Part shown: piece after piece, positions 1 to 64,000 of the stretch
Layout of the letters: every line of letters begins with the position of its first letter
Numbering within the stretch: the stretch's first letter is position 1
Program-made: the position numbers and the translations under genes
Source: Thermoplasmata archaeon
GTDB taxonomy: Archaea; Thermoplasmatota; Thermoplasmata; Lutacidiplasmatales; UBA184
Assembly (NCBI GenBank): GCA_030038095.1
Contig: JASHPK010000035.1
Span: 26 to 64,025 of the forward strand
Direction of reading: 5' to 3'
DNA length: 64,000 nt
The notes under the pieces: generated by a model
The model's input: only the letters and a program-made list of their open reading frames with translations
Database searches by the model: none
Told to the model about the DNA's origin: nothing

Positions 1-591
1 CCGCGAGTGGGTCGATCCGTCCCGGGGCCGCGAAGATCACGGCCGCGGGCTTCAGCGGATGGGCGCGGATCGCGACCATCGGCGAGCGGCCGTACTTCAC
101 GTTCGAGAAGATCAGGGCCCGCTGGGTCGTCCAGCCGTACACTTCGACGAAGTGCGAGGCATCGATCGACAGGATGGCGCGAGGCGCGTCCAGCACGGTG
201 AATCCGTGGATATCGCGGTGGAGGTCCACCGGGCTCACCGCACGCGCTTCGAGCTGGTCGGCGAGCGTCTTCAAGGGGATCGCCACCGCAAACTCCCGCA
301 TGCCGAGAATTCCCTCGGAGTGGGGGCGCAATCCGAGCCGCTGGCCGATGCGACCTCCGTTCTGCGCGTCCAACGAGAGCAGGCCGTCGACGTACCGGCG
401 GATGAACCCCGCTCCCGGACTGACCCGTCGCTCGGACTCGTAGTCGCTGATCACCGAAGGGACCGTCGTGAGATGTTTGGCCAGGTCCCGCTGGGAGATC
501 CCGAAATCCTCGCGCCACTTGCGGAGCGTGCGTCCGGGGTGGGGCGAGAGCACGACCTCCCCGGCGATCTTCTCGCGGAGCTCCGCGTCCA
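1..591 (-). CDS. XRE-type HTH transcriptional regulator (archaeal COG1395-like). The N-terminal 197 codons are in the window; the C-terminus lies beyond the window start.
   Basis: Absent from the ORF track because there is no stop inside the window. My reverse translation from GTG(591) reads VDAELREKIAGEVVLSPHPGRTLRKWREDFGISQRDLAKHLTTVPSVISDYESERRVSPGAGFIRRYVDGLL... This shows an XRE helix-turn-helix signature and strong GC3 bias. Confidence 0.6.
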
Positions 592-616
592 CGGGGCCGC
601 ACGAGGAGGTGCCCGG

Positions 617-622
617 TATAAA
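617..622 (-). promoter_or_regulatory. TATA box (TTTATA on the minus strand), ~26-31 nt upstream of the GTG at 591. This suggests a leaderless or near-leaderless mRNA.
   Basis: The plus strand reads tataaa at 617-622. This is the only AT-rich hexamer in the 592-694 spacer. Confidence 0.4.
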
Positions 623-694
623 GCGGTGTTCGTCCTGTCGGTCCTAGGGCTCGACAGCTGCCGAAGACACCGCCGAGCCCATGACCTCGGGGAG

Positions 695-799
695 TGGACC
701 GGGCGAGACTCTCCGGGCCGCGGGCGATCGCCCCCGTCCCCTTTGAACTCGCGACCTCTACCTTGCCAAGGTAGCGATCTTCCGCTGATCTACCGGCCC
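695..799 (-). tRNA. tRNA-Ala (anticodon GGC) with a 33-nt intron in the T-loop. CCA is not encoded.
   Basis: Minus strand: GGGCCGG-UA-GAUC-AGCGGAA-GAUC-G-CUACC-UUGGCAA-GGUAG-AGGUC-GCGAG-UUCAAA[33 nt]U-CUCGC-CCGGUCC-A. The full cloverleaf folds by hand, with G18G19, U33, G53-C61 and a 7-bp acceptor stem containing one G-U pair. Confidence 0.85.
709..741 (-). other. tRNA-Ala intron at position 59/60 (T-loop).
   Basis: Intron sequence: GGGGACGGGGGCGAUCGCCCGCGGCCCGGAGAG. Its flanks can form a bulge-helix-bulge with the T-loop (see findings). The exact boundary (59/60 versus 60/61) was inferred by hand. Confidence 0.7.
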
Positions 800-969
800 A
801 CGCCGGCGGCCGAGTCGGAGCGTGGGATAACCGTTTCGCGTGCGCCGCCTCCCCGGAGGGTCGATTGACCGCCCCCGGGCGATCTGCGCCTCGGAGCCGT
901 GGGGGACCGGCGGCGGCGCTCCGCCGCGCGAGCCAAACCCTTATTGGGTCCGTCCGGCTCGGTTGGCCG

Positions 970-1329
970 ATGGCGGAAGGGCAGTCGTCCGGCGAGCCGA
1001 TCGACATCATCCTGCAATCGAGCCGAGATCTGCTGCGGCCCGAGGAGCTCGTGCGCGAGGCGACCCGGGACATTGTCAAGGAGGAGATCCGGCGCCATCT
1101 CGAGCGGACCCTCAAGGAGAACCCGAAGCTCGACCAGGAGCTCCGCGACGCGGTGCGCGAGCTCCTCGAGGCCCGGGCGAAGGAGTATGCCGCGCTCCTG
1201 AAGGTCGGAGCGTCGACGGCGCGGCTCGGCCTCTCGGCGCTGCCGGCCGACGTCCGCCGGACCCTGACGAAGCAGATCGTCGACCTCGTCTCGGACGAGC
1301 TCGGGCAGATCGTGGAGAAGTCGCTCTAG
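970..1329 (+). CDS. Hypothetical helical/charged protein (119 aa). It ends 2 nt before the PAC2-family gene.
   Basis: Internal ATG of track ORF 865..1329. From MAEGQSSGEPIDIILQSSRDLLRPEELVREATRDIVKEEIRRHLERTLKEN... the sequence is protein-like, whereas the preceding 35 codons are Arg/Pro/Gly junk. Confidence 0.5.
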   Translation: MAEGQSSGEPIDIILQSSRDLLRPEELVREATRDIVKEEIRRHLERTLKENPKLDQELRDAVRELLEARAKEYAALLKVGASTARLGLSALPADVRRTLTKQIVDLVSDELGQIVEKSL

Positions 1330-1331
1330 CT

Positions 1332-2147
1332 ATGCCGATGCCTCCGGACCAGGTGCGGATCTACGAGATCAAGCGCATCGACGTCGAAGGCGCGATCGTC
1401 ATCGACGGGTTTCCCTCGGTCGGCCTCGTGAGCTCGATCGTCGCGAACTACCTCATCGACACGCTCGAGATGGAGCAGATCGGGATCGTCGAGTCCCCTG
1501 CCTTCCCGACCGTCTCGCTCGTCCGGAACGGGGACCCGCAGCACCCGGTGCGCATCTACGCCGGGCGGCCTCCCGCGGACCGGGCCGGGCGCGGGGCCGA
1601 CAAGATCGTCGCGTTCGTCTCCGAGTTCCACCCGGCGCCCACGATCATCCATCCGCTCGCGACCGCGATCCTCGACTGGGTGCAGGAGCAGCGGGCTTCG
1701 CTCCTGGTCTCCCCCGAGGGCCTGGTCGTGGAGGCGGCCGAGCACGGCAAGTCGGGCGGCCGCGGGCCGCGGCTCAACGACGTGAAGGTCTACGGGGTCG
1801 CGAGCACGCGCAAGGCGCGCGAGCTCTACATCGAACCGAATATGATCCCGTTCGTCGAGGGCGTGATCACCGGTATCGCCGGGGTCCTGCTGAACGAGGG
1901 ACGGCGCCGGGGGTTCGACGTGCTCACCTTCCTGGCCGAGGCGCAGTCGGATTACCCCGACGCGCGGGCCGCGGCGAAGGTGATCGAGACGATCAACCGG
2001 ATCCTGTTGCGGACGCCGCTCGACCCCGTCCCGCTCTACCACGAGGCGGAGCGGATCGAGCAGCAGCTGCTCTCGATCCAGCGGCGGGCGGCCGAGCGCG
2101 GGCGGGGCGACCAGGCGGTCCCGACGTCCCAGCCGATGTACCGCTGA
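1332..2147 (+). CDS. PAC2-family proteasome assembly chaperone-like protein (COG1938).
   Basis: Internal ATG of track ORF 840..2147: MPMPPDQVRIYEIKRIDVEGAIVIDGFPSVGLVSSIVANYLIDTLEMEQIGIVESPAFP... The GFP.vGlvg...a..yLi pattern is typical of PAC2. Confidence 0.65.
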   Translation: MPMPPDQVRIYEIKRIDVEGAIVIDGFPSVGLVSSIVANYLIDTLEMEQIGIVESPAFPTVSLVRNGDPQHPVRIYAGRPPADRAGRGADKIVAFVSEFHPAPTIIHPLATAILDWVQEQRASLLVSPEGLVVEAAEHGKSGGRGPRLNDVKVYGVASTRKARELYIEPNMIPFVEGVITGIAGVLLNEGRRRGFDVLTFLAEAQSDYPDARAAAKVIETINRILLRTPLDPVPLYHEAERIEQQLLSIQRRAAERGRGDQAVPTSQPMYR

Positions 2148-3369
2148 CGCCCGAGCCGGGGATCCGCTCGAGCATCTCGCGAAGACCGGCGGTGAGCGTC
2201 GCGACGTCGCGGCGGTCGTTGTAGAAGTAGAACGACGCGCGGACGTTCCCCTCGAGCCCCCGCGCCAGGTACCAGGAGTGGACGCAGTGCATTCCCGACC
2301 GGACCATGACCCGGTACCCCTCGTCGAGGAAGACCGCGGCGTCGTTCGCGTCGATCCCTTCGAGGGAGAACGCGAAGATGCTCGGGCGCTCCTCGGGGTC
2401 CGGGGGGCCGAGGACCCGGAGCCGGGGCTCGCCCGCGAAGGCGCTCGAGATTTCCCGGTTGAGGGCGAGCTGCTGGGCCCGGATCTCGTCGAACCCGAGT
2501 TCGCCGAGGTACTCGATCGCCGCGTGGGCCCCGATGACCCCCGCGTAGTTCTGGAGCCCCGCCTCGAAGCGGTGGGGCGGGGCGCGGAGGACGTGGCCGG
2601 AAAGGGTCGAGCGCTCGACCGTCTCCCCTCCGACCAGGAGGGGCCGCAGCTCGCGGAGCCGCTCGGGCGTGGAGGCGAGAAGACCGGTGCCCGTCGGCCC
2701 CAGCATCTTGTGCACACTGATCGCGTAGAAGTCGACGCCGAGCCGGTCGAGGTCGACCCGTTCGTGGGGGGCCGCCTGACAGCCATCGAACAGGACCAGC
2801 GCCCGGTGCGCGTGGGCCCGCTCGGTGATCTCCCGGATCGGGAGCGAATGCCCGTCGAGGTTCGAGGTGTGGAACAGGCTGACGAGCCGGACCCCCCGGG
2901 CGAGGGCCGGCTCGAGGGCCTCGGCGTCGAAGCCTCCCTCATCGGCGACGGGGAGGATCTCGATCCGGATCCCGCGCTCGGCCGCCAGCCGCTGCCAGAC
3001 GATCAGGTTCGAGTTGTGCTCGCGGTCGGAGATCAGGACCCGGTCGCCCTTCTTCCAGGGGAGCCCCTGCCCGACCAGATTGATCGCCTCCGTCGCGCCT
3101 CGCGTGAAGACGACGCCGTTCGGGTCGGCCCGGCCGAGAAACCGCGCGAACGCCTCCCGCGCCCCCTCGAACCGGCGGCCGACCTCCTCGGCGAAGCGGT
3201 GGAGGCTCCGGCCGCCGCACCCCGGATAGTCCCGGTAGTACCCCTCCATCGCTTCGAGGACCGCCCGCGGCACGAGCGACATGCACGCGGAGTCGAGGTA
3301 GACCGGCGCCGGTCGATCGGGCCGATCCTCGAGGGCGGGGAAGTCCCGGCGCACCGCCGAGACGTTCAC
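1993..3369 (-). CDS. Class-V aminotransferase / cysteine desulfurase (SufS/Csd-like).
   Basis: GTG start (VNVSAVRRDFPALE...) overlaps the TGA of the upstream gene (GTGA). PLP-lysine motif SVHKMLGPTG and catalytic Cys motif RSGMHCVHSW are present. A ~55-aa low-complexity tail runs to the first stop. Confidence 0.85.
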   Translation of the reverse strand: MNVSAVRRDFPALEDRPDRPAPVYLDSACMSLVPRAVLEAMEGYYRDYPGCGGRSLHRFAEEVGRRFEGAREAFARFLGRADPNGVVFTRGATEAINLVGQGLPWKKGDRVLISDREHNSNLIVWQRLAAERGIRIEILPVADEGGFDAEALEPALARGVRLVSLFHTSNLDGHSLPIREITERAHAHRALVLFDGCQAAPHERVDLDRLGVDFYAISVHKMLGPTGTGLLASTPERLRELRPLLVGGETVERSTLSGHVLRAPPHRFEAGLQNYAGVIGAHAAIEYLGELGFDEIRAQQLALNREISSAFAGEPRLRVLGPPDPEERPSIFAFSLEGIDANDAAVFLDEGYRVMVRSGMHCVHSWYLARGLEGNVRASFYFYNDRRDVATLTAGLREMLERIPGSGVSGTSAGTSGPPGRPARARPPAAGSRAAAARSAPPRGRAGRGRAASATGSG

Positions 3370-4556
3370 GACGGCCCCCGCTGAAGGCTCTCCGCCGCGG
3401 CGGCAAGGGCCGCGGCCCCGATCACGAGCGCGCGCTCGTCCGGGGCGAACGTCGGGCTGTGGAGTGTCGCGGGACGCTCGGGCTGCCCGACCCCCAGCCG
3501 GAGGAAGGTCCCCGGGACCTTCTCGAGATACCGGGAGAAGTCCTCGGCGCCCATCAGCGGATGGTCGACCTCGACCACGTGCTCCCGGCCGAGCTCGAGC
3601 TCGAGGCCCGCCACGACCGTCCGGGTCGCGTCGGCGGAGTTGATCAGGGAAGGGTACCCCCGCCGGTAGGCGATCTGGACCGAGGCCCCGAGGCTCGACG
3701 CGAGCGCGCGCACCCGGCGCTTCAGCGCCCGCTCGATCAGGTCCCGCGTCTCGGGGCGCAGGGTGCGCACGGTCCCCTCGAGGGTGACCTCGCTCGGGAG
3801 GATGTTGTCCTTCGTGCCGCCGTGGATCGATCCCACGCTGACCACGACCGGGTCGACCGGATCGCGCACGCGGGAGACGAGCGCCTGAAGCCCGGTGACG
3901 ATCTCGCTCGCGACCACGATCGCATCCGGCCCCTGGTGGGGCGACGCGGCGTGGCCGCCCCGGCCGCGGACGACGATCCGGAAGAAGTCGGCGGCCGCCA
4001 TGAACGGCCCGACCCGCCAGCCGATCACCCCCAGCGGGAGGCTCGGATCGACGTGCTGGCCGACCACGAAGGCGACCTTCGGGTCCTCGAGACAGCCGCG
4101 CTCGATGAGCGGGAGGGCCCCGCCGAGGTGGCCCTCCTCCTCGGCCGGCTGGAAGATCAGGCGGATCGGACCGAGCGGGGGCCGGGAACTTCGGGAGAGC
4201 ATCGCGGCCGCTCCGAGCAGGCAGGCGAGATGGACGTCGTGGCCGCACGCATGCATTCGACCGGCGAAGCGGGATCGGAACGGGAGCCCCGTCTCCTCGG
4301 TCACCGGGAGCGCATCCATGTCGGCCCGCAGCCCGACCACGGGACCCGGGCGATCCCTACCGATGGTGGCGACGACCCCCGGGAAGTCCTCGAACGTCGC
4401 GGCAGGGATCCCCAGCTCCCGCAACGCCCCGAGGACCTTGTCGCGGGTCTTCTGCTCCTGCAGGGAGAGCTCGGGCTCCTGGTGGAACGCGGTCCGCCAA
4501 GCCCGCATGGCCGGAAGGATGCGACGGGCGGCCGGCGTCCACGGCTCGGAGGTCAT
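3366..4556 (-). CDS. M20/M20D-family amidohydrolase (N-acyl-amino-acid amidohydrolase-like).
   Basis: Internal ATG (MTSEPWTPAARRILPAMRAWRTAFHQEPELSLQE...). Metal-binding motif MHACGHDVH is present. An AT-rich TATA-like element (ttatat on minus) lies ~30 nt upstream. Confidence 0.85.
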   Translation of the reverse strand: MTSEPWTPAARRILPAMRAWRTAFHQEPELSLQEQKTRDKVLGALRELGIPAATFEDFPGVVATIGRDRPGPVVGLRADMDALPVTEETGLPFRSRFAGRMHACGHDVHLACLLGAAAMLSRSSRPPLGPIRLIFQPAEEEGHLGGALPLIERGCLEDPKVAFVVGQHVDPSLPLGVIGWRVGPFMAAADFFRIVVRGRGGHAASPHQGPDAIVVASEIVTGLQALVSRVRDPVDPVVVSVGSIHGGTKDNILPSEVTLEGTVRTLRPETRDLIERALKRRVRALASSLGASVQIAYRRGYPSLINSADATRTVVAGLELELGREHVVEVDHPLMGAEDFSRYLEKVPGTFLRLGVGQPERPATLHSPTFAPDERALVIGAAALAAAAESLQRGPS

Positions 4557-4639
4557 GAGTGCGGCCCGAGGAGCCGGCCGCTCGATATAATGCGCGCGAT
4601 GGCCGAGCCGCCCGCCCCATCCTCGGGGGAGGCCCGGGC

Positions 4640-5413
4640 CTACGGACCCAGCAGCACGCGCTCGACGGCTGCGGGACGGCGGAACGAGTCGACCTCCGCG
4701 ACGTCGATTGGCGCAGGCCTCTCGGCTCCGAACCGGTTGAACCAGACCGCGCGGATCCCCGCCGCACGGGCCCCGAGGACGTCGTTCTCCCACGAGTCGC
4801 CGATCATCACCGCATTCTCCGGACCGGTTCCGCCTCGCTCGAGGGCGAGCCCGAAGATCCTCGGATCCGGCTTCGAGACCCCCACGGCCTCGGAGATGAT
4901 CATGAAGTCGACCAGTGCGGTCAGTCGGAGGAAGGCGAGCTTTTCGTCCTGCTCGGCGGCCTGATTGTTCGAGACCACCCCGACCCGGGCTCGCCGGTGG
5001 ACCCGCTCGAGGAGGCCCCGGACGCCCGGCACCGGTCGTCGCAGCTCCCGGTAGAACGAGCGGTAGAGGCTCGAAAGACGGGCCCCTTCCTCACGGATCG
5101 GCCTCGACCCGCAGAACTCGAGGAGCGTCGAGAACCGCTGGACGCGCGACTCAGCGACCGTGATGCGCCCGGCGACCACCGCCGGGTGCGCCTCTTCGAG
5201 AAGGCGGGAGTACTCGTGCCAGAGGTCGGAGAGGCTTCGAGATCGCAGCGCCCCCTCGGACCGCTGGAGCCTGGCGAGCGCGGCCCGGGAGGTGAGCGCA
5301 TGATCGAAGATCGTGTCGTCCATATCGAAAAGCACGAGGGGAGACCGGCCCCCGGGTTCACGGACGACCGCTCGTACTCGCTCGGTCACTGGACTTCCTA
5401 ACCCGGACTGCAC
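4640..5413 (-). CDS. HAD-superfamily hydrolase (subfamily IA-like).
   Basis: DxDxT motif LVLFDMDDTIF and C-terminal GDS..ND motif (MIGDSWENDV). The start is uncertain: GTG at 5413 or a downstream GTG. Confidence 0.8.
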   Translation of the reverse strand: MQSGLGSPVTERVRAVVREPGGRSPLVLFDMDDTIFDHALTSRAALARLQRSEGALRSRSLSDLWHEYSRLLEEAHPAVVAGRITVAESRVQRFSTLLEFCGSRPIREEGARLSSLYRSFYRELRRPVPGVRGLLERVHRRARVGVVSNNQAAEQDEKLAFLRLTALVDFMIISEAVGVSKPDPRIFGLALERGGTGPENAVMIGDSWENDVLGARAAGIRAVWFNRFGAERPAPIDVAEVDSFRRPAAVERVLLGP

Positions 5414-5704
5414 AAAGGACTAGGGGGGCCCGACGGAGTCGGGGGTCGGAGCGAGCGATGGTCGGCGCAGGGCGGGGCCACCTGAACTCTGTCGCCCTTT
5501 CGCCGAAGTCCTCGCCGCGTCCTGGAGCGGGGCATTTCACCCCATCGGCCATCGTTCCAAATCCTCCGAAGCATCAGTGGAGAACTGTGGGTCCAAGTTC
5601 TGTCCGGATCCGGTTCCCGCATGGCCGCTCAAGTGTTCTGCCCTCGGTCCGGACCGTCCGTCTTTCCCCTCGGCAGCTTGTCGTCCGACCACCGACACAC
5701 CCGC

Positions 5705-5710
5705 TATATA
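5705..5710 (+). promoter_or_regulatory. TATA box (TATATA), ~40 nt upstream of the ZIP transporter ATG.
   Basis: gctatatactc lies within an otherwise GC-rich spacer. Confidence 0.4.
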
Positions 5711-5749
5711 CTCACCCAAAGGTGTGGAAACTCGGCAGGGACGATTGAG

Positions 5750-6553
5750 ATGGGGGGTTTCCTGGTATTCATGGTCCTAACGGCGGCCATGGGGCTTTCG
5801 ATTTTCCTGTCTCTTCCGGTCGTCTACAGCAAGCGGGCGCAAGGGCGGTGGGCGGTCGGACTCAACGCTGTGGCAATCGGAATTCTCATCTTCCTGCTGG
5901 CTGACGTCTTCTCCGACGTCTCCACCATCCTCTACCCGAGCGGGTACGTAGCCAATCTTGGGTATTCCATTGCGTTCGGTGTCGCGTTCGTCGGGGCCTT
6001 CCTCGCTCTGTATCTCGTGGACAATCTCAAGGGGCTCGGCCTGATTTCGCGGCGGAAGGTCCTTCCGTCGGCCACGCCGCCCACCGATAACGGGCCGTCG
6101 ACGACCGCCCTCATCATCGCCTTGGGCATCGGGCTCCAGAATCTCACCGAGGGCCTGGTCTTCGGGGTCAACTGGACCGCCGGCGCACTTGGCATCCTGG
6201 CGGTGGTCTTCGTGGGGTTTTTCCTGCAGAACGTCACCGAAGGATTCCCCATTGCCTCTCCGTTCCTCGCGACGGACGCTCGTCGTCGACTACCGACGAT
6301 GCTCGGTCTGTTCCTCATCGGCGGGCTTCCCACCATCGCGGGTGGCGCGATCGGCTACTTCTGGAGTAACGACCTCTTTCTGGTGGTTTTCGACGCCCTG
6401 GCCATTGGAGCCATCGCCTACGTGATCCTTCCGATGCTCCGGGTCGCATTTCGACCCTTGGAGTCGAGGGAAGCCTCGACGCGGCGGAACCAATTGGTCT
6501 ACCTGGGCGCCATGATCGGTTTCGCACTGGGCTTCGCGGTAAATGCGATTTAG
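5750..6553 (+). CDS. ZIP-family divalent metal transporter (ZupT-like), paralog 1.
   Basis: Internal ATG (MGGFLVFMVLTAAMGLSIFL...). It is polytopic, with conserved LQNLTEGLVFG and FLQNVTEGFPI motifs. It is clearly paralogous to 48752..49513. Confidence 0.85.
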   Translation: MGGFLVFMVLTAAMGLSIFLSLPVVYSKRAQGRWAVGLNAVAIGILIFLLADVFSDVSTILYPSGYVANLGYSIAFGVAFVGAFLALYLVDNLKGLGLISRRKVLPSATPPTDNGPSTTALIIALGIGLQNLTEGLVFGVNWTAGALGILAVVFVGFFLQNVTEGFPIASPFLATDARRRLPTMLGLFLIGGLPTIAGGAIGYFWSNDLFLVVFDALAIGAIAYVILPMLRVAFRPLESREASTRRNQLVYLGAMIGFALGFAVNAI

Positions 6554-6750
6554 TGGCGCATAGTCCGTTTCCGAGCCGAATTGCCCGCTCGCTCCCTTTA
6601 ATCGATGCCCGAGTCCGCGGTATCCGCGAGGAGGATTCGCAACCCTCTCAATCCAGCCTCCGTCATCCCCACAGGTCACGGGAGCCGGGGTTGGCGTCCC
6701 GACGAAGGCCTTCGGCTCCGAGAGGACACGACTCTCGAATATGGAGTCTT

Positions 6751-6757
6751 TTTATAT
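6751..6757 (+). promoter_or_regulatory. TATA box (TTTATAT), ~76 nt upstream of dnaK.
   Basis: ctttttatatgagg. A GC-rich hairpin (ggagccg...cggctcc) lies just upstream. Confidence 0.35.
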
Positions 6758-6832
6758 GAGGGCTGACTTACCAAACGCGAAGGATAAGCCGAGCCGCTGC
6801 CTCGAGGGACGACGGCCGGTGGAGCAACAACC

Positions 6833-8725
<1,893 letters not shown>

Positions 8726-8743
8726 CGACGGGCCCGTTGGGTC

Positions 8744-9901
8744 CTAACGGGCCGAGCGGGGTCGGGGCCACTCGCGGCCCTTCGGGGGGCCGACGTACTC
8801 GATGTCAGGTCGGATCAGCCGGTTGTCCCGAGCTTGCTCGAGCGCGTGCGCGGTCCAACCGGTCGTGCGCGCGACCGCGAACGTCGGGGTGAACAGCTCG
8901 CGCGGCAGCCCGACCGCCTCGAGGACCACCGCGCTCCAGAACTCGACGTTCGTGTAGAGCCGCGCCCCCGGCTTCGCGGCGCGCAGGGCCGCCAGCACGT
9001 CCCGTTCCACGGACTCCGCGAGCGCGAGCCGGGACGGCTCGGCGACCTCCCGGGCGATGCGATGGAGGACGAGAGCCCTCGGGTCGTCGGTCTTGTACGC
9101 CCGGTGGCCGAACCCGAAGAAGACCTGTTTCCCGGCCAGGCGCTCCCGGATCCACCGCTCGGCTCGGTCGCTCGTCCCGATCGCGTCGAGCATGTCCGAG
9201 ACGAGGCTCGGAGCGCCGCCGTGCACCGGTCCCTTCAACGTGGCGAGGGCGGCCGTGGCGGCGCTCACGAGATCCGACTGCGTGGAGATCGCGGTCCGGA
9301 GCGCGAACGTCGAGGCGTTCATGCCGTGGTCCGCGAGGAGGGAGAGGTACCCGTCGAGCGCCGCCGCGCGGGCCGGCTCGGGGACCGCGCCCGAGAGCAT
9401 CCAGAGGTAGTTCGCCGCGTGGGAGAGGTCGGGGCGGGGGGCGACGGGAGGCTCGCCCCGGGTCCGCCGGACGAACCGGGCGAGGAGCACCGGGGTCCGA
9501 GCGATGAGGCGATACCCCTCTGCGAGGCGGGGAGGGTAGCCGTAGCTCCCGTCGCCGAGCGAGGAGAGGATCGTGCGCAGCGCGTCGAGCGGAGGCAGCT
9601 CGGGGGAGAGGGCGTCGACGACCCGTTCGATCGCCGCCGGGACCCGCTCGTTCTCCCGGAGGGCGCGGACCACTTCGGGGGACGGATCGCTCTCGGGCGG
9701 ATCGCCGTGGAGCACGAGGTGGGCGATCGACTCGTACGGGACTCCCGGCACGAGGGTGCGCACGTCGAACCCGCGGTAGACCAGGTCGCCGGTCTCCCCG
9801 CCGACCCACGAGATCTCCGACGTGCCCACTACGACGTCATCGAGACCCTTCGACGCGTGACGCGAGCCGGGCACGCGCGAGCGAGCGCGGGCTCGACTCA
9901 T
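8744..9901 (-). CDS. gltA: Citrate synthase (or 2-methylcitrate synthase) family.
   Basis: Internal ATG (MSRARARSRVPGSRHASKGLDDVVVGTSEIS...). Motifs GPVHGGA and FGFGHRAYKTDDPR are present. 385 aa. Confidence 0.9.
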   Translation of the reverse strand: MSRARARSRVPGSRHASKGLDDVVVGTSEISWVGGETGDLVYRGFDVRTLVPGVPYESIAHLVLHGDPPESDPSPEVVRALRENERVPAAIERVVDALSPELPPLDALRTILSSLGDGSYGYPPRLAEGYRLIARTPVLLARFVRRTRGEPPVAPRPDLSHAANYLWMLSGAVPEPARAAALDGYLSLLADHGMNASTFALRTAISTQSDLVSAATAALATLKGPVHGGAPSLVSDMLDAIGTSDRAERWIRERLAGKQVFFGFGHRAYKTDDPRALVLHRIAREVAEPSRLALAESVERDVLAALRAAKPGARLYTNVEFWSAVVLEAVGLPRELFTPTFAVARTTGWTAHALEQARDNRLIRPDIEYVGPPKGREWPRPRSAR

Positions 9902-9958
9902 AGCGTGAGCGCTTCCACCGCCGGAAATCTTAAGGAGGAGAGGCCCGTCGCGCCGCCG

Positions 9959-10201
9959 ATGGTGGACGGTCCGGGCCAGCTGCTCGAGCGGGTGGTCCAG
10001 CAGCGGGTGACGCTCCTGCTGAAGGACTCCCGCCAGCTTTCGGGGAAGCTCGTCGGGATCGACGAGCACCTGAACCTCGTTCTCGACGACACGGACGAGA
10101 CGACGGCGGAGCTGTCCCGGCATCTCGGCCGGGTCGTCCTGCGCGGCTCGAACGTCGTTACGCTCCACGCGCCGCACGGGGCGAGCGGGAAGACCGCGTG
10201 A
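9959..10201 (+). CDS. Sm-like (LSm/SmAP) RNA-binding protein.
   Basis: Internal ATG (MVDGPGQLLERVVQQRVTLLLKDSRQLSGKLVGIDEHLNLVLDDTDE...LGRVVLRGSNVV). Sm1/Sm2 motifs are present. 80 aa. Confidence 0.85.
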   Translation: MVDGPGQLLERVVQQRVTLLLKDSRQLSGKLVGIDEHLNLVLDDTDETTAELSRHLGRVVLRGSNVVTLHAPHGASGKTA

Positions 10202-10908
10202 CCGTGCCCGCCTCCGCCCCGAGCCCGCCCGAGCGCCTCCGGCCGCGTCCGAAGGGAGAAGCGCTCGCGGTGCTGAAGCTCCTCGCCCACCTCGGAGCGG
10301 ACCACGCCGAGGTCGTCCTCACTTCCCGTGAGGTCGGGGAGCGGATCGGCGTCAGCCAGCAGGCGGCGGACCGGTATCTCCTCGGGCTCGAGAAGCGCGG
10401 GCTCCTCACGCGCTCGCTCGCCCAGCGACGCCAGCGCCTCGCGCTGTCCCCGGCGGGACTCGAGCTGCTCCGCGCGGAGTACCACTCCTATCGGCGGATC
10501 TTCGAGGGGCCGGCGAAGCTGTCCTTCTCGGGGGTCGTCACGAGCGGTCTCGGAGAGGGCCGGTACTACCTCAGCCAGCCCGGGTACGTCGTCCAGTTCT
10601 CCGAGCGACTCGGCTACTCCCCGTTTCCCGGGACCCTCAACGTCCGCCTCACCGACCGGGCGCTCCGCAAGGTCGGCCTCGTCGGGGAGTGGACCGGCAT
10701 CCGGATCGACGGCTTTCACGCGAGCGGACGGACGTTCGGCGGTGCCACGTGCTTCCGGGCCCGGATGAACGGCCATCCGTGCCACCTCATCCGGCCCGAC
10801 CGCTCCCACTACAAGGACGTCGTGGAATTCGTCGCTTCGGACTGTCTCCGAGAAGCGCTCTCGCTCCAGGACGGGTCGGCGGTCGAGGTCGACATCGAGG
10901 AGTCGTGA
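10198..10908 (+). CDS. ribK: CTP-dependent riboflavin kinase fused to an N-terminal winged-HTH (RbkR-type).
   Basis: GTG start overlaps the Sm stop (GTGA). An N-terminal HTH (TSREVGERIGVSQQAADRYLLGLEKRGLL) is followed by the archaeal RibK core (GEGRYYLSQPGY...PFPGTLNVRL). Confidence 0.8.
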   Translation: MTVPASAPSPPERLRPRPKGEALAVLKLLAHLGADHAEVVLTSREVGERIGVSQQAADRYLLGLEKRGLLTRSLAQRRQRLALSPAGLELLRAEYHSYRRIFEGPAKLSFSGVVTSGLGEGRYYLSQPGYVVQFSERLGYSPFPGTLNVRLTDRALRKVGLVGEWTGIRIDGFHASGRTFGGATCFRARMNGHPCHLIRPDRSHYKDVVEFVASDCLREALSLQDGSAVEVDIEES

Positions 10909-11927
10909 TGCGCGGATCGCTCGCCCGCTCGGTAGCGCACGACCGGCGGCCCGAGCCCGCCGGGCCCGACGCGGCGCGTCGGTACGTCAACCAGTGGGTC
11001 GAGGCGGAGGCGATCGGGGAGGAACGCGTGAGCGCGTTCGTTCTGATCCTGAAGACCCGCGGCTGCTATTGGGCGGACGAGAAGGGCTGCTCGATGTGCG
11101 GCTACTCGATGGACACCCTGGGTCGCTCGGCGACCCCCGAGGAGCTCGCCGAACAGCTCCGGCGCGCGCTCGCGCGGTACCGCGACGAGCCGTACGTGAA
11201 GATCTACACGTCGGGGAGCTTCCTCGACGACCGGGAGGTCGATGCGGAGAGTCGCGCGGCGATCGTGCGCGCGTTCGCGGGGCGCGCGCGCCGGCTGCTC
11301 TTCGAGACCCTTCCCGAGTTCGCGACCGCCGAGCGGCTCGGGCCGCTCCACGGGGCCTTCCCCGGCGAGCTCGAGGTGGCCCTCGGGCTCGAGACGACCG
11401 ACCCGACGGTGCTCGCCCGCTTCGTCCACAAGAATGCGCCGCCGCGGGACTACCTCGACGCCGGGGACCGCGTGCGCGCCCTCGGCCTCCGCGCAAAGGC
11501 CTACCTGCTGCTGAAGCCGCCCTATCTCACGGAATCGGAAGCCATCGCCGACGTGGTGCGGTCGATCGGCGAGGCGGCGGCCCATTTCGACGCCCTCTCG
11601 GTCAACCCGGTCCACATCCAGAACGGCACGGTGGTCGAGTGGCTCTATCACCGCGGCCGTTACCGGCCGCCCTGGCTCTGGTCGGTCGTCGCGGCGCTCT
11701 CCGAGGGGGCCGGGCGCCGCGGGAAGGCGCGCCTCGTCTCCTTCCCGACCGCGGGAGGGCTCGCGCGGGGGCCGCACAACTGCGGCGCGTGCGACGCCCG
11801 CGTCCTGCGGGCGATCGAAGCGGCGTCGCTGGCCCAGCGGTTCGAGGAGCTCTCAGGCCTCGAGTGTGCCTGCCGGGCGGGGTGGGATGCGGCGCGCTCG
11901 CTCGAACCGATGGGGGTCGAGGCGTGA
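10908..11927 (+). CDS. Radical SAM protein, COG1244/TIGR01210 family (archaeosine synthase beta-subunit RaSEA-like).
   Basis: ATG overlaps the ribK stop (TGATG). The family-typical motif is KTRGCYWADEKGCSMCGY. 339 aa. The family was assigned from memory of the motif, not from a search. Confidence 0.6.
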   Translation: MRGSLARSVAHDRRPEPAGPDAARRYVNQWVEAEAIGEERVSAFVLILKTRGCYWADEKGCSMCGYSMDTLGRSATPEELAEQLRRALARYRDEPYVKIYTSGSFLDDREVDAESRAAIVRAFAGRARRLLFETLPEFATAERLGPLHGAFPGELEVALGLETTDPTVLARFVHKNAPPRDYLDAGDRVRALGLRAKAYLLLKPPYLTESEAIADVVRSIGEAAAHFDALSVNPVHIQNGTVVEWLYHRGRYRPPWLWSVVAALSEGAGRRGKARLVSFPTAGGLARGPHNCGACDARVLRAIEAASLAQRFEELSGLECACRAGWDAARSLEPMGVEA

Positions 11928-12733
11928 CGGACCTCGTTCCCCGGCTGCCGCGCCACGCGGTCGAGACGATCGCGACCTTCCTGCGCGCCCACGCGCTCGG
12001 GCCGGAGCGGACGGGAGTCGTCGTTGGCCTCTCGGGCGGCATCGACAGCGCGCTCACGGCCCGGCTCGCGCGCGACGCGCTCGGCGCGGACCACGTGATC
12101 GGCGTCCAGCTGCCGGACGCCCGGTTCCCCCCGGAGCTCCGGGAGGAGACCGAGGCGTACGCGCGGCTCCTCGGAATCGCGCATCGTCGTGTCGAGATCG
12201 AGCCGATCGAGGCCCGGTACCGGGAGGCCCTCTCGGAGCTCGCGGACCCGGTCGCGCTCGGGAACGTGAAGGCCCGGATCCGCATGGCCGTCTTATACGC
12301 GATCGCGCGCGGCGCGTCGAAGCTCGTCGCCGGCACCGGCAACAAGTCGGAGATCCTGCTCGGATACTTCACGAAGTACGGCGACGGCGGGGTCGACCTC
12401 CTGCCGATCGGGGACCTGTACAAGACCGAGGTGCGCGAGCTCGCGGCCGAGCTCTCCCTGCCCGATCAGATCCGCTCCCGGGCCCCGAGCGCCGGCCTCT
12501 GGGAGGGCCAGACGGACGAGGCGGAGCTCGGCTTTCCCTACGAGGTGATCGACCGGATCCTCTTCGGCCTCGAGGGGCTGCGGACCGACGCGGAGATCGC
12601 CCGCCGTACCGGGGTCCCGATCGACCGAGTGCGCGAGGTGATCGAGCGCGTCGAGCGGAACCGGCACAAGCGTCGTCTGCCGCCGATCCCGAAGGTCGGG
12701 CTCCGGACCATCGGGATCGACTGGCGGGACTGA
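11924..12733 (+). CDS. nadE: NH3-dependent NAD+ synthetase.
   Basis: GTG overlaps the upstream stop (GTGA). PP-loop motif LSGGIDSA is present, plus GTGNKSE and YGDGG.D..PIGDLYKTEV. Confidence 0.92.
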   Translation: MTDLVPRLPRHAVETIATFLRAHALGPERTGVVVGLSGGIDSALTARLARDALGADHVIGVQLPDARFPPELREETEAYARLLGIAHRRVEIEPIEARYREALSELADPVALGNVKARIRMAVLYAIARGASKLVAGTGNKSEILLGYFTKYGDGGVDLLPIGDLYKTEVRELAAELSLPDQIRSRAPSAGLWEGQTDEAELGFPYEVIDRILFGLEGLRTDAEIARRTGVPIDRVREVIERVERNRHKRRLPPIPKVGLRTIGIDWRD

Positions 12734-12839
12734 CCCGCCGGCTCGCCGGGGCGCCCATCGACCGCCCCGCCCCCGGGGCCCACACGCTTATCCGCGCCCG
12801 AGGCTCGGGACCTCAACCCTCGAGCCTGAGATCGATCGG

Positions 12840-13724
12840 ATGGACCGCGCCACCTACCAGCGTCTCTACGACGCGCTCGGCACGTACGAGGACGTGCATC
12901 GCATCGCGCACGAGGGGCATTGGGACGAGGAGCTCCTCTTCGTGATCCACACCCACCGGATCACGCGGGACGCCACGCGCCGGTTCTACGTCGTGAAGCG
13001 CCAGATCGGCCGCCTCGCCGCGCAGTGGCGTCACGGCCGCTCGATGCTCGACATCGCCCGCGAGTGGCGATTCCCCCCCGTGCTCCTCGGCCAGCAGATG
13101 CTCGGCGAGCTCGGCATCCCTCGCAAGAAGGTCTGGGGAGCGTTCCTCCACCCGGAGTCCGCGCCCGACGCGCGGATCCGCCGCGAGGTCGAGGCGTTGC
13201 TCGCCGCGGACCCGATCTACTCCCCCCAAGGCATGGAGCGGCAGCGCGAGCGGGGCCGCCAGGGCGAGGAGCGGCTGCAGCGCTGGCTCGAGAAGCACGG
13301 GGTCGGGTACCGGACCGAGAAAGACCTGCGCGGCAAGTTCTCGAAGACGCCGGACGCGCTGCTCGACGAGCCGATCATCTTCTTCGGACAGAAGATCCGC
13401 TGGATCGAGTCGAAGGCGAACTTCGGGGACGACGTTGAGATGCGCAAGAACCTGAAGCGCCAGCTCGGGCCGTACACCGAGCTCTTCGGCGAAGGGGTCG
13501 TCGTCTACTGGTACGGTTACGTCGAGGGCGCGGAGTCCCCGCCGGGGATCCTGCTCTACGACGGCGAGACGTTCGAGTCGATCACGCCCGTCGTCCCGCC
13601 TCGGCGCGCGGGAGCTCCCGCTGAGCTCCACTCGCGAGATCACGCTCGACGACCGCACCCGGCTTCGCCTCCTTCAGCCCCAGGATCAGCGCACGGCGGC
13701 AGCGGCGCCGGGCCGCCTCCTTGA
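12840..13724 (+). CDS. TPD-motif PD-(D/E)XK nuclease-like protein (C15orf41/CDIN1 family).
   Basis: FSKTPDALLDEPIIFFGQKIRWIESKANFG gives the TPD...ExK arrangement. The N-terminal part is helical. The last ~45 aa form a low-complexity tail overlapping hisS. Confidence 0.6.
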   Translation: MDRATYQRLYDALGTYEDVHRIAHEGHWDEELLFVIHTHRITRDATRRFYVVKRQIGRLAAQWRHGRSMLDIAREWRFPPVLLGQQMLGELGIPRKKVWGAFLHPESAPDARIRREVEALLAADPIYSPQGMERQRERGRQGEERLQRWLEKHGVGYRTEKDLRGKFSKTPDALLDEPIIFFGQKIRWIESKANFGDDVEMRKNLKRQLGPYTELFGEGVVVYWYGYVEGAESPPGILLYDGETFESITPVVPPRRAGAPAELHSRDHARRPHPASPPSAPGSAHGGSGAGPPP

Positions 13725-14883
13725 GCTGGCGCGACATCGAGCGCGCGAGCAGGTCGCAGTCGGCGGAGACGCCGGACCGACGCAGCTCCTGCACGAGCGC
13801 GAGCGCCTCGGACGCGAGGGACGCGTTCACGACCACCACGTACGTGTCGAGCGGGGGCTCGCCGTCCGGCCAGCGCCCGCCGCTCCTCAGGAGGAGCTCG
13901 AGGGTCTGGTCGCCGATCGCGAGCCCCGCGGCCGGCGTCGACGGGCCCTCGAACAGCTCGATCAGGTGGTCGTACCGCCCCCCGCCGAAGACCGATCGGC
14001 CGTCGCCCGAGCGGGAGTACGCCTCGAAGACCGTGGAGGTATAGTAGGCGATCCCCCGCACGATGGTGGGGTCGAAGACGATCCGGTCGCCGAGGCCCGC
14101 CTTCCCGAGGAGGCCGAACAGCGACTGGAGCCGCCCGAGCCCCTCCTGGGCGGCGGGGTCCAGGCCCCGCCGGCCCAGGTCCGCGAAGAACGCGTCGAGC
14201 TCGCCCGGCGCGACGCCCTCCCCGGCGCTCGCGAAGAGGTCGCCCAGCTCCGCGGCTCGTTCTGCGGAGAGGCCCGCCGCCGCGAGCTCCCCTTCGAACT
14301 GCGCGGGCGGGTTCTTGCGGTAGCCGTCGACCGCCCGGAAGAACCGGCCCATGTCGTTCGCGCCGAACAGCCGGCCGATCCCTTCGGCGACGGCCCGGTC
14401 GCTGATCCGGAAGGCGTAGAGCCCCTCCGCGCCGACCTCGTCGAGGACGAGGGCCGCGGTCGTGAGGAGGTCCGCCTCCGCCGCGACTCCCGGGACGCCG
14501 AGGATGTCGAGGTTGAACTGGGTGAACTCCCGCGTGCGGCCGGCCTGCGGCTCCTCGTACCGCCAGATCTTCGAGACCGTGAACCACTTCACGGGGAGCG
14601 GCTCGGACTTCCCCCGCTCGACGAACACCCGGGCGAGCGAGGGGGTCGTCTCCGAAACGAGCGCGACCGCGCGATCGCCCTTGTCCCGGAAGAGCCAGGT
14701 CTGCGCGGCGATCCCTTCGCCGCTCTTGACCTGGTAGAGCTCGAAGCTCTCGACGCTCGGCGTCTCGAGCTCCACGTACCCCGCGCGCCGGGCCGCGGCA
14801 CGCATCCGTCGCAGGATCTCGGACCGCGCTCCCGCTTCGGGAGGCAGGTAGTCGCGGAATCCGCGCAACGCTCCGGTCGGCAC
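13582..14883 (-). CDS. hisS: Histidyl-tRNA synthetase.
   Basis: GTG start. PTGALRGFRDYLP and class-II motifs (FRYEEPQAGRTREF; GGGRYD) are present. 433 aa. Confidence 0.95.
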   Translation of the reverse strand: MPTGALRGFRDYLPPEAGARSEILRRMRAAARRAGYVELETPSVESFELYQVKSGEGIAAQTWLFRDKGDRAVALVSETTPSLARVFVERGKSEPLPVKWFTVSKIWRYEEPQAGRTREFTQFNLDILGVPGVAAEADLLTTAALVLDEVGAEGLYAFRISDRAVAEGIGRLFGANDMGRFFRAVDGYRKNPPAQFEGELAAAGLSAERAAELGDLFASAGEGVAPGELDAFFADLGRRGLDPAAQEGLGRLQSLFGLLGKAGLGDRIVFDPTIVRGIAYYTSTVFEAYSRSGDGRSVFGGGRYDHLIELFEGPSTPAAGLAIGDQTLELLLRSGGRWPDGEPPLDTYVVVVNASLASEALALVQELRRSGVSADCDLLARSMSRQLKEAARRRCRRALILGLKEAKPGAVVERDLASGAQRELPRAEAGRRA

Positions 14884-14906
14884 GAGGAAAGGAGCCCCGC
14901 CGTTCG

Positions 14907-14912
14907 ATTATA
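14907..14912 (-). promoter_or_regulatory. TATA box (TATAAT on minus), ~25-29 nt upstream of the hisS GTG. This suggests a leaderless mRNA.
   Basis: The plus strand reads gattatac. The spacing matches the archaeal TATA-to-TSS distance. Confidence 0.4.
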
Positions 14913-14948
14913 CCCCTTTCGCCGAAGGCGGCCCGCCCTCGGGGCCGG

Positions 14949-16067
14949 CTACGGAGGGCCGCCGCCCGTCGCCGCGGGAGAGGACGGCGCTCCCGTCCCG
15001 GTCTCCGCCGGCCGGCCGAGCGAGCCGTCGACGAACTCGCGGACGTGGCGGTAGGCGACGATCGTTCCCATGAAGTTGCGCTGACGTAGCTCGTTCGCCA
15101 GCGTCCGGAGCTCGGTGACGGCCGGCGCGACGTCCAGACCCGAGGACCGGGCCCCGACGAGCTGGTCCCGGAGCCGCCGGAGGTCCTCGACGAGCCGGGG
15201 TTCGAGGAGCGCCCAGACCGCGATCGCGGCCCCCGCGAGCGCCCGCTCGCCCTCCGCGCGACGGCCCTCGCCCAACAGGCGTCGGCCCTCCTTGAGCGGA
15301 CCGATCGCGGGCGACGGGTCGCCTCCGAGGTCGCGCAACGTGTGCGCGAGCAGATCGCACTCGGTGACGAGGACCCGGCCGACCTGCCCCTCCTCCTCCG
15401 CCTGCCCGAGCTCGTCCCGTACCTGAGCGAGGCGGCGCTGCGCGCCGACGAGATCGCCGGTCCGGAGCGCGGTCCGGATCGCTTCGAACTGGAGGTCCGC
15501 GGCCCGGGTCGGGACGAGCTCCGCGAGCTCGTTGCGGCGGGCCAGGGCGAGGTCGTACTCCTCGGCGAGGGCGCTCGAGAGGTGGACAAACATCTCGTGC
15601 ACGAGGACCTCGAGCGACCCCGCGTCGCCCGTCTTCTCGGCCGTGCGGGCCCGCCCATCGAAGTCGGTGAAGTCGAGGCCGAGGCGTCGCCCCAGCTGGA
15701 AGAACTCGGTGAGCCGATGGCGGGTCGCTTCGAGCGAGCCCACCGGCGGCAGCGCGGGGAGGTCCTTCAGAGCGCCGATCGGTTCGGCCGCGCGCTGGGG
15801 CACCGCGGGTTCGAGCTCGGCGGCGGGGAGCGCGGGAAAGCGCGGGGGCCGGCTCAACAGGCCCTCCACCGGTTCGAGGTCGGGCGGGACCGCGAGGTCC
15901 ACGGCCGCGAGGAGCTCGGCGACGGTGCGAAGGTAGACGGGGGACTTCTCCTCGTCCGGTCCGGCCGCCTCGCGGACGGAGGCGAAGAGGGCCGCGGCGA
16001 GGTGACAGTTCGGGCACTCGGTGGCCGACGCTCCGACCTCGGTCGCGCAGGCCGGACAGACCCCCAT
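14949..16067 (-). CDS. Hypothetical protein: N-terminal CxxC...CxxC zinc ribbon plus a long helical region.
   Basis: MGVCPACATEVGASATECPNCH..., then ~340 aa of Leu/Ala/Glu/Arg-rich helical sequence. The composition is protein-like compared with the two overlapping Arg/Pro-rich frames. Confidence 0.55.
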   Translation of the reverse strand: MGVCPACATEVGASATECPNCHLAAALFASVREAAGPDEEKSPVYLRTVAELLAAVDLAVPPDLEPVEGLLSRPPRFPALPAAELEPAVPQRAAEPIGALKDLPALPPVGSLEATRHRLTEFFQLGRRLGLDFTDFDGRARTAEKTGDAGSLEVLVHEMFVHLSSALAEEYDLALARRNELAELVPTRAADLQFEAIRTALRTGDLVGAQRRLAQVRDELGQAEEEGQVGRVLVTECDLLAHTLRDLGGDPSPAIGPLKEGRRLLGEGRRAEGERALAGAAIAVWALLEPRLVEDLRRLRDQLVGARSSGLDVAPAVTELRTLANELRQRNFMGTIVAYRHVREFVDGSLGRPAETGTGAPSSPAATGGGPP

Positions 16068-16079
16068 GCCGCTTCGTCC

Positions 16080-17015
16080 TCAGCTCCGGCTGGGGCGGCC
16101 GGGGCTCCCCGATCGGAGCGCGGGGCCCCGGACGTTCGGCCGGTACTGGTAGTCCGTGCGCATCGCCCGCAGTCGGCGGATGCGCTCCTTGGTCGGGGGG
16201 TGCGTCGAGAAGAGGGAGGCGAAGGATCCGCCCCGGAACGGGTTCACGATGTACAGGCTCGACTGGGCCGGGGAGCCGACGTTGATCGGCTTCGCCTTGT
16301 TGGCCGACTCGAGCTTCTGCAGGGCGTCCGCGAGCGCCTCGGGGTCTCCGCAGGTGAACGCGCCGACCTGGTCGGCGCGGTATTCCCGCGTGCGGGAGAT
16401 GGCGAGCTGGATCAGCATCGCCGCGATCGGCGCCGTGATGAGCGCGAGGATCAGGACGATCGGGTTCACGCTCCCGCGTCGGCCCCCGACGCCGAACAGC
16501 ATGGAGAAGAAGACGATCTGGGCCGCGTACGAGATCGCCCCGGCGAGGGTCGCGGCGAACGTCATCAACAGGACGTCCCGGTCCTTGACGTGGGCGAGCT
16601 CGTGCGCGAGGACCCCCTTGAGCTCGCGGTCATTGAGCATCCTCAGGATCCCCTCGGTCGCGGCCACGATCGCGTGCCGCTCGTCCCGCCCCGTGGCGAA
16701 GGCGTTCGGGGTCTGGGTCGGGACGATTGCGATCCGCGGGTCCACGAGACCGAACTCCGGGGCGAGCTCGTGCACGATCTTCGCGAGGCGCGGTGCCTCC
16801 TCGGGAGGCACGATCTTCGCCTTGGTCGACCAGAGGACGATCCGGTCGCAGAAGAAGTAGGTCACGAGGTTCAGGACGAGCGAGAGGGACAGGGCGACGA
16901 TCAGCCCGGCGATCCAGGTCCCGAAGATGAACTCTCCGACGAGGCCGCCGACGACGACGAAGAGGGCGATGATGACGACGAACAGCGTGGCCGTCTTGAG
17001 GCGCGGTCCGACCAT
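16080..17015 (-). CDS. htpX: Zinc metalloprotease HtpX (M48).
   Basis: N-terminal TM helices, HEXXH motif (LAHELAHV), and the C-terminal STHPPTKERI motif. Confidence 0.93.
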   Translation of the reverse strand: MVGPRLKTATLFVVIIALFVVVGGLVGEFIFGTWIAGLIVALSLSLVLNLVTYFFCDRIVLWSTKAKIVPPEEAPRLAKIVHELAPEFGLVDPRIAIVPTQTPNAFATGRDERHAIVAATEGILRMLNDRELKGVLAHELAHVKDRDVLLMTFAATLAGAISYAAQIVFFSMLFGVGGRRGSVNPIVLILALITAPIAAMLIQLAISRTREYRADQVGAFTCGDPEALADALQKLESANKAKPINVGSPAQSSLYIVNPFRGGSFASLFSTHPPTKERIRRLRAMRTDYQYRPNVRGPALRSGSPGRPSRS

Positions 17016-17088
17016 GGGTCGAGGGTCCTGCTCTTCCCACCGGCCCCCCGCTCAAAAGCTCTGAGGGGGGTGGGGAGGCCCGGGTTCG

Positions 17089-18399
17089 CTAGGGTTCGGG
17101 CCCTCTCGGGGCGAGATGACGCCGGGCGGAGGGGGTAGGGTGGTACCGTCCGGGCGGAAACTCGGGCGCCACCGGGACCCGCCGGCCCGACTCCGGAGGC
17201 CACCGCCGATGACACCCGGGGCATCGATACCCCCTCAGTCGTCCGAGGGATCGGGCTCGCCGGCGGCAGGCGCGGCATCGCGGCGGGGTAGCGGCTCCGT
17301 ACCGGGGCAGGAGCCGAAGGATCGTGAGACCCTCCAGCCGGAGGGCGGGGTCGTCGGCGCGGCTGCCCCACACGCGCACCCGGTCCCCCGGGCGCAGCGA
17401 ACCCGCGACCCTCGGAAGGGTCTTCGTGGGCTCGAACGCGAGGCAGTCGATCGGGAGGCCCGATCCGTCCGAGACCGAGAACCGGACGTGGCCGCCCCGG
17501 AGGCGGACGGGAGGTCCGGTCACGACCCCCTCGACGATGCCCCCCGCGTAGGGGGGAACGTCGGACGCCGGTCGGCGGACGAGGTGGTCCCCCGAGCCCT
17601 GGTTGGTGCGAAAAAGCATCCACCGATCGACCGGCTCGGACCGGACCGAGCGGAAGGCTCGTACGGCCGACTCGGGATCCGTGGACCGGAGTCCGTAAAG
17701 GATCGGACACGGGGTGTGAGGGGTGACGAGGAGACGTCGGGTGCGTGGGTCCCGGCACAGGAACAGCGAAGGATACCGCGTCTGCGCGGCCGCGACGCTC
17801 CCGGCATCGACACGGCGAAGCTCGCCCTCGCGTCCCGGGGACCGGTAGGCGAGGAGCTCCCAGGTCGGGTGTCCCCCCGGCCAGGCGAGGCTCGCCGCGG
17901 CGCCGACCAGGCCCCGCTCGCTTCCCTCGGTACGCCACCGCGCGCCGGACGCCGTGAGCAGGGCCTTGACGTCCGGGACCGGGACGATCTCCCGGACGGC
18001 TCGCCAGTAGAGGGAGGCCGGGGGCCGCCGGGACGCCACTACGAGGGCCGGGTCGGTCCCGACGTCGCCCGAGCGCGAGGCGCTCACCAATCGGCCCCAC
18101 GCGAGGTCGAAGAACTCCACTCGATCCCGAGCCGCGACCGGTCGCCCCGACGCGAACGACCAGACCGGCCGTCCCCCGATCTCGGCGAGGCGGCGCCGCG
18201 GCCCCTCCCCCCGGCCGAGGTGGACCGAGAGCGCGGCGTTCCCGCGGGTCTTCCATGGGATGTTGGGGTTCAGGCGGACGAGCCGGGGCTCCCCGATGAG
18301 ATCGAGCCCGAGCTCCCGTCCGAGCGCGACGAGCTCCGTCAGCGCAAAGGTGGTGCAGCCGCCCCGCGGACTATCGGTGTCGTCGATGCCGATCCAGAT
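17089..18399 (-). CDS. tiaS: tRNA(Ile2) 2-agmatinylcytidine synthetase TiaS. The start codon is unresolved.
   Basis: Track ORF 17089..18120 covers only the C-terminal part. The same frame stays open upstream and encodes the TiaS N-terminus (T)IWIGIDDTDSPRGGCTTFALTELV...RLNPNIPWKTRGNAA. The C-terminal zinc ribbon is CRACRRR...CPGC. No ATG/GTG/TTG lies upstream of IGIDDTDS, so I placed the 5' end at ATC 18399. Confidence 0.8.
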   Translation of the reverse strand: MWIGIDDTDSPRGGCTTFALTELVALGRELGLDLIGEPRLVRLNPNIPWKTRGNAALSVHLGRGEGPRRRLAEIGGRPVWSFASGRPVAARDRVEFFDLAWGRLVSASRSGDVGTDPALVVASRRPPASLYWRAVREIVPVPDVKALLTASGARWRTEGSERGLVGAAASLAWPGGHPTWELLAYRSPGREGELRRVDAGSVAAAQTRYPSLFLCRDPRTRRLLVTPHTPCPILYGLRSTDPESAVRAFRSVRSEPVDRWMLFRTNQGSGDHLVRRPASDVPPYAGGIVEGVVTGPPVRLRGGHVRFSVSDGSGLPIDCLAFEPTKTLPRVAGSLRPGDRVRVWGSRADDPALRLEGLTILRLLPRYGAATPPRCRACRRRARSLGRLRGYRCPGCHRRWPPESGRRVPVAPEFPPGRYHPTPSARRHLAPRGPEP

Positions 18400-18457
18400 G
18401 GTCCTCCCCCCTCCGGGGGGAACGGGCCGACTCCGTTTGAGCGAATCGAGCCCGGGC

Positions 18458-19327
18458 CTAGGCGAGCCCGCCGAGGAGCTTCTGGTAGGCCGGCAGGTTC
18501 GTCTCGAGGGTCGAGTCCGCGCGCACCGGCCCGCGCTTCGAGCCGACGAGCTTCACCTCGAGGCCCTCGGCCGAGTCGGAGTCCTTCGGCCGGTGCATGA
18601 CGCCGATCGGGATGCGCCCGGAGTCGATGATGTCAAGGCACACCCCGAACATCCGCTTGCGGTCGGTCGGGTCGTACCCGTCGAGCTTCGAGACGTCGAC
18701 GACCTTCTCGCGCCAGAGCTTGTAGGTGTCGTTGTACGTGACGCACGGGGAGAGGTCCTCGACGAACGCAAACCCGCGGCCCTCCCGGTTGAAGCGTAGC
18801 GCCTCCTCGAGGATCGCGGTCATCCCCTTCGGATCGCCCGAGAAGGTGCGGGCGATGAAGTTGGGCGCGGGGATCGACAGCGCCGTGAGGATCGAGTGGA
18901 ACGGAGGCTCGACATTCCCCTCGAAGCCGATCTGGCTGGTCGGGGAGGCCTGGCCCTTCGTGAGACCGTAGGTCTCGTTGTTCATCACGATGTAGAGGAT
19001 CGAGGCGTTCTTCTTGAACGCGTGGATGAAGTGACCCATCCCGATCGCGTAGCCGTCGCCGTCGCCGCCCGCCGCGAGCACCGTCAGCGACGGGTTCGCG
19101 AGCTTTACGCCCACCGCCTGCGCCAGCAGTCGCCCGTGCAGGGCGTGGATCCCGTTGATCTCGAGGAAGTTGTGGATCGAGCCGGAGCAGCCGATCCCCC
19201 CGACGAGCACGAGCTCGTGGGTCGGGATCTTGAGGTCGGCGGCCGCCCGCTTCACCGCCGCGAGCACGCCGAAGTCGCCGCACCCGGGGCACCAGATGGG
19301 CGAGTGGGGCTTCGCGGACTGGACCAT
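18458..19327 (-). CDS. korB: 2-oxoacid:ferredoxin oxidoreductase, beta (TPP-binding) subunit.
   Basis: WCPGCGDFG, GIGCSG, and the GGDGDGYAIG...NNETYGLTKGQ TPP motif. Substrate specificity cannot be assigned from sequence. Confidence 0.9.
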   Translation of the reverse strand: MVQSAKPHSPIWCPGCGDFGVLAAVKRAAADLKIPTHELVLVGGIGCSGSIHNFLEINGIHALHGRLLAQAVGVKLANPSLTVLAAGGDGDGYAIGMGHFIHAFKKNASILYIVMNNETYGLTKGQASPTSQIGFEGNVEPPFHSILTALSIPAPNFIARTFSGDPKGMTAILEEALRFNREGRGFAFVEDLSPCVTYNDTYKLWREKVVDVSKLDGYDPTDRKRMFGVCLDIIDSGRIPIGVMHRPKDSDSAEGLEVKLVGSKRGPVRADSTLETNLPAYQKLLGGLA

Positions 19328-19328
19328 C

Positions 19329-21119
19329 TCACTTCCCTCCCTGGACCGCCTGGACGATCTGGGGGGCCCGGAACGTGTAGCCGTCGTACCTCAGGATCGA
19401 TCGAAGCTTCGTGTACTGGGCCGGGATCGTCTCCCGGAGGAGCCGGGCGAACTGACCGGTGTAGTTGTGCTCGACCACGAACGCCACGTCGACCGAGCGG
19501 AGGAACGGCTCGATCTCGTGGACAGGCACCGGATAGAGGGTGCGCACTTGGAGGTACCGGGTCGGGACCCCCTTCGCCCCGAGGAGCGATTGCGCCTCGA
19601 GGATTGGCCCCGAGGTGCTTCCGAACCCGATCAGTCCGATCTTCGCCTCCGGGGGCCCGAAGAGCCGGGCGTTCGGAAGCTCGCCCCGCGCGAGGACCAT
19701 CTTGTCCATCCGCTTCTTCATCATGCGGACTCGGTTCTCGGGGTTCACCGAGACGTGCCCCCACTCGTCGTGTTCGTTCCCGGTGACCTCCGACCAGACC
19801 CCGGGGGTTCCGGGGACCGCGTACGGGCTCGCGCCGTCGCCGTACTGGTAGACCTTGTACTGCTCGAGCTTCTGGACCGCCTCCGCCGTGAGCCGCTTGC
19901 CCCGGTCGACATGGACGGCCGAGAGGTCGAATCGGCGGGAGGTCGCGGTGTTTTGGCAGAGCGCCTGGTCGAGCAGCAGGATCACGGGGAGCCGCCAGCG
20001 ATCCGCGAGGTTCAGCGCTTCCGTGGTCAGTAGGAAACAGTCCGACGGATCCGAGGGCGCGAGGATGAACCTCGGGTACTCCCCATGCCCGAGGTTCGCG
20101 AGGTGGGAAAGGTCCGATTGCTCGTGACGGGTCGGTTGGCCGGTGGACGGTCCCACGCGTTGGCAATCGGCGACGACGATCGGGATCTCAGCGGTGCCCG
20201 CGTGCCCGATCCCCTCGGTCATCAGCGAGAGACCCGGGCCGCTCGTGCTCGTCATCACGCGCGCCCCCGCGTACGCGGCGCCGATGATCATGTTGACCGC
20301 GGCGAGCTCGTCCTCCGCCTGGCGGACGACGCCCTCGAACGGCGGGAGGTACCGCTGGAGGTACTCCATGATCTCGGTGGCGGGCGTGATCGGGTACCCG
20401 GCGAAGAACCGGCCACCGCCGACGACGAAGCCGAGCGCGACCGCTTGGTTTCCGGTCGTCAGGATCAACGAGTGGGCGTCGCCATCGACCAGCGAGAAGC
20501 GGTTCGGCACGTCGGGATTCTCGCTCGCCGCCTTCCGCCCGATGTCGAGGGCCTTGAGGTTCTTCTCGAGCGCCTCGCCTCCGCGCCGCTTGAACCGCTC
20601 CTCGATGACCGACCGGGTCATCGGCTCGTCAAAGCCGAGGAGGACGCTGAGCGCGCCGTAGGCCGCGGTGTTCTTGAAGATCGGCTGGCCGAGCGGTCCG
20701 CCGACCAGCGTGGCGAACGGGAACCCGACCGCGTTCGGCAGGTCGGTGTGGAACGTCGTCGAATCGTAGAGGATGAATCCGTGGGGAGCGAGCTCGGCTC
20801 GGCCGAGCTGGATCGCCTCGTTATCGAAGGCCACGAGGACGTCGACCTGGGGCTTGACCGCGGAGGTCGGGTCCCGGCTCGCGCGCACGCTCGCGTCAGC
20901 GTGCCCCCCGCGGATCCGCGAGAGGACATTGCGCGAGGTGTAGACGTAGAGGCCGCGCTTGCGGAAGTAGCGGCCGAGCAGATCCGAAACGGTGAGCGTC
21001 CCGTCGCCGCCTTGGCCCCCGATCATCACGCTGAGGTCGGAGAGTTCCATCGGGGGACGGGCGGCGCTAGGGCCCGTCTCCTCGGGCAGGGAGGGCGGAT
21101 GCGCGGCGGGGGTGCTCAT
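19329..21119 (-). CDS. korA: 2-oxoacid:ferredoxin oxidoreductase, alpha (fused gamma-alpha) subunit.
   Basis: GGQGGDGT (gamma-domain) plus alpha-domain motifs. I chose ATG 21119 (MSTPAAH...). TTG 21137 is an alternative start. Confidence 0.88.
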   Translation of the reverse strand: MSTPAAHPPSLPEETGPSAARPPMELSDLSVMIGGQGGDGTLTVSDLLGRYFRKRGLYVYTSRNVLSRIRGGHADASVRASRDPTSAVKPQVDVLVAFDNEAIQLGRAELAPHGFILYDSTTFHTDLPNAVGFPFATLVGGPLGQPIFKNTAAYGALSVLLGFDEPMTRSVIEERFKRRGGEALEKNLKALDIGRKAASENPDVPNRFSLVDGDAHSLILTTGNQAVALGFVVGGGRFFAGYPITPATEIMEYLQRYLPPFEGVVRQAEDELAAVNMIIGAAYAGARVMTSTSGPGLSLMTEGIGHAGTAEIPIVVADCQRVGPSTGQPTRHEQSDLSHLANLGHGEYPRFILAPSDPSDCFLLTTEALNLADRWRLPVILLLDQALCQNTATSRRFDLSAVHVDRGKRLTAEAVQKLEQYKVYQYGDGASPYAVPGTPGVWSEVTGNEHDEWGHVSVNPENRVRMMKKRMDKMVLARGELPNARLFGPPEAKIGLIGFGSTSGPILEAQSLLGAKGVPTRYLQVRTLYPVPVHEIEPFLRSVDVAFVVEHNYTGQFARLLRETIPAQYTKLRSILRYDGYTFRAPQIVQAVQGGK

Positions 21120-21173
21120 GGTGTGCTCCGGGAACAAATCGCGGTCGATTTGTACCGCATTTCAACCCCGGTA

Positions 21174-21181
21174 CATATTTA
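21174..21181. promoter_or_regulatory. AT-rich TATA element (ATATTTAA) in the divergent korA / leuA-like intergenic region. It may act bidirectionally.
   Basis: It is the only AT-rich block between 21120 and 21282. It lies ~52 nt from the korA ATG. It also lies ~25 nt from an in-frame GTG (21202) of the synthase ORF. Confidence 0.4.
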
Positions 21182-21282
21182 AGAATCCCTCCGCCGGGAA
21201 CGTGCGAAACGATAACTTGGCGCCCCCGCGCGCCCCGCTCGCGTTCGAAAAAGGTAAACGGGGGGGTGCGGCTGGAAGCTCC

Positions 21283-22530
21283 GTGGCGGAGGAACGCCTC
21301 GTCGAGAACTACCACGTCGAAACCGCGCGGCAGCGCAAGATCCCGCGCTCGATCGAGGTGTGGGACGAGACGCTGCGCGACGGCGAGCAGACGCCCGGCG
21401 TGCATTTCTCCCCGGAGGAGAAGCTCCGCATCGCCGAACTCCTCTCGGACGTCGGGGTGGCGGTGCTGAACGCGGGGATCCCGGTCGTCTCCGAGGAAGA
21501 GGCCCGGGCCGTGCGTCTGGTCGCGGACGCCGGGCTCAAGGCGAAGATCCTGGCCGCCGCTCGAACGGTGCCGGCCGACGTCGACGCCGTGATCCGCAGC
21601 GGAGCGAGCCACATCGCCATCTTCGTCGCGGCGAGCAATGTCCACCTGAAGTACAAGCTCAAGATGTCGCAGGAGGAAGTGCGCGCCGCCGCTCTCGCGA
21701 CCGTTCGCCAGGCGAAGGACGCGGGGCTCCACGTCGCGTTCGTCACCGAGGACACGGTCCGCGCGCCGTTCGACTTCGTCGAACGCCTCTACCGGGACGT
21801 GCAGGCGGAGGGCGCCGACCGGCTCGTCGTCGCGGACACGGTCGGGATCATGACGCCGCTGACCTTTCGATGGTTCCTGACCGAGTTCAAGCGCCGGGTG
21901 CGACCGAAGGATCTTTCGGTCCACTGCCACAACGACTTCGGCCTCGCGACCGCGAACACCCTCACCGCCGTCGAGTGCGGGGCCCGGGCCCCCCAGGTCT
22001 GCGTGAACGGGCTCGGCGAGCGCGCGGGCAACGCGTCGCTCGAGGAGGTCGTGCTCGACCTCGAGGCCCTCTACGGGGTCGACACAGGGATCCGGACGGA
22101 GAAGATCCACGAACTCTCCCAGGTGGTCGAGGAGCTCTCCGGGGTCCCGATCGCCGCCAACAAAGCCCTCGTGGGGTACAACGCCTTCTCGCACGAGGCC
22201 GGGATCCACACGCACGGGATCCTCGCCCACACCCTCACGTATGAGCCGCTCCAGCCCGAGGTGGTCGGTCGCAACCGTCAGATGATCCTCGGGAAGCACA
22301 CGGGCAAGGCCGCGATCGTCGAGAAGCTCAAGGAGCGCGGACTCTCCGCCCCGGACCCGGTGCTCCTCGAGCTGTTGCGGCGGGTGAAGACCGGGATGGA
22401 GATGCGCTCGAAGAACGATTTGCGGCGGTTCCTCGAGCAGTACCGGTCGCTCTTCGGCAAACCCGGGCTCTCCGACGAGGAGTTTTGGTCCTTGGTGGAT
22501 GCGGTCGGCATCCGGAGGGCCGGATCGTGA
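21283..22530 (+). CDS. 2-isopropylmalate / citramalate / homocitrate synthase family enzyme (short form, no LeuA regulatory domain).
   Basis: EVWDETLRDGEQTPGV and HCHNDFGLATANT motifs (DRE-TIM/HMGL-like). I chose start GTG 21283. GTG 21202 is possible if the mRNA is leaderless, but those extra codons have poorer GC3. Confidence 0.85.
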   Translation: MAEERLVENYHVETARQRKIPRSIEVWDETLRDGEQTPGVHFSPEEKLRIAELLSDVGVAVLNAGIPVVSEEEARAVRLVADAGLKAKILAAARTVPADVDAVIRSGASHIAIFVAASNVHLKYKLKMSQEEVRAAALATVRQAKDAGLHVAFVTEDTVRAPFDFVERLYRDVQAEGADRLVVADTVGIMTPLTFRWFLTEFKRRVRPKDLSVHCHNDFGLATANTLTAVECGARAPQVCVNGLGERAGNASLEEVVLDLEALYGVDTGIRTEKIHELSQVVEELSGVPIAANKALVGYNAFSHEAGIHTHGILAHTLTYEPLQPEVVGRNRQMILGKHTGKAAIVEKLKERGLSAPDPVLLELLRRVKTGMEMRSKNDLRRFLEQYRSLFGKPGLSDEEFWSLVDAVGIRRAGS

Positions 22531-23810
22531 GCGAGGGCAACGGGCACGGGCAGACGCTGGCCGAGAAGATCCTCGCGCGGGCGTCGGGGCAGGAGCGGGT
22601 CGTGCCGGGAGAGATCGTCGAGGGTCGCGTCGACCTCGCCATGATGCACGAGCAGGGCGCCCAGACGGTCGCCCCGTTCCACCAGATGGGCGCGGAGCGC
22701 GTCTGGGACCCGGACCGCGTCGTCATCGCGATCGATCACTGGGTACCCGCCTCGACTGAAGGCGCCGCCGTGCTGCACCGGATCCTGCGGAAGTTCGCGG
22801 CCGAGACGCACCTCCCGCACTTCTACGATGTGGGGAACCACGGGATCTGCCACCAGATCCTCGCGGAGAACGGCTGGGTGGTGCCGGGCGACCTCGCCGT
22901 CGGCACCGACTCGCACACGAACATGCTCGGGGCGATGGGCGCGGTCGCCGCCGGGATCGGTCCGACGGAGATGGCGGCGGTCCTCGCCCTCGGCCGGCTC
23001 TGGCTCAAGGTCCCCCCGTCGATCTCGGTGGAGGTCCGCGGGCAGTTCGGCCGAGGGGTCACCGCGAAGGACCTCGTACTGCGGGTCCTCGGCGAGGTGA
23101 GGACGACGGGGGCCACCTACAAGGCCGTCGAGTTCTCGGGGCCGACGATCGGGCGGATGTCGATGCCCGAGCGGTTCACGATCTGCAACATGACGACCGA
23201 GATGGGCGCCAAGACCGGGATGGTCGCGCCGGATCAAACGACGTTCGATTACCTCGCCCCGATCGCCAAGCACGCCATGCATCCGATGCGATCGGACCCC
23301 GACGCGCGCTACGAGCGGACGGTCGAGATCGACGTGGAGGGGATGCCGCCGATGGTGGCGTGTCCGTACTCCCCCGATAACGTCCGGCCGCTGCCCGACG
23401 TCGTGAAGGAGCATGTCAGGGTCGACCAGGTGTTCCTCGGCTCTTGCACGAACGCCCGGATCGAAGACCTGCGCGAGGGGGCCGCACTGATGAAGGGCGA
23501 GAAGGTCGCGCCCGGGGTGCGGTTCATCGTGTCGCCCGCGTCGACCAAGATCTACCAGCAGTGCCTCGCCGAAGGGATCATCGAGACCTTCACGGAGGCC
23601 GGGGCCGTCTTCACGAACTCGAGCTGCTCCGCCTGCTTCGGCGGGAACATGGGAATCCTCGCCCCCGATGAGGTGTGCGCCTCCTCCTCGAATCGGAACT
23701 TCCCCGGCCGCATGGGCGCGAAGGAGGCCCGGATCTACCTCATGTCGCCCGCCGCCGTGGTGGCGACCGCGATCCGCGGGGAGATCAGCGACCCGCGCGA
23801 GATGCAGTAG
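22527..23810 (+). CDS. leuC: 3-isopropylmalate/(homo)aconitase-type dehydratase, large subunit.
   Basis: GTG overlaps the upstream TGA (GTGA). Motifs: AVGTDSHT, and the Fe-S ligands GSCTNAR and SCSACFG. 427 aa. Confidence 0.88.
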   Translation: MSEGNGHGQTLAEKILARASGQERVVPGEIVEGRVDLAMMHEQGAQTVAPFHQMGAERVWDPDRVVIAIDHWVPASTEGAAVLHRILRKFAAETHLPHFYDVGNHGICHQILAENGWVVPGDLAVGTDSHTNMLGAMGAVAAGIGPTEMAAVLALGRLWLKVPPSISVEVRGQFGRGVTAKDLVLRVLGEVRTTGATYKAVEFSGPTIGRMSMPERFTICNMTTEMGAKTGMVAPDQTTFDYLAPIAKHAMHPMRSDPDARYERTVEIDVEGMPPMVACPYSPDNVRPLPDVVKEHVRVDQVFLGSCTNARIEDLREGAALMKGEKVAPGVRFIVSPASTKIYQQCLAEGIIETFTEAGAVFTNSSCSACFGGNMGILAPDEVCASSSNRNFPGRMGAKEARIYLMSPAAVVATAIRGEISDPREMQ

Positions 23811-23821
23811 GAGGGTCCACC

Positions 23822-24346
23822 ATGCAGGAGATCATCGAAGGTCGGGTCTGGACCCTCGGTCGCGACGTCGACACCGACCAGATCATCTCGGGAAAGTACC
23901 TCACGATCATCGACCCGAACGAGCTCAAGAAACACGTCTTCGAGATCGCGTTGCCCGCGTTCGCGAAGGAGGCCCGCGCGGGGGATATCCTCGTCGCGGA
24001 CGAGAATTTCGGCTCGGGTTCGAGCCGGGAGCACGCCCCCCAGGCGATGCGGGCGATCGGGGTCGGCGCGGTGGTCGCCGACTCCTTTGCCCGGATCTTC
24101 TATCGCAACGCGATCAACCTCGGCATCCCGACCATCGAGGCACGGGGGGTGCGGGCGATCTTCGAGACCGGAGACACGGCCCGGATCGAGCTGCGCGCGG
24201 GCGTGGTCCGGAACGTGCGTACCGGGGCCTCCGTGGAGTTCCCGCCGATCCCGCATCATCTGCTGGAACTCCTCGAGGCGGGCGGGCTCGTCGAGAAGGT
24301 GCGCGCGGAGCTCGCCGCGCGCAAGGCCGCCGGGGCCTCCCCATGA
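23822..24346 (+). CDS. leuD: 3-isopropylmalate/(homo)aconitase-type dehydratase, small subunit.
   Basis: MQEIIEGRVWTLGRDVDTDQIISGKYLTII...GSGSSREHAP. The substrate loop reads YLTI (no Arg), which favours the isopropylmalate/citraconate type. Confidence 0.85.
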   Translation: MQEIIEGRVWTLGRDVDTDQIISGKYLTIIDPNELKKHVFEIALPAFAKEARAGDILVADENFGSGSSREHAPQAMRAIGVGAVVADSFARIFYRNAINLGIPTIEARGVRAIFETGDTARIELRAGVVRNVRTGASVEFPPIPHHLLELLEAGGLVEKVRAELAARKAAGASP

Positions 24347-25476
24347 AGGACGCCGGGTACGAGATCGCGGTCTACCCCGGCGACGGGACCGGCCCGGAGG
24401 TCATCCGGGAAGGCGAGAAGGTCCTCTCCGCGCTCGCCGAGAACGCCGCGGCCCCCTGGCACCTCTCGGAGTTTCCGGGTGGGGGCCAATACTACCTCAA
24501 GACCGGCCGCGAGTGGGAGCCCGAGGCGGCCGCCGCCGCGAGGAGCGCCGACGCGATCCTCCTCGGGGCGGTCGGCTGGCCGGGAGCAACCCTCCCGAAC
24601 GGGGACATCGCGGGGCGAGCGCTCGTGCTGGGCCTGCGGGAAGGCCTCGACCTTTTCGCGAACGTGCGACCCTGCCGACTGTACCCCGGCGTGAAGCACC
24701 GGATCAGCGGGGAGTACCGGTCCGTCTGGGCCCCGAGGAACGTCGACATGGTGATCGTCCGCGAGAACACCGAGGATCTGTACACCCCAGCCCGGGGCCG
24801 TCTCGCCCGCGGGGGGGAGACGGAGGTGACCGTCGACACTCGCATCATCACGCGCAAGGGTTCCGAGCGGGTGATCCGGTACGCGTTCGAGCTCGCCCGC
24901 GCGCGGGACCGCGGAGCGCCGGAGGACGGGGTGAAGCGGGTCACGTGCGTCGACAAGTCGAACGTGATGGAAGGGTGCCGCTTCTTTCGCGAGACGTTCG
25001 ACCGCGTGGCGGGCGGCTACCCCGAGATCGAGCGGGATTACGCCTACGTCGACGCCTTCACGCAGTGGCTGATCCGCAACCCGGAGCACTACAATGTGGC
25101 CGTCGCGACGAACATGATGGGGGACATCATCACGGACCTCGCCTCGATCCTCCAGGGCGGGATGGGCTTCGCCTCGGGGGGCAACATCGGGTCCGAGCAC
25201 GCGATGTTCGAGCCGGTCCACGGGAGCGCCCCGAAGTACGCGGGCAAGAACCAGGTGAACCCGTACGCGACCTTCTTCGCCGTCGAGCAGATGCTCCGCT
25301 GGCTCGGGGACCGGGCGAAGGACGCCCGGCTCACCCTCCAGGCCGACCGCCTCGAGCGGGCGATCGCGAGCACGCTCGCGGCCGGGGGTAGCGGGACCTA
25401 CGATCAGGGCGGGTCCGTCACGACGAGCGAGGCCGGCGATCGCCTCGCCGCCGCCGTCCGTGCGGAGCGTTCATGA
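24343..25476 (+). CDS. leuB: 3-isopropylmalate (or homoisocitrate) dehydrogenase.
   Basis: ATGA overlap with leuD. Motifs: YPGDGTGPEV, VRENTEDLY, and NMMGDIITDLAS..GG.G.A. Confidence 0.88.
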   Translation: MKDAGYEIAVYPGDGTGPEVIREGEKVLSALAENAAAPWHLSEFPGGGQYYLKTGREWEPEAAAAARSADAILLGAVGWPGATLPNGDIAGRALVLGLREGLDLFANVRPCRLYPGVKHRISGEYRSVWAPRNVDMVIVRENTEDLYTPARGRLARGGETEVTVDTRIITRKGSERVIRYAFELARARDRGAPEDGVKRVTCVDKSNVMEGCRFFRETFDRVAGGYPEIERDYAYVDAFTQWLIRNPEHYNVAVATNMMGDIITDLASILQGGMGFASGGNIGSEHAMFEPVHGSAPKYAGKNQVNPYATFFAVEQMLRWLGDRAKDARLTLQADRLERAIASTLAAGGSGTYDQGGSVTTSEAGDRLAAAVRAERS

Positions 25477-26657
25477 GCGGCCGCGCGGTCGCCGTCGTCG
25501 GCGGCGTCACGACGAAGTGGGGGGTCCGGTCGGCGACCTGGCCCGAGCTCGCGCAGGAGGTGGGAGCCGCGCTGTTCCGGGCCGTACCGGAGCTGCGCGC
25601 CGAGGAGGTCGACTCCCTATTCGTCGGCGCGGCCGAGCCCGAGCGGTTCGCGTTCCAGTCGCACGTCGCCCCGCTCGCCGCCGAGCAGATGGGCGTGAGA
25701 CCCCATCGGATCCTGCAGCGGACGGAGCTCGCGTGCGCCTCGGGCCAGTCCGCGATCCGCTCCGCCTATGCCGCGATCGCCTCCGGCCTCTCGGACATCG
25801 CGGTCGCCGTGGGCATCGAGAAGATGAACATCCCGTCGATGGCGGAGGCGAACTCCTCGATGGGGTGCGTCATGGACCGGATGTGGGACGGTCCCCACGG
25901 CGCGACCGCTCCCCCCTTCTTCGCGATGGTGGCCCAGCGCCACATGCTCGAGTACGGGACCACGGAGGAGCAGCTCGCAGCGGTCTCCGAGAAGAACCAT
26001 CGCTTCGCGAACTCGAATCCTTCGGCCCAGTTCCACGAGAAGTCGTTCCCCCGGGACAAACTGCTGCGACTGCCCCTGATCGCTCCCCCGCTGCGGCTCG
26101 GCGACTGCTCGTCGATGACGGACGGCGCCGCCGCCGTCCTCCTGGTCGGAGAGGAATCGGCCCGGCGGTTCACCGACACTCCGGCGTGGATCCGCGGGAC
26201 CGGCCAGTACTCGGACTTCCACAATCTCGCCCACTCGGGTTCGCTCACGGACTGGGTCGGGCTCAAGACCGCCTCCCGGGAGGCGCTGCGGCGGGCCGGT
26301 ATCGGTGTCCACGACCTCGATTTCGCGGAGGTGCACGACTGCTTCTCGATCTCCGAGATCATCGAGTACGAGGCGCTCGGGCTCTGCGGCCCGGGCGAAG
26401 GGGGCCGGTTCGTCGCGGACGGCCGCAGCTCGATCGGCGGGGAGATCGTCGTGAACCCCCGAGGCGGCCTCCTCGGATGCGGCCACCCGCTCGGCGCCAC
26501 CGGGATCGGCCAGGCGGTGGAGGTGTTCCATCAGTTCGCGCGGACGGTGCCCCCGGCCCGCCAGGTACCCGATCCCGAGTGGGCCCTCGTCCACAATCTC
26601 TCGGGGAGCGCCAACGTCCACTCGCTGATGGTCTACCAGCGGGGAGGCGCGGCGTGA
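25473..26657 (+). CDS. Thiolase (archaeal acetyl-CoA acetyltransferase / SCP-x type).
   Basis: ATGA overlap with leuB. The nucleophile motif is ELACASGQSAI. C-terminal motifs are CGHPLGATGIGQ and NLSGSA. Confidence 0.88.
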   Translation: MSGRAVAVVGGVTTKWGVRSATWPELAQEVGAALFRAVPELRAEEVDSLFVGAAEPERFAFQSHVAPLAAEQMGVRPHRILQRTELACASGQSAIRSAYAAIASGLSDIAVAVGIEKMNIPSMAEANSSMGCVMDRMWDGPHGATAPPFFAMVAQRHMLEYGTTEEQLAAVSEKNHRFANSNPSAQFHEKSFPRDKLLRLPLIAPPLRLGDCSSMTDGAAAVLLVGEESARRFTDTPAWIRGTGQYSDFHNLAHSGSLTDWVGLKTASREALRRAGIGVHDLDFAEVHDCFSISEIIEYEALGLCGPGEGGRFVADGRSSIGGEIVVNPRGGLLGCGHPLGATGIGQAVEVFHQFARTVPPARQVPDPEWALVHNLSGSANVHSLMVYQRGGAA

Positions 26658-27193
26658 GCGGCGAGCCCCCCCGACCCCGTCGGCCGGGCGGCGCGCTCTC
26701 TTCGGAACCGCGCCCCGAGGAGACGCCCAAGAATCCGCCCGTCGAGCCCAAAGCCAAGCCGGTGGAGGCGTTGCCGTTCCTGCTCGATTTCTTCCCCCTC
26801 GAAGGCGCGAAGGAGACCCGGCTCTCCCGCTTCTACGAGCGGTTGCGCGAGGGACGGGTTTCCACGACCCGCTGCCCGAGGGACCTCGAGCTCCACTGGC
26901 CCCCCCGCACCGCGTGCCCGAAATGCCACAGCGAGGAGCTCGAGTGGACCGACCTGCCCGAGAAGGGCCGGATCTACAGTTTCAGCGCGGTGCTCGCGGG
27001 CGCGCCCCTCGGAATGGAAGCGGAGGTGCCGTACGCGGTCGGGCTCGTGGACCTCGAGGGGGCGCCGCTCCGGCTCTTCGGCCGGATCGAGGGCCGCGCC
27101 TGGAATGCGCTCCACGTCGGCGAATCCGTCCGCCTCGAACCGTACGCGCTCCCGGACGGACGCTGGTTCTACCGCTTCCGGGCGGCCGACTAG
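26654..27193 (+). CDS. DUF35 Zn-ribbon/OB-fold protein (thiolase partner).
   Basis: GTGA overlap with the thiolase. The pattern CPRDLELHWPPRTACPKCHS...GRIYSFSAV...VGLVDLEG...L.GRI is classic DUF35. It has a ~45-aa disordered N-terminus. Confidence 0.82.
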   Translation: MSGEPPRPRRPGGALSSEPRPEETPKNPPVEPKAKPVEALPFLLDFFPLEGAKETRLSRFYERLREGRVSTTRCPRDLELHWPPRTACPKCHSEELEWTDLPEKGRIYSFSAVLAGAPLGMEAEVPYAVGLVDLEGAPLRLFGRIEGRAWNALHVGESVRLEPYALPDGRWFYRFRAAD

Positions 27194-27242
27194 GGTCGGG
27201 ATTCCCTCTCGGGACTTCGAGGCGGCGCCCACGAGAGTAGGC

Positions 27243-27250
27243 TATTTATA
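27243..27250 (+). promoter_or_regulatory. Strong TATA box (TATTTATA), ~52 nt upstream of the aglB ATG.
   Basis: ggctatttatacaccc within the 108-nt spacer after the DUF35 gene. Confidence 0.5.
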
Positions 27251-27301
27251 CACCCCCTAGGTCTCGCGCGCCGCTGAACCACACAGGGTAGCCGGTTGCT
27301 C

Positions 27302-30300
27302 ATGGAATCGACGCACACAGGGTGGTGGAAACGCCACGGATGGACGGTGGCGATCCTCCTCGCCGCCTTCGGTTCAGCGTTCGCCATCCGGACGATCTGG
27401 ACGTACCCGATCGTCGCGCAGTACGGGGCGCTCTACACGTACGCGGGGGGCTCGGACTCGTACTACCACTCGCGCGTGATGGCCGACATCATCCTCACGC
27501 ACTCGAACCTCATCCACGATCCGCTGCTCAAGTACCCGACCGGGGCGATCAACCCGCGGGAGCCGCTTTTCGACTGGATGAACGCGATCCTCGGGATCAT
27601 CTTCGCCCCGTTCTTCGGCGGCAGCGCGGTCGGGGCCGGGGCCTGGTTCCTCGACCTGGACGGTCCGCTGTGGGCCGCGCTCAGCATCTTCCCGATCTAC
27701 CTCATCGGTCGCGAGATCAGCGACCGCCGCATGGGCCTCATCGCGGCGATGATCTATCCGTTCCTCTCCGCGAGCATCGATTCGTCGATCTTCGGCTACG
27801 CGAACTACCTCTCGTTCTACACGTGCATCATCCTCGTCACGGTGTACGCTTGGATCCGGACCGTCAAGGCCGTCGGGTCCCGGCGGTGGGTCGAGAGCTA
27901 CCGCCACCCGAGTCAGTACTGGCCCGCGCTCCGCGCCTTTTTGCGGACGGAACGGTCCGCCGTGAAATGGGCGGTCTTCACCGGGGTGTCGCTCGGGGCG
28001 CTCGCGCTGTCCTGGCAGGGGTACACGTACGCGGTCGTCGTGATCGGTCTCGGCGTCCTGATCTCAATGGTCGCCGAGCGGATCCGCCACGTCGACTCCT
28101 TCGGCCTCTACGTCGCGGCCTGGATCACCGGCGGCATCGGATTCGGGATGGAGTTCCCGTACTACTTCGTCCAGTACGGCGGGGTCACGCCCGGGTTCGT
28201 CGCGTTCTTCGTGATCCCCGCGGTCGTCCTGTTCGGGATCCTGCTCCTGCTGCTCCCCTTCCTCCTGATGCGCGACGTGCCTTGGGTCTTCTCGCTGCCG
28301 TTCCTCGCCGGGATCGTCCTCGCCGGGGTGGCGGCGCTCGCGGTCTTCGACCCGAACGACTTCACCACGATCGTCACCGGGCAGGGCTACTTCATCAAGA
28401 GCCTGATCTACTCGACGGTCGCGGAGGCGCAGGCGCCCTCGATCGACCAGCTGATCATCGGCTACGGCGTCGTCACCTTCTTCCTCGCGTTCGTCGGCGT
28501 CGCGCTGTTCGTCTACGTCCTGATCCGCGGCCGCTTCAAGCGCCAGCACGTGGCGTTCCTCGTCTTCGCGATCCTGTCGATCTACCTCCCGATCACGGCC
28601 ACGAAGTTCTTCCTCGTCGCCTCCCCCGCGTTCGCGCTCCTTCCGGCCGAGGCGATCTACCGCGCGCTGCGGATCGGGCGGTACCCGGAGCTCCGACGCA
28701 CGGTGGCCTCGCTCTCGGATCGTCGGAGTCAGTTCGCCGCATTCCGCAAGGCGTTCAAGCCGCGGCACGTCCTCGTGATGGCCCTGGTCGTCCTGATCAT
28801 CCTCCCGAACGTCTGGGTCTCGATCGACGCCGGGATCCCGGGCAACACGAAGACCCAGTTCGGGGAGCAGGTCGGGGCCACTCTTCCCACCTGGCTGCAG
28901 CTGAACACCTCGAACCCGGGACAGTACTACTTCGGCGCCGCCGGCACGAGCCTCGATACTCCGAACCAGTACGATAGTGCCGGGTACAATTGGCTCGCCA
29001 CGCAGGACACCAACATCCCGCCGGCCGATCGTCCGGCGCTGATCAGCTGGTGGGACTACGGGTTCCAGACCATCGACCAGGGCCAGCATCCGAGCGTCGC
29101 CGACAACTTCCAGAACGGCATCGATCCGTCCGGCCAGTTCCTCCTCTCCCAGAACGAGTCGCAGGCGATCGCGGTCCTGACGATCACGCTGCTCCAGGGG
29201 GAGCAGCGGGCGAGCGGCGAGCCGTACCTCCCGCCGGCCCTCAACCGGATCCTGGCGTACGATGGGCTGAACCTGGCGACGCTCCACAACCTGATGGTGA
29301 ACACGAGCGCCGACCTCCCGCTCGTGATCAACAACCCCCAGAAGTACCTCCCCGTCAACCCCAGCACGATCACGGCGGACAACGCGATGTACCTCGCGAC
29401 CGAGGTGTACATCGCGAGCGCGCTCCCCCTCGCGGGGGTCGCGCAGGTCTACGACAACGTCCAGCAGTACACGGGCTGGTCGATCCGCTACGTCCTCGCG
29501 GACAGCCGACTCTTCCCGTTCAGCGGCACCGACACGGGGATCTACTACGCTCCCGCGGACCTCACGGGCCGGGTCATCAACGCCGCGGGCGAGCCGACCA
29601 CCTTCTTCAACGTCACGGTCCTCGGCTCGGACGGGAACACGTACCCGATCGGTCAGCTCCCCGCGGACGTCTCGGCGGTGAACTACAACATCAACTATTT
29701 CGCGCCGTTCTACAACTCGATGATCTACCGAACGTACATCGGGTACAACGGGACGGACATCGGGCTCGGGTCCGGGATTCCGTGCCTCACGCTCAACTGC
29801 TCGTCCGCCCCGCTCGAACCCGGCTGGATGCTCCAGCACTTCCAGATCGTCTACATGACGTCGTACTACTGCCCGGCCCACAACGCCCCGAGCGGGTCCT
29901 CCTGCTTCTCGGCGACGAACAAGCCGACGGCGCTGGCCCTCGCGAAGGCCGACAACGGAACGGCCGACACGAGCGCGGCGAGCTACTTCTCCGGGGGCGA
30001 GACGATGCTCGAGTACTTCCCGGGTCAGCCGCTGGTCGGCTCGGTCGTCACCTCGGACGGTACCCCCGTGCCGGGGGCCCACGTCACCGTCGACGACTCC
30101 TGGGGGATCCCGCACGATAGCGTCGTGACGGGCGCGGACGGCTCGTTCTCGGTCGTGCTGCCGCCCGGGAACGACACGGTCAACGTCACGATGGGCACGT
30201 TCGACCAGCTGAAGCAGCAGGGCAACATCATCCTGAAGAGCGTCCCGATCGACGTGCCCGAAGCGGTCGGGATGAGCTTCAATGCTCCCAGCCGCATGAT

Positions 30301-33300
30301 GAACGTCGTCCTCCCCGGCGCGACCGTCGGGGGTTCGGTCTACTGGAACATCGCGAACAACACGACCTACTCGCTCGGCGACATCAACGTGCCGGGGGCC
30401 CAGGTCGTCCTCTGGGGGACCGGGGGCCTCTCCAAGCTCACCGCGACGACCGACGTGAGCGGGACCTTCGCCCTCTCGAACGTTCCCCCGGGCGTCTACA
30501 ACATGAGCGTCCTGTACCAGGGGGCGAACTTCACCGAGGCCTCCGTCTACGCGGAGCCGGGCAACTTCTCGAACGCGACCGCCGGGCTCACCCCGGCGTC
30601 GATCACGGGGCTGTTGAGCGAGCCCGGCGGCGCGACCTCGACCGCGGCCGTCGCGGTCGTGAACTCCTACGGCCTCGCGATCTCCAACGTATCGAACTCG
30701 TCGGGCTACTACCACCTCACCGGACTCGGTCCGGGCAACTGGACGCTCTCGGCGTCGATCCCGGGGACGGACCTGAGGTCCCCCGGGCTCCAGTTCAACA
30801 TCTCGAAGCCGGGCACGAAGCTCTCCTTCAACCTCACGCTCGCGCCGAGCGTCGCCGTCACCGTGACCGCGGTCGCGAACGGGGCGCCGGCGGGCGGCGT
30901 GCCCGTTCGGTTCTCGGTGCTGTCGAGCTACCTCAACAGCTCGATCTCCCCGATCGGGGTGCTCTCGGCGGCGAGCGCGAACACGACCGTGGTGACGACC
31001 GATCCGAGCGGCGTGGCCACCGTCTACCTTCCGGCCGGCAACTACTCCGTGTACGCCCTCGGCTACGTGGGGAGCACCCTGTACGCCGGTACCACCGAGC
31101 TCACGGCGCTTCCGGCCGTCGGACCCAGCAGCGCCGTCCTGACCCTCTCCCCCGCCATCCGTCTCACGGGCACGGTTTCGGGCGGAGCGAGCCTCGGCAA
31201 CACGACCCGGACCGCGGTCATCGCGTACTCGAATTCGGCCACCGAGGTCACGGCCTGGGCGATGGCGAACGGGACGTACTCGTTCCTCCTCCCCCGGGGC
31301 AACTATAGCCTGCTCGCGCTGCGCAGTGCCTCCTCGGGCACGGGGGCGGTCTACGCGGCGCTCGGCGGGGTCGTGCTGACGGCCCCGTCCCAGGTGCCGC
31401 TGACCCTGTCGAGCGCGGTCGTGGCCCGATTCACGGTCGGCGCCGCGCTGCCGAGCGGAGCGTTCTTCCCGGCGGCGGCCGCCCAGGTCTCGATCTCGCA
31501 GGGGACGGGCGGGGCGAGCGTCCCGGTCGTGGCGAGCTCGTCGGGTCAGGTGGCGCTCTACCTGCCGTCGAGCCTGCCGCTCTCGTCGCCGACGTACTGC
31601 GTGTCGGCCCAGTCGATCGGCTTCTCGACGGCGAGCGATTGCGGTCTGACTCCGTCCTCCCTCGTCGCCCTGAGCCAGCTGCCGCTCCAGCTGCTCCCCG
31701 TCTCGGTGACGCTGCGGGTCGTCGGGCTTCCGCTCGGAGTCCCGGTCACGGTGAACCTGACGGCGGAGAGCGAGACCGCGCAGAACCGGACCCTCAACGG
31801 CGGGCCGGTCTTCTCGTTCAGTCAGGCGCCCGGGGTCTACGGGGTCGGCGCGCGCGCCACGCTCTCGAGCGGCAAGGTCGTCTACCTCCCGTCCTCGATC
31901 CTGCAGACGACGATCCCAATCGGCGCGACCACGACGGCGCTCACTCTCGGGCTCATCGCCCAGATCAACGCGACGGGGACCCTCTCCGTGCCGAGCGGCG
32001 TGAACGTCTCGCGCGTGAACATCTCCCTCTCCTCCCCGTTCCTGAACGTGAGCGTCAACGGCACGAACTACACGCACGGCTTCCGCGTGGCCCCGGGGAC
32101 GTACTCCGCGTACGCGAGCCTGAACTTGAACGGCACGCTCTACACGGACCTCTCCCGGGTGACGGTCGGTTCGAACGGGACGATCTTCCCGACGCTCGTC
32201 CTCAACACCCTCGCGGTCAAGGTCCAGGGATCGCTGAACTCGCCGTCGCATACGCTCCTCGAAACGAACCTGAACCTCACCCTCACCGCTCCGAGCGGCG
32301 CCTCGACGACGGTCGAGACCACGCAGGGCGCCTGGGTCGTCGACCTCCCGCCGAACACCAACTACTCGGTCCGCGCCTCCTCGTACTCGACGATCTCGGG
32401 GCCGAACGGCACGTACCAGGCCTACTGGACGACGAACGCGAGCGCGAGCTGTCTCGTCGGCCCGGGGCCGACGGACTGCAACCTGACGCTCTATCCCACG
32501 ACGATCTCGGTGCCGGTCACGCTCACCCTGAACGCGACCGGGATTCCCGGCCTCCAGCCCGGTTCGGTGCGGATCGTCGGACCCTACCCGTTCGCCAACG
32601 TCACGGTGCTCTCGACCACGAACGGGACGGTCGTCTCCGAGGTCCTGCCGGGGGCCTACTCGGTGTACGCGACCGGCGGCGGCGCGAGCAGTCCGCTCGC
32701 CGGGTTCGGCTCGTTCGTCGCCCTCCCATCGAGATCGGGTCCGTTCGCGATCTCCCTCGTCCCGGCGTGGATCGACGCGGTGCGGATCCTGACTCCGATC
32801 GGCACGTCGACGGGGCTCAGTCCGGCGAACCTCACGGTCCGCAACGCCGTCGGCACCACGGTCACGTTCACGAACGTGAGCGAGGGCCCGGTCGTTGACC
32901 TGGCCCTCCCGGTCGGCCGGTACACGATCTCCGCCTCGGCGATCGGGCGGCCGTACGGCGTCGCGACCGAGGCGACCGCTCGGGAGAACGCGACGCTCGT
33001 GAGCGGGAACCTCGCCACGAACCTCCAGCTCGTCTACCGGTTCCACCCGTCGGTGACGGGGACGGTGCTCGGGAGCTCGACCGTCACGGTGAGCGCCGGG
33101 GGCGTCGCCACCTTCAGCTATTCGGTGCGGAACACCGGCAACGAGCCGGTGGTCGTGCACGCCGTCGGCTCCCCGGCGTTCTGGGGCTTCAACTTCAGCG
33201 CGGGCAACCTCTCGCTCGGAGTCGGCACCGGACCGGTCGGGGAGACCGTCACCATCCACGTGCCGGCCGGCACGGCCGTCACGCACTCCCCGGTGGCGAT

Positions 33301-33910
33301 CTCGTTCGAGAACTCGACGAACGCGGTGGTGGGATCGGTGACGCCGGCCCCCGTCGTGAGGGTGCTCGGGTACTACGGCATCTCGGTCGGCACGAGTCCG
33401 AGCCTTCCGGCGGAGATCGGCAACGATCGGGCCCGGGCGCTCTTCTACGCCACGGACACCGGCAACCAGCCCGAGAGCGTTGTCTTCAGCGTCGTCAATG
33501 CGGGCCTGCTCTCGAGCTACGGCTGGAAGACCCAGATCGCGGAGAACGGCAAGAATCTCTCGAAACCGCTCTACCTGCAACCGAGCGGGAACTCGACGCT
33601 CACGGTCTACGTCAACGCGTCCAGCTCGATCTTCGTGCCGCCCCAGTACGTGACGGTCGCGGCGAGCGTGCTGAACGCGTCGGGGGCGGCCTCCGGGTCG
33701 GTGACGATCTCCCTCGCGATGATCTCCGTGAACACGACGAGCACGAACGGCTCCGCTCCGATCACGATCACCGGTCCCTCGATCGGCACCCCGCCGAACG
33801 TCCTGCCGGACTGGCTCATCGCGCTGCTCGCCTTCGTCCCGACGATCGCGCTGATCGCGCTGGTCCTCCTGTACCGCTGGAACCGCACTCGGAGGTGGTC
33901 GCGCCGATGA
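27302..33910 (+). CDS. aglB: Giant archaeal oligosaccharyltransferase AglB (STT3). It carries a ~1,300-aa C-terminal extension of repeated beta-sandwich (CarboxypepD_reg-like) domains and a terminal TM anchor.
   Basis: Uninterrupted ORF (track 27296..33910; ATG at 27302). The N-terminus is polytopic, with the catalytic WWDYGFQ motif at nt 29048-29068. Repeats of the type GSVVTSDGTPVPGAHVTV...TGADGSFSVVLPPGNDTVNVT begin at ~nt 30020. The C-terminus is PDWLIALLAFVPTIALIALVLLYRWNRTRRWSRR. Confidence 0.9.
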   Translation: MESTHTGWWKRHGWTVAILLAAFGSAFAIRTIWTYPIVAQYGALYTYAGGSDSYYHSRVMADIILTHSNLIHDPLLKYPTGAINPREPLFDWMNAILGIIFAPFFGGSAVGAGAWFLDLDGPLWAALSIFPIYLIGREISDRRMGLIAAMIYPFLSASIDSSIFGYANYLSFYTCIILVTVYAWIRTVKAVGSRRWVESYRHPSQYWPALRAFLRTERSAVKWAVFTGVSLGALALSWQGYTYAVVVIGLGVLISMVAERIRHVDSFGLYVAAWITGGIGFGMEFPYYFVQYGGVTPGFVAFFVIPAVVLFGILLLLLPFLLMRDVPWVFSLPFLAGIVLAGVAALAVFDPNDFTTIVTGQGYFIKSLIYSTVAEAQAPSIDQLIIGYGVVTFFLAFVGVALFVYVLIRGRFKRQHVAFLVFAILSIYLPITATKFFLVASPAFALLPAEAIYRALRIGRYPELRRTVASLSDRRSQFAAFRKAFKPRHVLVMALVVLIILPNVWVSIDAGIPGNTKTQFGEQVGATLPTWLQLNTSNPGQYYFGAAGTSLDTPNQYDSAGYNWLATQDTNIPPADRPALISWWDYGFQTIDQGQHPSVADNFQNGIDPSGQFLLSQNESQAIAVLTITLLQGEQRASGEPYLPPALNRILAYDGLNLATLHNLMVNTSADLPLVINNPQKYLPVNPSTITADNAMYLATEVYIASALPLAGVAQVYDNVQQYTGWSIRYVLADSRLFPFSGTDTGIYYAPADLTGRVINAAGEPTTFFNVTVLGSDGNTYPIGQLPADVSAVNYNINYFAPFYNSMIYRTYIGYNGTDIGLGSGIPCLTLNCSSAPLEPGWMLQHFQIVYMTSYYCPAHNAPSGSSCFSATNKPTALALAKADNGTADTSAASYFSGGETMLEYFPGQPLVGSVVTSDGTPVPGAHVTVDDSWGIPHDSVVTGADGSFSVVLPPGNDTVNVTMGTFDQLKQQGNIILKSVPIDVPEAVGMSFNAPSRMMNVVLPGATVGGSVYWNIANNTTYSLGDINVPGAQVVLWGTGGLSKLTATTDVSGTFALSNVPPGVYNMSVLYQGANFTEASVYAEPGNFSNATAGLTPASITGLLSEPGGATSTAAVAVVNSYGLAISNVSNSSGYYHLTGLGPGNWTLSASIPGTDLRSPGLQFNISKPGTKLSFNLTLAPSVAVTVTAVANGAPAGGVPVRFSVLSSYLNSSISPIGVLSAASANTTVVTTDPSGVATVYLPAGNYSVYALGYVGSTLYAGTTELTALPAVGPSSAVLTLSPAIRLTGTVSGGASLGNTTRTAVIAYSNSATEVTAWAMANGTYSFLLPRGNYSLLALRSASSGTGAVYAALGGVVLTAPSQVPLTLSSAVVARFTVGAALPSGAFFPAAAAQVSISQGTGGASVPVVASSSGQVALYLPSSLPLSSPTYCVSAQSIGFSTASDCGLTPSSLVALSQLPLQLLPVSVTLRVVGLPLGVPVTVNLTAESETAQNRTLNGGPVFSFSQAPGVYGVGARATLSSGKVVYLPSSILQTTIPIGATTTALTLGLIAQINATGTLSVPSGVNVSRVNISLSSPFLNVSVNGTNYTHGFRVAPGTYSAYASLNLNGTLYTDLSRVTVGSNGTIFPTLVLNTLAVKVQGSLNSPSHTLLETNLNLTLTAPSGASTTVETTQGAWVVDLPPNTNYSVRASSYSTISGPNGTYQAYWTTNASASCLVGPGPTDCNLTLYPTTISVPVTLTLNATGIPGLQPGSVRIVGPYPFANVTVLSTTNGTVVSEVLPGAYSVYATGGGASSPLAGFGSFVALPSRSGPFAISLVPAWIDAVRILTPIGTSTGLSPANLTVRNAVGTTVTFTNVSEGPVVDLALPVGRYTISASAIGRPYGVATEATARENATLVSGNLATNLQLVYRFHPSVTGTVLGSSTVTVSAGGVATFSYSVRNTGNEPVVVHAVGSPAFWGFNFSAGNLSLGVGTGPVGETVTIHVPAGTAVTHSPVAISFENSTNAVVGSVTPAPVVRVLGYYGISVGTSPSLPAEIGNDRARALFYATDTGNQPESVVFSVVNAGLLSSYGWKTQIAENGKNLSKPLYLQPSGNSTLTVYVNASSSIFVPPQYVTVAASVLNASGAASGSVTISLAMISVNTTSTNGSAPITITGPSIGTPPNVLPDWLIALLAFVPTIALIALVLLYRWNRTRRWSRR

Positions 33911-34755
33911 GCCTTCGCCGATCGGCTCCTCGCGTCGCCATCGTCCTCGCCCTGCTGCTCACCGCCGCGGTGCTCGCCTCCGCCCTCGCTCTTCCGACCA
34001 GCGGCCGAAGCCCGGCGACCTCGCCGCTCGCCACCGCGGCGAACCCGGTCACCGCCTCGGTCGGCGGCACGCACCTCATCGGGGTCGGGGGCCATGCCGG
34101 CTACTTCTTCAACGCGACCGGCGGCCCCGCGTATGCCGCGAACGGCTCGCGGGTGGGGAACCTGACCTACTACGCGAGCGTCTCGGGGACGAACACCACG
34201 GGAGTGACCCTCAACCCCGACCAGGAGGCGATCTTCAACGGTTCGTCCTCCGTCTCGACCCTCACCGTGAACTCGGTGCCGCAAACGCTGACGATCAACG
34301 TGATGTTCAGCTCGGTCTACCGGGGGGCGAACGAATCGGTGAACCTCACCTACACCGTCAACATCGTCGCGCCGTACGTCCTGTCGGCGACGATCGTCGA
34401 CGTCTCCTCGTCCGACGTGATCAGCTTCCCCGTCGACATCTACCTCGACGGGAATTTCGTCGGGAACGTCACGGTCTCGACCCTGAGCCCGAGCACGCCG
34501 TACCACTTCTCGTTCGATTACCTGACCCTCGGCCTCTCGCCGGGGTGGCACACGTTCTCGATCTCGCTCGCGAGCGAGCACGGGCTCGTCGTCTTCGCGG
34601 GCGGCGCCACGTCGTTCTCCCAGTCGTTCTACGTTCCCGGACCGGCCCCGAACTACACCCTCTGGTACATCGTCGGGATCGTCGCGTTCGTCGGGACCAT
34701 CTTTATATTGCTCACTCGGGTGGCCGCGCGCCGGCGGGGCGCGGCGCGCAAGTAG
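33907..34755 (+). CDS. Secreted, C-terminally anchored sequon-rich protein (putative N-glycoprotein).
   Basis: ATGA overlap with the aglB stop. It has a signal-like N-terminus (MSLRRSAPRVAIVLALLLTAAVLASALA), 9 NxS/T sequons by eye, and a C-terminal TM plus basic tail (WYIVGIVAFVGTIFILLTRVAARRRGAARK). Confidence 0.7.
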   Translation: MSLRRSAPRVAIVLALLLTAAVLASALALPTSGRSPATSPLATAANPVTASVGGTHLIGVGGHAGYFFNATGGPAYAANGSRVGNLTYYASVSGTNTTGVTLNPDQEAIFNGSSSVSTLTVNSVPQTLTINVMFSSVYRGANESVNLTYTVNIVAPYVLSATIVDVSSSDVISFPVDIYLDGNFVGNVTVSTLSPSTPYHFSFDYLTLGLSPGWHTFSISLASEHGLVVFAGGATSFSQSFYVPGPAPNYTLWYIVGIVAFVGTIFILLTRVAARRRGAARK

Positions 34756-34779
34756 CCCCGCGGTCCTCGGGGTGCTCTC

Positions 34780-34959
34780 ATGACGATGTCCGGACGGGTC
34801 GACCTACGGTGCAGCTCCTGTGGCCGGGCGCTGCCCGGGCCCGGCGGGACCCAGTTCCCCTGTCCGCAGTGCGGGGAGGCGACCATCGGGCGGTGCGCCC
34901 GGTGTCGCGACCAGAGCGTGAACTACGCCTGCGGCAAGTGCGGCTTCGAAGGGCCGTAG
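34780..34959 (+). CDS. Four-CxxC zinc-finger micro-protein (COG2888-like), 59 aa. Below the ORF-track cutoff.
   Basis: My translation: MTMSGRVDLRCSSCGRALPGPGGTQFPCPQCGEATIGRCARCRDQSVNYACGKCGFEGP*. GC3 is high. It lies directly upstream of aEF-1beta, a pairing I recall as conserved in archaea. Confidence 0.7.
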   Translation: MTMSGRVDLRCSSCGRALPGPGGTQFPCPQCGEATIGRCARCRDQSVNYACGKCGFEGP

Positions 34960-34975
34960 GGGGGCGAGCCGACCG

Positions 34976-35242
34976 ATGGGCCAGGTCGCGGTGCTCTTCC
35001 GCCTGATGCCCCGCGGCGTGGAGACCGACATGCGCGCGCTCGCTCAGGGCGTGCGCGCGGCGGTCCCCGACGGCGTGACGATCCGCGGGATGCAGGTGAA
35101 GGACATCGCCTTCGGGTTGAAGAGCCTCCTCGTCTCCGTCGTGATGGCGGACGCGGGCGGCGTACTGGAGTCGACCGAGCACGCCCTCGCCAAGGTCCCC
35201 CACGTCGAGTCGGTCGAGGTGATGGAGGAGGGGCTGATCTAG
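34976..35242 (+). CDS. Translation elongation factor aEF-1 beta.
   Basis: MGQVAVLFRLMPRGVETDMRALAQGVRAAVPDGVTIRGMQVKDIAFGLKSLLVSVVMAD...VESVEV. The size (88 aa) and pattern are typical. Confidence 0.88.
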   Translation: MGQVAVLFRLMPRGVETDMRALAQGVRAAVPDGVTIRGMQVKDIAFGLKSLLVSVVMADAGGVLESTEHALAKVPHVESVEVMEEGLI

Positions 35243-35258
35243 CCCGCGCCGCTCGACC

Positions 35259-36242
35259 GTGGACCTGCTCACCCACGTTCTCGTCGCCTACCTCGTCACG
35301 TTCGGGATCGTCGGTCCCCAGCCCCAGTACCTCGCGGCCGGCGCCCTCGCCGGCGGGTTGCCCGACGCGGACGCGCTGCTCTTCCCGATCGCGCGCCGGT
35401 TCCCGATCTTCCGCCACCACGGGATCACCCATTCTCTCTTCGGCGTCACGGTGGTCGCGGTCGTGGGCGCGTTCCTCGCGCCGCTGATCCTCCCCGGGTC
35501 GGCGTGGGTCTACTTCCTCGTCATGGAGGTCGGCGGGGCGTGCCACATCCTCCAGGACGGGTTCACGAACTTCTCGGTACCCCCGCTCCTTCCGTTCTCG
35601 GAACGCCGGCTCGAGGTCGACGCGGACCGCGCCATCAACTTCGTCACGCTCGTGGTGAGCTCGGTGGCCTTCTACCTCCTCCTCGGCGTCGAGCGCAACC
35701 ACGTCGGCCCGGCGGTCTACCTCTACACCGTCTACGGGCTGATGGCGTTCTTCGTGGCGTACTTCGCGATCCGCCTCACCGGACGGCTCGTGATCGGCCG
35801 GCACCGGGCCGCCCTCGACCCGGCGGCGGTGCCGGTCCCCACGGGGAACCCGTTCACCTGGCTCCTGCTCGCCGAGCGGCACGCGAACGGTCGGGTCCGG
35901 ACCACGTGGGCCCGCTACGTCCTCGGCCGCGGGCTCGTGGACGGCCCCCACGCGGTGGAGGCGCCGATCGAGGCGACGCCGCACTCCGGCCGCCCGACGA
36001 GCGCCGCCGAGGCGCTCGAGTGGTCGTACCCGCTCGCCCGCGCCCGGAGCCGGATCCTCGAGATGACCTACCACTTCGGCGAGGCCTACGAGACCGCGGC
36101 GGGGGCCTGGACGGCGGTATGGTACTCCCTCGAGTTCACGATGTTCGGTCGGGCCTCCGCCGTCCGCGTCCAGTTCCCGGCGGACGGGGGGACCCCCGAG
36201 GTGAAGTCGGCGTTCTACCGGCCCCTGCACCCGGCGTACTGA
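35259..36242 (+). CDS. Membrane-bound metal-dependent hydrolase (YdjM/DUF457 family) with an extra C-terminal domain.
   Basis: GTG start. MDLLTHVLVAYLV...LPDADALLFP...HHGITHSL motifs are followed by several TM helices. Confidence 0.7.
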   Translation: MDLLTHVLVAYLVTFGIVGPQPQYLAAGALAGGLPDADALLFPIARRFPIFRHHGITHSLFGVTVVAVVGAFLAPLILPGSAWVYFLVMEVGGACHILQDGFTNFSVPPLLPFSERRLEVDADRAINFVTLVVSSVAFYLLLGVERNHVGPAVYLYTVYGLMAFFVAYFAIRLTGRLVIGRHRAALDPAAVPVPTGNPFTWLLLAERHANGRVRTTWARYVLGRGLVDGPHAVEAPIEATPHSGRPTSAAEALEWSYPLARARSRILEMTYHFGEAYETAAGAWTAVWYSLEFTMFGRASAVRVQFPADGGTPEVKSAFYRPLHPAY

Positions 36243-36297
36243 CCGCGGCGGGAGAGCCCCCCGATTTCCGTGCGCCCCGTTCCGGAGCGGGTCGGGA

Positions 36298-36576
36298 TCA
36301 CTTGTACGTCGACTGGTGCGTCGTCCCCTCGTCGTCGACGATGGTGATGCATTCACCCTCGCACTCGAAGAGACAGGCCTCGCACATGATGCAGTCGGGG
36401 CCGTGGATCACGGCGGACTTCTCGGCGCGGAACTGGAACTTCGCGGCTACGGCGGGGTCATCGACGACGTTCGGCCAGTTCTCGCGCGGCTGCATCTCGA
36501 AGACCGTCACGGGGCAGACATCCCGGCAGTGACTGCAGCCCGTACACTTCTCATGGGCCACCTCGACGCTGACCAT
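36298..36576 (-). CDS. 2x[4Fe-4S] ferredoxin.
   Basis: CTGCSHCRDVCP and CIMCEACLFEC cluster motifs. I chose ATG 36576 (MVSVEV...) because the TATA element lies only ~13 nt from the longer start at 36597. Confidence 0.85.
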   Translation of the reverse strand: MVSVEVAHEKCTGCSHCRDVCPVTVFEMQPRENWPNVVDDPAVAAKFQFRAEKSAVIHGPDCIMCEACLFECEGECITIVDDEGTTHQSTYK

Positions 36577-36606
36577 GTGAATACCCGGCGCGCTCACCGA
36601 TGCCGG

Positions 36607-36614
36607 ATATATTA
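36607..36614 (-). promoter_or_regulatory. TATA box (TAATATAT on minus), ~32 nt upstream of the ferredoxin ATG 36576.
   Basis: The plus strand reads ggatatattagg. Confidence 0.45.
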
Positions 36615-36687
36615 GGTCGCGCGCGAACGCGCGTGGACGCGCCGATCCGGGGGCGTCGCCGACCCATGCGTCGGCAAGGTTCGGCGC

Positions 36688-37530
36688 CTACGGGATGTCC
36701 GTCGGATCCCACGAGATGTGGCGCCCGGTCGCGAGCCCGTCGAGCCGGGCGACCTCGTCCGGCGCGAGCGCGAAGTCGAAGACCCGGGCGTTCTCCTCGA
36801 TCCGTTCGCGGTGGACCGACTTTGGGATCTCGACCACGCCATGCTGGAGCCCCCAGCGGAGGAGGATCTGCGCGGGGCTATGGTGGTGGGCCCGGGCGAT
36901 CGCTTGGATCGTCGCGTCGTCGAGGTTTCGCCCCCGGGTGAGGGGCGAGTACGCCTCGAGGCGAATGCCGTGCTTCGCGCAGTACTCGAGCAGCGCCGGG
37001 TCGTAGACGTACGGGTGGAACTCGACCTGGTTCACGGCCGGCAGGACCTCGGAGTGGGTCCGCAGCTCCTCGAGATGCCGGATCGTGTAGTTGCTCACCC
37101 CGATCGAGCGACAGAGCCCCTCGCGCTGGAGCTTCTCGAGCGCGCGCCAGGTCCCGAGCCGCTCCTCGGGGGATTTCGCTCGCGGCCAGTGGATGAGGTA
37201 GAGGTCGATGGGCCCGAGACCCAGCCGATCGAGGCTCGTCCGACCCGCGGCGAGGGCGGGCTCGAAGCCGTGGTCGGTGTGCCAGAGCTTCGTCGTGACG
37301 AAGACTTCGTCCCGCGGAAGGCCGCTCGAACGGACCGCGGCCCCGACGTCGCTCTCGTTGCCGTACATCGCCGCCGTGTCGATGAGCCGGTAGCCGGTCT
37401 CGAGGGCCCAGCCGACCGCGTCTCGGGTGGCCCGGCCGGGGGGGCTCTGGAACACTCCGAGCCCGAGCCAAGGGATCTCGGGTCCCTGATTGAGGGCGAC
37501 CCGCGCGTTCAGCGAGGTAGGCGCCGACAT
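36688..37530 (-). CDS. Aldo/keto reductase (2,5-diketo-D-gluconate reductase-like).
   Basis: GYRLIDTAAMYGNE, FVTTKLW and LYLIHWP motifs. 280 aa. Confidence 0.9.
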   Translation of the reverse strand: MSAPTSLNARVALNQGPEIPWLGLGVFQSPPGRATRDAVGWALETGYRLIDTAAMYGNESDVGAAVRSSGLPRDEVFVTTKLWHTDHGFEPALAAGRTSLDRLGLGPIDLYLIHWPRAKSPEERLGTWRALEKLQREGLCRSIGVSNYTIRHLEELRTHSEVLPAVNQVEFHPYVYDPALLEYCAKHGIRLEAYSPLTRGRNLDDATIQAIARAHHHSPAQILLRWGLQHGVVEIPKSVHRERIEENARVFDFALAPDEVARLDGLATGRHISWDPTDIP

Positions 37531-37579
37531 GCGACGCCCACGGCACGGTCCGCCATAGCTTGGAGGGCGCGCGAGGGGC

Positions 37580-37873
37580 CTAGGCGCGCCCCGCGGGGGT
37601 CGTCGGGGAACGGAAGCGGCTCGCGTGACCCTCTCCGACCCACCGGGCGTCGTACGTCCGCAGTTGGCCCTCGTGGTCCGGGCAGAGCAGGAACGAACGC
37701 CATTCCGCGCTCGACGAGCGGACGTCGGCCGAGGCGCCGAACAGCTCGACTCGATGGGGGCGGTCGTCGCACGGCCCGCCGCTGCCGTCCTCGGGGTCGC
37801 CCAGGACCGGACGGTAGGCGAAGTCGAATGCGGCGCCCATCTCGCACAGGGGCCGCTGGAACAGATGGCTCAT
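37580..37873 (-). CDS. Hypothetical Cys-containing protein (97 aa).
   Basis: High GC3 in this frame. MSHLFQRPLCEMGAAFDFAYRPVLGDPEDG...LLCPDHEGQLRTYDARW. I recognise no family with confidence. Confidence 0.4.
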   Translation of the reverse strand: MSHLFQRPLCEMGAAFDFAYRPVLGDPEDGSGGPCDDRPHRVELFGASADVRSSSAEWRSFLLCPDHEGQLRTYDARWVGEGHASRFRSPTTPAGRA

Positions 37874-37899
37874 GCCGACGGACCGCGACCGACGCGCGG

Positions 37900-38190
37900 T
37901 CAGATCTTCGCGACGAGCTGGCTGAACTCGGTCGCCGACCAGCCCTTCAGCGTCGTCGTTCGGACGAAGCCCTGCATGCCGACCCGGATCGCGATCTGGT
38001 TGGCGATCTCGTCGTTCGGCAGCTCGACCGCCGCCACGGCATCGTACGCCCCCATCGTGTGGAGGTCGAGGAGCACCCGGCCGCCCGCCGCCTCCACCGC
38101 CTTGTGGAATGCGTCGGACCGCTGCGGAGCCTGCTTCACGTTTCGGATTCCCTCGGCGGTCCAGCTGATGAGATAGACGTAGTACGCCAT
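37900..38190 (-). CDS. GYD-domain protein.
   Basis: Internal ATG of track ORF 37900..39090: MAYYVYLISWTAEGIRNVKQAPQRSDAFHKAVEAAGGRVLLDLHTMGAYDAVAAVELPNDE... The family-typical size (96 aa) and MGaYD motif are present. Confidence 0.8.
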   Translation of the reverse strand: MAYYVYLISWTAEGIRNVKQAPQRSDAFHKAVEAAGGRVLLDLHTMGAYDAVAAVELPNDEIANQIAIRVGMQGFVRTTTLKGWSATEFSQLVAKI

Positions 38191-38331
38191 GCGACCCTCG
38201 CGGGGGAAGTCGGCTCCCGGTACAAAAGCGGTTCGACCTGGCCCGCCCGGCGCGTCCGCGACCGCTAAAGCCTCCCCTCGGGTGGACCCTCGGATCCCGA
38301 CGCGGTCCGGACCGTTCGGGGACTCCGCAGG

Positions 38332-39162
38332 ATGGCGATCGAGGAGCTGCCGAAGGCCCGGATCGCGTACGAACTCCGGGGACGGGGTGGGGATCCGACC
38401 GTGCTGATCCACGGATCGTGGGTCGACCGGCGCTCCTGGGATCTCGTGGTCCCGGGGCTCGCGCACTCGTTGGACGTGCTCAGCTACGATCGCCGCGGCC
38501 ACGGGGAGAGCACCGGAGCGGCCCGCATCCGCCCGGTCGAGGACGATGCCTCCGATCTCGCGTCGCTTCTCGAGGCGCGGAACCACTTTCCGGCCCACCT
38601 CGTCGCGCACTCCTACGGCGCGGCCGTGGCGCTCCGCCTGGCGCAGGAGCGCCCCGAGCTCGTCCGCAGTCTCGCGCTCCACGAGCCGCCCTTCGTGGGG
38701 CTGCTGCTGGACGACCCCGCCACGAGGTCCGAAGCGGAGTTCCTGATCGCCGAGGCGCGTCGCGCCCAAGCCCTCGTGCGCTCGGGGAACTCCGAACGCG
38801 CGGTCCACGAGGCGCTCGAAGTGTTCACCCTCGAGCCCGGGGCGTGGGGCCGGCTCCCGTCGGCGGTGCGCTCGGGGTTCGTGCGCCACGCCGAACGATG
38901 GGTCGAAGAGCTGGACGATCCGGCGATGCTGCTTCCGGATCCGGGTCCGTTCCGAGAGCTCCTCGTTCCGGCGCTCCTCACGTATGGGGGTCAGAGCCCG
39001 GGCTTCCTGCGACGGGTGACCGAACGGCTCGCTTCCGCGATCCCGAACGCTCGGCTCCAGGAGATCCCGGAATCGGGCCACGTGCCCCACCTCACGGGCC
39101 CGGACCGGTACGTCGGGGTGCTTCTCACGTTCCTCGTAGAGCGGGACGTTCCGGTGACCTGA
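38332..39162 (+). CDS. Alpha/beta-fold hydrolase.
   Basis: VLIHGSWVD, the nucleophile elbow VAHSYGA, and a C-terminal SGHVPHL motif. Confidence 0.85.
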   Translation: MAIEELPKARIAYELRGRGGDPTVLIHGSWVDRRSWDLVVPGLAHSLDVLSYDRRGHGESTGAARIRPVEDDASDLASLLEARNHFPAHLVAHSYGAAVALRLAQERPELVRSLALHEPPFVGLLLDDPATRSEAEFLIAEARRAQALVRSGNSERAVHEALEVFTLEPGAWGRLPSAVRSGFVRHAERWVEELDDPAMLLPDPGPFRELLVPALLTYGGQSPGFLRRVTERLASAIPNARLQEIPESGHVPHLTGPDRYVGVLLTFLVERDVPVT

Positions 39163-39664
39163 GCTTGCGCCAGGCGGCCGGAGCCGCGCTCCGGGAGGAG
39201 CGGCACTTCGGGCAACGCGGCCGCTCGGCGGTCGCCACGTCGGTGAAGAACACGACTCCGCGCCGCAGATGCCGGAAGCACGCGAACAGACGTCGGGCGA
39301 TGCCGCGGCGATCCTCGAACGGATAGAGTCTCCAGTAGGTGCCTCGGACCTCGGTCCCCGGAGGGGCGAGTGCGAGCCACCGTTCTGCCGCCCGTCCGAG
39401 CTCGGGACCGTGGCGGCGGGCGGACCTGAGATCGTGCGGGCGAACCAGGGTCTCGGGGGCCGATAGCCCTCGCAGCGTCCGCCCGACGTCGGGGGTCGGG
39501 TCCCGCTTCGAGATCTCGAAATAGGAGACGACCGAGACCGCGCCCCCGGGACACGCGTACACCTGCCATAGGCCAGGGAGGGCCGAACGAAACCGGCGGG
39601 GGTGAATCGCCCGGTCGCAGTGCCGGTAGCACTTCGGTGCGTCCGGAGCGAGGGCCTTCCGCAC
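39125..39664 (-). CDS. Hypothetical Cys-rich protein (179 aa if the GTG at 39664 is used).
   Basis: Part of track ORF 39125..40003. From VRKALAPDAPKCYRHCDRAIH...YACPGGAVSVVSYFEISKRDPTPD...YWRLYPFEDRRGIARRLFACFRHL...RPRCPKC the frame has high GC3 and protein-like sequence. It starts 23 nt after the upstream glutaredoxin-like gene. Confidence 0.4.
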   Translation of the reverse strand: MRKALAPDAPKCYRHCDRAIHPRRFRSALPGLWQVYACPGGAVSVVSYFEISKRDPTPDVGRTLRGLSAPETLVRPHDLRSARRHGPELGRAAERWLALAPPGTEVRGTYWRLYPFEDRRGIARRLFACFRHLRRGVVFFTDVATAERPRCPKCRSSRSAAPAAWRKLRSPERPALRGT

Positions 39665-39687
39665 GACCGGGGGCAGACGCCGGGCTC

Positions 39688-40116
39688 TCACGGTACCCGT
39701 CGCGTCTCGGTCTCGAGCCGACGCAACCACGCGCTCGCGAAGAGGTCCTTCCAGGCCCGTTCGGTCCGGGAGACCGCCTCCGAGAATCCCGTCAGGAGAT
39801 GGTCGACTCGACCGTCGGACCATTCGAGGAACACCTGAGGGATGAGGTAGTCCGGGGCCCGGTCCCCGGAGCGACGGACGATGCGGTCGGCGAGACGCTC
39901 CTCGCGCGCCCGGTCGATATCGAGCCTCCGGTACGGGACGTGGAGTCGTTTCGCGAGCTGACGCCCGTTCCGCTCGGAAAGGGGGACGCAGTGCGGGCAC
40001 CATTCGGCGAGAACCACGGTGAGTCGGGACGGGCGCGGTCCCACCGCGGTCGCGCGCTTCATGCAGGCGTCAAACGTCCCTCCAAGATATCGCTTCAGGG
40101 CGTGCGCCGCCGCCAC
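39688..40116 (-). CDS. Glutaredoxin/thioredoxin-like protein (WCPHC active site).
   Basis: TVVLAEWCPHCVPL...PDYLIPQVFLEWSDG. An internal ATG at 40062 is an alternative start. Confidence 0.65.
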   Translation of the reverse strand: MAAAHALKRYLGGTFDACMKRATAVGPRPSRLTVVLAEWCPHCVPLSERNGRQLAKRLHVPYRRLDIDRAREERLADRIVRRSGDRAPDYLIPQVFLEWSDGRVDHLLTGFSEAVSRTERAWKDLFASAWLRRLETETRRVP

Positions 40117-40176
40117 GGCCCCGAGACGTACCGCTGGAACTTGCCGCTGATATACCCTGGGAGACGTTCACGCCGT

Positions 40177-40605
40177 GTGCCAGCCATCCGCGCCGGCGAG
40201 CCGAGGTTTCGGTTCGAGCCGGCGCCGAACTGGGTCGAGGCGGCTCCCGGGGTCCGGATGCGGCCGCTGGTCGAGGGCGTCGGCACGAAGCTGATCCTGT
40301 ACCGGATCGACCCCGGGACCCGATTCGAGGACCACCGGCACGAATTCGGCGAGCTGGGTGTGGTGCTCCAGGGAAAGGGGCGGATCTCCGTGGAGGGGAC
40401 CGATCGGGAGATCGGCGTCGGCGAATCCTACTTCCTGCCTCCGAACTGCCTCCACGGCCTCTCCGTCGCCGAGGGGCACGAGCCGATGGTCTTGGTCGAC
40501 GTCACCACGTTCCTCCCTCCGGACATCCCGATCCCCACGACTTCGCAGATGACCGAGCTCACGGCCCGGGTGGTCCGCTCCCGCCGCCGACCCGCTCGGG
40601 GCTGA
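40177..40605 (+). CDS. Cupin-domain protein.
   Basis: Internal GTG of track ORF 39637..40605. The cupin motifs are RIDPGTRFEDHRHEFGELGVVLQGKGRI...GESYFLPPNCLHG. Confidence 0.7.
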   Translation: MPAIRAGEPRFRFEPAPNWVEAAPGVRMRPLVEGVGTKLILYRIDPGTRFEDHRHEFGELGVVLQGKGRISVEGTDREIGVGESYFLPPNCLHGLSVAEGHEPMVLVDVTTFLPPDIPIPTTSQMTELTARVVRSRRRPARG

Positions 40606-40643
40606 CCGCAACTCCCGCCGGAGGACGGGGCCCCGTCCCGGCC

Positions 40644-41477
40644 TCACGGCGCGGGACGGCGAGAGGACTCCGACGCGGCCTCGAGCAGGTGGAGGGCGCC
40701 CCGTCCCAGCCACTGGCCGCCGTCCACCGCGAGGACCTGGCCGGTGATGTAGCTCGCCTTGGCGCTCGCGAGGAATCGCACCGCCTCGGCGACCTCCTCC
40801 GGGGTTCCGAATCGTCCGAGCGGCACGTCGTCGGTGATGGCTTGTACGATCTCCTCCGAGACCCAGAGCTGACGGTCGGTCGCCTCGGTGTGGACCGGCC
40901 CGGGGGAGACGGCATTGACCCGGATCCCGTACCGGGCCCACTCCACCGCCAGGGTCCGGGTGAGCGCGAGGACCCCGGCCTTCGCGGCCGCCGAGTGGGC
41001 CGTGCCGGGTCCCGCCATCCACGCGTACGACGCGACGATGTTCACGATCGCCGGCGCGGGGGCCGTACGGAGCAGCGGGAACGCGGCGCGGGAACAGAAG
41101 AACGTACCATCGAGGACGATGCCGACCACCGCCCTCCAGCCGTTCGGAGTCAGGCTCTCGGCGGGCTGCGCGAAGTTGCCCGCCGCGTTGTTCACGAGGA
41201 GGTCGAGGCGGCCGTACTCCTGTCGCACGGCCTCGATCATCCGGTCGACCTGATCCGGAAGTCGAACGTCCACCGGAACCTCGAGGACCCGCGCCCCGTG
41301 GGGGCGGATCGCGGACGCGCCGTCGCGGAGGTGCTCGGGTGACCGGCTCGCGATCGCGAGGTCGAACCCGTCGTCCGCGAGGACGATCCCGATCGCCCGG
41401 CCGAGACCGGTTCCGCCTCCGGTCACGAGAGCGACGGGGCGGGCGGACCCCGCTGGAGACTCGGCCGGTGGCACCAC
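40644..41477 (-). CDS. Short-chain dehydrogenase/reductase (dienoyl/enoyl-CoA reductase-like SDR).
   Basis: Rossmann motif ALVTGGGTGLG, plus NNAAG and HSAAAKAG. The GTG start (41477 or 41474) was chosen just upstream of the Rossmann motif. Confidence 0.85.
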   Translation of the reverse strand: MVPPAESPAGSARPVALVTGGGTGLGRAIGIVLADDGFDLAIASRSPEHLRDGASAIRPHGARVLEVPVDVRLPDQVDRMIEAVRQEYGRLDLLVNNAAGNFAQPAESLTPNGWRAVVGIVLDGTFFCSRAAFPLLRTAPAPAIVNIVASYAWMAGPGTAHSAAAKAGVLALTRTLAVEWARYGIRVNAVSPGPVHTEATDRQLWVSEEIVQAITDDVPLGRFGTPEEVAEAVRFLASAKASYITGQVLAVDGGQWLGRGALHLLEAASESSRRPAP

Positions 41478-41538
41478 AAGGCCGGGAGGGCACGGGGGGT
41501 ATAGCGACTGCTGGCGGCAGGGGGCTCCGGCCGCGAGG

Positions 41539-41919
41539 CTATCGGTGGCCCCGGGGAGACCCCTCGGGTCCGGATCCGAGGCTCCGAAGGATCCCGCGCA
41601 GGTTCTCGAGGTCGCCCGGTCCGAGGCCCTCCATGGGGATGCCATCGATCCGGTGCACGAGCTCGCCGTCCCGGAACGCGAGGAGCGTGGGAACGACCTC
41701 GATCTGGAATCGGTCCCAGAGCGGGCTCGCGGTGTCGGTCACATCGGCGAGGGCCGATTCGAAAATCCCCCCGCCGTCGAAGCGCTCGAACAGGGGTCGG
41801 AACGCGCGGCAGAAGGGACACCAGTCGGCGAGGACCGCGACCGCCCAGAGACCCTTCCGGCGCAACCGACGCCCCTCGAAGTCCTTCGGTCCCAGCCGTT
41901 CCATCGCGGCGTTCGCCAT
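41539..41919 (-). CDS. Thioredoxin-family protein (WCPFC).
   Basis: Internal ATG of track ORF 41539..42501: MANAAMERLGPKDFEG...VLADWCPFCRAFRPLF...VPTLLAFRDGELV. The upstream 194 codons of the track ORF have poor GC3 and junk composition. Confidence 0.8.
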   Translation of the reverse strand: MANAAMERLGPKDFEGRRLRRKGLWAVAVLADWCPFCRAFRPLFERFDGGGIFESALADVTDTASPLWDRFQIEVVPTLLAFRDGELVHRIDGIPMEGLGPGDLENLRGILRSLGSGPEGSPRGHR

Positions 41920-42509
41920 CCCCCACGAACCGCGCGCATCTCCCGCTCGCGAGAAGGGGGCGAGGGCTGCGCGTCGTGCGGCCCTTCGAAAGGTGGGCTC
42001 TCGTATCAGCTCGTCGCGCCGTCTCACGAGACGAGGTCCGTGGCCATGCCGAGCTGAAGCTGCCCCGCACGATGGGCAGTCCCAGGGCGCACGGACGCCG
42101 GGCGCGTGTGCGTGCTCTTCCTCGGAGGGTCGAGGCACTCCTAGGTCGTGGCACGCACCGCTGGAGGCTCGGACCGACGAGTGCTCCCCCCGACCCCGCG
42201 CGGACGGGTCGGCTGGCGCCATTCGAAAACCCACACCGGGCCCCTCGCGAGCCGGCTCGGCTGGCGCCTCGGGACGCGCGCGGCACCCGAGACGGTGACG
42301 GTCGCGTCCGACCGCACGATGGCGGTCGGAGGGCGGTCCGTACCTCAACGGTTCGACGGGGTCCATAGGGACGAAGGCTCTCGCTAGGACGGGATGTCCC
42401 CGCGACGGCTCGAGGCCCTCCCATCCGAGGCGGCGCACGGCGCCGCACGAGGAATTTAGTAGGCGTCGCACTTGGCGGCGCCCAGGCGGGCTCCTCCGCA
42501 CCTCGGGCC

Positions 42510-42659
42510 ATGATCCGCGATGGACAGATCCTCTGCGACCGGTGCCAGAAGACGATCACTCGGGTGACCGACGTACCGGCCGAGGGCTGGCCCTCGATGC
42601 ATAATCTGTGCTCCGCGTGCTTCCTCGAGGTCTGGAAGGAGTCGATCCCGCGGGCGTGA
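42510..42659 (+). CDS. Putative 49-aa CxxC...CxxC micro-protein. Below the ORF-track cutoff.
   Basis: My translation: MIRDGQILCDRCQKTITRVTDVPAEGWPSMHNLCSACFLEVWKESIPRA*. GC3 is good. No family assignment. Confidence 0.4.
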   Translation: MIRDGQILCDRCQKTITRVTDVPAEGWPSMHNLCSACFLEVWKESIPRA

Positions 42660-42680
42660 CCCTGCGGACCGAGGGGCGAG

Positions 42681-43229
42681 CTACGAGGGGAGGTCCCTCC
42701 CTTCGAGCGGGACCAGTGCCTCGTCCTCGAACCAGGCGATCACGATGAAATGCCAGGTGAGCACCACGAGCAGGAGGAGGTCCTTCAGGTCCTTCGCCGT
42801 CGGGTCGACCACCACGGCCCCCCCTTCCAGCGCGCGGCCGGCGCGGACCGGCTCAAGATGCAGGATCTCCCGCCGATCCTCGGTGGTCACCTGCCAGGCC
42901 GGCACGAGGAGCCCCGCCCGATGGAAGCGGTACGAGCGCCCGTCCGCGAGATGGATGAGGTGGTAGCCGAGGTGCACCGAGAGCCGGGCGATCTCTCGGC
43001 CCTCCTCCTTCGGTCGGACGACCACGTGGGGGTTCAGGAAACCCCCCCGCTGGAGCGCCCAACTTCCCTCGGCACTCTCGGCCAGCGCAAGAGACCCGGC
43101 GTCCTTCTCCCAAGCGAGGTCAGCGACCAGGGAGTCTCCCGCCATCAGTCGAAAGCGGAGGGGCTCGTCGGCGCGGAGCCAGCGAAGCGCCGACCGGTCG
43201 GTCGAGGGAAGCGATGCGTACGCAGCCAC
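42681..43229 (-). CDS. Hypothetical protein with a C-terminal hydrophobic segment.
   Basis: MAAYASLPSTDRSALRWLRADEPLRFRLMAGD...LLLLVVLTWHFIVIAWFEDE. The composition is protein-like and no family is recognised. Confidence 0.5.
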   Translation of the reverse strand: MAAYASLPSTDRSALRWLRADEPLRFRLMAGDSLVADLAWEKDAGSLALAESAEGSWALQRGGFLNPHVVVRPKEEGREIARLSVHLGYHLIHLADGRSYRFHRAGLLVPAWQVTTEDRREILHLEPVRAGRALEGGAVVVDPTAKDLKDLLLLVVLTWHFIVIAWFEDEALVPLEGRDLPS

Positions 43230-43273
43230 GTCGCACCACCGCTTCGCGACTTCTTAACGGCGGCGCGGCGGGG

Positions 43274-43918
43274 TCAGTAGGGCGCAGACGCGGACGGAGG
43301 ATGCCGTCGGCCCGCATCCCGTGCAATCCCGTCGAGTTCGCGCAGCATCTGCTCGACTTCCGTCCGGGGGATCGGTTCCACGGGGGGCGTGGGAAGCGGA
43401 ACCGGCCGGGCGTCGAGCTCCTCCTCCGGTTCCTCCCAGGGCGGGGAATTGCGCGGGGTGGTGGCCAGGGCGGCCGAAAAGCCGCTGGCGTGACCGGCCG
43501 CTCGCCGGGAAGCGGGCGCGATCGCCGGTGGAGGTCGGCCGAGGTCGGCGCGGTTCGAGACGGACGTCGCGGGGGCCCGGGCGCGCGGCCGGACTGGCTC
43601 CGGCCGCTCCGGCAGGAGCGCGGCCTCCTCGGCGGACTCCACGGGCTCTGAGCCGTCGGTCGCGTAGAACCACGAGAGCACTCCACCGATCGATGCGACG
43701 AACCCGAGGACCACGAGCAGGTCCCAGAGAGGGAACGAGCCCGGTCCGGCCGACGGATCGAACCTCCAGACCGCATAACCGCCGATGAACAGCGCGATCG
43801 CGGCGAGGAAGAGGGGGCTGGAAGGGGCGAAGCCCGTCCAGCGCGACGGCCGTCCGACCTGGGGCGGCTCCGTATTGTAGATCGGCCCCACGAGAGTACC
43901 ACCTCGGAACCCGCTCAA
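43274..43918 (-). CDS. Hypothetical two-TM membrane protein with a disordered Pro/Ala/Glu-rich C-terminus.
   Basis: PLFLAAIALFIGGYAVW and LLVVLGFVASIGGVLSWFY helices. The competing frames are Arg/Pro junk. Confidence 0.5.
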   Translation of the reverse strand: MSGFRGGTLVGPIYNTEPPQVGRPSRWTGFAPSSPLFLAAIALFIGGYAVWRFDPSAGPGSFPLWDLLVVLGFVASIGGVLSWFYATDGSEPVESAEEAALLPERPEPVRPRARAPATSVSNRADLGRPPPAIAPASRRAAGHASGFSAALATTPRNSPPWEEPEEELDARPVPLPTPPVEPIPRTEVEQMLRELDGIARDAGRRHPPSASAPY

Positions 43919-44029
43919 ATGGCTGTCGGCGGAATTCGGGTCCCAGAAGCTCCCCCGCAGGGTTATACTTCGGAGGAATACGCATAAATACGCAACTCAC
44001 GCTTGTTGTCTCCAACCCTGGGATGCTCC

Positions 44030-44650
44030 ATGGCAGGTCGCATGCAGCGCCGAACGGTCTACGCCGCGACGATCGTGACCCTCCTCGCCCTCGCGGGGGG
44101 CTGGGCGTTCGCGGCCGGCACGATTCACTCGAGCGGGCCGGCCCAGAACTCGAAGATCACGGTCACCGCTCCGAACGGGTTCACGGACGCCTATGTCCAG
44201 TCGACCCAGCTGATCCAGGTCTCGAGCGGCCTCCTCAACTCTACCTCCCCTGCGGGGACCCAGCCCGTGAGCAGCCACGGTCTCAACTCGAGTTACCAGA
44301 CGAACGCCATCCTGCCGAGCTGCTCGGGGAACGCCTGTCTCGCGAACTACTCGGCGGTCGACCCGTCCCACGCCCTGACCGCGGGCGACACCGCGCTCCA
44401 GGTGGCCCTGCAGGTCAACCAGACGTCGACGGCGAGCGGCTTCGACATCCAGGTCGAGATTCTGATGGCGAGCGGCTTCTACAACTTCGGAAGCGGCTAC
44501 TTCGACACGGCCACCGGCACCACCTTCGTGTGGGTCTTCCTCTACGTGGATCTTGGGGTGAACCCCATCACGACCCCGCTCTCGGGCGACATCGTCTCCG
44601 ACATCGTCGTGACGTTCAACTCCTGCTCGTCCGCGACGACCTGCCCGTGA
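44030..44650 (+). CDS. Hypothetical secreted/anchored protein with several sequons and Cys pairs.
   Basis: MAGRMQRRTVYAATIVTLLALAGGWAFAAG signal/anchor. A Ser/Thr/Asn-rich body carries NST, NSS, NYS and NQT sequons. A TATA-like ATAAATA lies at 43984-43990. Confidence 0.55.
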   Translation: MAGRMQRRTVYAATIVTLLALAGGWAFAAGTIHSSGPAQNSKITVTAPNGFTDAYVQSTQLIQVSSGLLNSTSPAGTQPVSSHGLNSSYQTNAILPSCSGNACLANYSAVDPSHALTAGDTALQVALQVNQTSTASGFDIQVEILMASGFYNFGSGYFDTATGTTFVWVFLYVDLGVNPITTPLSGDIVSDIVVTFNSCSSATTCP

Positions 44651-44789
44651 GCTAGCGCCACCGGCGCGACCCGCGCCCGGTCCGGGCGCGAACCCCTTCC
44701 TCCACTCTTCGAGCCACGTGACGGATCGGCTCGCCGATGGGCGGTGAGGAGCGTCCGAGGGACCCGCCGACGATGGGCGGCTCGAAGGC

Positions 44790-45152
44790 CTACCGACTCG
44801 CGAGCAGGAAGAGGATCCCGGCGATCAGCACGAGTAGGGTGCCGAGAATTCCGAGGATGCCCGCCGCGAGACCGAACGCGATCCAGCCGATCAGCGCGAT
44901 CACCACGAGGATCACCCCCGCCGTCAGCGCGCGGTCGCGGGCGCTCGACTTACCGTAGGCCGTGAACAGCCCCACGATCACGCCGACGACGAGGACGATC
45001 ACCGCGTGCTGCCAAGTTCCGAGCGCCGCGAGCCCATGGCCGAGCGCGATCAGCACCACACCCGCGACAAGCTCGATCAGGCCCTCCAAGACCAGCAGTA
45101 GCGCCCCGAGGATCCCGAAGACCATCGCGAGTCGACGCTCGTCGTCGGCCAT
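44790..45152 (-). CDS. Small polytopic membrane protein (120 aa).
   Basis: Internal ATG of track ORF 44790..45821: MADDERRLAMVFGILGALLLVLEGLIELVAGVVLIALGHG... It has four hydrophobic helices. Confidence 0.6.
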   Translation of the reverse strand: MADDERRLAMVFGILGALLLVLEGLIELVAGVVLIALGHGLAALGTWQHAVIVLVVGVIVGLFTAYGKSSARDRALTAGVILVVIALIGWIAFGLAAGILGILGTLLVLIAGILFLLASR

Positions 45153-45262
45153 GGTCCGGAACGAGGTGCGCCTCCGCATCACCCTTCTGGTCCGAGTGCC
45201 GGACGGTGGCCGCGGATGCGGCCCGCACGAACACCTAAGTCCCGGCGCGTCTCCCGGGACCT

Positions 45263-45964
45263 GTGACCTCCCGAGGGACGAGCCCCGCGGCCCGGCGCGA
45301 GTTCGACCGCGAGGCGTCGGAGTACGACCGTACGGCACGGGCCTCGATGCCGGCGTATCTCGACCTCCATCGCACTCTGGTCGGAGGGATTCCGTACCTC
45401 CCCACGCGGTCGTTCCGGGTGCTCGAGCTTGGGGTGGGCACCGGAACGCTGACTGATCTCCTACTTCGGGAGTACCCTCACGCCCAGGTGACGGGGGTCG
45501 ACATCTCGCCCCGCATGATCGCCCGCGCCCGGGAGAAGCTTCGCCCATTCCGGGACCGGGTGGAACTCGTTGCCGGCGATTTGGGCGCGTACGAGGAGGG
45601 GGAGTACCAGGTCGTGCTCTCGGCCCTGGCCATCCACCATCTCGCCGACGCGGAGAAATGGCGGCTCTTCCGCCGGATCCGTCGGACCCTCCCGGTCGGC
45701 GGTTACTTCGGGGACGCCGACGATCACCTTCCCGAGGACTCCGTCTTCGACACCCGGTACGCCCAGATTGCGCTCGCGCTGCGGCCCGCGGTCCGGGCGG
45801 CGGGAGGGTGGACGAGCCCACAGCAGATATGGCACGAACACGAGAAGTTCGACCACCCCTGCACGCTCCAGGCCGAGGTCGCCGCGCTCGAGCGAGCGGG
45901 ATTCGCTCACGTGGGCGTGCCGTGGCGCTTCTTTGGCCAAGCGGTCGTGTGGGCCTACAAATGA
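45263..45964 (+). CDS. Class I SAM-dependent methyltransferase.
   Basis: Motif I VLELGVGTGTLT, then VTGVDISPRMI and LSALAIHHL. Confidence 0.85.
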   Translation: MTSRGTSPAARREFDREASEYDRTARASMPAYLDLHRTLVGGIPYLPTRSFRVLELGVGTGTLTDLLLREYPHAQVTGVDISPRMIARAREKLRPFRDRVELVAGDLGAYEEGEYQVVLSALAIHHLADAEKWRLFRRIRRTLPVGGYFGDADDHLPEDSVFDTRYAQIALALRPAVRAAGGWTSPQQIWHEHEKFDHPCTLQAEVAALERAGFAHVGVPWRFFGQAVVWAYK

Positions 45965-46018
45965 CCCCACCCGACGCTTTCGCCAGCCGGTGCGCGGACC
46001 ACTGGAACGCGAGGGTCG

Positions 46019-46276
46019 ATGGTCCTGCGTGAGACCCAGTTCTTTGTCGGGGGACTGCTCACGATCGCGCTCGGGGTCGTGCTCGCCGTGGCGCTCTACG
46101 GGGCGGGCCTCGGCCTCGACTACTTCGGCGCTTGGTTCGCGGCCGGGGGAGCGGTCGGGTTCGGCGCGTTCTTCCTGTACGTCTCCCGGGACGAGCATCG
46201 GGCCCGGCTCGCCTACCTCGCGGCCGAGCTGCCCGGAAGCGCTGCGGTTCCACCGCCCGGACCTCCCGGCCGTTGA
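46019..46276 (+). CDS. Small two-TM membrane protein (85 aa).
   Basis: FFVGGLLTIALGVVLAVALYGAGL and WFAAGGAVGFGAFFLYV helices. Confidence 0.45.
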   Translation: MVLRETQFFVGGLLTIALGVVLAVALYGAGLGLDYFGAWFAAGGAVGFGAFFLYVSRDEHRARLAYLAAELPGSAAVPPPGPPGR

Positions 46277-46312
46277 GTTCCGAAGCAAACCTTTTCTGGC
46301 GGGGGCGCGGTC

Positions 46313-46418
46313 CATGCCTCGTGGCCGGGATGGGGTAGCTTGGCCTATCCTGGGGGACTGTGGATCCCTCGACCCGGGTTCAAAGGGGAAGGGGCCGCAC
46401 CCCGACCCTGAGACTCTC
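46313..46418 (+). tRNA. tRNA-His (anticodon GUG) with genome-encoded G-1 and a 30-nt T-loop intron. CCA is not encoded.
   Basis: g(-1)-GCCGGGA-UG-GGGU-AGCUUGGCCUA-UCCU-G-GGGGA-CUGUGGA-UCCCU-CGAC-CCGGG-UUCAAA[30 nt]U-CUCGG-UCCCGGC-C73. G-1 can pair with C73, which is the His identity feature. A14, G18G19, A21, U33 and G53-C61 are present. Confidence 0.85.
46375..46404 (+). other. tRNA-His intron at position 59/60 (T-loop).
   Basis: Intron sequence: GGGGAAGGGGCCGCACCCCGACCCUGAGAC. By hand it folds into helix-bulge-helix-bulge-helix, with both splice sites in 3-nt bulges (see findings). Confidence 0.75.
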
Positions 46419-46428
46419 GGTCCCGGCC

Positions 46429-47310
46429 CTACGACCTCTTCGCTCCCGCTCGTGGCCGACGATGGGGCCGACGTCCGGCGGGTCGTTCGAGCCGGGCGAG
46501 GAGTTCCGGAAGCTCCTCGAGGCTGTAGCCCGCCCAGGCGGCCCCCCACTTTCGCAGGTCGCGGGGCGTCAGCGACCAGTGGCTCGTGCGGGAGGCTCGG
46601 GCGAGAGCGATCACGCCAGGGACGGAGCTGGCCGCCTCCAGGTCGAACCGGGAATCCCCGACCAGGAACATCGGTCGGTCCGGGAATCGACGCCGGTACT
46701 CCCGGAGGTGCTCGCGCTTCGTCCCTTCGCCCGAGCCCAGCACGTCCTCGAACCAGTAGCGAAGACCCTCGCGCTCGAGGAGAAGATCGGCCATCTCGGT
46801 CTCCGCGCCCGTGGAGATCGCGAGGGTCCACCGCTCTCGGGCGAGCCGGTTCAGGGTACGGGGCATCTCAGGAAACGGCCGCGCCCGGGCGTACGCTTCG
46901 GCGACCTTACGTTGATGGAAGGTCCGAGCGGTCGAGGCTCGCAGGGGCGCGGGCGCTTCGGGATAGAGCTGGGCGAGCTGGGCCTCGAAGGGCATCCCCG
47001 TGGTCGCGAGGTAGTGGATCCTCGCCTCCTCGACGGGGGTACCGAACGCCTTCGCCATCACCTCGGCCGCGACCTGGCTGATCGCCGAGAGGTCGTCGAG
47101 GATCGTGCCGTCGAGGTCGAACACGACCACCCCCCGCTCCACGAGCCGGGGCGCCGGGGGCGGGGCCGAGCGGCCGGCCGGCCGGGCCACCTCAGCGTAC
47201 TGGCTGGTCGCGACGACCAGCGGGAGCTCGATTCCCTCCAGCGAGCGCGGCCCGGGCTCCTCGGGACGCGTCTCGTCCGGAGACCGCCGGGGGCCCGACG
47301 GGTCGGTCAT
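46429..47310 (-). CDS. HAD-superfamily phosphatase (phosphoglycolate phosphatase-like) with a ~65-aa disordered N-terminal extension.
   Basis: ATG 47310 (MTDPSGPRRSPDE...). DxDxT motif VVVFDLDGTILDD, plus ISTGAE and LVGDSRFDLEAA motifs. Confidence 0.8.
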   Translation of the reverse strand: MTDPSGPRRSPDETRPEEPGPRSLEGIELPLVVATSQYAEVARPAGRSAPPPAPRLVERGVVVFDLDGTILDDLSAISQVAAEVMAKAFGTPVEEARIHYLATTGMPFEAQLAQLYPEAPAPLRASTARTFHQRKVAEAYARARPFPEMPRTLNRLARERWTLAISTGAETEMADLLLEREGLRYWFEDVLGSGEGTKREHLREYRRRFPDRPMFLVGDSRFDLEAASSVPGVIALARASRTSHWSLTPRDLRKWGAAWAGYSLEELPELLARLERPAGRRPHRRPRAGAKRS

Positions 47311-47408
47311 GAGCGGGGCGAGCCCCCCTGGCTCATTAGGTCGGCGAGGCCGGGGTGGGCCTAATAGCGGCCGGGAGCTCACGGCTCCGCCCCCAGGGAG
47401 GCGCTCCG

Positions 47409-48710
47409 ATGCACCCGAGCCATGCGATCCGCGGTCGCACGACGCAGCTGCTCTCGGGACGACGGATCGTGATCGGGATCTCGGGCTCGATCGCGGCGAT
47501 CGAGGTCCCGAAGATCGTCCGCGAGCTGATCCGCCACGGGGCGGACGTCCGCGCGGTAATGAGTCCGGAGTCGACGAAGATCCTCACGCCCGAAACGGTC
47601 GAGTTCGCGACCGGGCACCCCCCCGTGACCCGGCTCACCGGTAACGTCGAGCACGTGACCCTCCTCGGCCCTGGAGAGGGGCGCGCCGACCTCTATCTCA
47701 TCGCCCCGGCGACGGCCAACACGATCTCGAAAATCGCCTACGGGATCGACGACACCCCGGTGACGTCGTGCGCCTCGGTCGCGCTCGGCGGGCGGGTGCC
47801 GATGCTGATCGCGCCCGCGATGCACTCGCACATGGGCCTCAATCCGGCCGTGGTGGAGAACCTGGAGAAGCTCCGGTCGTGGGGCGTGGGAGTGATCCCG
47901 ACGCAGAGCGTGGAGGGGGAGGAGAAGATCGCGGCGCCCGACGACGTGGCCGCCGCCGTGCTCCATCGGCTCGCCCAGGGTCCCTGGGTCGGCCGGCGCG
48001 TGATCGTGATCGGCGGGGCGGCTCGGGAGCAGATCGACGCGGTTCGTTCCGTCACGAACGATAGCTCGGGAGCCTCGGCCGTGGCGATCGCCGTCCAGGC
48101 GTACTACCGCGGGGCCGAGGTCGAACTGTGGGCGGGATCGATGGAGGTGCCGGTGCCGGGGTGGTTCCCCGCGAGCCGCTGGCGCGGGGTGGAGTCCCTC
48201 CTCGATCTCGCGCGCCGGCGGCGCGTGGACCTCGCGGCGAGTGCGGCCGTGATCGTCCCGGCGGCGCTTTCGGACTACGTCCTCCCCAAGCGCGGCGGGA
48301 AGATCTCCTCCCGGGACGAGCCGACGCTCACCCTCACTCTCCAACGCGCCCCGAAGGTGCTTCCGACGCTGCGGCGGTATGCCCCGGCCCCCACCCGGCT
48401 CGTGGCGTTCAAGCTCGAGGCGGGCGCCGACGAGGCGGCCCTCGAAGCGGAGGGGCGAAGGCTCGCCGCGGAGACGGGGGCGGACTGGGTGGTCGCGAAC
48501 GACGTCGCGACCATGGGCAGCCCCGAGACCAACGCCCTGGTGCTCCCCGGGGACGGCAGCCGACGCTGGATCCGGGGCCCGAAGCGGGAATTTGCGGGAA
48601 AGCTGCTCGACGACCTCGGCAGGGAGCTGGGGAATCTCGTCGCTGCGGCGATGCCACCCTCGCGCCCCCGCCGTCGCTCGCCTCCGCTGCGACGCCGCCG
48701 TCCCCACTGA
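47409..48710 (+). CDS. coaBC: Bifunctional phosphopantothenoylcysteine decarboxylase / phosphopantothenate-cysteine ligase.
   Basis: ATG 47409. Flavoprotein domain (IVIGISGSIAAIEVPKIVREL, PATANTISKIAYGIDDTPVT) followed by a CoaB domain (VTNDSSGASAVAIA). Confidence 0.9.
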   Translation: MHPSHAIRGRTTQLLSGRRIVIGISGSIAAIEVPKIVRELIRHGADVRAVMSPESTKILTPETVEFATGHPPVTRLTGNVEHVTLLGPGEGRADLYLIAPATANTISKIAYGIDDTPVTSCASVALGGRVPMLIAPAMHSHMGLNPAVVENLEKLRSWGVGVIPTQSVEGEEKIAAPDDVAAAVLHRLAQGPWVGRRVIVIGGAAREQIDAVRSVTNDSSGASAVAIAVQAYYRGAEVELWAGSMEVPVPGWFPASRWRGVESLLDLARRRRVDLAASAAVIVPAALSDYVLPKRGGKISSRDEPTLTLTLQRAPKVLPTLRRYAPAPTRLVAFKLEAGADEAALEAEGRRLAAETGADWVVANDVATMGSPETNALVLPGDGSRRWIRGPKREFAGKLLDDLGRELGNLVAAAMPPSRPRRRSPPLRRRRPH

Positions 48711-48751
48711 CTGACCCAAGGAGGACCGGCGCCGGCGTCGGTCCGTGTCGC

Positions 48752-49513
48752 CTAGACCGCGTTGACCGCGAACCCGAGGAGGAAGCCGATCGCGACCCCG
48801 AGATAGACGAGCCGCTGCTTCGTGTAGGTCGCTTCCGGCGGATCCGCGGGCCGGAGCGCGACGCGCAGCATCGGGAGCAGACAGTACAGAATCGCCCCGA
48901 TCGCGAGCGCGTCGAAGATGACGACGAGGAACGCGCTGTTGTAGAAGTATCCCGCGACCCCGCCGACGATCGTCGGGATTCCGCCGACGAGGAAGAACCC
49001 CGAGATGAGGCCAAGGCGGCGCTCGCTCTTCCCGAGAAGCGGAGAGGTGATCGGGAACCCTTCCGTGATGTTCTGCAGGAAGAACCCGACGAAGACGACG
49101 GTCGAAAGGGCAACCGCCCCGGCGGCCCAGGCCGCGCCGAAGACGAGCCCTTCGGTCAGATTCTGGAACCCGATCGCGATCGCGACGATGAGCGAGGTGG
49201 TGAGCGGCGTGAACGAGGTGCGGCTGGTCGGCCGGTGTTCGAGCAGGAACAGGAGGCCGAAGCACAGGGCCACCGCGAGGAAGAACGCGATCGCAAATCC
49301 GCCGTTGGCGACGTAGCCGCCGCTCGTGTAGATGATCGGGGAGACGTCGGAGAAGATGTCGGCGAGCAGGAAGACCAGGATCCCGATCGCCGCGGCGTTG
49401 AGCAGGGTCATCGTGCGCGACCGCGACGCCTTGAGCAGGATGACCGGCAAGGCGAGAAAGATCGAGAACCCCATGGCGAAGGAGAGCACCACGAGCTCGG
49501 CGAAGGTCGACAT
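48752..49513 (-). CDS. ZIP-family divalent metal transporter, paralog 2.
   Basis: MSTFAELVVLSFAMGFSIFLALPV...FQNLTEGLVFG...FLQNITEGFPI. It aligns end-to-end with 5750..6553, at well over half identity by eye. Confidence 0.85.
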   Translation of the reverse strand: MSTFAELVVLSFAMGFSIFLALPVILLKASRSRTMTLLNAAAIGILVFLLADIFSDVSPIIYTSGGYVANGGFAIAFFLAVALCFGLLFLLEHRPTSRTSFTPLTTSLIVAIAIGFQNLTEGLVFGAAWAAGAVALSTVVFVGFFLQNITEGFPITSPLLGKSERRLGLISGFFLVGGIPTIVGGVAGYFYNSAFLVVIFDALAIGAILYCLLPMLRVALRPADPPEATYTKQRLVYLGVAIGFLLGFAVNAV

Positions 49514-49676
49514 GCGTCCTCGGAATCTCGGCGAGATAGAGTACTTAAGGCTCTCCGTTCACATCGAGACGTTGCTCGTCTCCCCGGTCCCCGGCGCCGC
49601 GGGACTCTCCGCACCGACACCTCGCCCATCCCGGCCGGCCGGCGGGAGCCCCGGACATCGCTCGCGCCCGGCGCTC

Positions 49677-49682
49677 TTAATA
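49677..49682 (+). promoter_or_regulatory. TATA-like element (TTAATA), ~34 nt upstream of the sucC ATG.
   Basis: gctcttaataggcc in the 200-nt divergent spacer. Confidence 0.35.
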
Positions 49683-49713
49683 GGCCCTCCGTCTGCGCGG
49701 CCGAGGTCGCGCG

Positions 49714-50847
49714 ATGGTCAAGCTCGCCGAATGGCGCGGGAAGCAACTCTTCCGAAAGTACGGGATCCCTCTTCCGCGCGGTGAGGTGGCCCGGTCCGCG
49801 GACGAAGCGGAGTCGGCCGTCCGGTCGGGTGCGGTGCCCCTGCCCTGCGTCGTGAAGGCTCAGGTGCTTGCCGGGGGCCGGGGAAAGGGGGGGGCGGTTC
49901 GCTTCGCGAATTCGGCGGCGGAGGCGAAGGCGGCGGCGGAGGCCATCCTCGGCCTCGAGTTCAAGGGGGAGAGGGTGCGGGAACTTCTGCTCGAAGAGAA
50001 GCTTCCGATCTCGAAGGAACTCTACGTCTCGATCACGCTCGACCGGGCTCGGCGGCTCCCGATCCTGATGTCGAGCGCCCAGGGCGGAGTGGAGATCGAG
50101 TCGGTGGACGATTCCGCCATCGACCGGCAATCGGTCGACCCGTTTCCGGGTCTCACGGCCTACGAACGGCGCCGGGCGGCCGGGGCGCTCGGGCTCTCGG
50201 GCCCGGCCCGCGGGTCGCTCGACCGCCTCTTGGAGGGCCTGTGGAAGCTGTTCGTCGAGGAGGACGCGGAGCTGGTCGAGATCAATCCGCTCGCGATCGT
50301 GGGCGACGGGCTGGTGGCCCTCGATGCGAAGGTGATCATCGAGGACGACGCGGGGTTCCGACACCCGGAGTACGCCGAGATCCGCGACGATCGTACCCCC
50401 CTCGAGGAGATCGCCCGCGAGAAGGAGATCGCCTTCGTCCAGCTCGACGGCAACATCGGGGTGATCGCGAACGGCGCCGGTCTCACCATGGCCACGCTGG
50501 ACGTCCTCCAGGAGTTCGGCGGACGCCCCGGCGTGTTCCTCGATCTCGGAGGGACCGATGACCCGAAGAAGGTCACCGAGGCGTTCCTGTTGATGGCTCA
50601 GGCGCGTCCGAAGGCCGTCTTTCTGAACATCTTCGGGGGCGTCACGAAGTGTGACACCGTCGCGCGGGGGCTGGTCGAGGCGATGGCGAAGGTGCCGCCG
50701 ACCGACCGGTTCCCCCTGGTCGCCCGGATCCGGGGCAACAACGAGAAGGAAGGGGTCGAGATCCTCCGACAGGCCGGGATCATCTCGATCCCCACCCTAC
50801 GCGAGTCGGCGCAGGCGGCCGTCGCGGCCGCCGGGAGCGGGGCATGA
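49714..50847 (+). CDS. sucC: Succinyl-CoA synthetase, beta subunit.
   Basis: MVKLAEWRGKQLFRKYGIPLP, VVKAQVLAGGRGKGGAV, and the ATP-grasp plus CoA-ligase domain order. Confidence 0.93.
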   Translation: MVKLAEWRGKQLFRKYGIPLPRGEVARSADEAESAVRSGAVPLPCVVKAQVLAGGRGKGGAVRFANSAAEAKAAAEAILGLEFKGERVRELLLEEKLPISKELYVSITLDRARRLPILMSSAQGGVEIESVDDSAIDRQSVDPFPGLTAYERRRAAGALGLSGPARGSLDRLLEGLWKLFVEEDAELVEINPLAIVGDGLVALDAKVIIEDDAGFRHPEYAEIRDDRTPLEEIAREKEIAFVQLDGNIGVIANGAGLTMATLDVLQEFGGRPGVFLDLGGTDDPKKVTEAFLLMAQARPKAVFLNIFGGVTKCDTVARGLVEAMAKVPPTDRFPLVARIRGNNEKEGVEILRQAGIISIPTLRESAQAAVAAAGSGA

Positions 50848-51728
50848 GCGTCCTCGTCGACCGCGACACCCGGGTCGTCGTCCAGGGAATCACCGGTCAC
50901 CAGGGCACGACCCATGCCCGCCTGATGCGGGAATTCGGGACCTCGGTCGTCGCCGGGGTCACCCCGGGGAAAGGAGGGTCGTCGCTCGACGGCGTTCCGG
51001 TCTTCGACTCCGTCCAGGAGTCGGTCGATCGGACGGCGGCGAACGCCTCGTGCATCTTCGTGCCGGCGCCGTTCGCGAAGGACGCGGCGCTCGAGGCGAT
51101 CGATGCGGGGATCCGGCTCCTCGTCGTGGTCACCGAGCACATCCCGTTCCACGACATGCTGGTCATGTACCACTACGGCCGGGCGAAGGGCGCGCGGATC
51201 ATCGGGCCGAACTGTCCCGGGATCGCCTCCCCGGGCCGCGCGAAGGTTGGGATCATCCCGAACGTCGTCTTCCGTCCGGGCCGGGTCGGCGTGATCTCCC
51301 GCAGCGGCACGCTCACCTACGAGATCGTGAGCGGGATCAAGGACCACGGGCTCGGTCAGTCGACCTGCATCGGGCTCGGAGGCGACCCCGTCGTCGGCAC
51401 CTCGTTCGTCGATGCGCTGCCCCTGTTCGAGGCGGACCCCGATACGGACGTCCTCGTCATGGTCGGGGAGATCGGGGGGACCGCCGAGGAAGACGGGGCG
51501 GAGTACATCCAGAGCCACCTGTCCAAGCCGGTCGTCGCCTACATCGCGGGGCGGAGCGCGCCCGAGGGCAAACGCATGGGTCACGCCGGAGCGATCATCA
51601 GCCGGGGCAAGGGGACCGCCGCATCGAAGGTCGCCGCCCTCGAGCGAGCGGGCGCGAAGGTCGCGCGGTTCCCGTATGAGATCCCGGACCTCGTCGCGCA
51701 GGCGCTCTCGGAAGGCGCCGGCCGATGA
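50844..51728 (+). CDS. sucD: Succinyl-CoA synthetase, alpha subunit.
   Basis: ATGA overlap with sucC. Motifs: [20 protein letters not shown], and the phosphohistidine loop GHAGAII. Confidence 0.95.
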
Positions 51729-51952
51729 CCCCGGACTCTCCCCGCCCTCGGGCCGACGACGCGGAGGAGGAGCCGTGCATCGTCCCGGGATGCGGCGCGC
51801 CTTCCGTGCGGCATCTGTCGCTCGCCGAGGCCCGGAAGGCGTTCGACCGACTTCCCGACAAGGGGCGGCGCGCTCCCCTCTGCCGGGACCATTACCGGGA
51901 GTGGAAGAAATCCACGAAAGAAGCCCGGAAGCTCAACCGGCTCGGCTGGTAA
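51725..51952 (+). CDS. Small basic Cys/His protein (75 aa), translationally coupled to sucD.
   Basis: ATGA overlap with the sucD stop. [40 protein letters not shown]...LCRDHYREWKKSTKEARKLNRLGW, i.e. a CxxC...CxxH arrangement. No family recognised. Confidence 0.55.
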   Translation: MTPDSPRPRADDAEEEPCIVPGCGAPSVRHLSLAEARKAFDRLPDKGRRAPLCRDHYREWKKSTKEARKLNRLGW

Positions 51953-52044
51953 ACCTGGCGGACCGATCGGTTCGTTCGTCCTCTCCGAGGTACGAGGGTA
52001 CCGCGGGACCCGACCTTATCTAGGGGCGGGGAGGTCGCCGGCCG

Positions 52045-54252
52045 ATGGCGGCCGAGAGCGACCACGCCTCGCCGGAAGGTTCCCGTCGGACGGGCCGGTG
52101 GTGGACCCGGGAACGGACGATCCTCGCCGGGATGGTCGTCGCCTTCGCGGCCCTTTCGTTCTATGCGGGGGTCGTGTCGTACATGAATCTCCAATCGGAC
52201 AACGCCACCGACCTCGGCATCTTCATGCAGGCGGTCTCGTCGACGGTCCGAGGGGGACATCCGGCGCCGTTCTTCGAGACCTACGACTGCCTTTCGAAGT
52301 TTCGATGCTCCTTCCTCCTCGTCCACCCGTCGCCGTTGCTGTACGGCGTGGTCCCGATCTACGCGATCCTCCCCAGTGCCTACACGCTGTTCGCGATCCA
52401 GTCCGTAGGGGTCGCCCTCGCCGCCCTCCCGCTGTACGGGCTGACGCGCCGCGCGACGGGGTCGGGCACGAAGGGCCTCGTGGCGGCGGGCCTCTACCTG
52501 GCCTGGGCCCCCACTCTCGGTGGGGAGGCGTTCTCCTTCCACATGGAGTCGTTCCTGCCGGTCACGCTACTCTCGGTCGCGTACTTCTGGCAGGTCCGCC
52601 GATATCGGCTCGGTCTCCTCGCGGCGCTCGCCGCCTTCCTGACGATCGAGGTCGCGCCGATCTTCACGTTCCTCATCGGCGTGTTCTTCCTGATCCCGTA
52701 CGCGGTGTCCGCCTTCCGTCTGTGGCGCGCGCGACGCAAGGATCCGGGCCCGAGCGGTTTCAGATCCTCGGTCCGCTACTGGGGAGGTAGGCTTCGCTCG
52801 ACCCTCGGACGCGTCGAAGTGCGCTACACGCTGCTCTTGCTCGGAATCTCCGTCGTCGCGTACGCGATCCTCTACCTTTTCATGAACGTCTTCGGGGCGA
52901 GGCTCCTCGGGGTGTCGCCGCCTCCGATCCCCCCGGGGCTCGGCGGGGTCTTCTTCAACAACAGCACGCCCGGAATCTCGCCCCTGACCACGACGCTCGC
53001 GAGCCCCCAGCTGGTGCTGACGCTCGAATTCTGGCTGATCCTCTTCGCGCTCGCAGGGTTCATTCCCCTCCTGGCGCCCCGCAGCCTCGTGGTCTCGATC
53101 CCTTGGGTCGGGTGGACCTTCCTCACGAACTCGAACCGCTTCACGACGATCGGTCACCAGTACACGCTGGTGGCCGCAGGGCCGATCTTTTTTGGAGTGG
53201 CGTACGGCCTGCGCCGGATCCCGATCGGGCGCGGGGGGCCGGCGCCCGCGGACTCCACCGCTCCGACCTTCGTCTCCCGTCCGGCCCGTCCGCGCCGAGC
53301 CCGCCGGAATTCGGTGATCGCGGCGGGGTTCGTGATCGCCCTCGTCGGAGCGAACGTGCTCTTCCTTCCCATCGACCCGGCCCTCTCGTCGCTCGGCGTA
53401 AATCTGGGGGCACCATTCGAACCGGGGTACCAGATGCACACGCTCCTCCTCCGTCCCGGGTTCTCGGACGTGGAGGAGCTGCTCTCCGAGATCCCCCACA
53501 ACGCGTCCGTGACCGCGCCCTACCAGGTCTTTCCGCTGATCGCGAACTTACCCTACGCCGTCGTCTTGATCTCGGGGGCCGACAAGGAGGACTTCAGCAC
53601 CCTCCCCGAGAACATCTCGAACAATCCCTCGTACGTGGTCCTCTACCCGAGCTTCTATCCCCTATGGCGGGGGCCGTTCAAGGGGAACGTTTCGGACCCT
53701 TCGATGTACGACGTCCGGGCCTACGTCACCTCGACGACCGTGGGACCCCTCTTCCTCTACGAGCGCGGCTACACCGGCCCGCCGACGCTGATCGGGTCCC
53801 CCTTTCCCCCGTACTCCGCCACGCTCCTGCCGGAGCACGGACTGACCGCCGGGGGGATCGGTGAAGTGCGGGCGAACGCCTCATCGCCCTCCGGCGAAGT
53901 GATCACGACCCGACCGCAAGCCCCAGCGATCGGGGAGCTCTGGCACGGCCCCGATACCACGCTCCCGGCGGGGAGCTACGATGTGACCGCGATGGTGAGC
54001 GCGACGTTCGTCGAGCCGAACGCTACGCATCGCTCCACGCTCCTGCGAATCGAGTCGAGCGGCCCGAGCTTCCAGAGCGAGAACGCGACGTTCCCGCCGT
54101 CCGACTTCGGAAACGGGACCTGGACGAACGTCTCGTTCGAGGTGTCCACCGCGGTGCCGATCCTGGACTTCACGATCTCGGGCTTCCTCGAGATCGCGTC
54201 GGTCGAGTTCGCGGTCGCCGAGGTCACGCTTACGCCCGTGACGGCCCCTTGA
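52045..54252 (+). CDS. DUF2079-family polytopic membrane protein (GT-C-like putative glycosyltransferase) with a large extracytoplasmic C-terminal domain.
   Basis: N-terminal ~450 aa have many TM helices and DUF2079-like motifs (DLGIFMQAVSS, LLVHPSPLLY). The C-terminal ~280 aa are soluble and contain sequons. Confidence 0.7.
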   Translation: MAAESDHASPEGSRRTGRWWTRERTILAGMVVAFAALSFYAGVVSYMNLQSDNATDLGIFMQAVSSTVRGGHPAPFFETYDCLSKFRCSFLLVHPSPLLYGVVPIYAILPSAYTLFAIQSVGVALAALPLYGLTRRATGSGTKGLVAAGLYLAWAPTLGGEAFSFHMESFLPVTLLSVAYFWQVRRYRLGLLAALAAFLTIEVAPIFTFLIGVFFLIPYAVSAFRLWRARRKDPGPSGFRSSVRYWGGRLRSTLGRVEVRYTLLLLGISVVAYAILYLFMNVFGARLLGVSPPPIPPGLGGVFFNNSTPGISPLTTTLASPQLVLTLEFWLILFALAGFIPLLAPRSLVVSIPWVGWTFLTNSNRFTTIGHQYTLVAAGPIFFGVAYGLRRIPIGRGGPAPADSTAPTFVSRPARPRRARRNSVIAAGFVIALVGANVLFLPIDPALSSLGVNLGAPFEPGYQMHTLLLRPGFSDVEELLSEIPHNASVTAPYQVFPLIANLPYAVVLISGADKEDFSTLPENISNNPSYVVLYPSFYPLWRGPFKGNVSDPSMYDVRAYVTSTTVGPLFLYERGYTGPPTLIGSPFPPYSATLLPEHGLTAGGIGEVRANASSPSGEVITTRPQAPAIGELWHGPDTTLPAGSYDVTAMVSATFVEPNATHRSTLLRIESSGPSFQSENATFPPSDFGNGTWTNVSFEVSTAVPILDFTISGFLEIASVEFAVAEVTLTPVTAP

Positions 54253-54338
54253 CGAACGCCGCGGGCGCAGCCCACGCGGCGCGGGAGTCCCCGAAGCGAG
54301 GGAACGGGTTCGAATCGGGGGCCGAGTGGGCTCCCCGA

Positions 54339-54446
54339 TCACTGCTTGCGCATCTTCTGGGCCCTCATGCGGCGGCGCATCCGCTTCTTGCGCCACTTCC
54401 AGCGCATGTGGCCGCGCTTCTTCCAGACCCGTGAGGAACGTTTCAT
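54339..54446 (-). CDS. rpl41e: Ribosomal protein L41e-like micro-ORF (35 aa; 22 aa from the internal ATG 54407). Below the ORF-track cutoff.
   Basis: My translation: [35 protein letters not shown]. The core [12 protein letters not shown] matches the eL41 signature as I remember it. A TATA box lies ~40 nt upstream. Confidence 0.6.
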   Translation of the reverse strand: [35 protein letters not shown]

Positions 54447-54482
54447 CCCGGAGCGACTCGGACGCGCTGGGAGGGGCGACCG

Positions 54483-54489
54483 TTTAAAA
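54483..54489 (-). promoter_or_regulatory. TATA box (TTTTAAA on minus), upstream of the L41e-like ORF.
   Basis: The plus strand reads cgtttaaaaggg. Confidence 0.45.
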
Positions 54490-54565
54490 GGGTTGCCGCC
54501 GAAGCCGCCGGGCTCGGCGTTCGCGGACCCCCCGGGCTTATCCCTCGGGCCGGGTTCGAGCCGGC

Positions 54566-54982
54566 GTGCTGACGGTCTCCGACCTCGAGATCAACGTCCT
54601 CGAGTTCCGCCAGCGCTCGTTCAGCTTCGACCACGTCGCGTCAGTGGAGGGGGCGGAGTACGCCATCTTCGCGCGCACCGAAACCGAGAGCGAGAGCCAG
54701 TTCCGGCCCCGACTGGTCCATCTGCGGCTCGTCGCACCGCTCCCGTGGATCGTCTACGACGAGGCGAACGACATCCTCCTGCTCGCGAAGGACGGCGCGA
54801 CCGTGCCGGTCCGCCTGACCGAACCCGTGGTGGAGGTGGGCGCCGAGCCCACGGAGTTCCACGAGCAGGGAATCGCCTGGCGACGGACCCCCGGACCCTC
54901 GGGAACCCTGGTCTACGCTCCCGAAGAGCGCGTCGCGACGCTGCTCAGTGCGAAGGGGTGGGCGGCGCTCGGGATCGCCTAG
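54566..54982 (+). CDS. Hypothetical protein (138 aa), possibly DUF2283-like.
   Basis: GTG start. The composition is protein-like. WIVYDEANDILLLAKDG resembles the YD.E.D.LYI motif of DUF2283, but the recognition is weak. Confidence 0.45.
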   Translation: MLTVSDLEINVLEFRQRSFSFDHVASVEGAEYAIFARTETESESQFRPRLVHLRLVAPLPWIVYDEANDILLLAKDGATVPVRLTEPVVEVGAEPTEFHEQGIAWRRTPGPSGTLVYAPEERVATLLSAKGWAALGIA

Positions 54983-55003
54983 GAGCGGCCGGATCGGCCC
55001 CGC

Positions 55004-55777
55004 CTATCCCGGCGACGGGCGCATCACCCGCTCGACCGCGGCGGCGACGACCCCGCCGAGGATCGGGGCGACCCAGAAGATCCAGTCCTGTTGGATCGCC
55101 CAACCGTTGTTGGAGTAGTTGACGGCGGCGCTCAGGATCGCCGGGGCGAAGCTGCGCGCGGGGTTGATGGAGGCCCCGTCGAGCGGGATGGCGACCAGGT
55201 TCGTCATGAGCAGGGTCAGTCCGATCCCGATCGGAGCGAGGTTCTTCGCAAAACCCTCCGAGCGGGTCGCGAACAGGATCACGAGCACGAGGAAGAACGT
55301 GAACGTGACCTCGAGCAGGAACACCGAGCTCGCCGCCATCGTGTACGGAGACCCGTTGCCGGAGTAGCCCTGCGACGCGAGCGCGGCGCCGTGGGCGCCC
55401 GCCACCGAGGTCCAGAGCGAGGTGGATCCGTGGGCGATCGCGGCGAGGAGACCGACGGCCACGATCCCCCCCAGGACCTGGGCGACGATGTACGGAACGA
55501 CGTCCCGCGCCTTGGTGCGGCCGGCGAGCCACATCGCGACCGTCACCGCGGGATTGAGGTGGGCTCCCGAGACGTCCCCAAACGCGTAGACCATCCCGAT
55601 CACGCCCGCGCCGAGCGCGGTGGCGATCAGGAGCACGCGCGCGTCCGGGTCGAACACCCCCGGACCGAACGGGTTCGCCAGGTTCAGGCTGAATAGCGCC
55701 GCGCCCGTCACCGAGAGCAGGAGGCCGAATGTGCCGAGAAACTCCGCGAGATATCGCTGGCCCGATGTCCACGTCAT
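55004..55777 (-). CDS. MIP-family channel (aquaporin/aquaglyceroporin, AqpM-like).
   Basis: ATG 55777 (MTWTSGQRYLAEFLGTF...). Two NPA boxes are present (SGAHLNPAVT, GASINPARS). Confidence 0.92.
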   Translation of the reverse strand: MTWTSGQRYLAEFLGTFGLLLSVTGAALFSLNLANPFGPGVFDPDARVLLIATALGAGVIGMVYAFGDVSGAHLNPAVTVAMWLAGRTKARDVVPYIVAQVLGGIVAVGLLAAIAHGSTSLWTSVAGAHGAALASQGYSGNGSPYTMAASSVFLLEVTFTFFLVLVILFATRSEGFAKNLAPIGIGLTLLMTNLVAIPLDGASINPARSFAPAILSAAVNYSNNGWAIQQDWIFWVAPILGGVVAAAVERVMRPSPG

Positions 55778-55919
55778 CGGCCGGCGACCAGCCCTCGGGG
55801 TGTTAATGCTTCCGGTCGAGGGGCGCGGAGTCTCCTGGGACCCCACCGCCACGGTCCATCCGTCTCCGGTCGATGGGCAGCAGAGTTCAAGCGCACTCCG
55901 GGCTCAGGACTCGAGAGCG

Positions 55920-56459
55920 ATGAACGGATCCCCGAACCGTACGGGTCCCCCGCCGGAGAGCCCGCCGGCCTCCGGCCTCATGGTCCGGTACGGGAAGTTT
56001 CTCATCGTCGGACTGACCGGCGTCGTCGTGAACCTGATCGTCTTCGTCCTGGTCCTCGACGCGATCCACCCCGGGGACCTCGCCGCGCTCATCGCGCTCA
56101 GCACCCGTCTCAAGGGCGGAGCCCAGTTCGCCGCCCTCGATCTGATCGCCGCGAGCTGCGGAGCGTTCGTGGTCGCGACGCTCTGGAACTTCACCCTGAA
56201 CAACCGGTGGACGTTCCGCTCGAGGATCGGGCACCGCCACCCGGTCGGGCGGCGGATGCAGTTCTACTACCTCGTCTCCCTCGGGTCGCTCGCCGTGAAC
56301 GAGGTCGTGCTCTACGTGCTCGATCCACACTTCGCGCCGATCGCCGCGCAGGGGGTCGGGATCATCGCCGGCAGCGTGGTGGGGTTCGTCGGCAACCAGG
56401 AGATCACCTTCCGCGAGGCGATCCCGCTCGCGCCCCCCAAGGGTCCGGCCGACGGCTAG
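55920..56459 (+). CDS. GtrA-family membrane protein (polyisoprenyl-sugar flippase-like).
   Basis: ATG 55920. RYGKFLIVGLTGVVVNLIVF...WNFTLNNRWTFR...GFVGNQEITFRE are typical GtrA motifs. Confidence 0.8.
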   Translation: MNGSPNRTGPPPESPPASGLMVRYGKFLIVGLTGVVVNLIVFVLVLDAIHPGDLAALIALSTRLKGGAQFAALDLIAASCGAFVVATLWNFTLNNRWTFRSRIGHRHPVGRRMQFYYLVSLGSLAVNEVVLYVLDPHFAPIAAQGVGIIAGSVVGFVGNQEITFREAIPLAPPKGPADG

Positions 56460-57595
56460 AGGATCTCCATCTCGGTGAGCTTCTCGGGCAGGTAGTGCTC
56501 CGTGACGTAGTTGAGGCCGTACTTCGCGAGCGACTGCTGCTCGGCCTTCTTGCCGTTCTTCAGCATCAGCTCGATCTCGCTCCGCCACTCCGCGGTCCCG
56601 AACCTCGGGTCGGTCAGCTCGGCCTGGAGCGCCCGGACGTCCTGCTCGGAGAGCTGGTCGGAGGGGAGCTCGTAGTTCTCGATATCGGAGGCCGTGACGC
56701 CGAGGAACTCGGCGGAGGGAGTCGCGAGATAGTTCGAGAGGTGCGCGGTCTTGATCGCCCCGTAGGCGACGCTCGCGTAGATCCGGAACGACCAGGGGTC
56801 CCCGTCGGTGAAGACGACGACGGGCAGCTGGAGCTCCTCCGTGAGCCGCTTCAAGAAGCGGCGCGTCGAGCGGGCGGGCTGGCCCTTCAGATGCACGAGG
56901 ATCGCATCGTGCTCCTCGTCGAAACGGTTCTCGGCGAGACGGTCGACCATCCCGCCGCACTCGATCGCGATCACGAACTTCGCGTTCGAGCCGACGAACT
57001 CGATCTTCTCCTTCTCGACGTTGAACGGCAGGGAGTAGCCCCCGTCGCCGACGTCGTCCTTGCAGTTGATCTTCTTGACGATCCCCTGCCGGTTCCGCTC
57101 CTTGATCGTGAGGTCCCCGATCACCGACGCGCCGTTCTCCTCGGGGTGGAGGCGGAAGTCCTCGCGCAGGCGCGTGCACATGACCTCGAGGTCCTCGATC
57201 AGGAGGTTCGACTCGTCCTCGCTGTGGAACTTCGCGTCCTCCCACGCCTCGCTGATGTAGTAGAGCTCCCGGAGGGTCGACGTCTTGCGGTCCCGGGCCA
57301 TCTCGTTGATGAAATCGACGAGGTAGAACGTGCGGAGCAGCATGAGCGCGCCGTCGAGCTTGCGGGCGCTGCGGGTGCCCATCGCCTTCCCGAGCCGCCA
57401 GACCCCCTCGCGCATCTGGAAGGAGAGGTTCTGCTTGGTCCGCAGCGGCAGGCGCATCCGCGGGATCTCGCCGCGGTCGAGCTGGTCGTAGATCTGCTCG
57501 GCGAGCTCGAGGGTCGGGGCGAGCGCGTCCGCTCGGACCTTCGGGAGATCGGCGTCACTCTTCGTCGCTGACGTGCGCGCTCGCTTCGGCGGCAT
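56456..57595 (-). CDS. top6A: DNA topoisomerase VI subunit A (Spo11-like).
   Basis: ATG 57595 (MPPKRARTS...). The catalytic Tyr region is [10 protein letters not shown]. The Toprim region is VIAIECGGM...[11 protein letters not shown]. The start overlaps the top6B 3' end by 41 nt. Confidence 0.93.
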
Positions 57596-59576
57596 CGTAG
57601 TCCACCTCCTCCTCGCCGGCCCCTTCCTGAGCCGCCTCCTGGGCCGCCATCTCGGCAGCCTCGACGATCGTCCTCGGGAGCCGGACGTCCCAGTCGCCGG
57701 GCAACGGGTCCGCCCCCAGCACGTGCGCCTCATCGATCCCGGCGATGTACCAGTCGAAGTCGCTCGCGTCGACGTCGCTCTTCGCCGGGAAGGCGACCTC
57801 GAGCTTCGTGCGGCCGTTCGGCGCGAGCTTCGGGAGGGTCCACCAGGCGCGTCCGAGCTCGGGCTCGGTCCCCTCGGGGGCGGGCTCGAAGGCGGCGAGG
57901 GCCATCACGTCCGGCGGGATCTCCACGAACAGCTCGAGGACCCGGGCCCGGGGCGTGAAGTTCGTGACCTCGACGGGAACGCGGACCGCCTTCGGCTCCG
58001 CGATCACCTGCGTCTCGACGTTCACGACGTCCATGATGCGCGTGATCACGGCGGTGAGGTCGGGGGACGGCTTGCCGACCAGGTGGCTCGTCTTCTCGGC
58101 GAGCTTCGGGAGGATCCGGCGGATGATCGTGAACTTCTCGTTCGCGAAGTCCCGCCGGCTCCGGCGCGAGAGGTGGGTGCGCAGGTGCCGGGCCGCCGCC
58201 TGGAGCGCCAGCGTCAGCTCCTTGTCGATCTCGGGGTCCTCCGCGATCGCCTCCTTCGCCTCGCTCGTGAACGGGATCTTCGTCGACGCGACGTGTACGA
58301 GGATGAGGGCCGGTCCGCTCGGTACTCCCGAGCCGCCCTTCTGGTCGAGCCCGTAGCGGCGCCAGTCGAGGTTGGAGATCGCGTTCGTGATCGCGCAGGC
58401 CCCCTGCTGGAACAGGAGCGGCACGCGGTTGGCGAAGCGGAGGATCTGCACCGGCTGATCCGGTGGAAGGCCGCCGCCGTAGACCAGGCCGACCTCGACC
58501 ATGAACGGGAAGCCACCGCGCACCTTCGGCGGCCGGCTCACCGGGGGTGCGAAGAACTCGGGTTTGAGCTCCCCGAGGACATTGCGCAGCCCGCGCTTGA
58601 TGAGCATCGACCCGATCGGAGAGAGGCAGTCGGGGGAAGGCGCGACGAGCGGAACCTCGTGCAGGGCGGTGAGCAGTCGCTCCTGGCGCTCCCCCTGGAT
58701 CGAGGCGGGAGGTTCGTTCGCGCGGAACGAACCTCGGGTCAACACGTCCTTGACGGCGCGCTGGCTGACGCCCTGGAGGTCCTTCGCGAGGAACTCGGCG
58801 AGGGTCGCTCGCTTCGTCCCCTTGAGGAGGTATCCGAGCTCCCCGAGTTCGAGACCGTACGGATGGGGGAGCGTCTCCTTCGACGCCGGAGGCAGGTCGG
58901 TGGAGGCCCGCTCGAAGGTGACCCGGGTCCCGTCCGGCTCCACGAGGACGATGCGGGCGTGGGGATTGACGATCGCCGTGCCCCGAAGGTAGTCGAGCGG
59001 CGACTGACGGCCCCGCGTGTACCGGGCCTTGAGGACCAGCTCGACGCGCGTGCCGTGCGGGCGGTCCCACAGGTCGAGGCCCTCCGAGACGACCTTCGGG
59101 AGGTTCTTCTGCGTATCGATGACGAGCTCGAGGACGTGCGCGGCCTCCTCCTCCTCGACCTTCGACGTGATGCGAGCGGGCCGGGCCGTCGTGAGGTTGG
59201 CGTAGAGCACCGCCGCCGAGATCCCGATCCCCTGCTGTCCCCGGGCCTGGCGGTTCGAGTGGAAGCGGGAGCCGTAGAGCAGCCGGGCGAAGACGTTCGG
59301 GATCTCCTTGCGCAGGATCCCCGGACCGTTGTCGGTCACGGCGACCCCGATCCGGTCCTCGCTCTCCTTCGAGATCTCGACCAGGACGTCGGGGAGGATC
59401 GACGCCTCCTCGCAGGCGTCGACGCTGTTGTCCACCCCCTCCTTGACCGTGGTCAGGAGGGCACGCTGGAGATTATCGAACCCGAGGATCTGGCGATTCC
59501 GCTCGAAGAACTCCGCGACCGAGATCTCGCGCTGCTTCGCCGCGAGCTGCTGGGCGATGGTCTGGGGTGGGGTCAC
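57555..59576 (-). CDS. top6B: DNA topoisomerase VI subunit B (GHKL ATPase).
   Basis: [19 protein letters not shown], the Bergerat-fold motifs [11 protein letters not shown] and DNGPGI, and GQQGIGISA. It has an acidic C-terminal tail. Confidence 0.93.
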
Positions 59577-59633
59577 CGGACGGGACCGGGACGCCGCGCG
59601 CTATAAACGGCGCGCTCGAACCGAACGGTGGGA

Positions 59634-60449
59634 TCACGCGGGTCCGAGCGGGCCGGGCCGGCTCGACACGTCCCTCAGGACGGGGCGGAACGGGCGCCAC
59701 CGACCCGATTCGTGCGGATCGACCTCGACCTCGAGGACCGACTCCTCGGCGGCCAAGCCCTCGACCGTGCGGCGTTCGAGGACCATCGGTTCGCCGCGAG
59801 CGTCCCACGCCGCCGAACCCCCGCCGAAGACGAGGCCGTCCTCCACGCCGACCCGGTTCACGTAGACGACCGGCAGCCCGTTCTCGATCGCCCGCGCCGG
59901 GAGCAGTCGTTCAAAGAGCCGTCGGCTCGTCACCGGGGAGGCGCTGACCACGACGACGATCTCGGCGCCGCCGAGGGCGAGATCGCGCGAGACCTCGGGA
60001 AAGAAGGTGTCGTAGCAGATCTCGAAGCCGATCCGCCGCTCCCCGAGCGCGATCGGGAGGCTCCGGTCGGTGGGCGTGAAGACGATGCCCTCCTCGAACG
60101 GTCCGAACGTCGGGAGGTAGCGCTTGATCTGGACTCCGAGGTGGCCGTCGGGCGCGGCGACGAGCACGACGTTCTCCACCTCTCCGCGACGCGTCGGGGA
60201 GGCCCGGGGCGCCCCGACCGCGATCCCGCACCCGGTCTCCCCGGCGAGCGCCCGGAGCCGGGGAAGCGTCGTATCCCCCTCCCGGACCGCGAGCGTGTGG
60301 AACCGGTCCCCGACCCGGTACCCCGAGAGGAAGAGTTCCGGGAAGACGGCGAGGTCGGCCGGTCCGGCCCGCACGACCTTCTCGAGCCGATCCAGGTTCC
60401 GGCCGAGGTCCCCCGGGGCCGGCGCGAGCTCGGCGAGCCGCAGACGCAT
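59634..60449 (-). CDS. Carbon-nitrogen hydrolase (nitrilase superfamily).
   Basis: ATG 60449 shares one base with the upstream stop (TGATG). The E-K-C triad contexts are VFPELF, QIKRYLP and FEICYD. Confidence 0.85.
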   Translation of the reverse strand: MRLRLAELAPAPGDLGRNLDRLEKVVRAGPADLAVFPELFLSGYRVGDRFHTLAVREGDTTLPRLRALAGETGCGIAVGAPRASPTRRGEVENVVLVAAPDGHLGVQIKRYLPTFGPFEEGIVFTPTDRSLPIALGERRIGFEICYDTFFPEVSRDLALGGAEIVVVVSASPVTSRRLFERLLPARAIENGLPVVYVNRVGVEDGLVFGGGSAAWDARGEPMVLERRTVEGLAAEESVLEVEVDPHESGRWRPFRPVLRDVSSRPGPLGPA

Positions 60450-60919
60450 CAGTAGAAGTACCGCCGGACGGCGAGGAGGTAGACGAACAGGAGCACGAAG
60501 AGGACGAAGAGGACCGTGATCGACCCGGTGAAGAACAGGTACGCCGTCGACGCGAAGACGAGGATGATCGTCGTCCAGAGGGCCCACGTCTCCTGGCGCC
60601 AGAGGGAGGTCGCGATCGCGAGGAGGGTCGCGCCGAGCACGGCGAGGATCGCCGCGCCGTAGATGTCGATGGACGGGAAGATCTCGAAGACCGACGGGAC
60701 GACGTTGCCCACGACGGCGTTGAGCAGGAACAGCAGCCCCGCGAGCAGCATGACGACCCCGAGCAGCGCGATCAGCACCGACACCACGGCGATGCCGAGC
60801 GGGAGCCGGGGACGGGCCGACGTCGGCTCCCAGTGCGGCGGGAGCTGGTCGAACTCGACCGGCCCCGCGCCCCCCGCATCGGACGTGGCGCTCGCCTGGA
60901 GGTAGGACGTGGCGCTCAT
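60449..60919 (-). CDS. Small four-TM membrane protein (156 aa), coupled to the CN-hydrolase.
   Basis: LGIAVVSVLIALLGVVMLLAGLLFLL, AAILAVLGATLLAIA, LWTTIILVFASTAYLFF and VLFVLFVLLFVYLLAV helices. Confidence 0.6.
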   Translation of the reverse strand: MSATSYLQASATSDAGGAGPVEFDQLPPHWEPTSARPRLPLGIAVVSVLIALLGVVMLLAGLLFLLNAVVGNVVPSVFEIFPSIDIYGAAILAVLGATLLAIATSLWRQETWALWTTIILVFASTAYLFFTGSITVLFVLFVLLFVYLLAVRRYFY

Positions 60920-60991
60920 GCCGGTTCGCTCCCGCGGCCCATCGACCCCGCGAAGGGAAGATGTAGCTTTCGTTCGAGGGGCGCGGGGCGC

Positions 60992-62050
60992 CTAGAAGCG
61001 CCGCTCGGCGGCGCCTCGCGCGAGCCGCTCGAGCAGGTGCCGGTACGGCGACGGCGGGACCGGCTCGAGCGCCTGCACCGCGCGATCGGCCCACTGCGCC
61101 GCCTCCGCCGCGACGACCTCCGCCGCCCCGGTCGAATCGGTGAGCTCCTTCAGGCGCAGCAGGTGCTTCGTGCGCTTGCGGCGGAGCTGGAAGAGGGTCT
61201 CGAACTCCGCCATCCGCCTCGGGTCGAGCCGGAGGTACGCCTCGAGCGAGACGACCGTGGGATTCCCTTCGCGGAAGTCGGTGAAGAGCGGCTTGCCGAG
61301 GAGGTCCGGGTCCCCGTAGACGTCGAGCAGGTCGTCCCGGATCTGGAAGGCGATGCCGAGCGCTCGGCCGTACGCCTGCAGGGCGTCGATCCTCGGCGGC
61401 GTCGCCTCGGCGATCTCGGCGACCGATCCGAGCGCCGCGGCGATGATCGCCGCCGTCTTCCGCTCGACGACGCGGAAGTAGTGCTCGCGCCCGGTGGAGA
61501 GGTCGAACCGGCACGACTCCTGGAGGACCTCGCCCTCGACCAGGTCGGCGCACGACTCCCCGCAGCGCAGGATGATCGACTTCGGGTACTCGGCGGCGAG
61601 CTCGAAGGCGCGGACGAACAGGTAGTCCCCCGAGACGATGGCGAGCGGCACCCCGAAGGCGCGGGGCATCGACGGCCGGCCGCGCCGGGTCTCGGCGTGG
61701 TCGATCACGTCGTCGTGGACGAGGGTTGCCGTGTGGATCAGCTGGAACGCCGCCGCGAGCGAGTGGATCGGCCGCGTCGACTCCGCGCCGAGGGCCCGCA
61801 GCGCGACCGCCATGAGCAGCGGCCGGACGCGCTTGCCGCCGGTCGAGCAGGCGTAGCGGGCCGCCTCGGTGAGCTGGGTGTAGGTCGAGCCGAGGACCTG
61901 CTGGAGCCGCCAGTCGATGTCCGAGAGGTCGCGGACGAGCACCGGCAGGAGCTCCGCGAGCTCGCTGGCCGTCGCGGTGCCGAGCGTCTGCGAGACCAGC
62001 GCCTCGAGCGACGGTTCGACCGGCTCGGAGGCGGAGGTCGGGCTGGTCAC
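60992..62050 (-). CDS. Polyprenyl diphosphate synthase (GGPP synthase-type; chain length not assignable).
   Basis: GTGA overlap with the upstream reductase. FARM motif LVHDDVIDH and SARM motif FQIRDDLLD are present. Confidence 0.88.
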   Translation of the reverse strand: MTSPTSASEPVEPSLEALVSQTLGTATASELAELLPVLVRDLSDIDWRLQQVLGSTYTQLTEAARYACSTGGKRVRPLLMAVALRALGAESTRPIHSLAAAFQLIHTATLVHDDVIDHAETRRGRPSMPRAFGVPLAIVSGDYLFVRAFELAAEYPKSIILRCGESCADLVEGEVLQESCRFDLSTGREHYFRVVERKTAAIIAAALGSVAEIAEATPPRIDALQAYGRALGIAFQIRDDLLDVYGDPDLLGKPLFTDFREGNPTVVSLEAYLRLDPRRMAEFETLFQLRRKRTKHLLRLKELTDSTGAAEVVAAEAAQWADRAVQALEPVPPSPYRHLLERLARGAAERRF

Positions 62051-63147
62051 GAGTTCCTCCCGAGGCGCGGGGGCCAGCGCAGCCGCATCATCTCGTCGAG
62101 ACCCGAAGCCCCGATATAGCGCATCCCCAGCGCCAGGAGCGGGTCGAACGAGGCGATCCGCTCGCTGAACCGCTGGATCCGGGCGGCGCGCTCGAGGGGA
62201 CGGAAGAGCGCGGCGCGCCAGGCGCGGTCGTAGTCGGCGAGCGGAGCGCCCGAGCGGCAGTGCCCGGCCGCCGCCCGCCCCGCGAGCCAGCCGCTGAGCA
62301 TCGCGGTCGGGATCCCGCCGCCGTTGGTCGCCATGACGAGGTTCGCGGCATCGCCGGCGAGGAGCGAACGGCCCCGGACGAGGCTCTCGGGCGGGGGTCC
62401 GACGGGGACCCACCACCGGGTCCGGTCGCGGACCGGGCCGAGGCCGTGGTCCCGGACGAGGTCGTCCAGGAGGCGGTCGAGGGGCCGGCTCCGCGGGAGC
62501 GTCGCCACGCCGAGGCCGACGTTCGCGTCGAAGGCGCGGGGGAAGACCCAGGCGTACCCGCCGGGGGCGTCGCGGCCGAAGTAGAGGTCGATCCCGTCGC
62601 CGAGCGGCGCGTCGATCGTCGCCGTGATCATGCGGAACAGCACGCGGGGCGGCGCGAAGCCGACCGACCGGGCGACGGTGGAGAGGGGGCCATCGGCCCC
62701 GACCACGACGCGGGCGCGGACCCGGTCGCCGTCGGCGAGGACGACCTCATCGTCGTGCACGCCCGTGACGCCCGCGGGATACCGGAGCTCGGCGCCCGAG
62801 CCCTCCGCCCGGTGGGCGAGCGCCTTATCGAAGGCCCGGCGGGAGACCGTGCACCCCTCGAGGGGAAAGCGGAACCGGTGCCCGTAGGGGGAGATGCAGG
62901 TCATCCAGCGGGTCTCGCGCTGCACGGTGGCCGCCGGGACCTCGTACGCCGCGGCGATCAGCGCCGGACACGGCAGGAGGTCCGCGAGCTCGCGGGCGGA
63001 CGGCAGGAACTCCCCGCACTGCACCGGATGGCCGAGCTCGGCGCGGTGGTCGAGGAGGAGGGTCGTGGCCCCGCCTTCCACGGCCGCCCGGGCGGCCAGC
63101 GAGCCGGCCGGGCCGGCTCCGACCACCACAACGTCGAACCCTTCCAC
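62047..63147 (-). CDS. Geranylgeranyl reductase family flavoprotein (digeranylgeranylglycerophospholipid reductase-like).
   Basis: GTG start. FAD motif DVVVVGAGPAGSLAA and the PVQCGEFLP motif are present. 366 aa. Confidence 0.88.
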   Translation of the reverse strand: MEGFDVVVVGAGPAGSLAARAAVEGGATTLLLDHRAELGHPVQCGEFLPSARELADLLPCPALIAAAYEVPAATVQRETRWMTCISPYGHRFRFPLEGCTVSRRAFDKALAHRAEGSGAELRYPAGVTGVHDDEVVLADGDRVRARVVVGADGPLSTVARSVGFAPPRVLFRMITATIDAPLGDGIDLYFGRDAPGGYAWVFPRAFDANVGLGVATLPRSRPLDRLLDDLVRDHGLGPVRDRTRWWVPVGPPPESLVRGRSLLAGDAANLVMATNGGGIPTAMLSGWLAGRAAAGHCRSGAPLADYDRAWRAALFRPLERAARIQRFSERIASFDPLLALGMRYIGASGLDEMMRLRWPPRLGRNS

Positions 63148-63151
63148 GGGC

Positions 63152-64000
63152 CTACCCTCCGAGGCTCACGAAGTGCTGGGCGGCCGTCTGGATCGCCCCC
63201 AGGACGGGCTGGGGGTAGACGCCGAGGACGACGATCGCGACCGCGATGATCGCGATCGCGGCGGCGCGCCCGTAGCCGAGTCCTCCCGCGGGGAGGATCG
63301 GGGGCCCGGACCCGCCGACGACCGCCCCGGCGGGGAGCGGGGCCGCCGGCGCCGGGGCGTCGAAGAACATCACCTTGAGGACGCGCGCGTAGTAGAACAC
63401 GCTGAGCGCGCTGTTGAGGAGGCCCGCGACCGCCAGCCAGACGAAGTAGCCCCGCGCATCGACCGCGGCGCTGAAGAGGACGAACTTCGACACGAAGCCG
63501 ATCGTGAGCGGGACCCCGGCGAGGGAGAGCAGCATGAGACCGAACGCCGTCCCGAGAAACGGACGCCGGACCCCAAGCCCCTTCCAGTCGTCGATCAGCG
63601 GCCCGACGCCGAGCGCTCCGACCCCGGCGACGACGAGGAAGGCGCCGCCCTTCATCAGCACGTGCGCGAGGATCTGCAGGGTCGCCCCCGCGAGGGCCGG
63701 CGAGGAGCCGATCGCGACCCCGATCATCATGTAGCCCGCCTGGCTGATCGACGAGTAGGCGAGCATCCGCTTCATCTCCTTCTGGAGGAGCGCGAGCAGG
63801 TTCCCGACCGTCATCGTGAGGACGGCGAGGACCGCGAGGGTCAGCTGGAGGATCGGACCGAGGTTGACCGGGCCGACGCCGAACGGGAGCTCGCTGGTGC
63901 CCGAGAGGTGCGTCGCCAGGATCGGGCCCAGGAAGACGAGGAAGAACGCGAAGAGCCCGATCTTCTTCGTCCCGCCCGCGAGGAACGCCGACACGTCGGA
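63152..64000 (-). CDS. nuoN: Complex I-type (NADH/F420H2:quinone oxidoreductase) subunit N. Only the C-terminal part is in the window; the N-terminus lies beyond the window end.
   Basis: KRMLAYSSISQAGYMMIG, FGLMLLSLAGVPLTIGFVSKF and SVFYYARV motifs. Confidence 0.85.
   Translation of the reverse strand, partial: SDVSAFLAGGTKKIGLFAFFLVFLGPILATHLSGTSELPFGVGPVNLGPILQLTLAVLAVLTMTVGNLLALLQKEMKRMLAYSSISQAGYMMIGVAIGSSPALAGATLQILAHVLMKGGAFLVVAGVGALGVGPLIDDWKGLGVRRPFLGTAFGLMLLSLAGVPLTIGFVSKFVLFSAAVDARGYFVWLAVAGLLNSALSVFYYARVLKVMFFDAPAPAAPLPAGAVVGGSGPPILPAGGLGYGRAAAIAIIAVAIVVLGVYPQPVLGAIQTAAQHFVSLGG

Follow-up and report, generated by a model that had tools for sequence, protein, structure and literature searches.

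The giant aglB gene and its reading frame

The window analysed here is a 64,000-nucleotide stretch of contig JASHPK010000035.1 from a Thermoplasmata archaeon of soil that is Lutacidiplasmatales-like. On its forward strand it carries an unusually long gene of the AglB/STT3 oligosaccharyltransferase (OST) family, hereafter termed the giant, which is immediately followed by a second ORF (ORF2). By ORF analysis the giant starts at ATG 27302 and stops at TGA 33908–33910, giving a protein of 2,202 aa; an in-frame TTG lies at 27296.

27246..27251, + strand: TATA-like box TTTATA, read from the sequence about 50 nt 5′ of the ATG, inside the 108 nt between the upstream gene and the giant; putative promoter element of the giant gene
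27302..33910, + strand: giant AglB gene of 2,202 codons and a TGA stop (sequence read-out; over 120 homologs of full length, 2,180–2,211 aa)
33907..34755, + strand: ORF2, a 282-aa type-I membrane protein with 9 sequons, whose start overlaps the giant stop (ATGA, 33907–33910)

GC at the third codon position ranges from 0.89 to 0.99 in all 300-nt bins of the giant frame, and the codon-position signal shifts frame exactly at 33896, where this analysis places the start of the next ORF. At 0.95, the GC3 of the gene is the same as for Hsp70 and PFOR within the window. An antisense ORF of 1,838 aa (28064–33580) was judged to be a shadow ORF because its GC is 0.95 at the first codon position and 22% of its residues are Arg.

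The homologs align with the giant end to end and nearly gapless, with 53–64% identity and 99–100% of the query covered. The junction between the AglB part and the remainder (aa 801–1000) is gap-free among them, at 59–63% identity, and the same protein of 2,190–2,205 aa is present in independent assemblies from NCBI, ENA, JGI and Logan. That two genes were merged because a stop or frameshift around nt 30000 went unnoticed is already refuted by these alignments and, with the coding signal unbroken and the assemblies in agreement, has practically no probability left; the single uninterrupted frame read from the sequence alone holds.

The catalytic half and its metal site

AglB/STT3 is the one universal N-glycosylation enzyme. 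Prokaryotic members are taken as single-subunit proteins of about 600–1,050 aa: A. fulgidus AglB-L (AfAglB; PDB 3WAJ/5GMY) has 868–875 aa, and the P. furiosus and H. volcanii enzymes have about 970–1,050 aa. The first 905 residues of the giant correspond to such an enzyme.

27302..28831, + strand: STT3-type membrane domain, aa 1–510, with 13 hydrophobic segments (Pfam, NCBIfam, hydropathy)
27455..27457, + strand: D52, equivalent to the catalytic Asp47 of AfAglB (EL1; D56 of PglB), in the motif GGSD-SYYH; placed through an alignment chain
27782..27811, + strand: EL2 motif S161-S-I-F-G-Y-A-N168-Y169-L170, replacing the canonical R-S-x-x-G-x-x-D-H-D/H (AfAglB R154, D161, H163)
28415..28426, + strand: EL5 'TIXE' motif T372-V-A-E375, with the catalytic Glu equivalent to AfAglB E360
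28604..28606, + strand: K435, at the position of AfAglB R426
28832..30016, + strand: external globular AglB domain, aa 511–905 (Pfam AglB_core-like at aa 531–626; PDB matches 3VU0 and 3VGP; invariant Cys857 and Cys868)
29048..29062, + strand: WWDYG, aa 583–587

The Pfam matches of the giant are STT3, AglB_core-like and three CarboxypepD_reg stretches. STT3 (PF02516) is recognised at aa 48–459 with an E-value of 6e-6 and a score of 26.5 bits (cut-off 24.5). The NCBIfam model TIGR04154 (archaeo_STT3) matches aa 17–752 (E 1e-61), its score of 209 bits being under the curated whole-protein cut-off of 450; relative to this model, the giant AglB is, by score, a divergent subfamily. All 13 hydrophobic segments fall within aa 14–508, and a more distant relative, P0133, aligns with residues 14–607 of AfAglB-L (3WAJ).

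Among 140 aligned representatives, D52, the Glu of EL5 and WWDYG are kept in nearly all; the position of WWDYGFQ (nt 29048–29068) was verified in the sequence. The EL5 motif has a change from Ile to Val that is specific to the window's clade, within which the whole EL5 stretch is invariant, as are D52, E375 and WWDYG. For the DK/MI motif beside the Ser/Thr pocket, no clear DxxK or MxxI is found at the usual distance, and the conserved T-x-D693-N-A-M696-Y is a candidate. The AglB half is the best conserved part of the protein (63–77% identity), the remainder evolving faster.

The sequence-only reading had described this half as a normal AglB, which is wrong for the window's clade. Where AfAglB has R154, D161, H162, H163 and R426, the giant has S, N, Y, L and K, respectively, and these states are fixed across the clade: N-Y-L is invariant there, while 84 of the 140 representatives have D-H-D, and the position of K435 is occupied by Arg in 49 of 49 DHD-type relatives compared. 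The first, second and fourth of these AfAglB residues are listed as metal-coordinating (PMC7226087). The replaced EL2 stretch is the second DXD-type motif plus the preceding Arg, with R147, D154 and D156 as the PglB equivalents. The last of the five, R426 (PglB R375), is the conserved Arg at the lipid-phosphate site; its replacement by Lys is a conservative change. As judged from the alignments, the metal/lipid-phosphate site has thus been rebuilt in a fixed manner within the clade (S161, N168-Y-L170, K435), which lacks the canonical R-D-H/D ligands and the phosphate Arg yet keeps the equivalents of D47, E360 and WWDYG.

As the equivalents of R154, D161 and H163 are all non-canonical, the giant could be inactive. 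STT3 catalysis would then have been lost in the clade, the protein persisting as a scaffold in the membrane and at the surface, or as a factor that binds sequons, with glycosylation left to another AglB. Four altered positions, three of them metal-coordinating, and a TIGR04154 score far under its cut-off are in line with such a loss; the invariance of D52, E375, WWDYG and the whole EL5 stretch, and the slower change of the AglB half compared with the extension, are not. The substitutions, moreover, are fixed and few, and therefore do not look like drift: only 11 columns in aa 1–640 distinguish the NYL from the DHD groups, and they cluster at the active site. Sequon enrichment is alike in NYL and DHD giants (2.42 vs 2.47), so that selection on sequons persists in the former and some OST must be active; a second AglB was not found on the same contigs, which is a weak test. 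We regard a pseudo-enzyme as unlikely. The small number of clade-specific columns at the active site, the strong conservation of the AglB half and the equal sequon enrichment argue for remodelling and not decay, and the enzyme is probably still active, with a changed metal or donor requirement.

The extension, its sequons and ORF2

Downstream of the AglB part, the frame continues into an array of beta domains, a second membrane anchor and the overlapping start of ORF2.

30017..33706, + strand: array of about 13 beta-sandwich domains, aa 906–2135, with 49 sequons (Pfam, iterated HMM, AlphaFold2, PDB profile match)
30032–30271, 30326–30586, 30602–30838, 30959–31141 and 31163–31396, + strand: CarboxypepD_reg/prealbumin-like domains 1–5 of ten (iterated HMM)
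31709–31930, 31973–32197, 32222–32458, 32516–32755 and 32789–33016, + strand: CarboxypepD_reg/prealbumin-like domains 6–10 of ten (iterated HMM)
about aa 1370–1465: further beta domain, missed by profile searches
33044–33706, + strand: two further beta domains, aa 1915–2135
33815..33871, + strand: C-terminal TM helix, aa 2172–2190 (hydropathy 2.96; helix at aa 2181–2194 in the model)
33872..33907, + strand: cytoplasmic Arg/Trp tail YRWNRTRRWSRR, following the C-terminal TM helix
33891–33896, + strand: GGAGGT, Shine-Dalgarno-like, within the giant codons CGG-AGG-TGG and 10 nt 5′ of the ORF2 ATG
aa 7–26 of ORF2: signal or anchor helix
34051–34635, + strand: two beta-sandwich domains of ORF2, aa 49–243 (AlphaFold2, pLDDT 85.6)
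34657–34752, + strand: TM helix and RVAARRRG tail of ORF2, aa 251–282, its most conserved part

At least ten CarboxypepD_reg repeats had been read from the sequence. Ten are indeed found by iterated profile search, Pfam itself recognising only three stretches (PF13620; 76.6 bits against a gathering threshold of 32.3). For the CARDB/S-layer-like region proposed to follow them, aa 1914–2133 gave no significant Pfam match, CARDB (PF07705) included. The fold of the extension is supported by the ten repeats and by an AlphaFold2 model of moderate confidence, which is all-beta at aa 1003–2170; its pLDDT is 69 from 9 sequences, and the domain arrangement in it is unreliable. Compared with its homologs, the extension shows 35–59% identity with gaps below 1%, and two Cys pairs (1433/1447 and 1717/1726) are invariant in the array.

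The single C-terminal TM helix and basic tail read from the sequence are borne out by hydropathy and by the Arg/Trp residues, and they end every inspected giant relative with a complete C-terminus. Archaeosortase signals (PGF-CTERM and related) gave no NCBIfam model match in the last 70 aa of either the giant or ORF2 at E-values up to 10. The paired invariant Cys residues and the positive-inside tail point to an extension outside the cell, which supports a protein anchored in the membrane at both ends with its extension extracellular.

The ATGA overlap of the giant stop with the ORF2 start was verified, and so were the signal or anchor helix, the 9 sequons and the TM helix with RRRG-type tail of ORF2. 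GGAGGT is unique within the 6.6-kb giant gene, in which AGG accounts for 3 of the 69 Arg codons, and GGAGG occurs at the matching position in 43 of 77 related loci; the conservation of the giant tail is therefore due in part to the embedded Shine-Dalgarno site and not to protein function. ORF2 has 200 homologs, many with a precomputed PF07705 (CARDB) match, and itself scores 19.9 bits with that model against a gathering threshold of 22.7. Nearly all related loci have it, likewise coupled; a coupled homolog occurs also in DHD-, DWD- and RMH-type lineages at 30–36% identity (hhalign probability 98.4), while the larger 'GNDPYYH' giants (2,400–2,775 aa) have no coupled ORF2. Of the second anchored glycoprotein previously proposed, the coupling, the anchor and the sequons stand. 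A mere substrate, in contrast, fits less well with a pair kept together at 30–36% identity; as the TM helix and tail of ORF2 are its best conserved part, a subunit fits better. From synteny and conservation patterns, ORF2 is a deeply conserved partner that may associate with the giant.

The roughly 55 sequons first counted by eye, mostly in the extension, come to 57, with 50 of them after aa 890, where shuffled sequences have 16.4 ± 3.5 (a threefold excess); for ORF2 the 9 sequons compare with 3.1 ± 1.5. Sequon density in the extension is 38 per 1000 aa, about ten times the 3.7 per 1000 of 28 other ORFs of the window, and 65% of Asn residues lie within sequons. Such an enrichment shows that the extension is under selection to be glycosylated, whether in cis or in trans. 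Individual positions are mostly not conserved: the extension has about 17 (the whole protein 21) that are kept in at least 80% of 21 homologs, and 66 of 175 sequon columns are found in one sequence only.

This enrichment, in the extension as well as in ORF2, could mean that the enzyme simply carries its own tethered substrate, modified in cis on the membrane side that also holds the active site, with ORF2 as a second substrate and the extension without further role. The length of the extension, however, is near-constant to the residue over hundreds of lineages, unlike that of fast-evolving surface repeat proteins, and ORF2 is best conserved in its TM helix and tail instead of its ectodomain. 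Mostly unconserved sequon positions fit a general coating and not a specific cis mechanism. We consider a tethered substrate of this kind quite improbable.

A large beta-domain protein with a C-terminal anchor and heavy sequon decoration also recalls an S-layer protein or stalk, in which case the fusion would couple lattice assembly to glycosylation; a GC3 of 0.95 like that of the Hsp70 and PFOR genes may hint at high expression. Pfam and NCBIfam nevertheless give no match to an S-layer family, the Foldseek matches of the extension are generic Ig-like arrays, and a 1:1 ratio of enzyme to lattice protein would be unusual. PMC9287336 says nothing about the envelope of these organisms. An S-layer function appears very unlikely.

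Distribution, related systems and proposed role

The giant architecture was found in 417 clusters at 90% identity and in at least 80 GTDB species. Among the best 150 clusters at 50% identity (query aa 1–900), most proteins have 2,000–2,775 aa, with 30–41% identity in the AglB part, and in P0133 the extension is colinear at 30% identity over 1,384 aa. Named members are all from Thermoplasmata MAGs, Ca. Lutacidiplasma included, and all come from uncultured organisms. The architecture is thus common, but its annotation is only generic (for example, 'carboxypeptidase regulatory-like domain-containing protein'). No description of it was found in the literature; as far as our searches show, it occurs in hundreds of uncultured Thermoplasmata archaea without having been described before.

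With characterised AglB enzymes the giant shares the 13-TM STT3 core, the EL1 Asp, the EL5 TIXE Glu, WWDYG in the external domain, and the topology. It differs in being 2.1–2.5 times longer, in some 13 additional beta-sandwich domains and in having a second TM anchor as well as a coupled partner gene; its clade moreover has N-Y-L for the D-H-D/H of EL2 and K for R426. Proteins of 1,100–1,350 aa from other Thermoplasmatota and from Halobacteria MAGs (for instance P0266 and P0264) have at least one CarboxypepD_reg domain directly after AglB, and some sit in glycosyltransferase clusters; unlike the giant they are short, without C-terminal TM anchor or coupled ORF2, and DHD is canonical in most.

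The best solved-structure match of the extension is NOMO2 (PDB 9C7V; E 1e-14), and NOMO-type Pfam models match relatives. NOMO forms a rod in the ER lumen, a spacer built of 12 prealbumin-like domains by which the distance within ER sheets is set (PMC11186639). As a subunit of the BOS complex of the ER multipass translocon, it carries about 12 prealbumin/CarboxypepD_reg domains, then a single TM helix and a short tail in the cytosol, a layout that the giant resembles. It is, however, a separate protein of eukaryotes that bears a signal peptide of its own and pairs with nicalin and TMEM147, whereas the array of the giant is fused to an OST; the likeness is one of layout and domain type, at the level of a common repeated domain, and need not mean orthology. 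A general Pfam scan of ten genes flanking the pair identified metabolic or translation genes, with no nicalin-type or TMEM147 match among its hits. Eukaryotic OST combines STT3 with type-I beta-sandwich partners that have single TM anchors and short tails (Wbp1/OST48, Swp1/ribophorin II and Ost1/ribophorin I). ORF2 and the giant array are analogous to these only, without sequence or fold match, and any resemblance would be convergent: ORF2 has no Pfam match to OST48/Wbp1 or the ribophorins, and its top 50 PDB Foldseek matches are generic two-domain Ig-like proteins.

On balance, we favour the view that the giant is a long-form AglB characteristic of much of the class Thermoplasmata, comprising a catalytic core, a rod, a second anchor and the coupled ORF2. 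The polypeptide opens with the 13-helix STT3 core, continues with the external domain whose WWDYG binds sequons and with about 13 domains in a rod or arch of fixed length, and closes with the second anchor and its short cytoplasmic tail. ORF2 is translated from the same mRNA by re-initiation at the ATGA overlap, aided by the Shine-Dalgarno sequence in the last codons of the giant, and, by its conserved TM helix and tail, may associate with the giant into a two-subunit enzyme complex. The array would be exposed at the surface and heavily N-glycosylated by its own enzyme or by neighbouring copies, and might double as a spacer above the membrane or contribute to a glycoprotein coat. The protein may in this way glycosylate itself and could serve as a cell-envelope scaffold, as the sequence-only reading suggested.

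A bolder and rather doubtful extension of the long-form AglB reading is that Thermoplasmata have a hetero-oligomeric OST evolved independently of eukaryotes, made of an STT3 with a NOMO-like rod and second anchor plus the ORF2 subunit, whose rebuilt catalytic centre differs in metal dependence or in its lipid-linked donor, possibly through adaptation of the outward-facing site to acidic soil. If true, this would be a mechanistically new kind of OST.

A whole class of archaea abundant in soil, peat and sediment carries an AglB more than twice the usual size, with an array of fixed geometry, a second anchor and a partner. It offers a natural system for studying why OSTs, the eukaryotic one among them, have gained beta-sandwich partners in the membrane, and points to a probable major surface glycoprotein of these lineages. 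The window's clade is in addition a natural variant without the textbook second metal-binding motif, the other catalytic motifs being kept, on which it can be tested which residues are indispensable. Automated database names have hidden this giant AglB family.

Gene reality and family spread of the giant AglB fusion

As the DNA of the window is 70% G+C, a long open reading frame is weak proof of a gene by itself, and we therefore examined codon-position composition along the giant AglB fusion. Its frame runs on the forward strand from an ATG at 27302 to a TGA at 33908–33910 and encodes 2,202 residues; a TTG lies in the same frame at 27296.

Features accompanying the giant gene (window coordinates)
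About 50 nt upstream of the giant's ATG, forward strand: TTTATA box (found in the sequence)
33907–34755, forward strand: ORF2, 282 aa, its ATG overlapping the giant's stop codon as ATGA
34780–34959, forward strand: 59-aa four-Cys zinc-ribbon ORF, 24 nt past ORF2; its homologs in related loci match Pfam Ribosomal_aS21
34976–35242, forward strand: EF-1beta, 16 nt past the zinc-ribbon ORF

In the giant's frame, third-position G+C is 0.89–0.99 in each 300-nt bin from 27296 to 33895, and the codon-position signal changes frame exactly at the start of ORF2. An antisense ORF of 1,838 codons (28064–33580, reverse strand) shows the mirror pattern, with a first-position G+C of 0.95 and 22% Arg, and was rejected: it is no true gene but the shadow ORF of a high-G+C coding sequence. 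The single uninterrupted frame proposed in the sequence-only reading is borne out by the continuous codon signal and by full-length homologs that align with it end to end, and a frameshift or missed stop was discarded on these grounds. The giant is neither an assembly artefact nor rare.

Among 5.8 billion proteins searched, 417 were relatives, the best 120 of which come from NCBI, ENA, JGI and Logan assemblies, measure 2,109–2,211 aa and match the query with 96–100% coverage and 53–64% identity. When one genome per species was scanned, the full-length gene was found in at least 80 GTDB species. Each is a Thermoplasmata MAG recovered from soil, peat or a comparable sample, and Candidatus Lutacidiplasma silvani is among them; the giant-bearing genome agrees in G+C content and genome type with what is reported for Lutacidiplasmatales (PMC9287336). 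In an alignment of 21 homologs the extension following the AglB half has less than 1% gaps at 35–59% identity, and the AglB half is 63–77% identical.

An exhaustive HMMER search of 1.84 billion 50%-identity representatives with aa 1–900 gave 580 matches, and most of the best 150 are 2,000–2,775 aa long at only 30–41% identity. Among the best of the 580, names, where given, read 'carboxypeptidase regulatory-like domain-containing protein [Thermoplasmata archaeon]'. The family is already represented in public databases, where its automated names are generic. In one distant relative, P0133 (2,083 aa), the extension is colinear with that of the query over 1,384 residues, and a TM helix with a basic tail closes every inspected giant whose C-terminus is complete. 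The fusion is therefore old, and across much of the class AglB usually takes this form. Shorter relatives (1,100–1,350 aa) from other Thermoplasmatota and from Halobacteria combine AglB with one or a few CarboxypepD_reg domains and carry no anchor. Full-text literature searches, which took in the genome paper on Lutacidiplasmatales, turned up no published account of giant AglB fusions. The giant belongs to the known AglB/STT3 kind and stands apart in its undescribed architecture, in its dedicated partner and, within the query's clade, in its rebuilt active site.

Very large beta-sandwich surface proteins seem to be common in these archaea. At a locus of a distant lineage (L085:1-1810, reverse strand), a protein of 4,565 aa that combines transglutaminase-core, CarboxypepD_reg and PKD domains adjoins a 2,775-aa giant AglB.

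Domain layout and the coupled partner

Pfam searches on the giant identified STT3 (aa 48–459), an AglB_core-like region (aa 531–626) and three stretches of CarboxypepD_reg; the NCBIfam archaeal STT3 model covers aa 17–752 (E 1e-61), with a score under the curated cut-off. The WWDYGFQ motif lies at nt 29048–29068, where it had been placed from sequence alone. Thirteen hydrophobic segments occur in aa 14–508 and one strong segment at aa 2172–2190, followed by YRWNRTRRWSRR. An iterated profile seeded by the three Pfam-supported domains recovered ten repeats between aa 911 and 1905, in keeping with the ten or more CarboxypepD_reg-type repeats read earlier, and two further regions complete an extension of about 13 beta-sandwich domains.

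Beta domains of the extension besides the ten repeats
aa 1370–1465, forward strand: extra beta region without profile detection
aa 1915–2135, forward strand: two last beta domains

Neither of these two domains is matched significantly by Pfam in the giant, which leaves the 'CARDB' label given to them by the sequence-only reading unsupported. An AlphaFold2 model of aa 1003–2202, built with eight homologs, is all-beta (pLDDT 69) with a closing helix at aa 2181–2194. Invariant Cys pairs (1433/1447 and 1717/1726) in the extension fit an extracellular location. Neither the giant nor ORF2 matched an archaeosortase sorting signal at its C-terminus. The giant is a single polypeptide that is embedded in the membrane at either end, and its catalytic face and array are extracellular; the array keeps a highly conserved geometry.

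ORF2 encodes a small type-I membrane protein whose translation is coupled to that of the giant. In its high-confidence AlphaFold2 model (pLDDT 85.6), two beta-sandwich domains lie between an N-terminal helix and a C-terminal TM helix. Its homologs (n = 200, 270–290 aa, unnamed or 'CARDB') are confined to Thermoplasmata and are most conserved in the TM helix and the RVAARRRG tail. The ATGA overlap, already noticed in the earlier reading, was confirmed in the sequence. Nearly all related loci have an ORF2 homolog behind the giant gene, in most cases overlapping it by 4 nt. This holds for the distant relatives P0133 (pairwise E 4e-11) and P0135, which has a canonical catalytic site; in a third, P0175, the overlap is 1 nt and the profile–profile probability 98.4%, TM helix and RRR tail included. 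Two larger giants of the 'GNDPYYH' type lack a coupled ORF2 gene. Ten bases before the ORF2 ATG stands GGAGGT, spelled by the conserved tail codons CGG-AGG-TGG of the giant; it uses the rare AGG codon and is unique within the 6.6-kb gene. GGAGG recurs at this position in 43 of 77 related loci. Translational coupling is thus built into the sequence, and the conservation of the giant's tail reflects in part a nucleotide-level constraint.

We considered ORF2 as an OST48/ribophorin homolog, which was unsupported, since Foldseek returned only generic two-domain Ig-like folds and no resemblance to eukaryotic OST subunits. Nor does ORF2 appear to be a copy of the giant's last domains and anchor (hhalign probability only 5%).

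ORF2 and the giant may form a two-subunit OST joined through their TM segments. The array would stand as a glycosylated rod or arch over the membrane, with an estimated contour of roughly 45–50 nm for 13 domains, serving as a coat or spacer and perhaps organising the space near the active site. Among solved structures, NOMO2 matches the array best (E 1e-14); NOMO has 12 prealbumin-like domains followed by a C-terminal anchor and determines lumenal spacing in the ER (PMC11186639). The two are alike in layout and domain type, which is not shown orthology. Foldseek gave no specific structural relative of the array, only generic multi-Ig arrays (alpha-2-macroglobulin, contactin, adhesins) with low TM-scores.

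Sequon enrichment and the catalytic site

The giant carries 57 N-x-S/T sites, 50 of them beyond aa 890 (16.4 ± 3.5 by shuffling), and ORF2 has nine (3.1 ± 1.5 by shuffling). Per 1000 residues, this amounts to 38 in the extension and 32 in ORF2, versus 3.7 in the other window ORFs (n = 28); 65% of the Asn residues of the extension lie inside sequons, compared with 18% in those 28 ORFs. Across the 21 homologs the extension holds 31–50 sequons. Over the full length of the protein, 21 sequon positions (about 17 belong to the extension) are kept in at least 80% of the homologs, and the remainder are mostly scattered. Both proteins are under strong selection to carry sequons.

An N-E-S sequon at 29153–29161 (aa 618–620), about 30 residues past WWDYG, is invariant in 21/21 close homologs and is also present in P0133. 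Yeast Stt3 has a conserved glycan near WWDYG that touches other subunits.

P0133 aligned to 3WAJ, the crystal sequence of A. fulgidus AglB-L (AfAglB), over residues 14–607, and the query, which aligns with P0133 without gaps across the catalytic region, was mapped onto AfAglB through it. Two landmarks fix the register, YLIGRE at 35 residues upstream and a shared S-I-(L/F)-G-(F/Y) stretch.

Catalytic-site residues of AfAglB and their query counterparts, by alignment
AfAglB D47: query D52
AfAglB R154: query S161
AfAglB D161: query N168
AfAglB H162: query Y169
AfAglB H163: query L170
AfAglB E360: query E375
AfAglB R426: query K435

In AfAglB, D47 and E360 form the catalytic pair, and D161, H163 and R154 are additional metal-coordinating residues (PMC7226087, a review of OST structures). 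The AglB half had been described as normal for archaea; its catalytic site is in fact non-canonical (S161, N168-Y169-L170, K435). Positions 168–170 read D-H-D in 84 of 140 aligned representatives and N-Y-L in nine, which constitute the query's clade, down to 39% identity; other variants, such as 'DGRMH', also occur. Between this clade and 49 close D-H-D (or D-W-D) relatives, only 11 columns of aa 1–640 are fixed differently, among them 168, 169, 170, 373 (within TIXE) and 435. The metal and lipid-phosphate site of the N-Y-L clade has changed in a fixed, concerted way and has not decayed.

With its metal ligands replaced, the giant could be read as a pseudo-enzyme. D52, E375, WWDYG and the EL5 stretch do not vary, and of the two halves of the protein the AglB half evolves more slowly. 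Extension sequon enrichment (observed/expected) is equal in N-Y-L and D-H-D giants (2.42 vs 2.47), and N-glycosylation is therefore still under selection in N-Y-L organisms. A second AglB on contigs with a giant was sought, the query being a canonical 1,290-aa Thermoplasmatota AglB, and none was found, although this is a weak test. We consider a pseudo-enzyme unlikely, and the giant is rather probably an active enzyme whose metal or donor requirement has changed. Acidic EL1 residues (E87, D91) were rejected as compensating residues, as they do not track the N-Y-L state.

P0175-type giants (e.g. L090:33-6359; at least 14 representative clusters) have 'S-D-G-R-M-H-T-P' instead of the canonical D-H-D, and further giants have G-Y-D or L-F-D. 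With several sub-clades lacking D-H-D, the active site has been remodelled more than once in the giant-AglB family.

Genomic neighbourhood and other envelope candidates

An agl gene cluster context was rejected: the neighbours of the giant are homocitrate synthase, aconitase, IDH, thiolase, aS21, EF-1beta and YdjM, and this synteny is kept in relatives. As the order giant–ORF2–aS21–EF1beta–YdjM is maintained, the OST pair may share a transcript with genes of translation.

Two other ORFs of the window are rich in sequons. At 52024–54252 (forward strand), a 742-aa predicted membrane protein of DUF2079, a GT-C-type family, has 11 sequons (14.8 per 1000 aa, a density fourfold that of the window background) and may be another envelope glycosylation component. 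A 220-aa ORF at 43988–44650 (forward strand), with no Pfam match, carries four sequons (18 per 1000 aa) and a low first-position G+C like that of surface proteins, and may be another surface glycoprotein.
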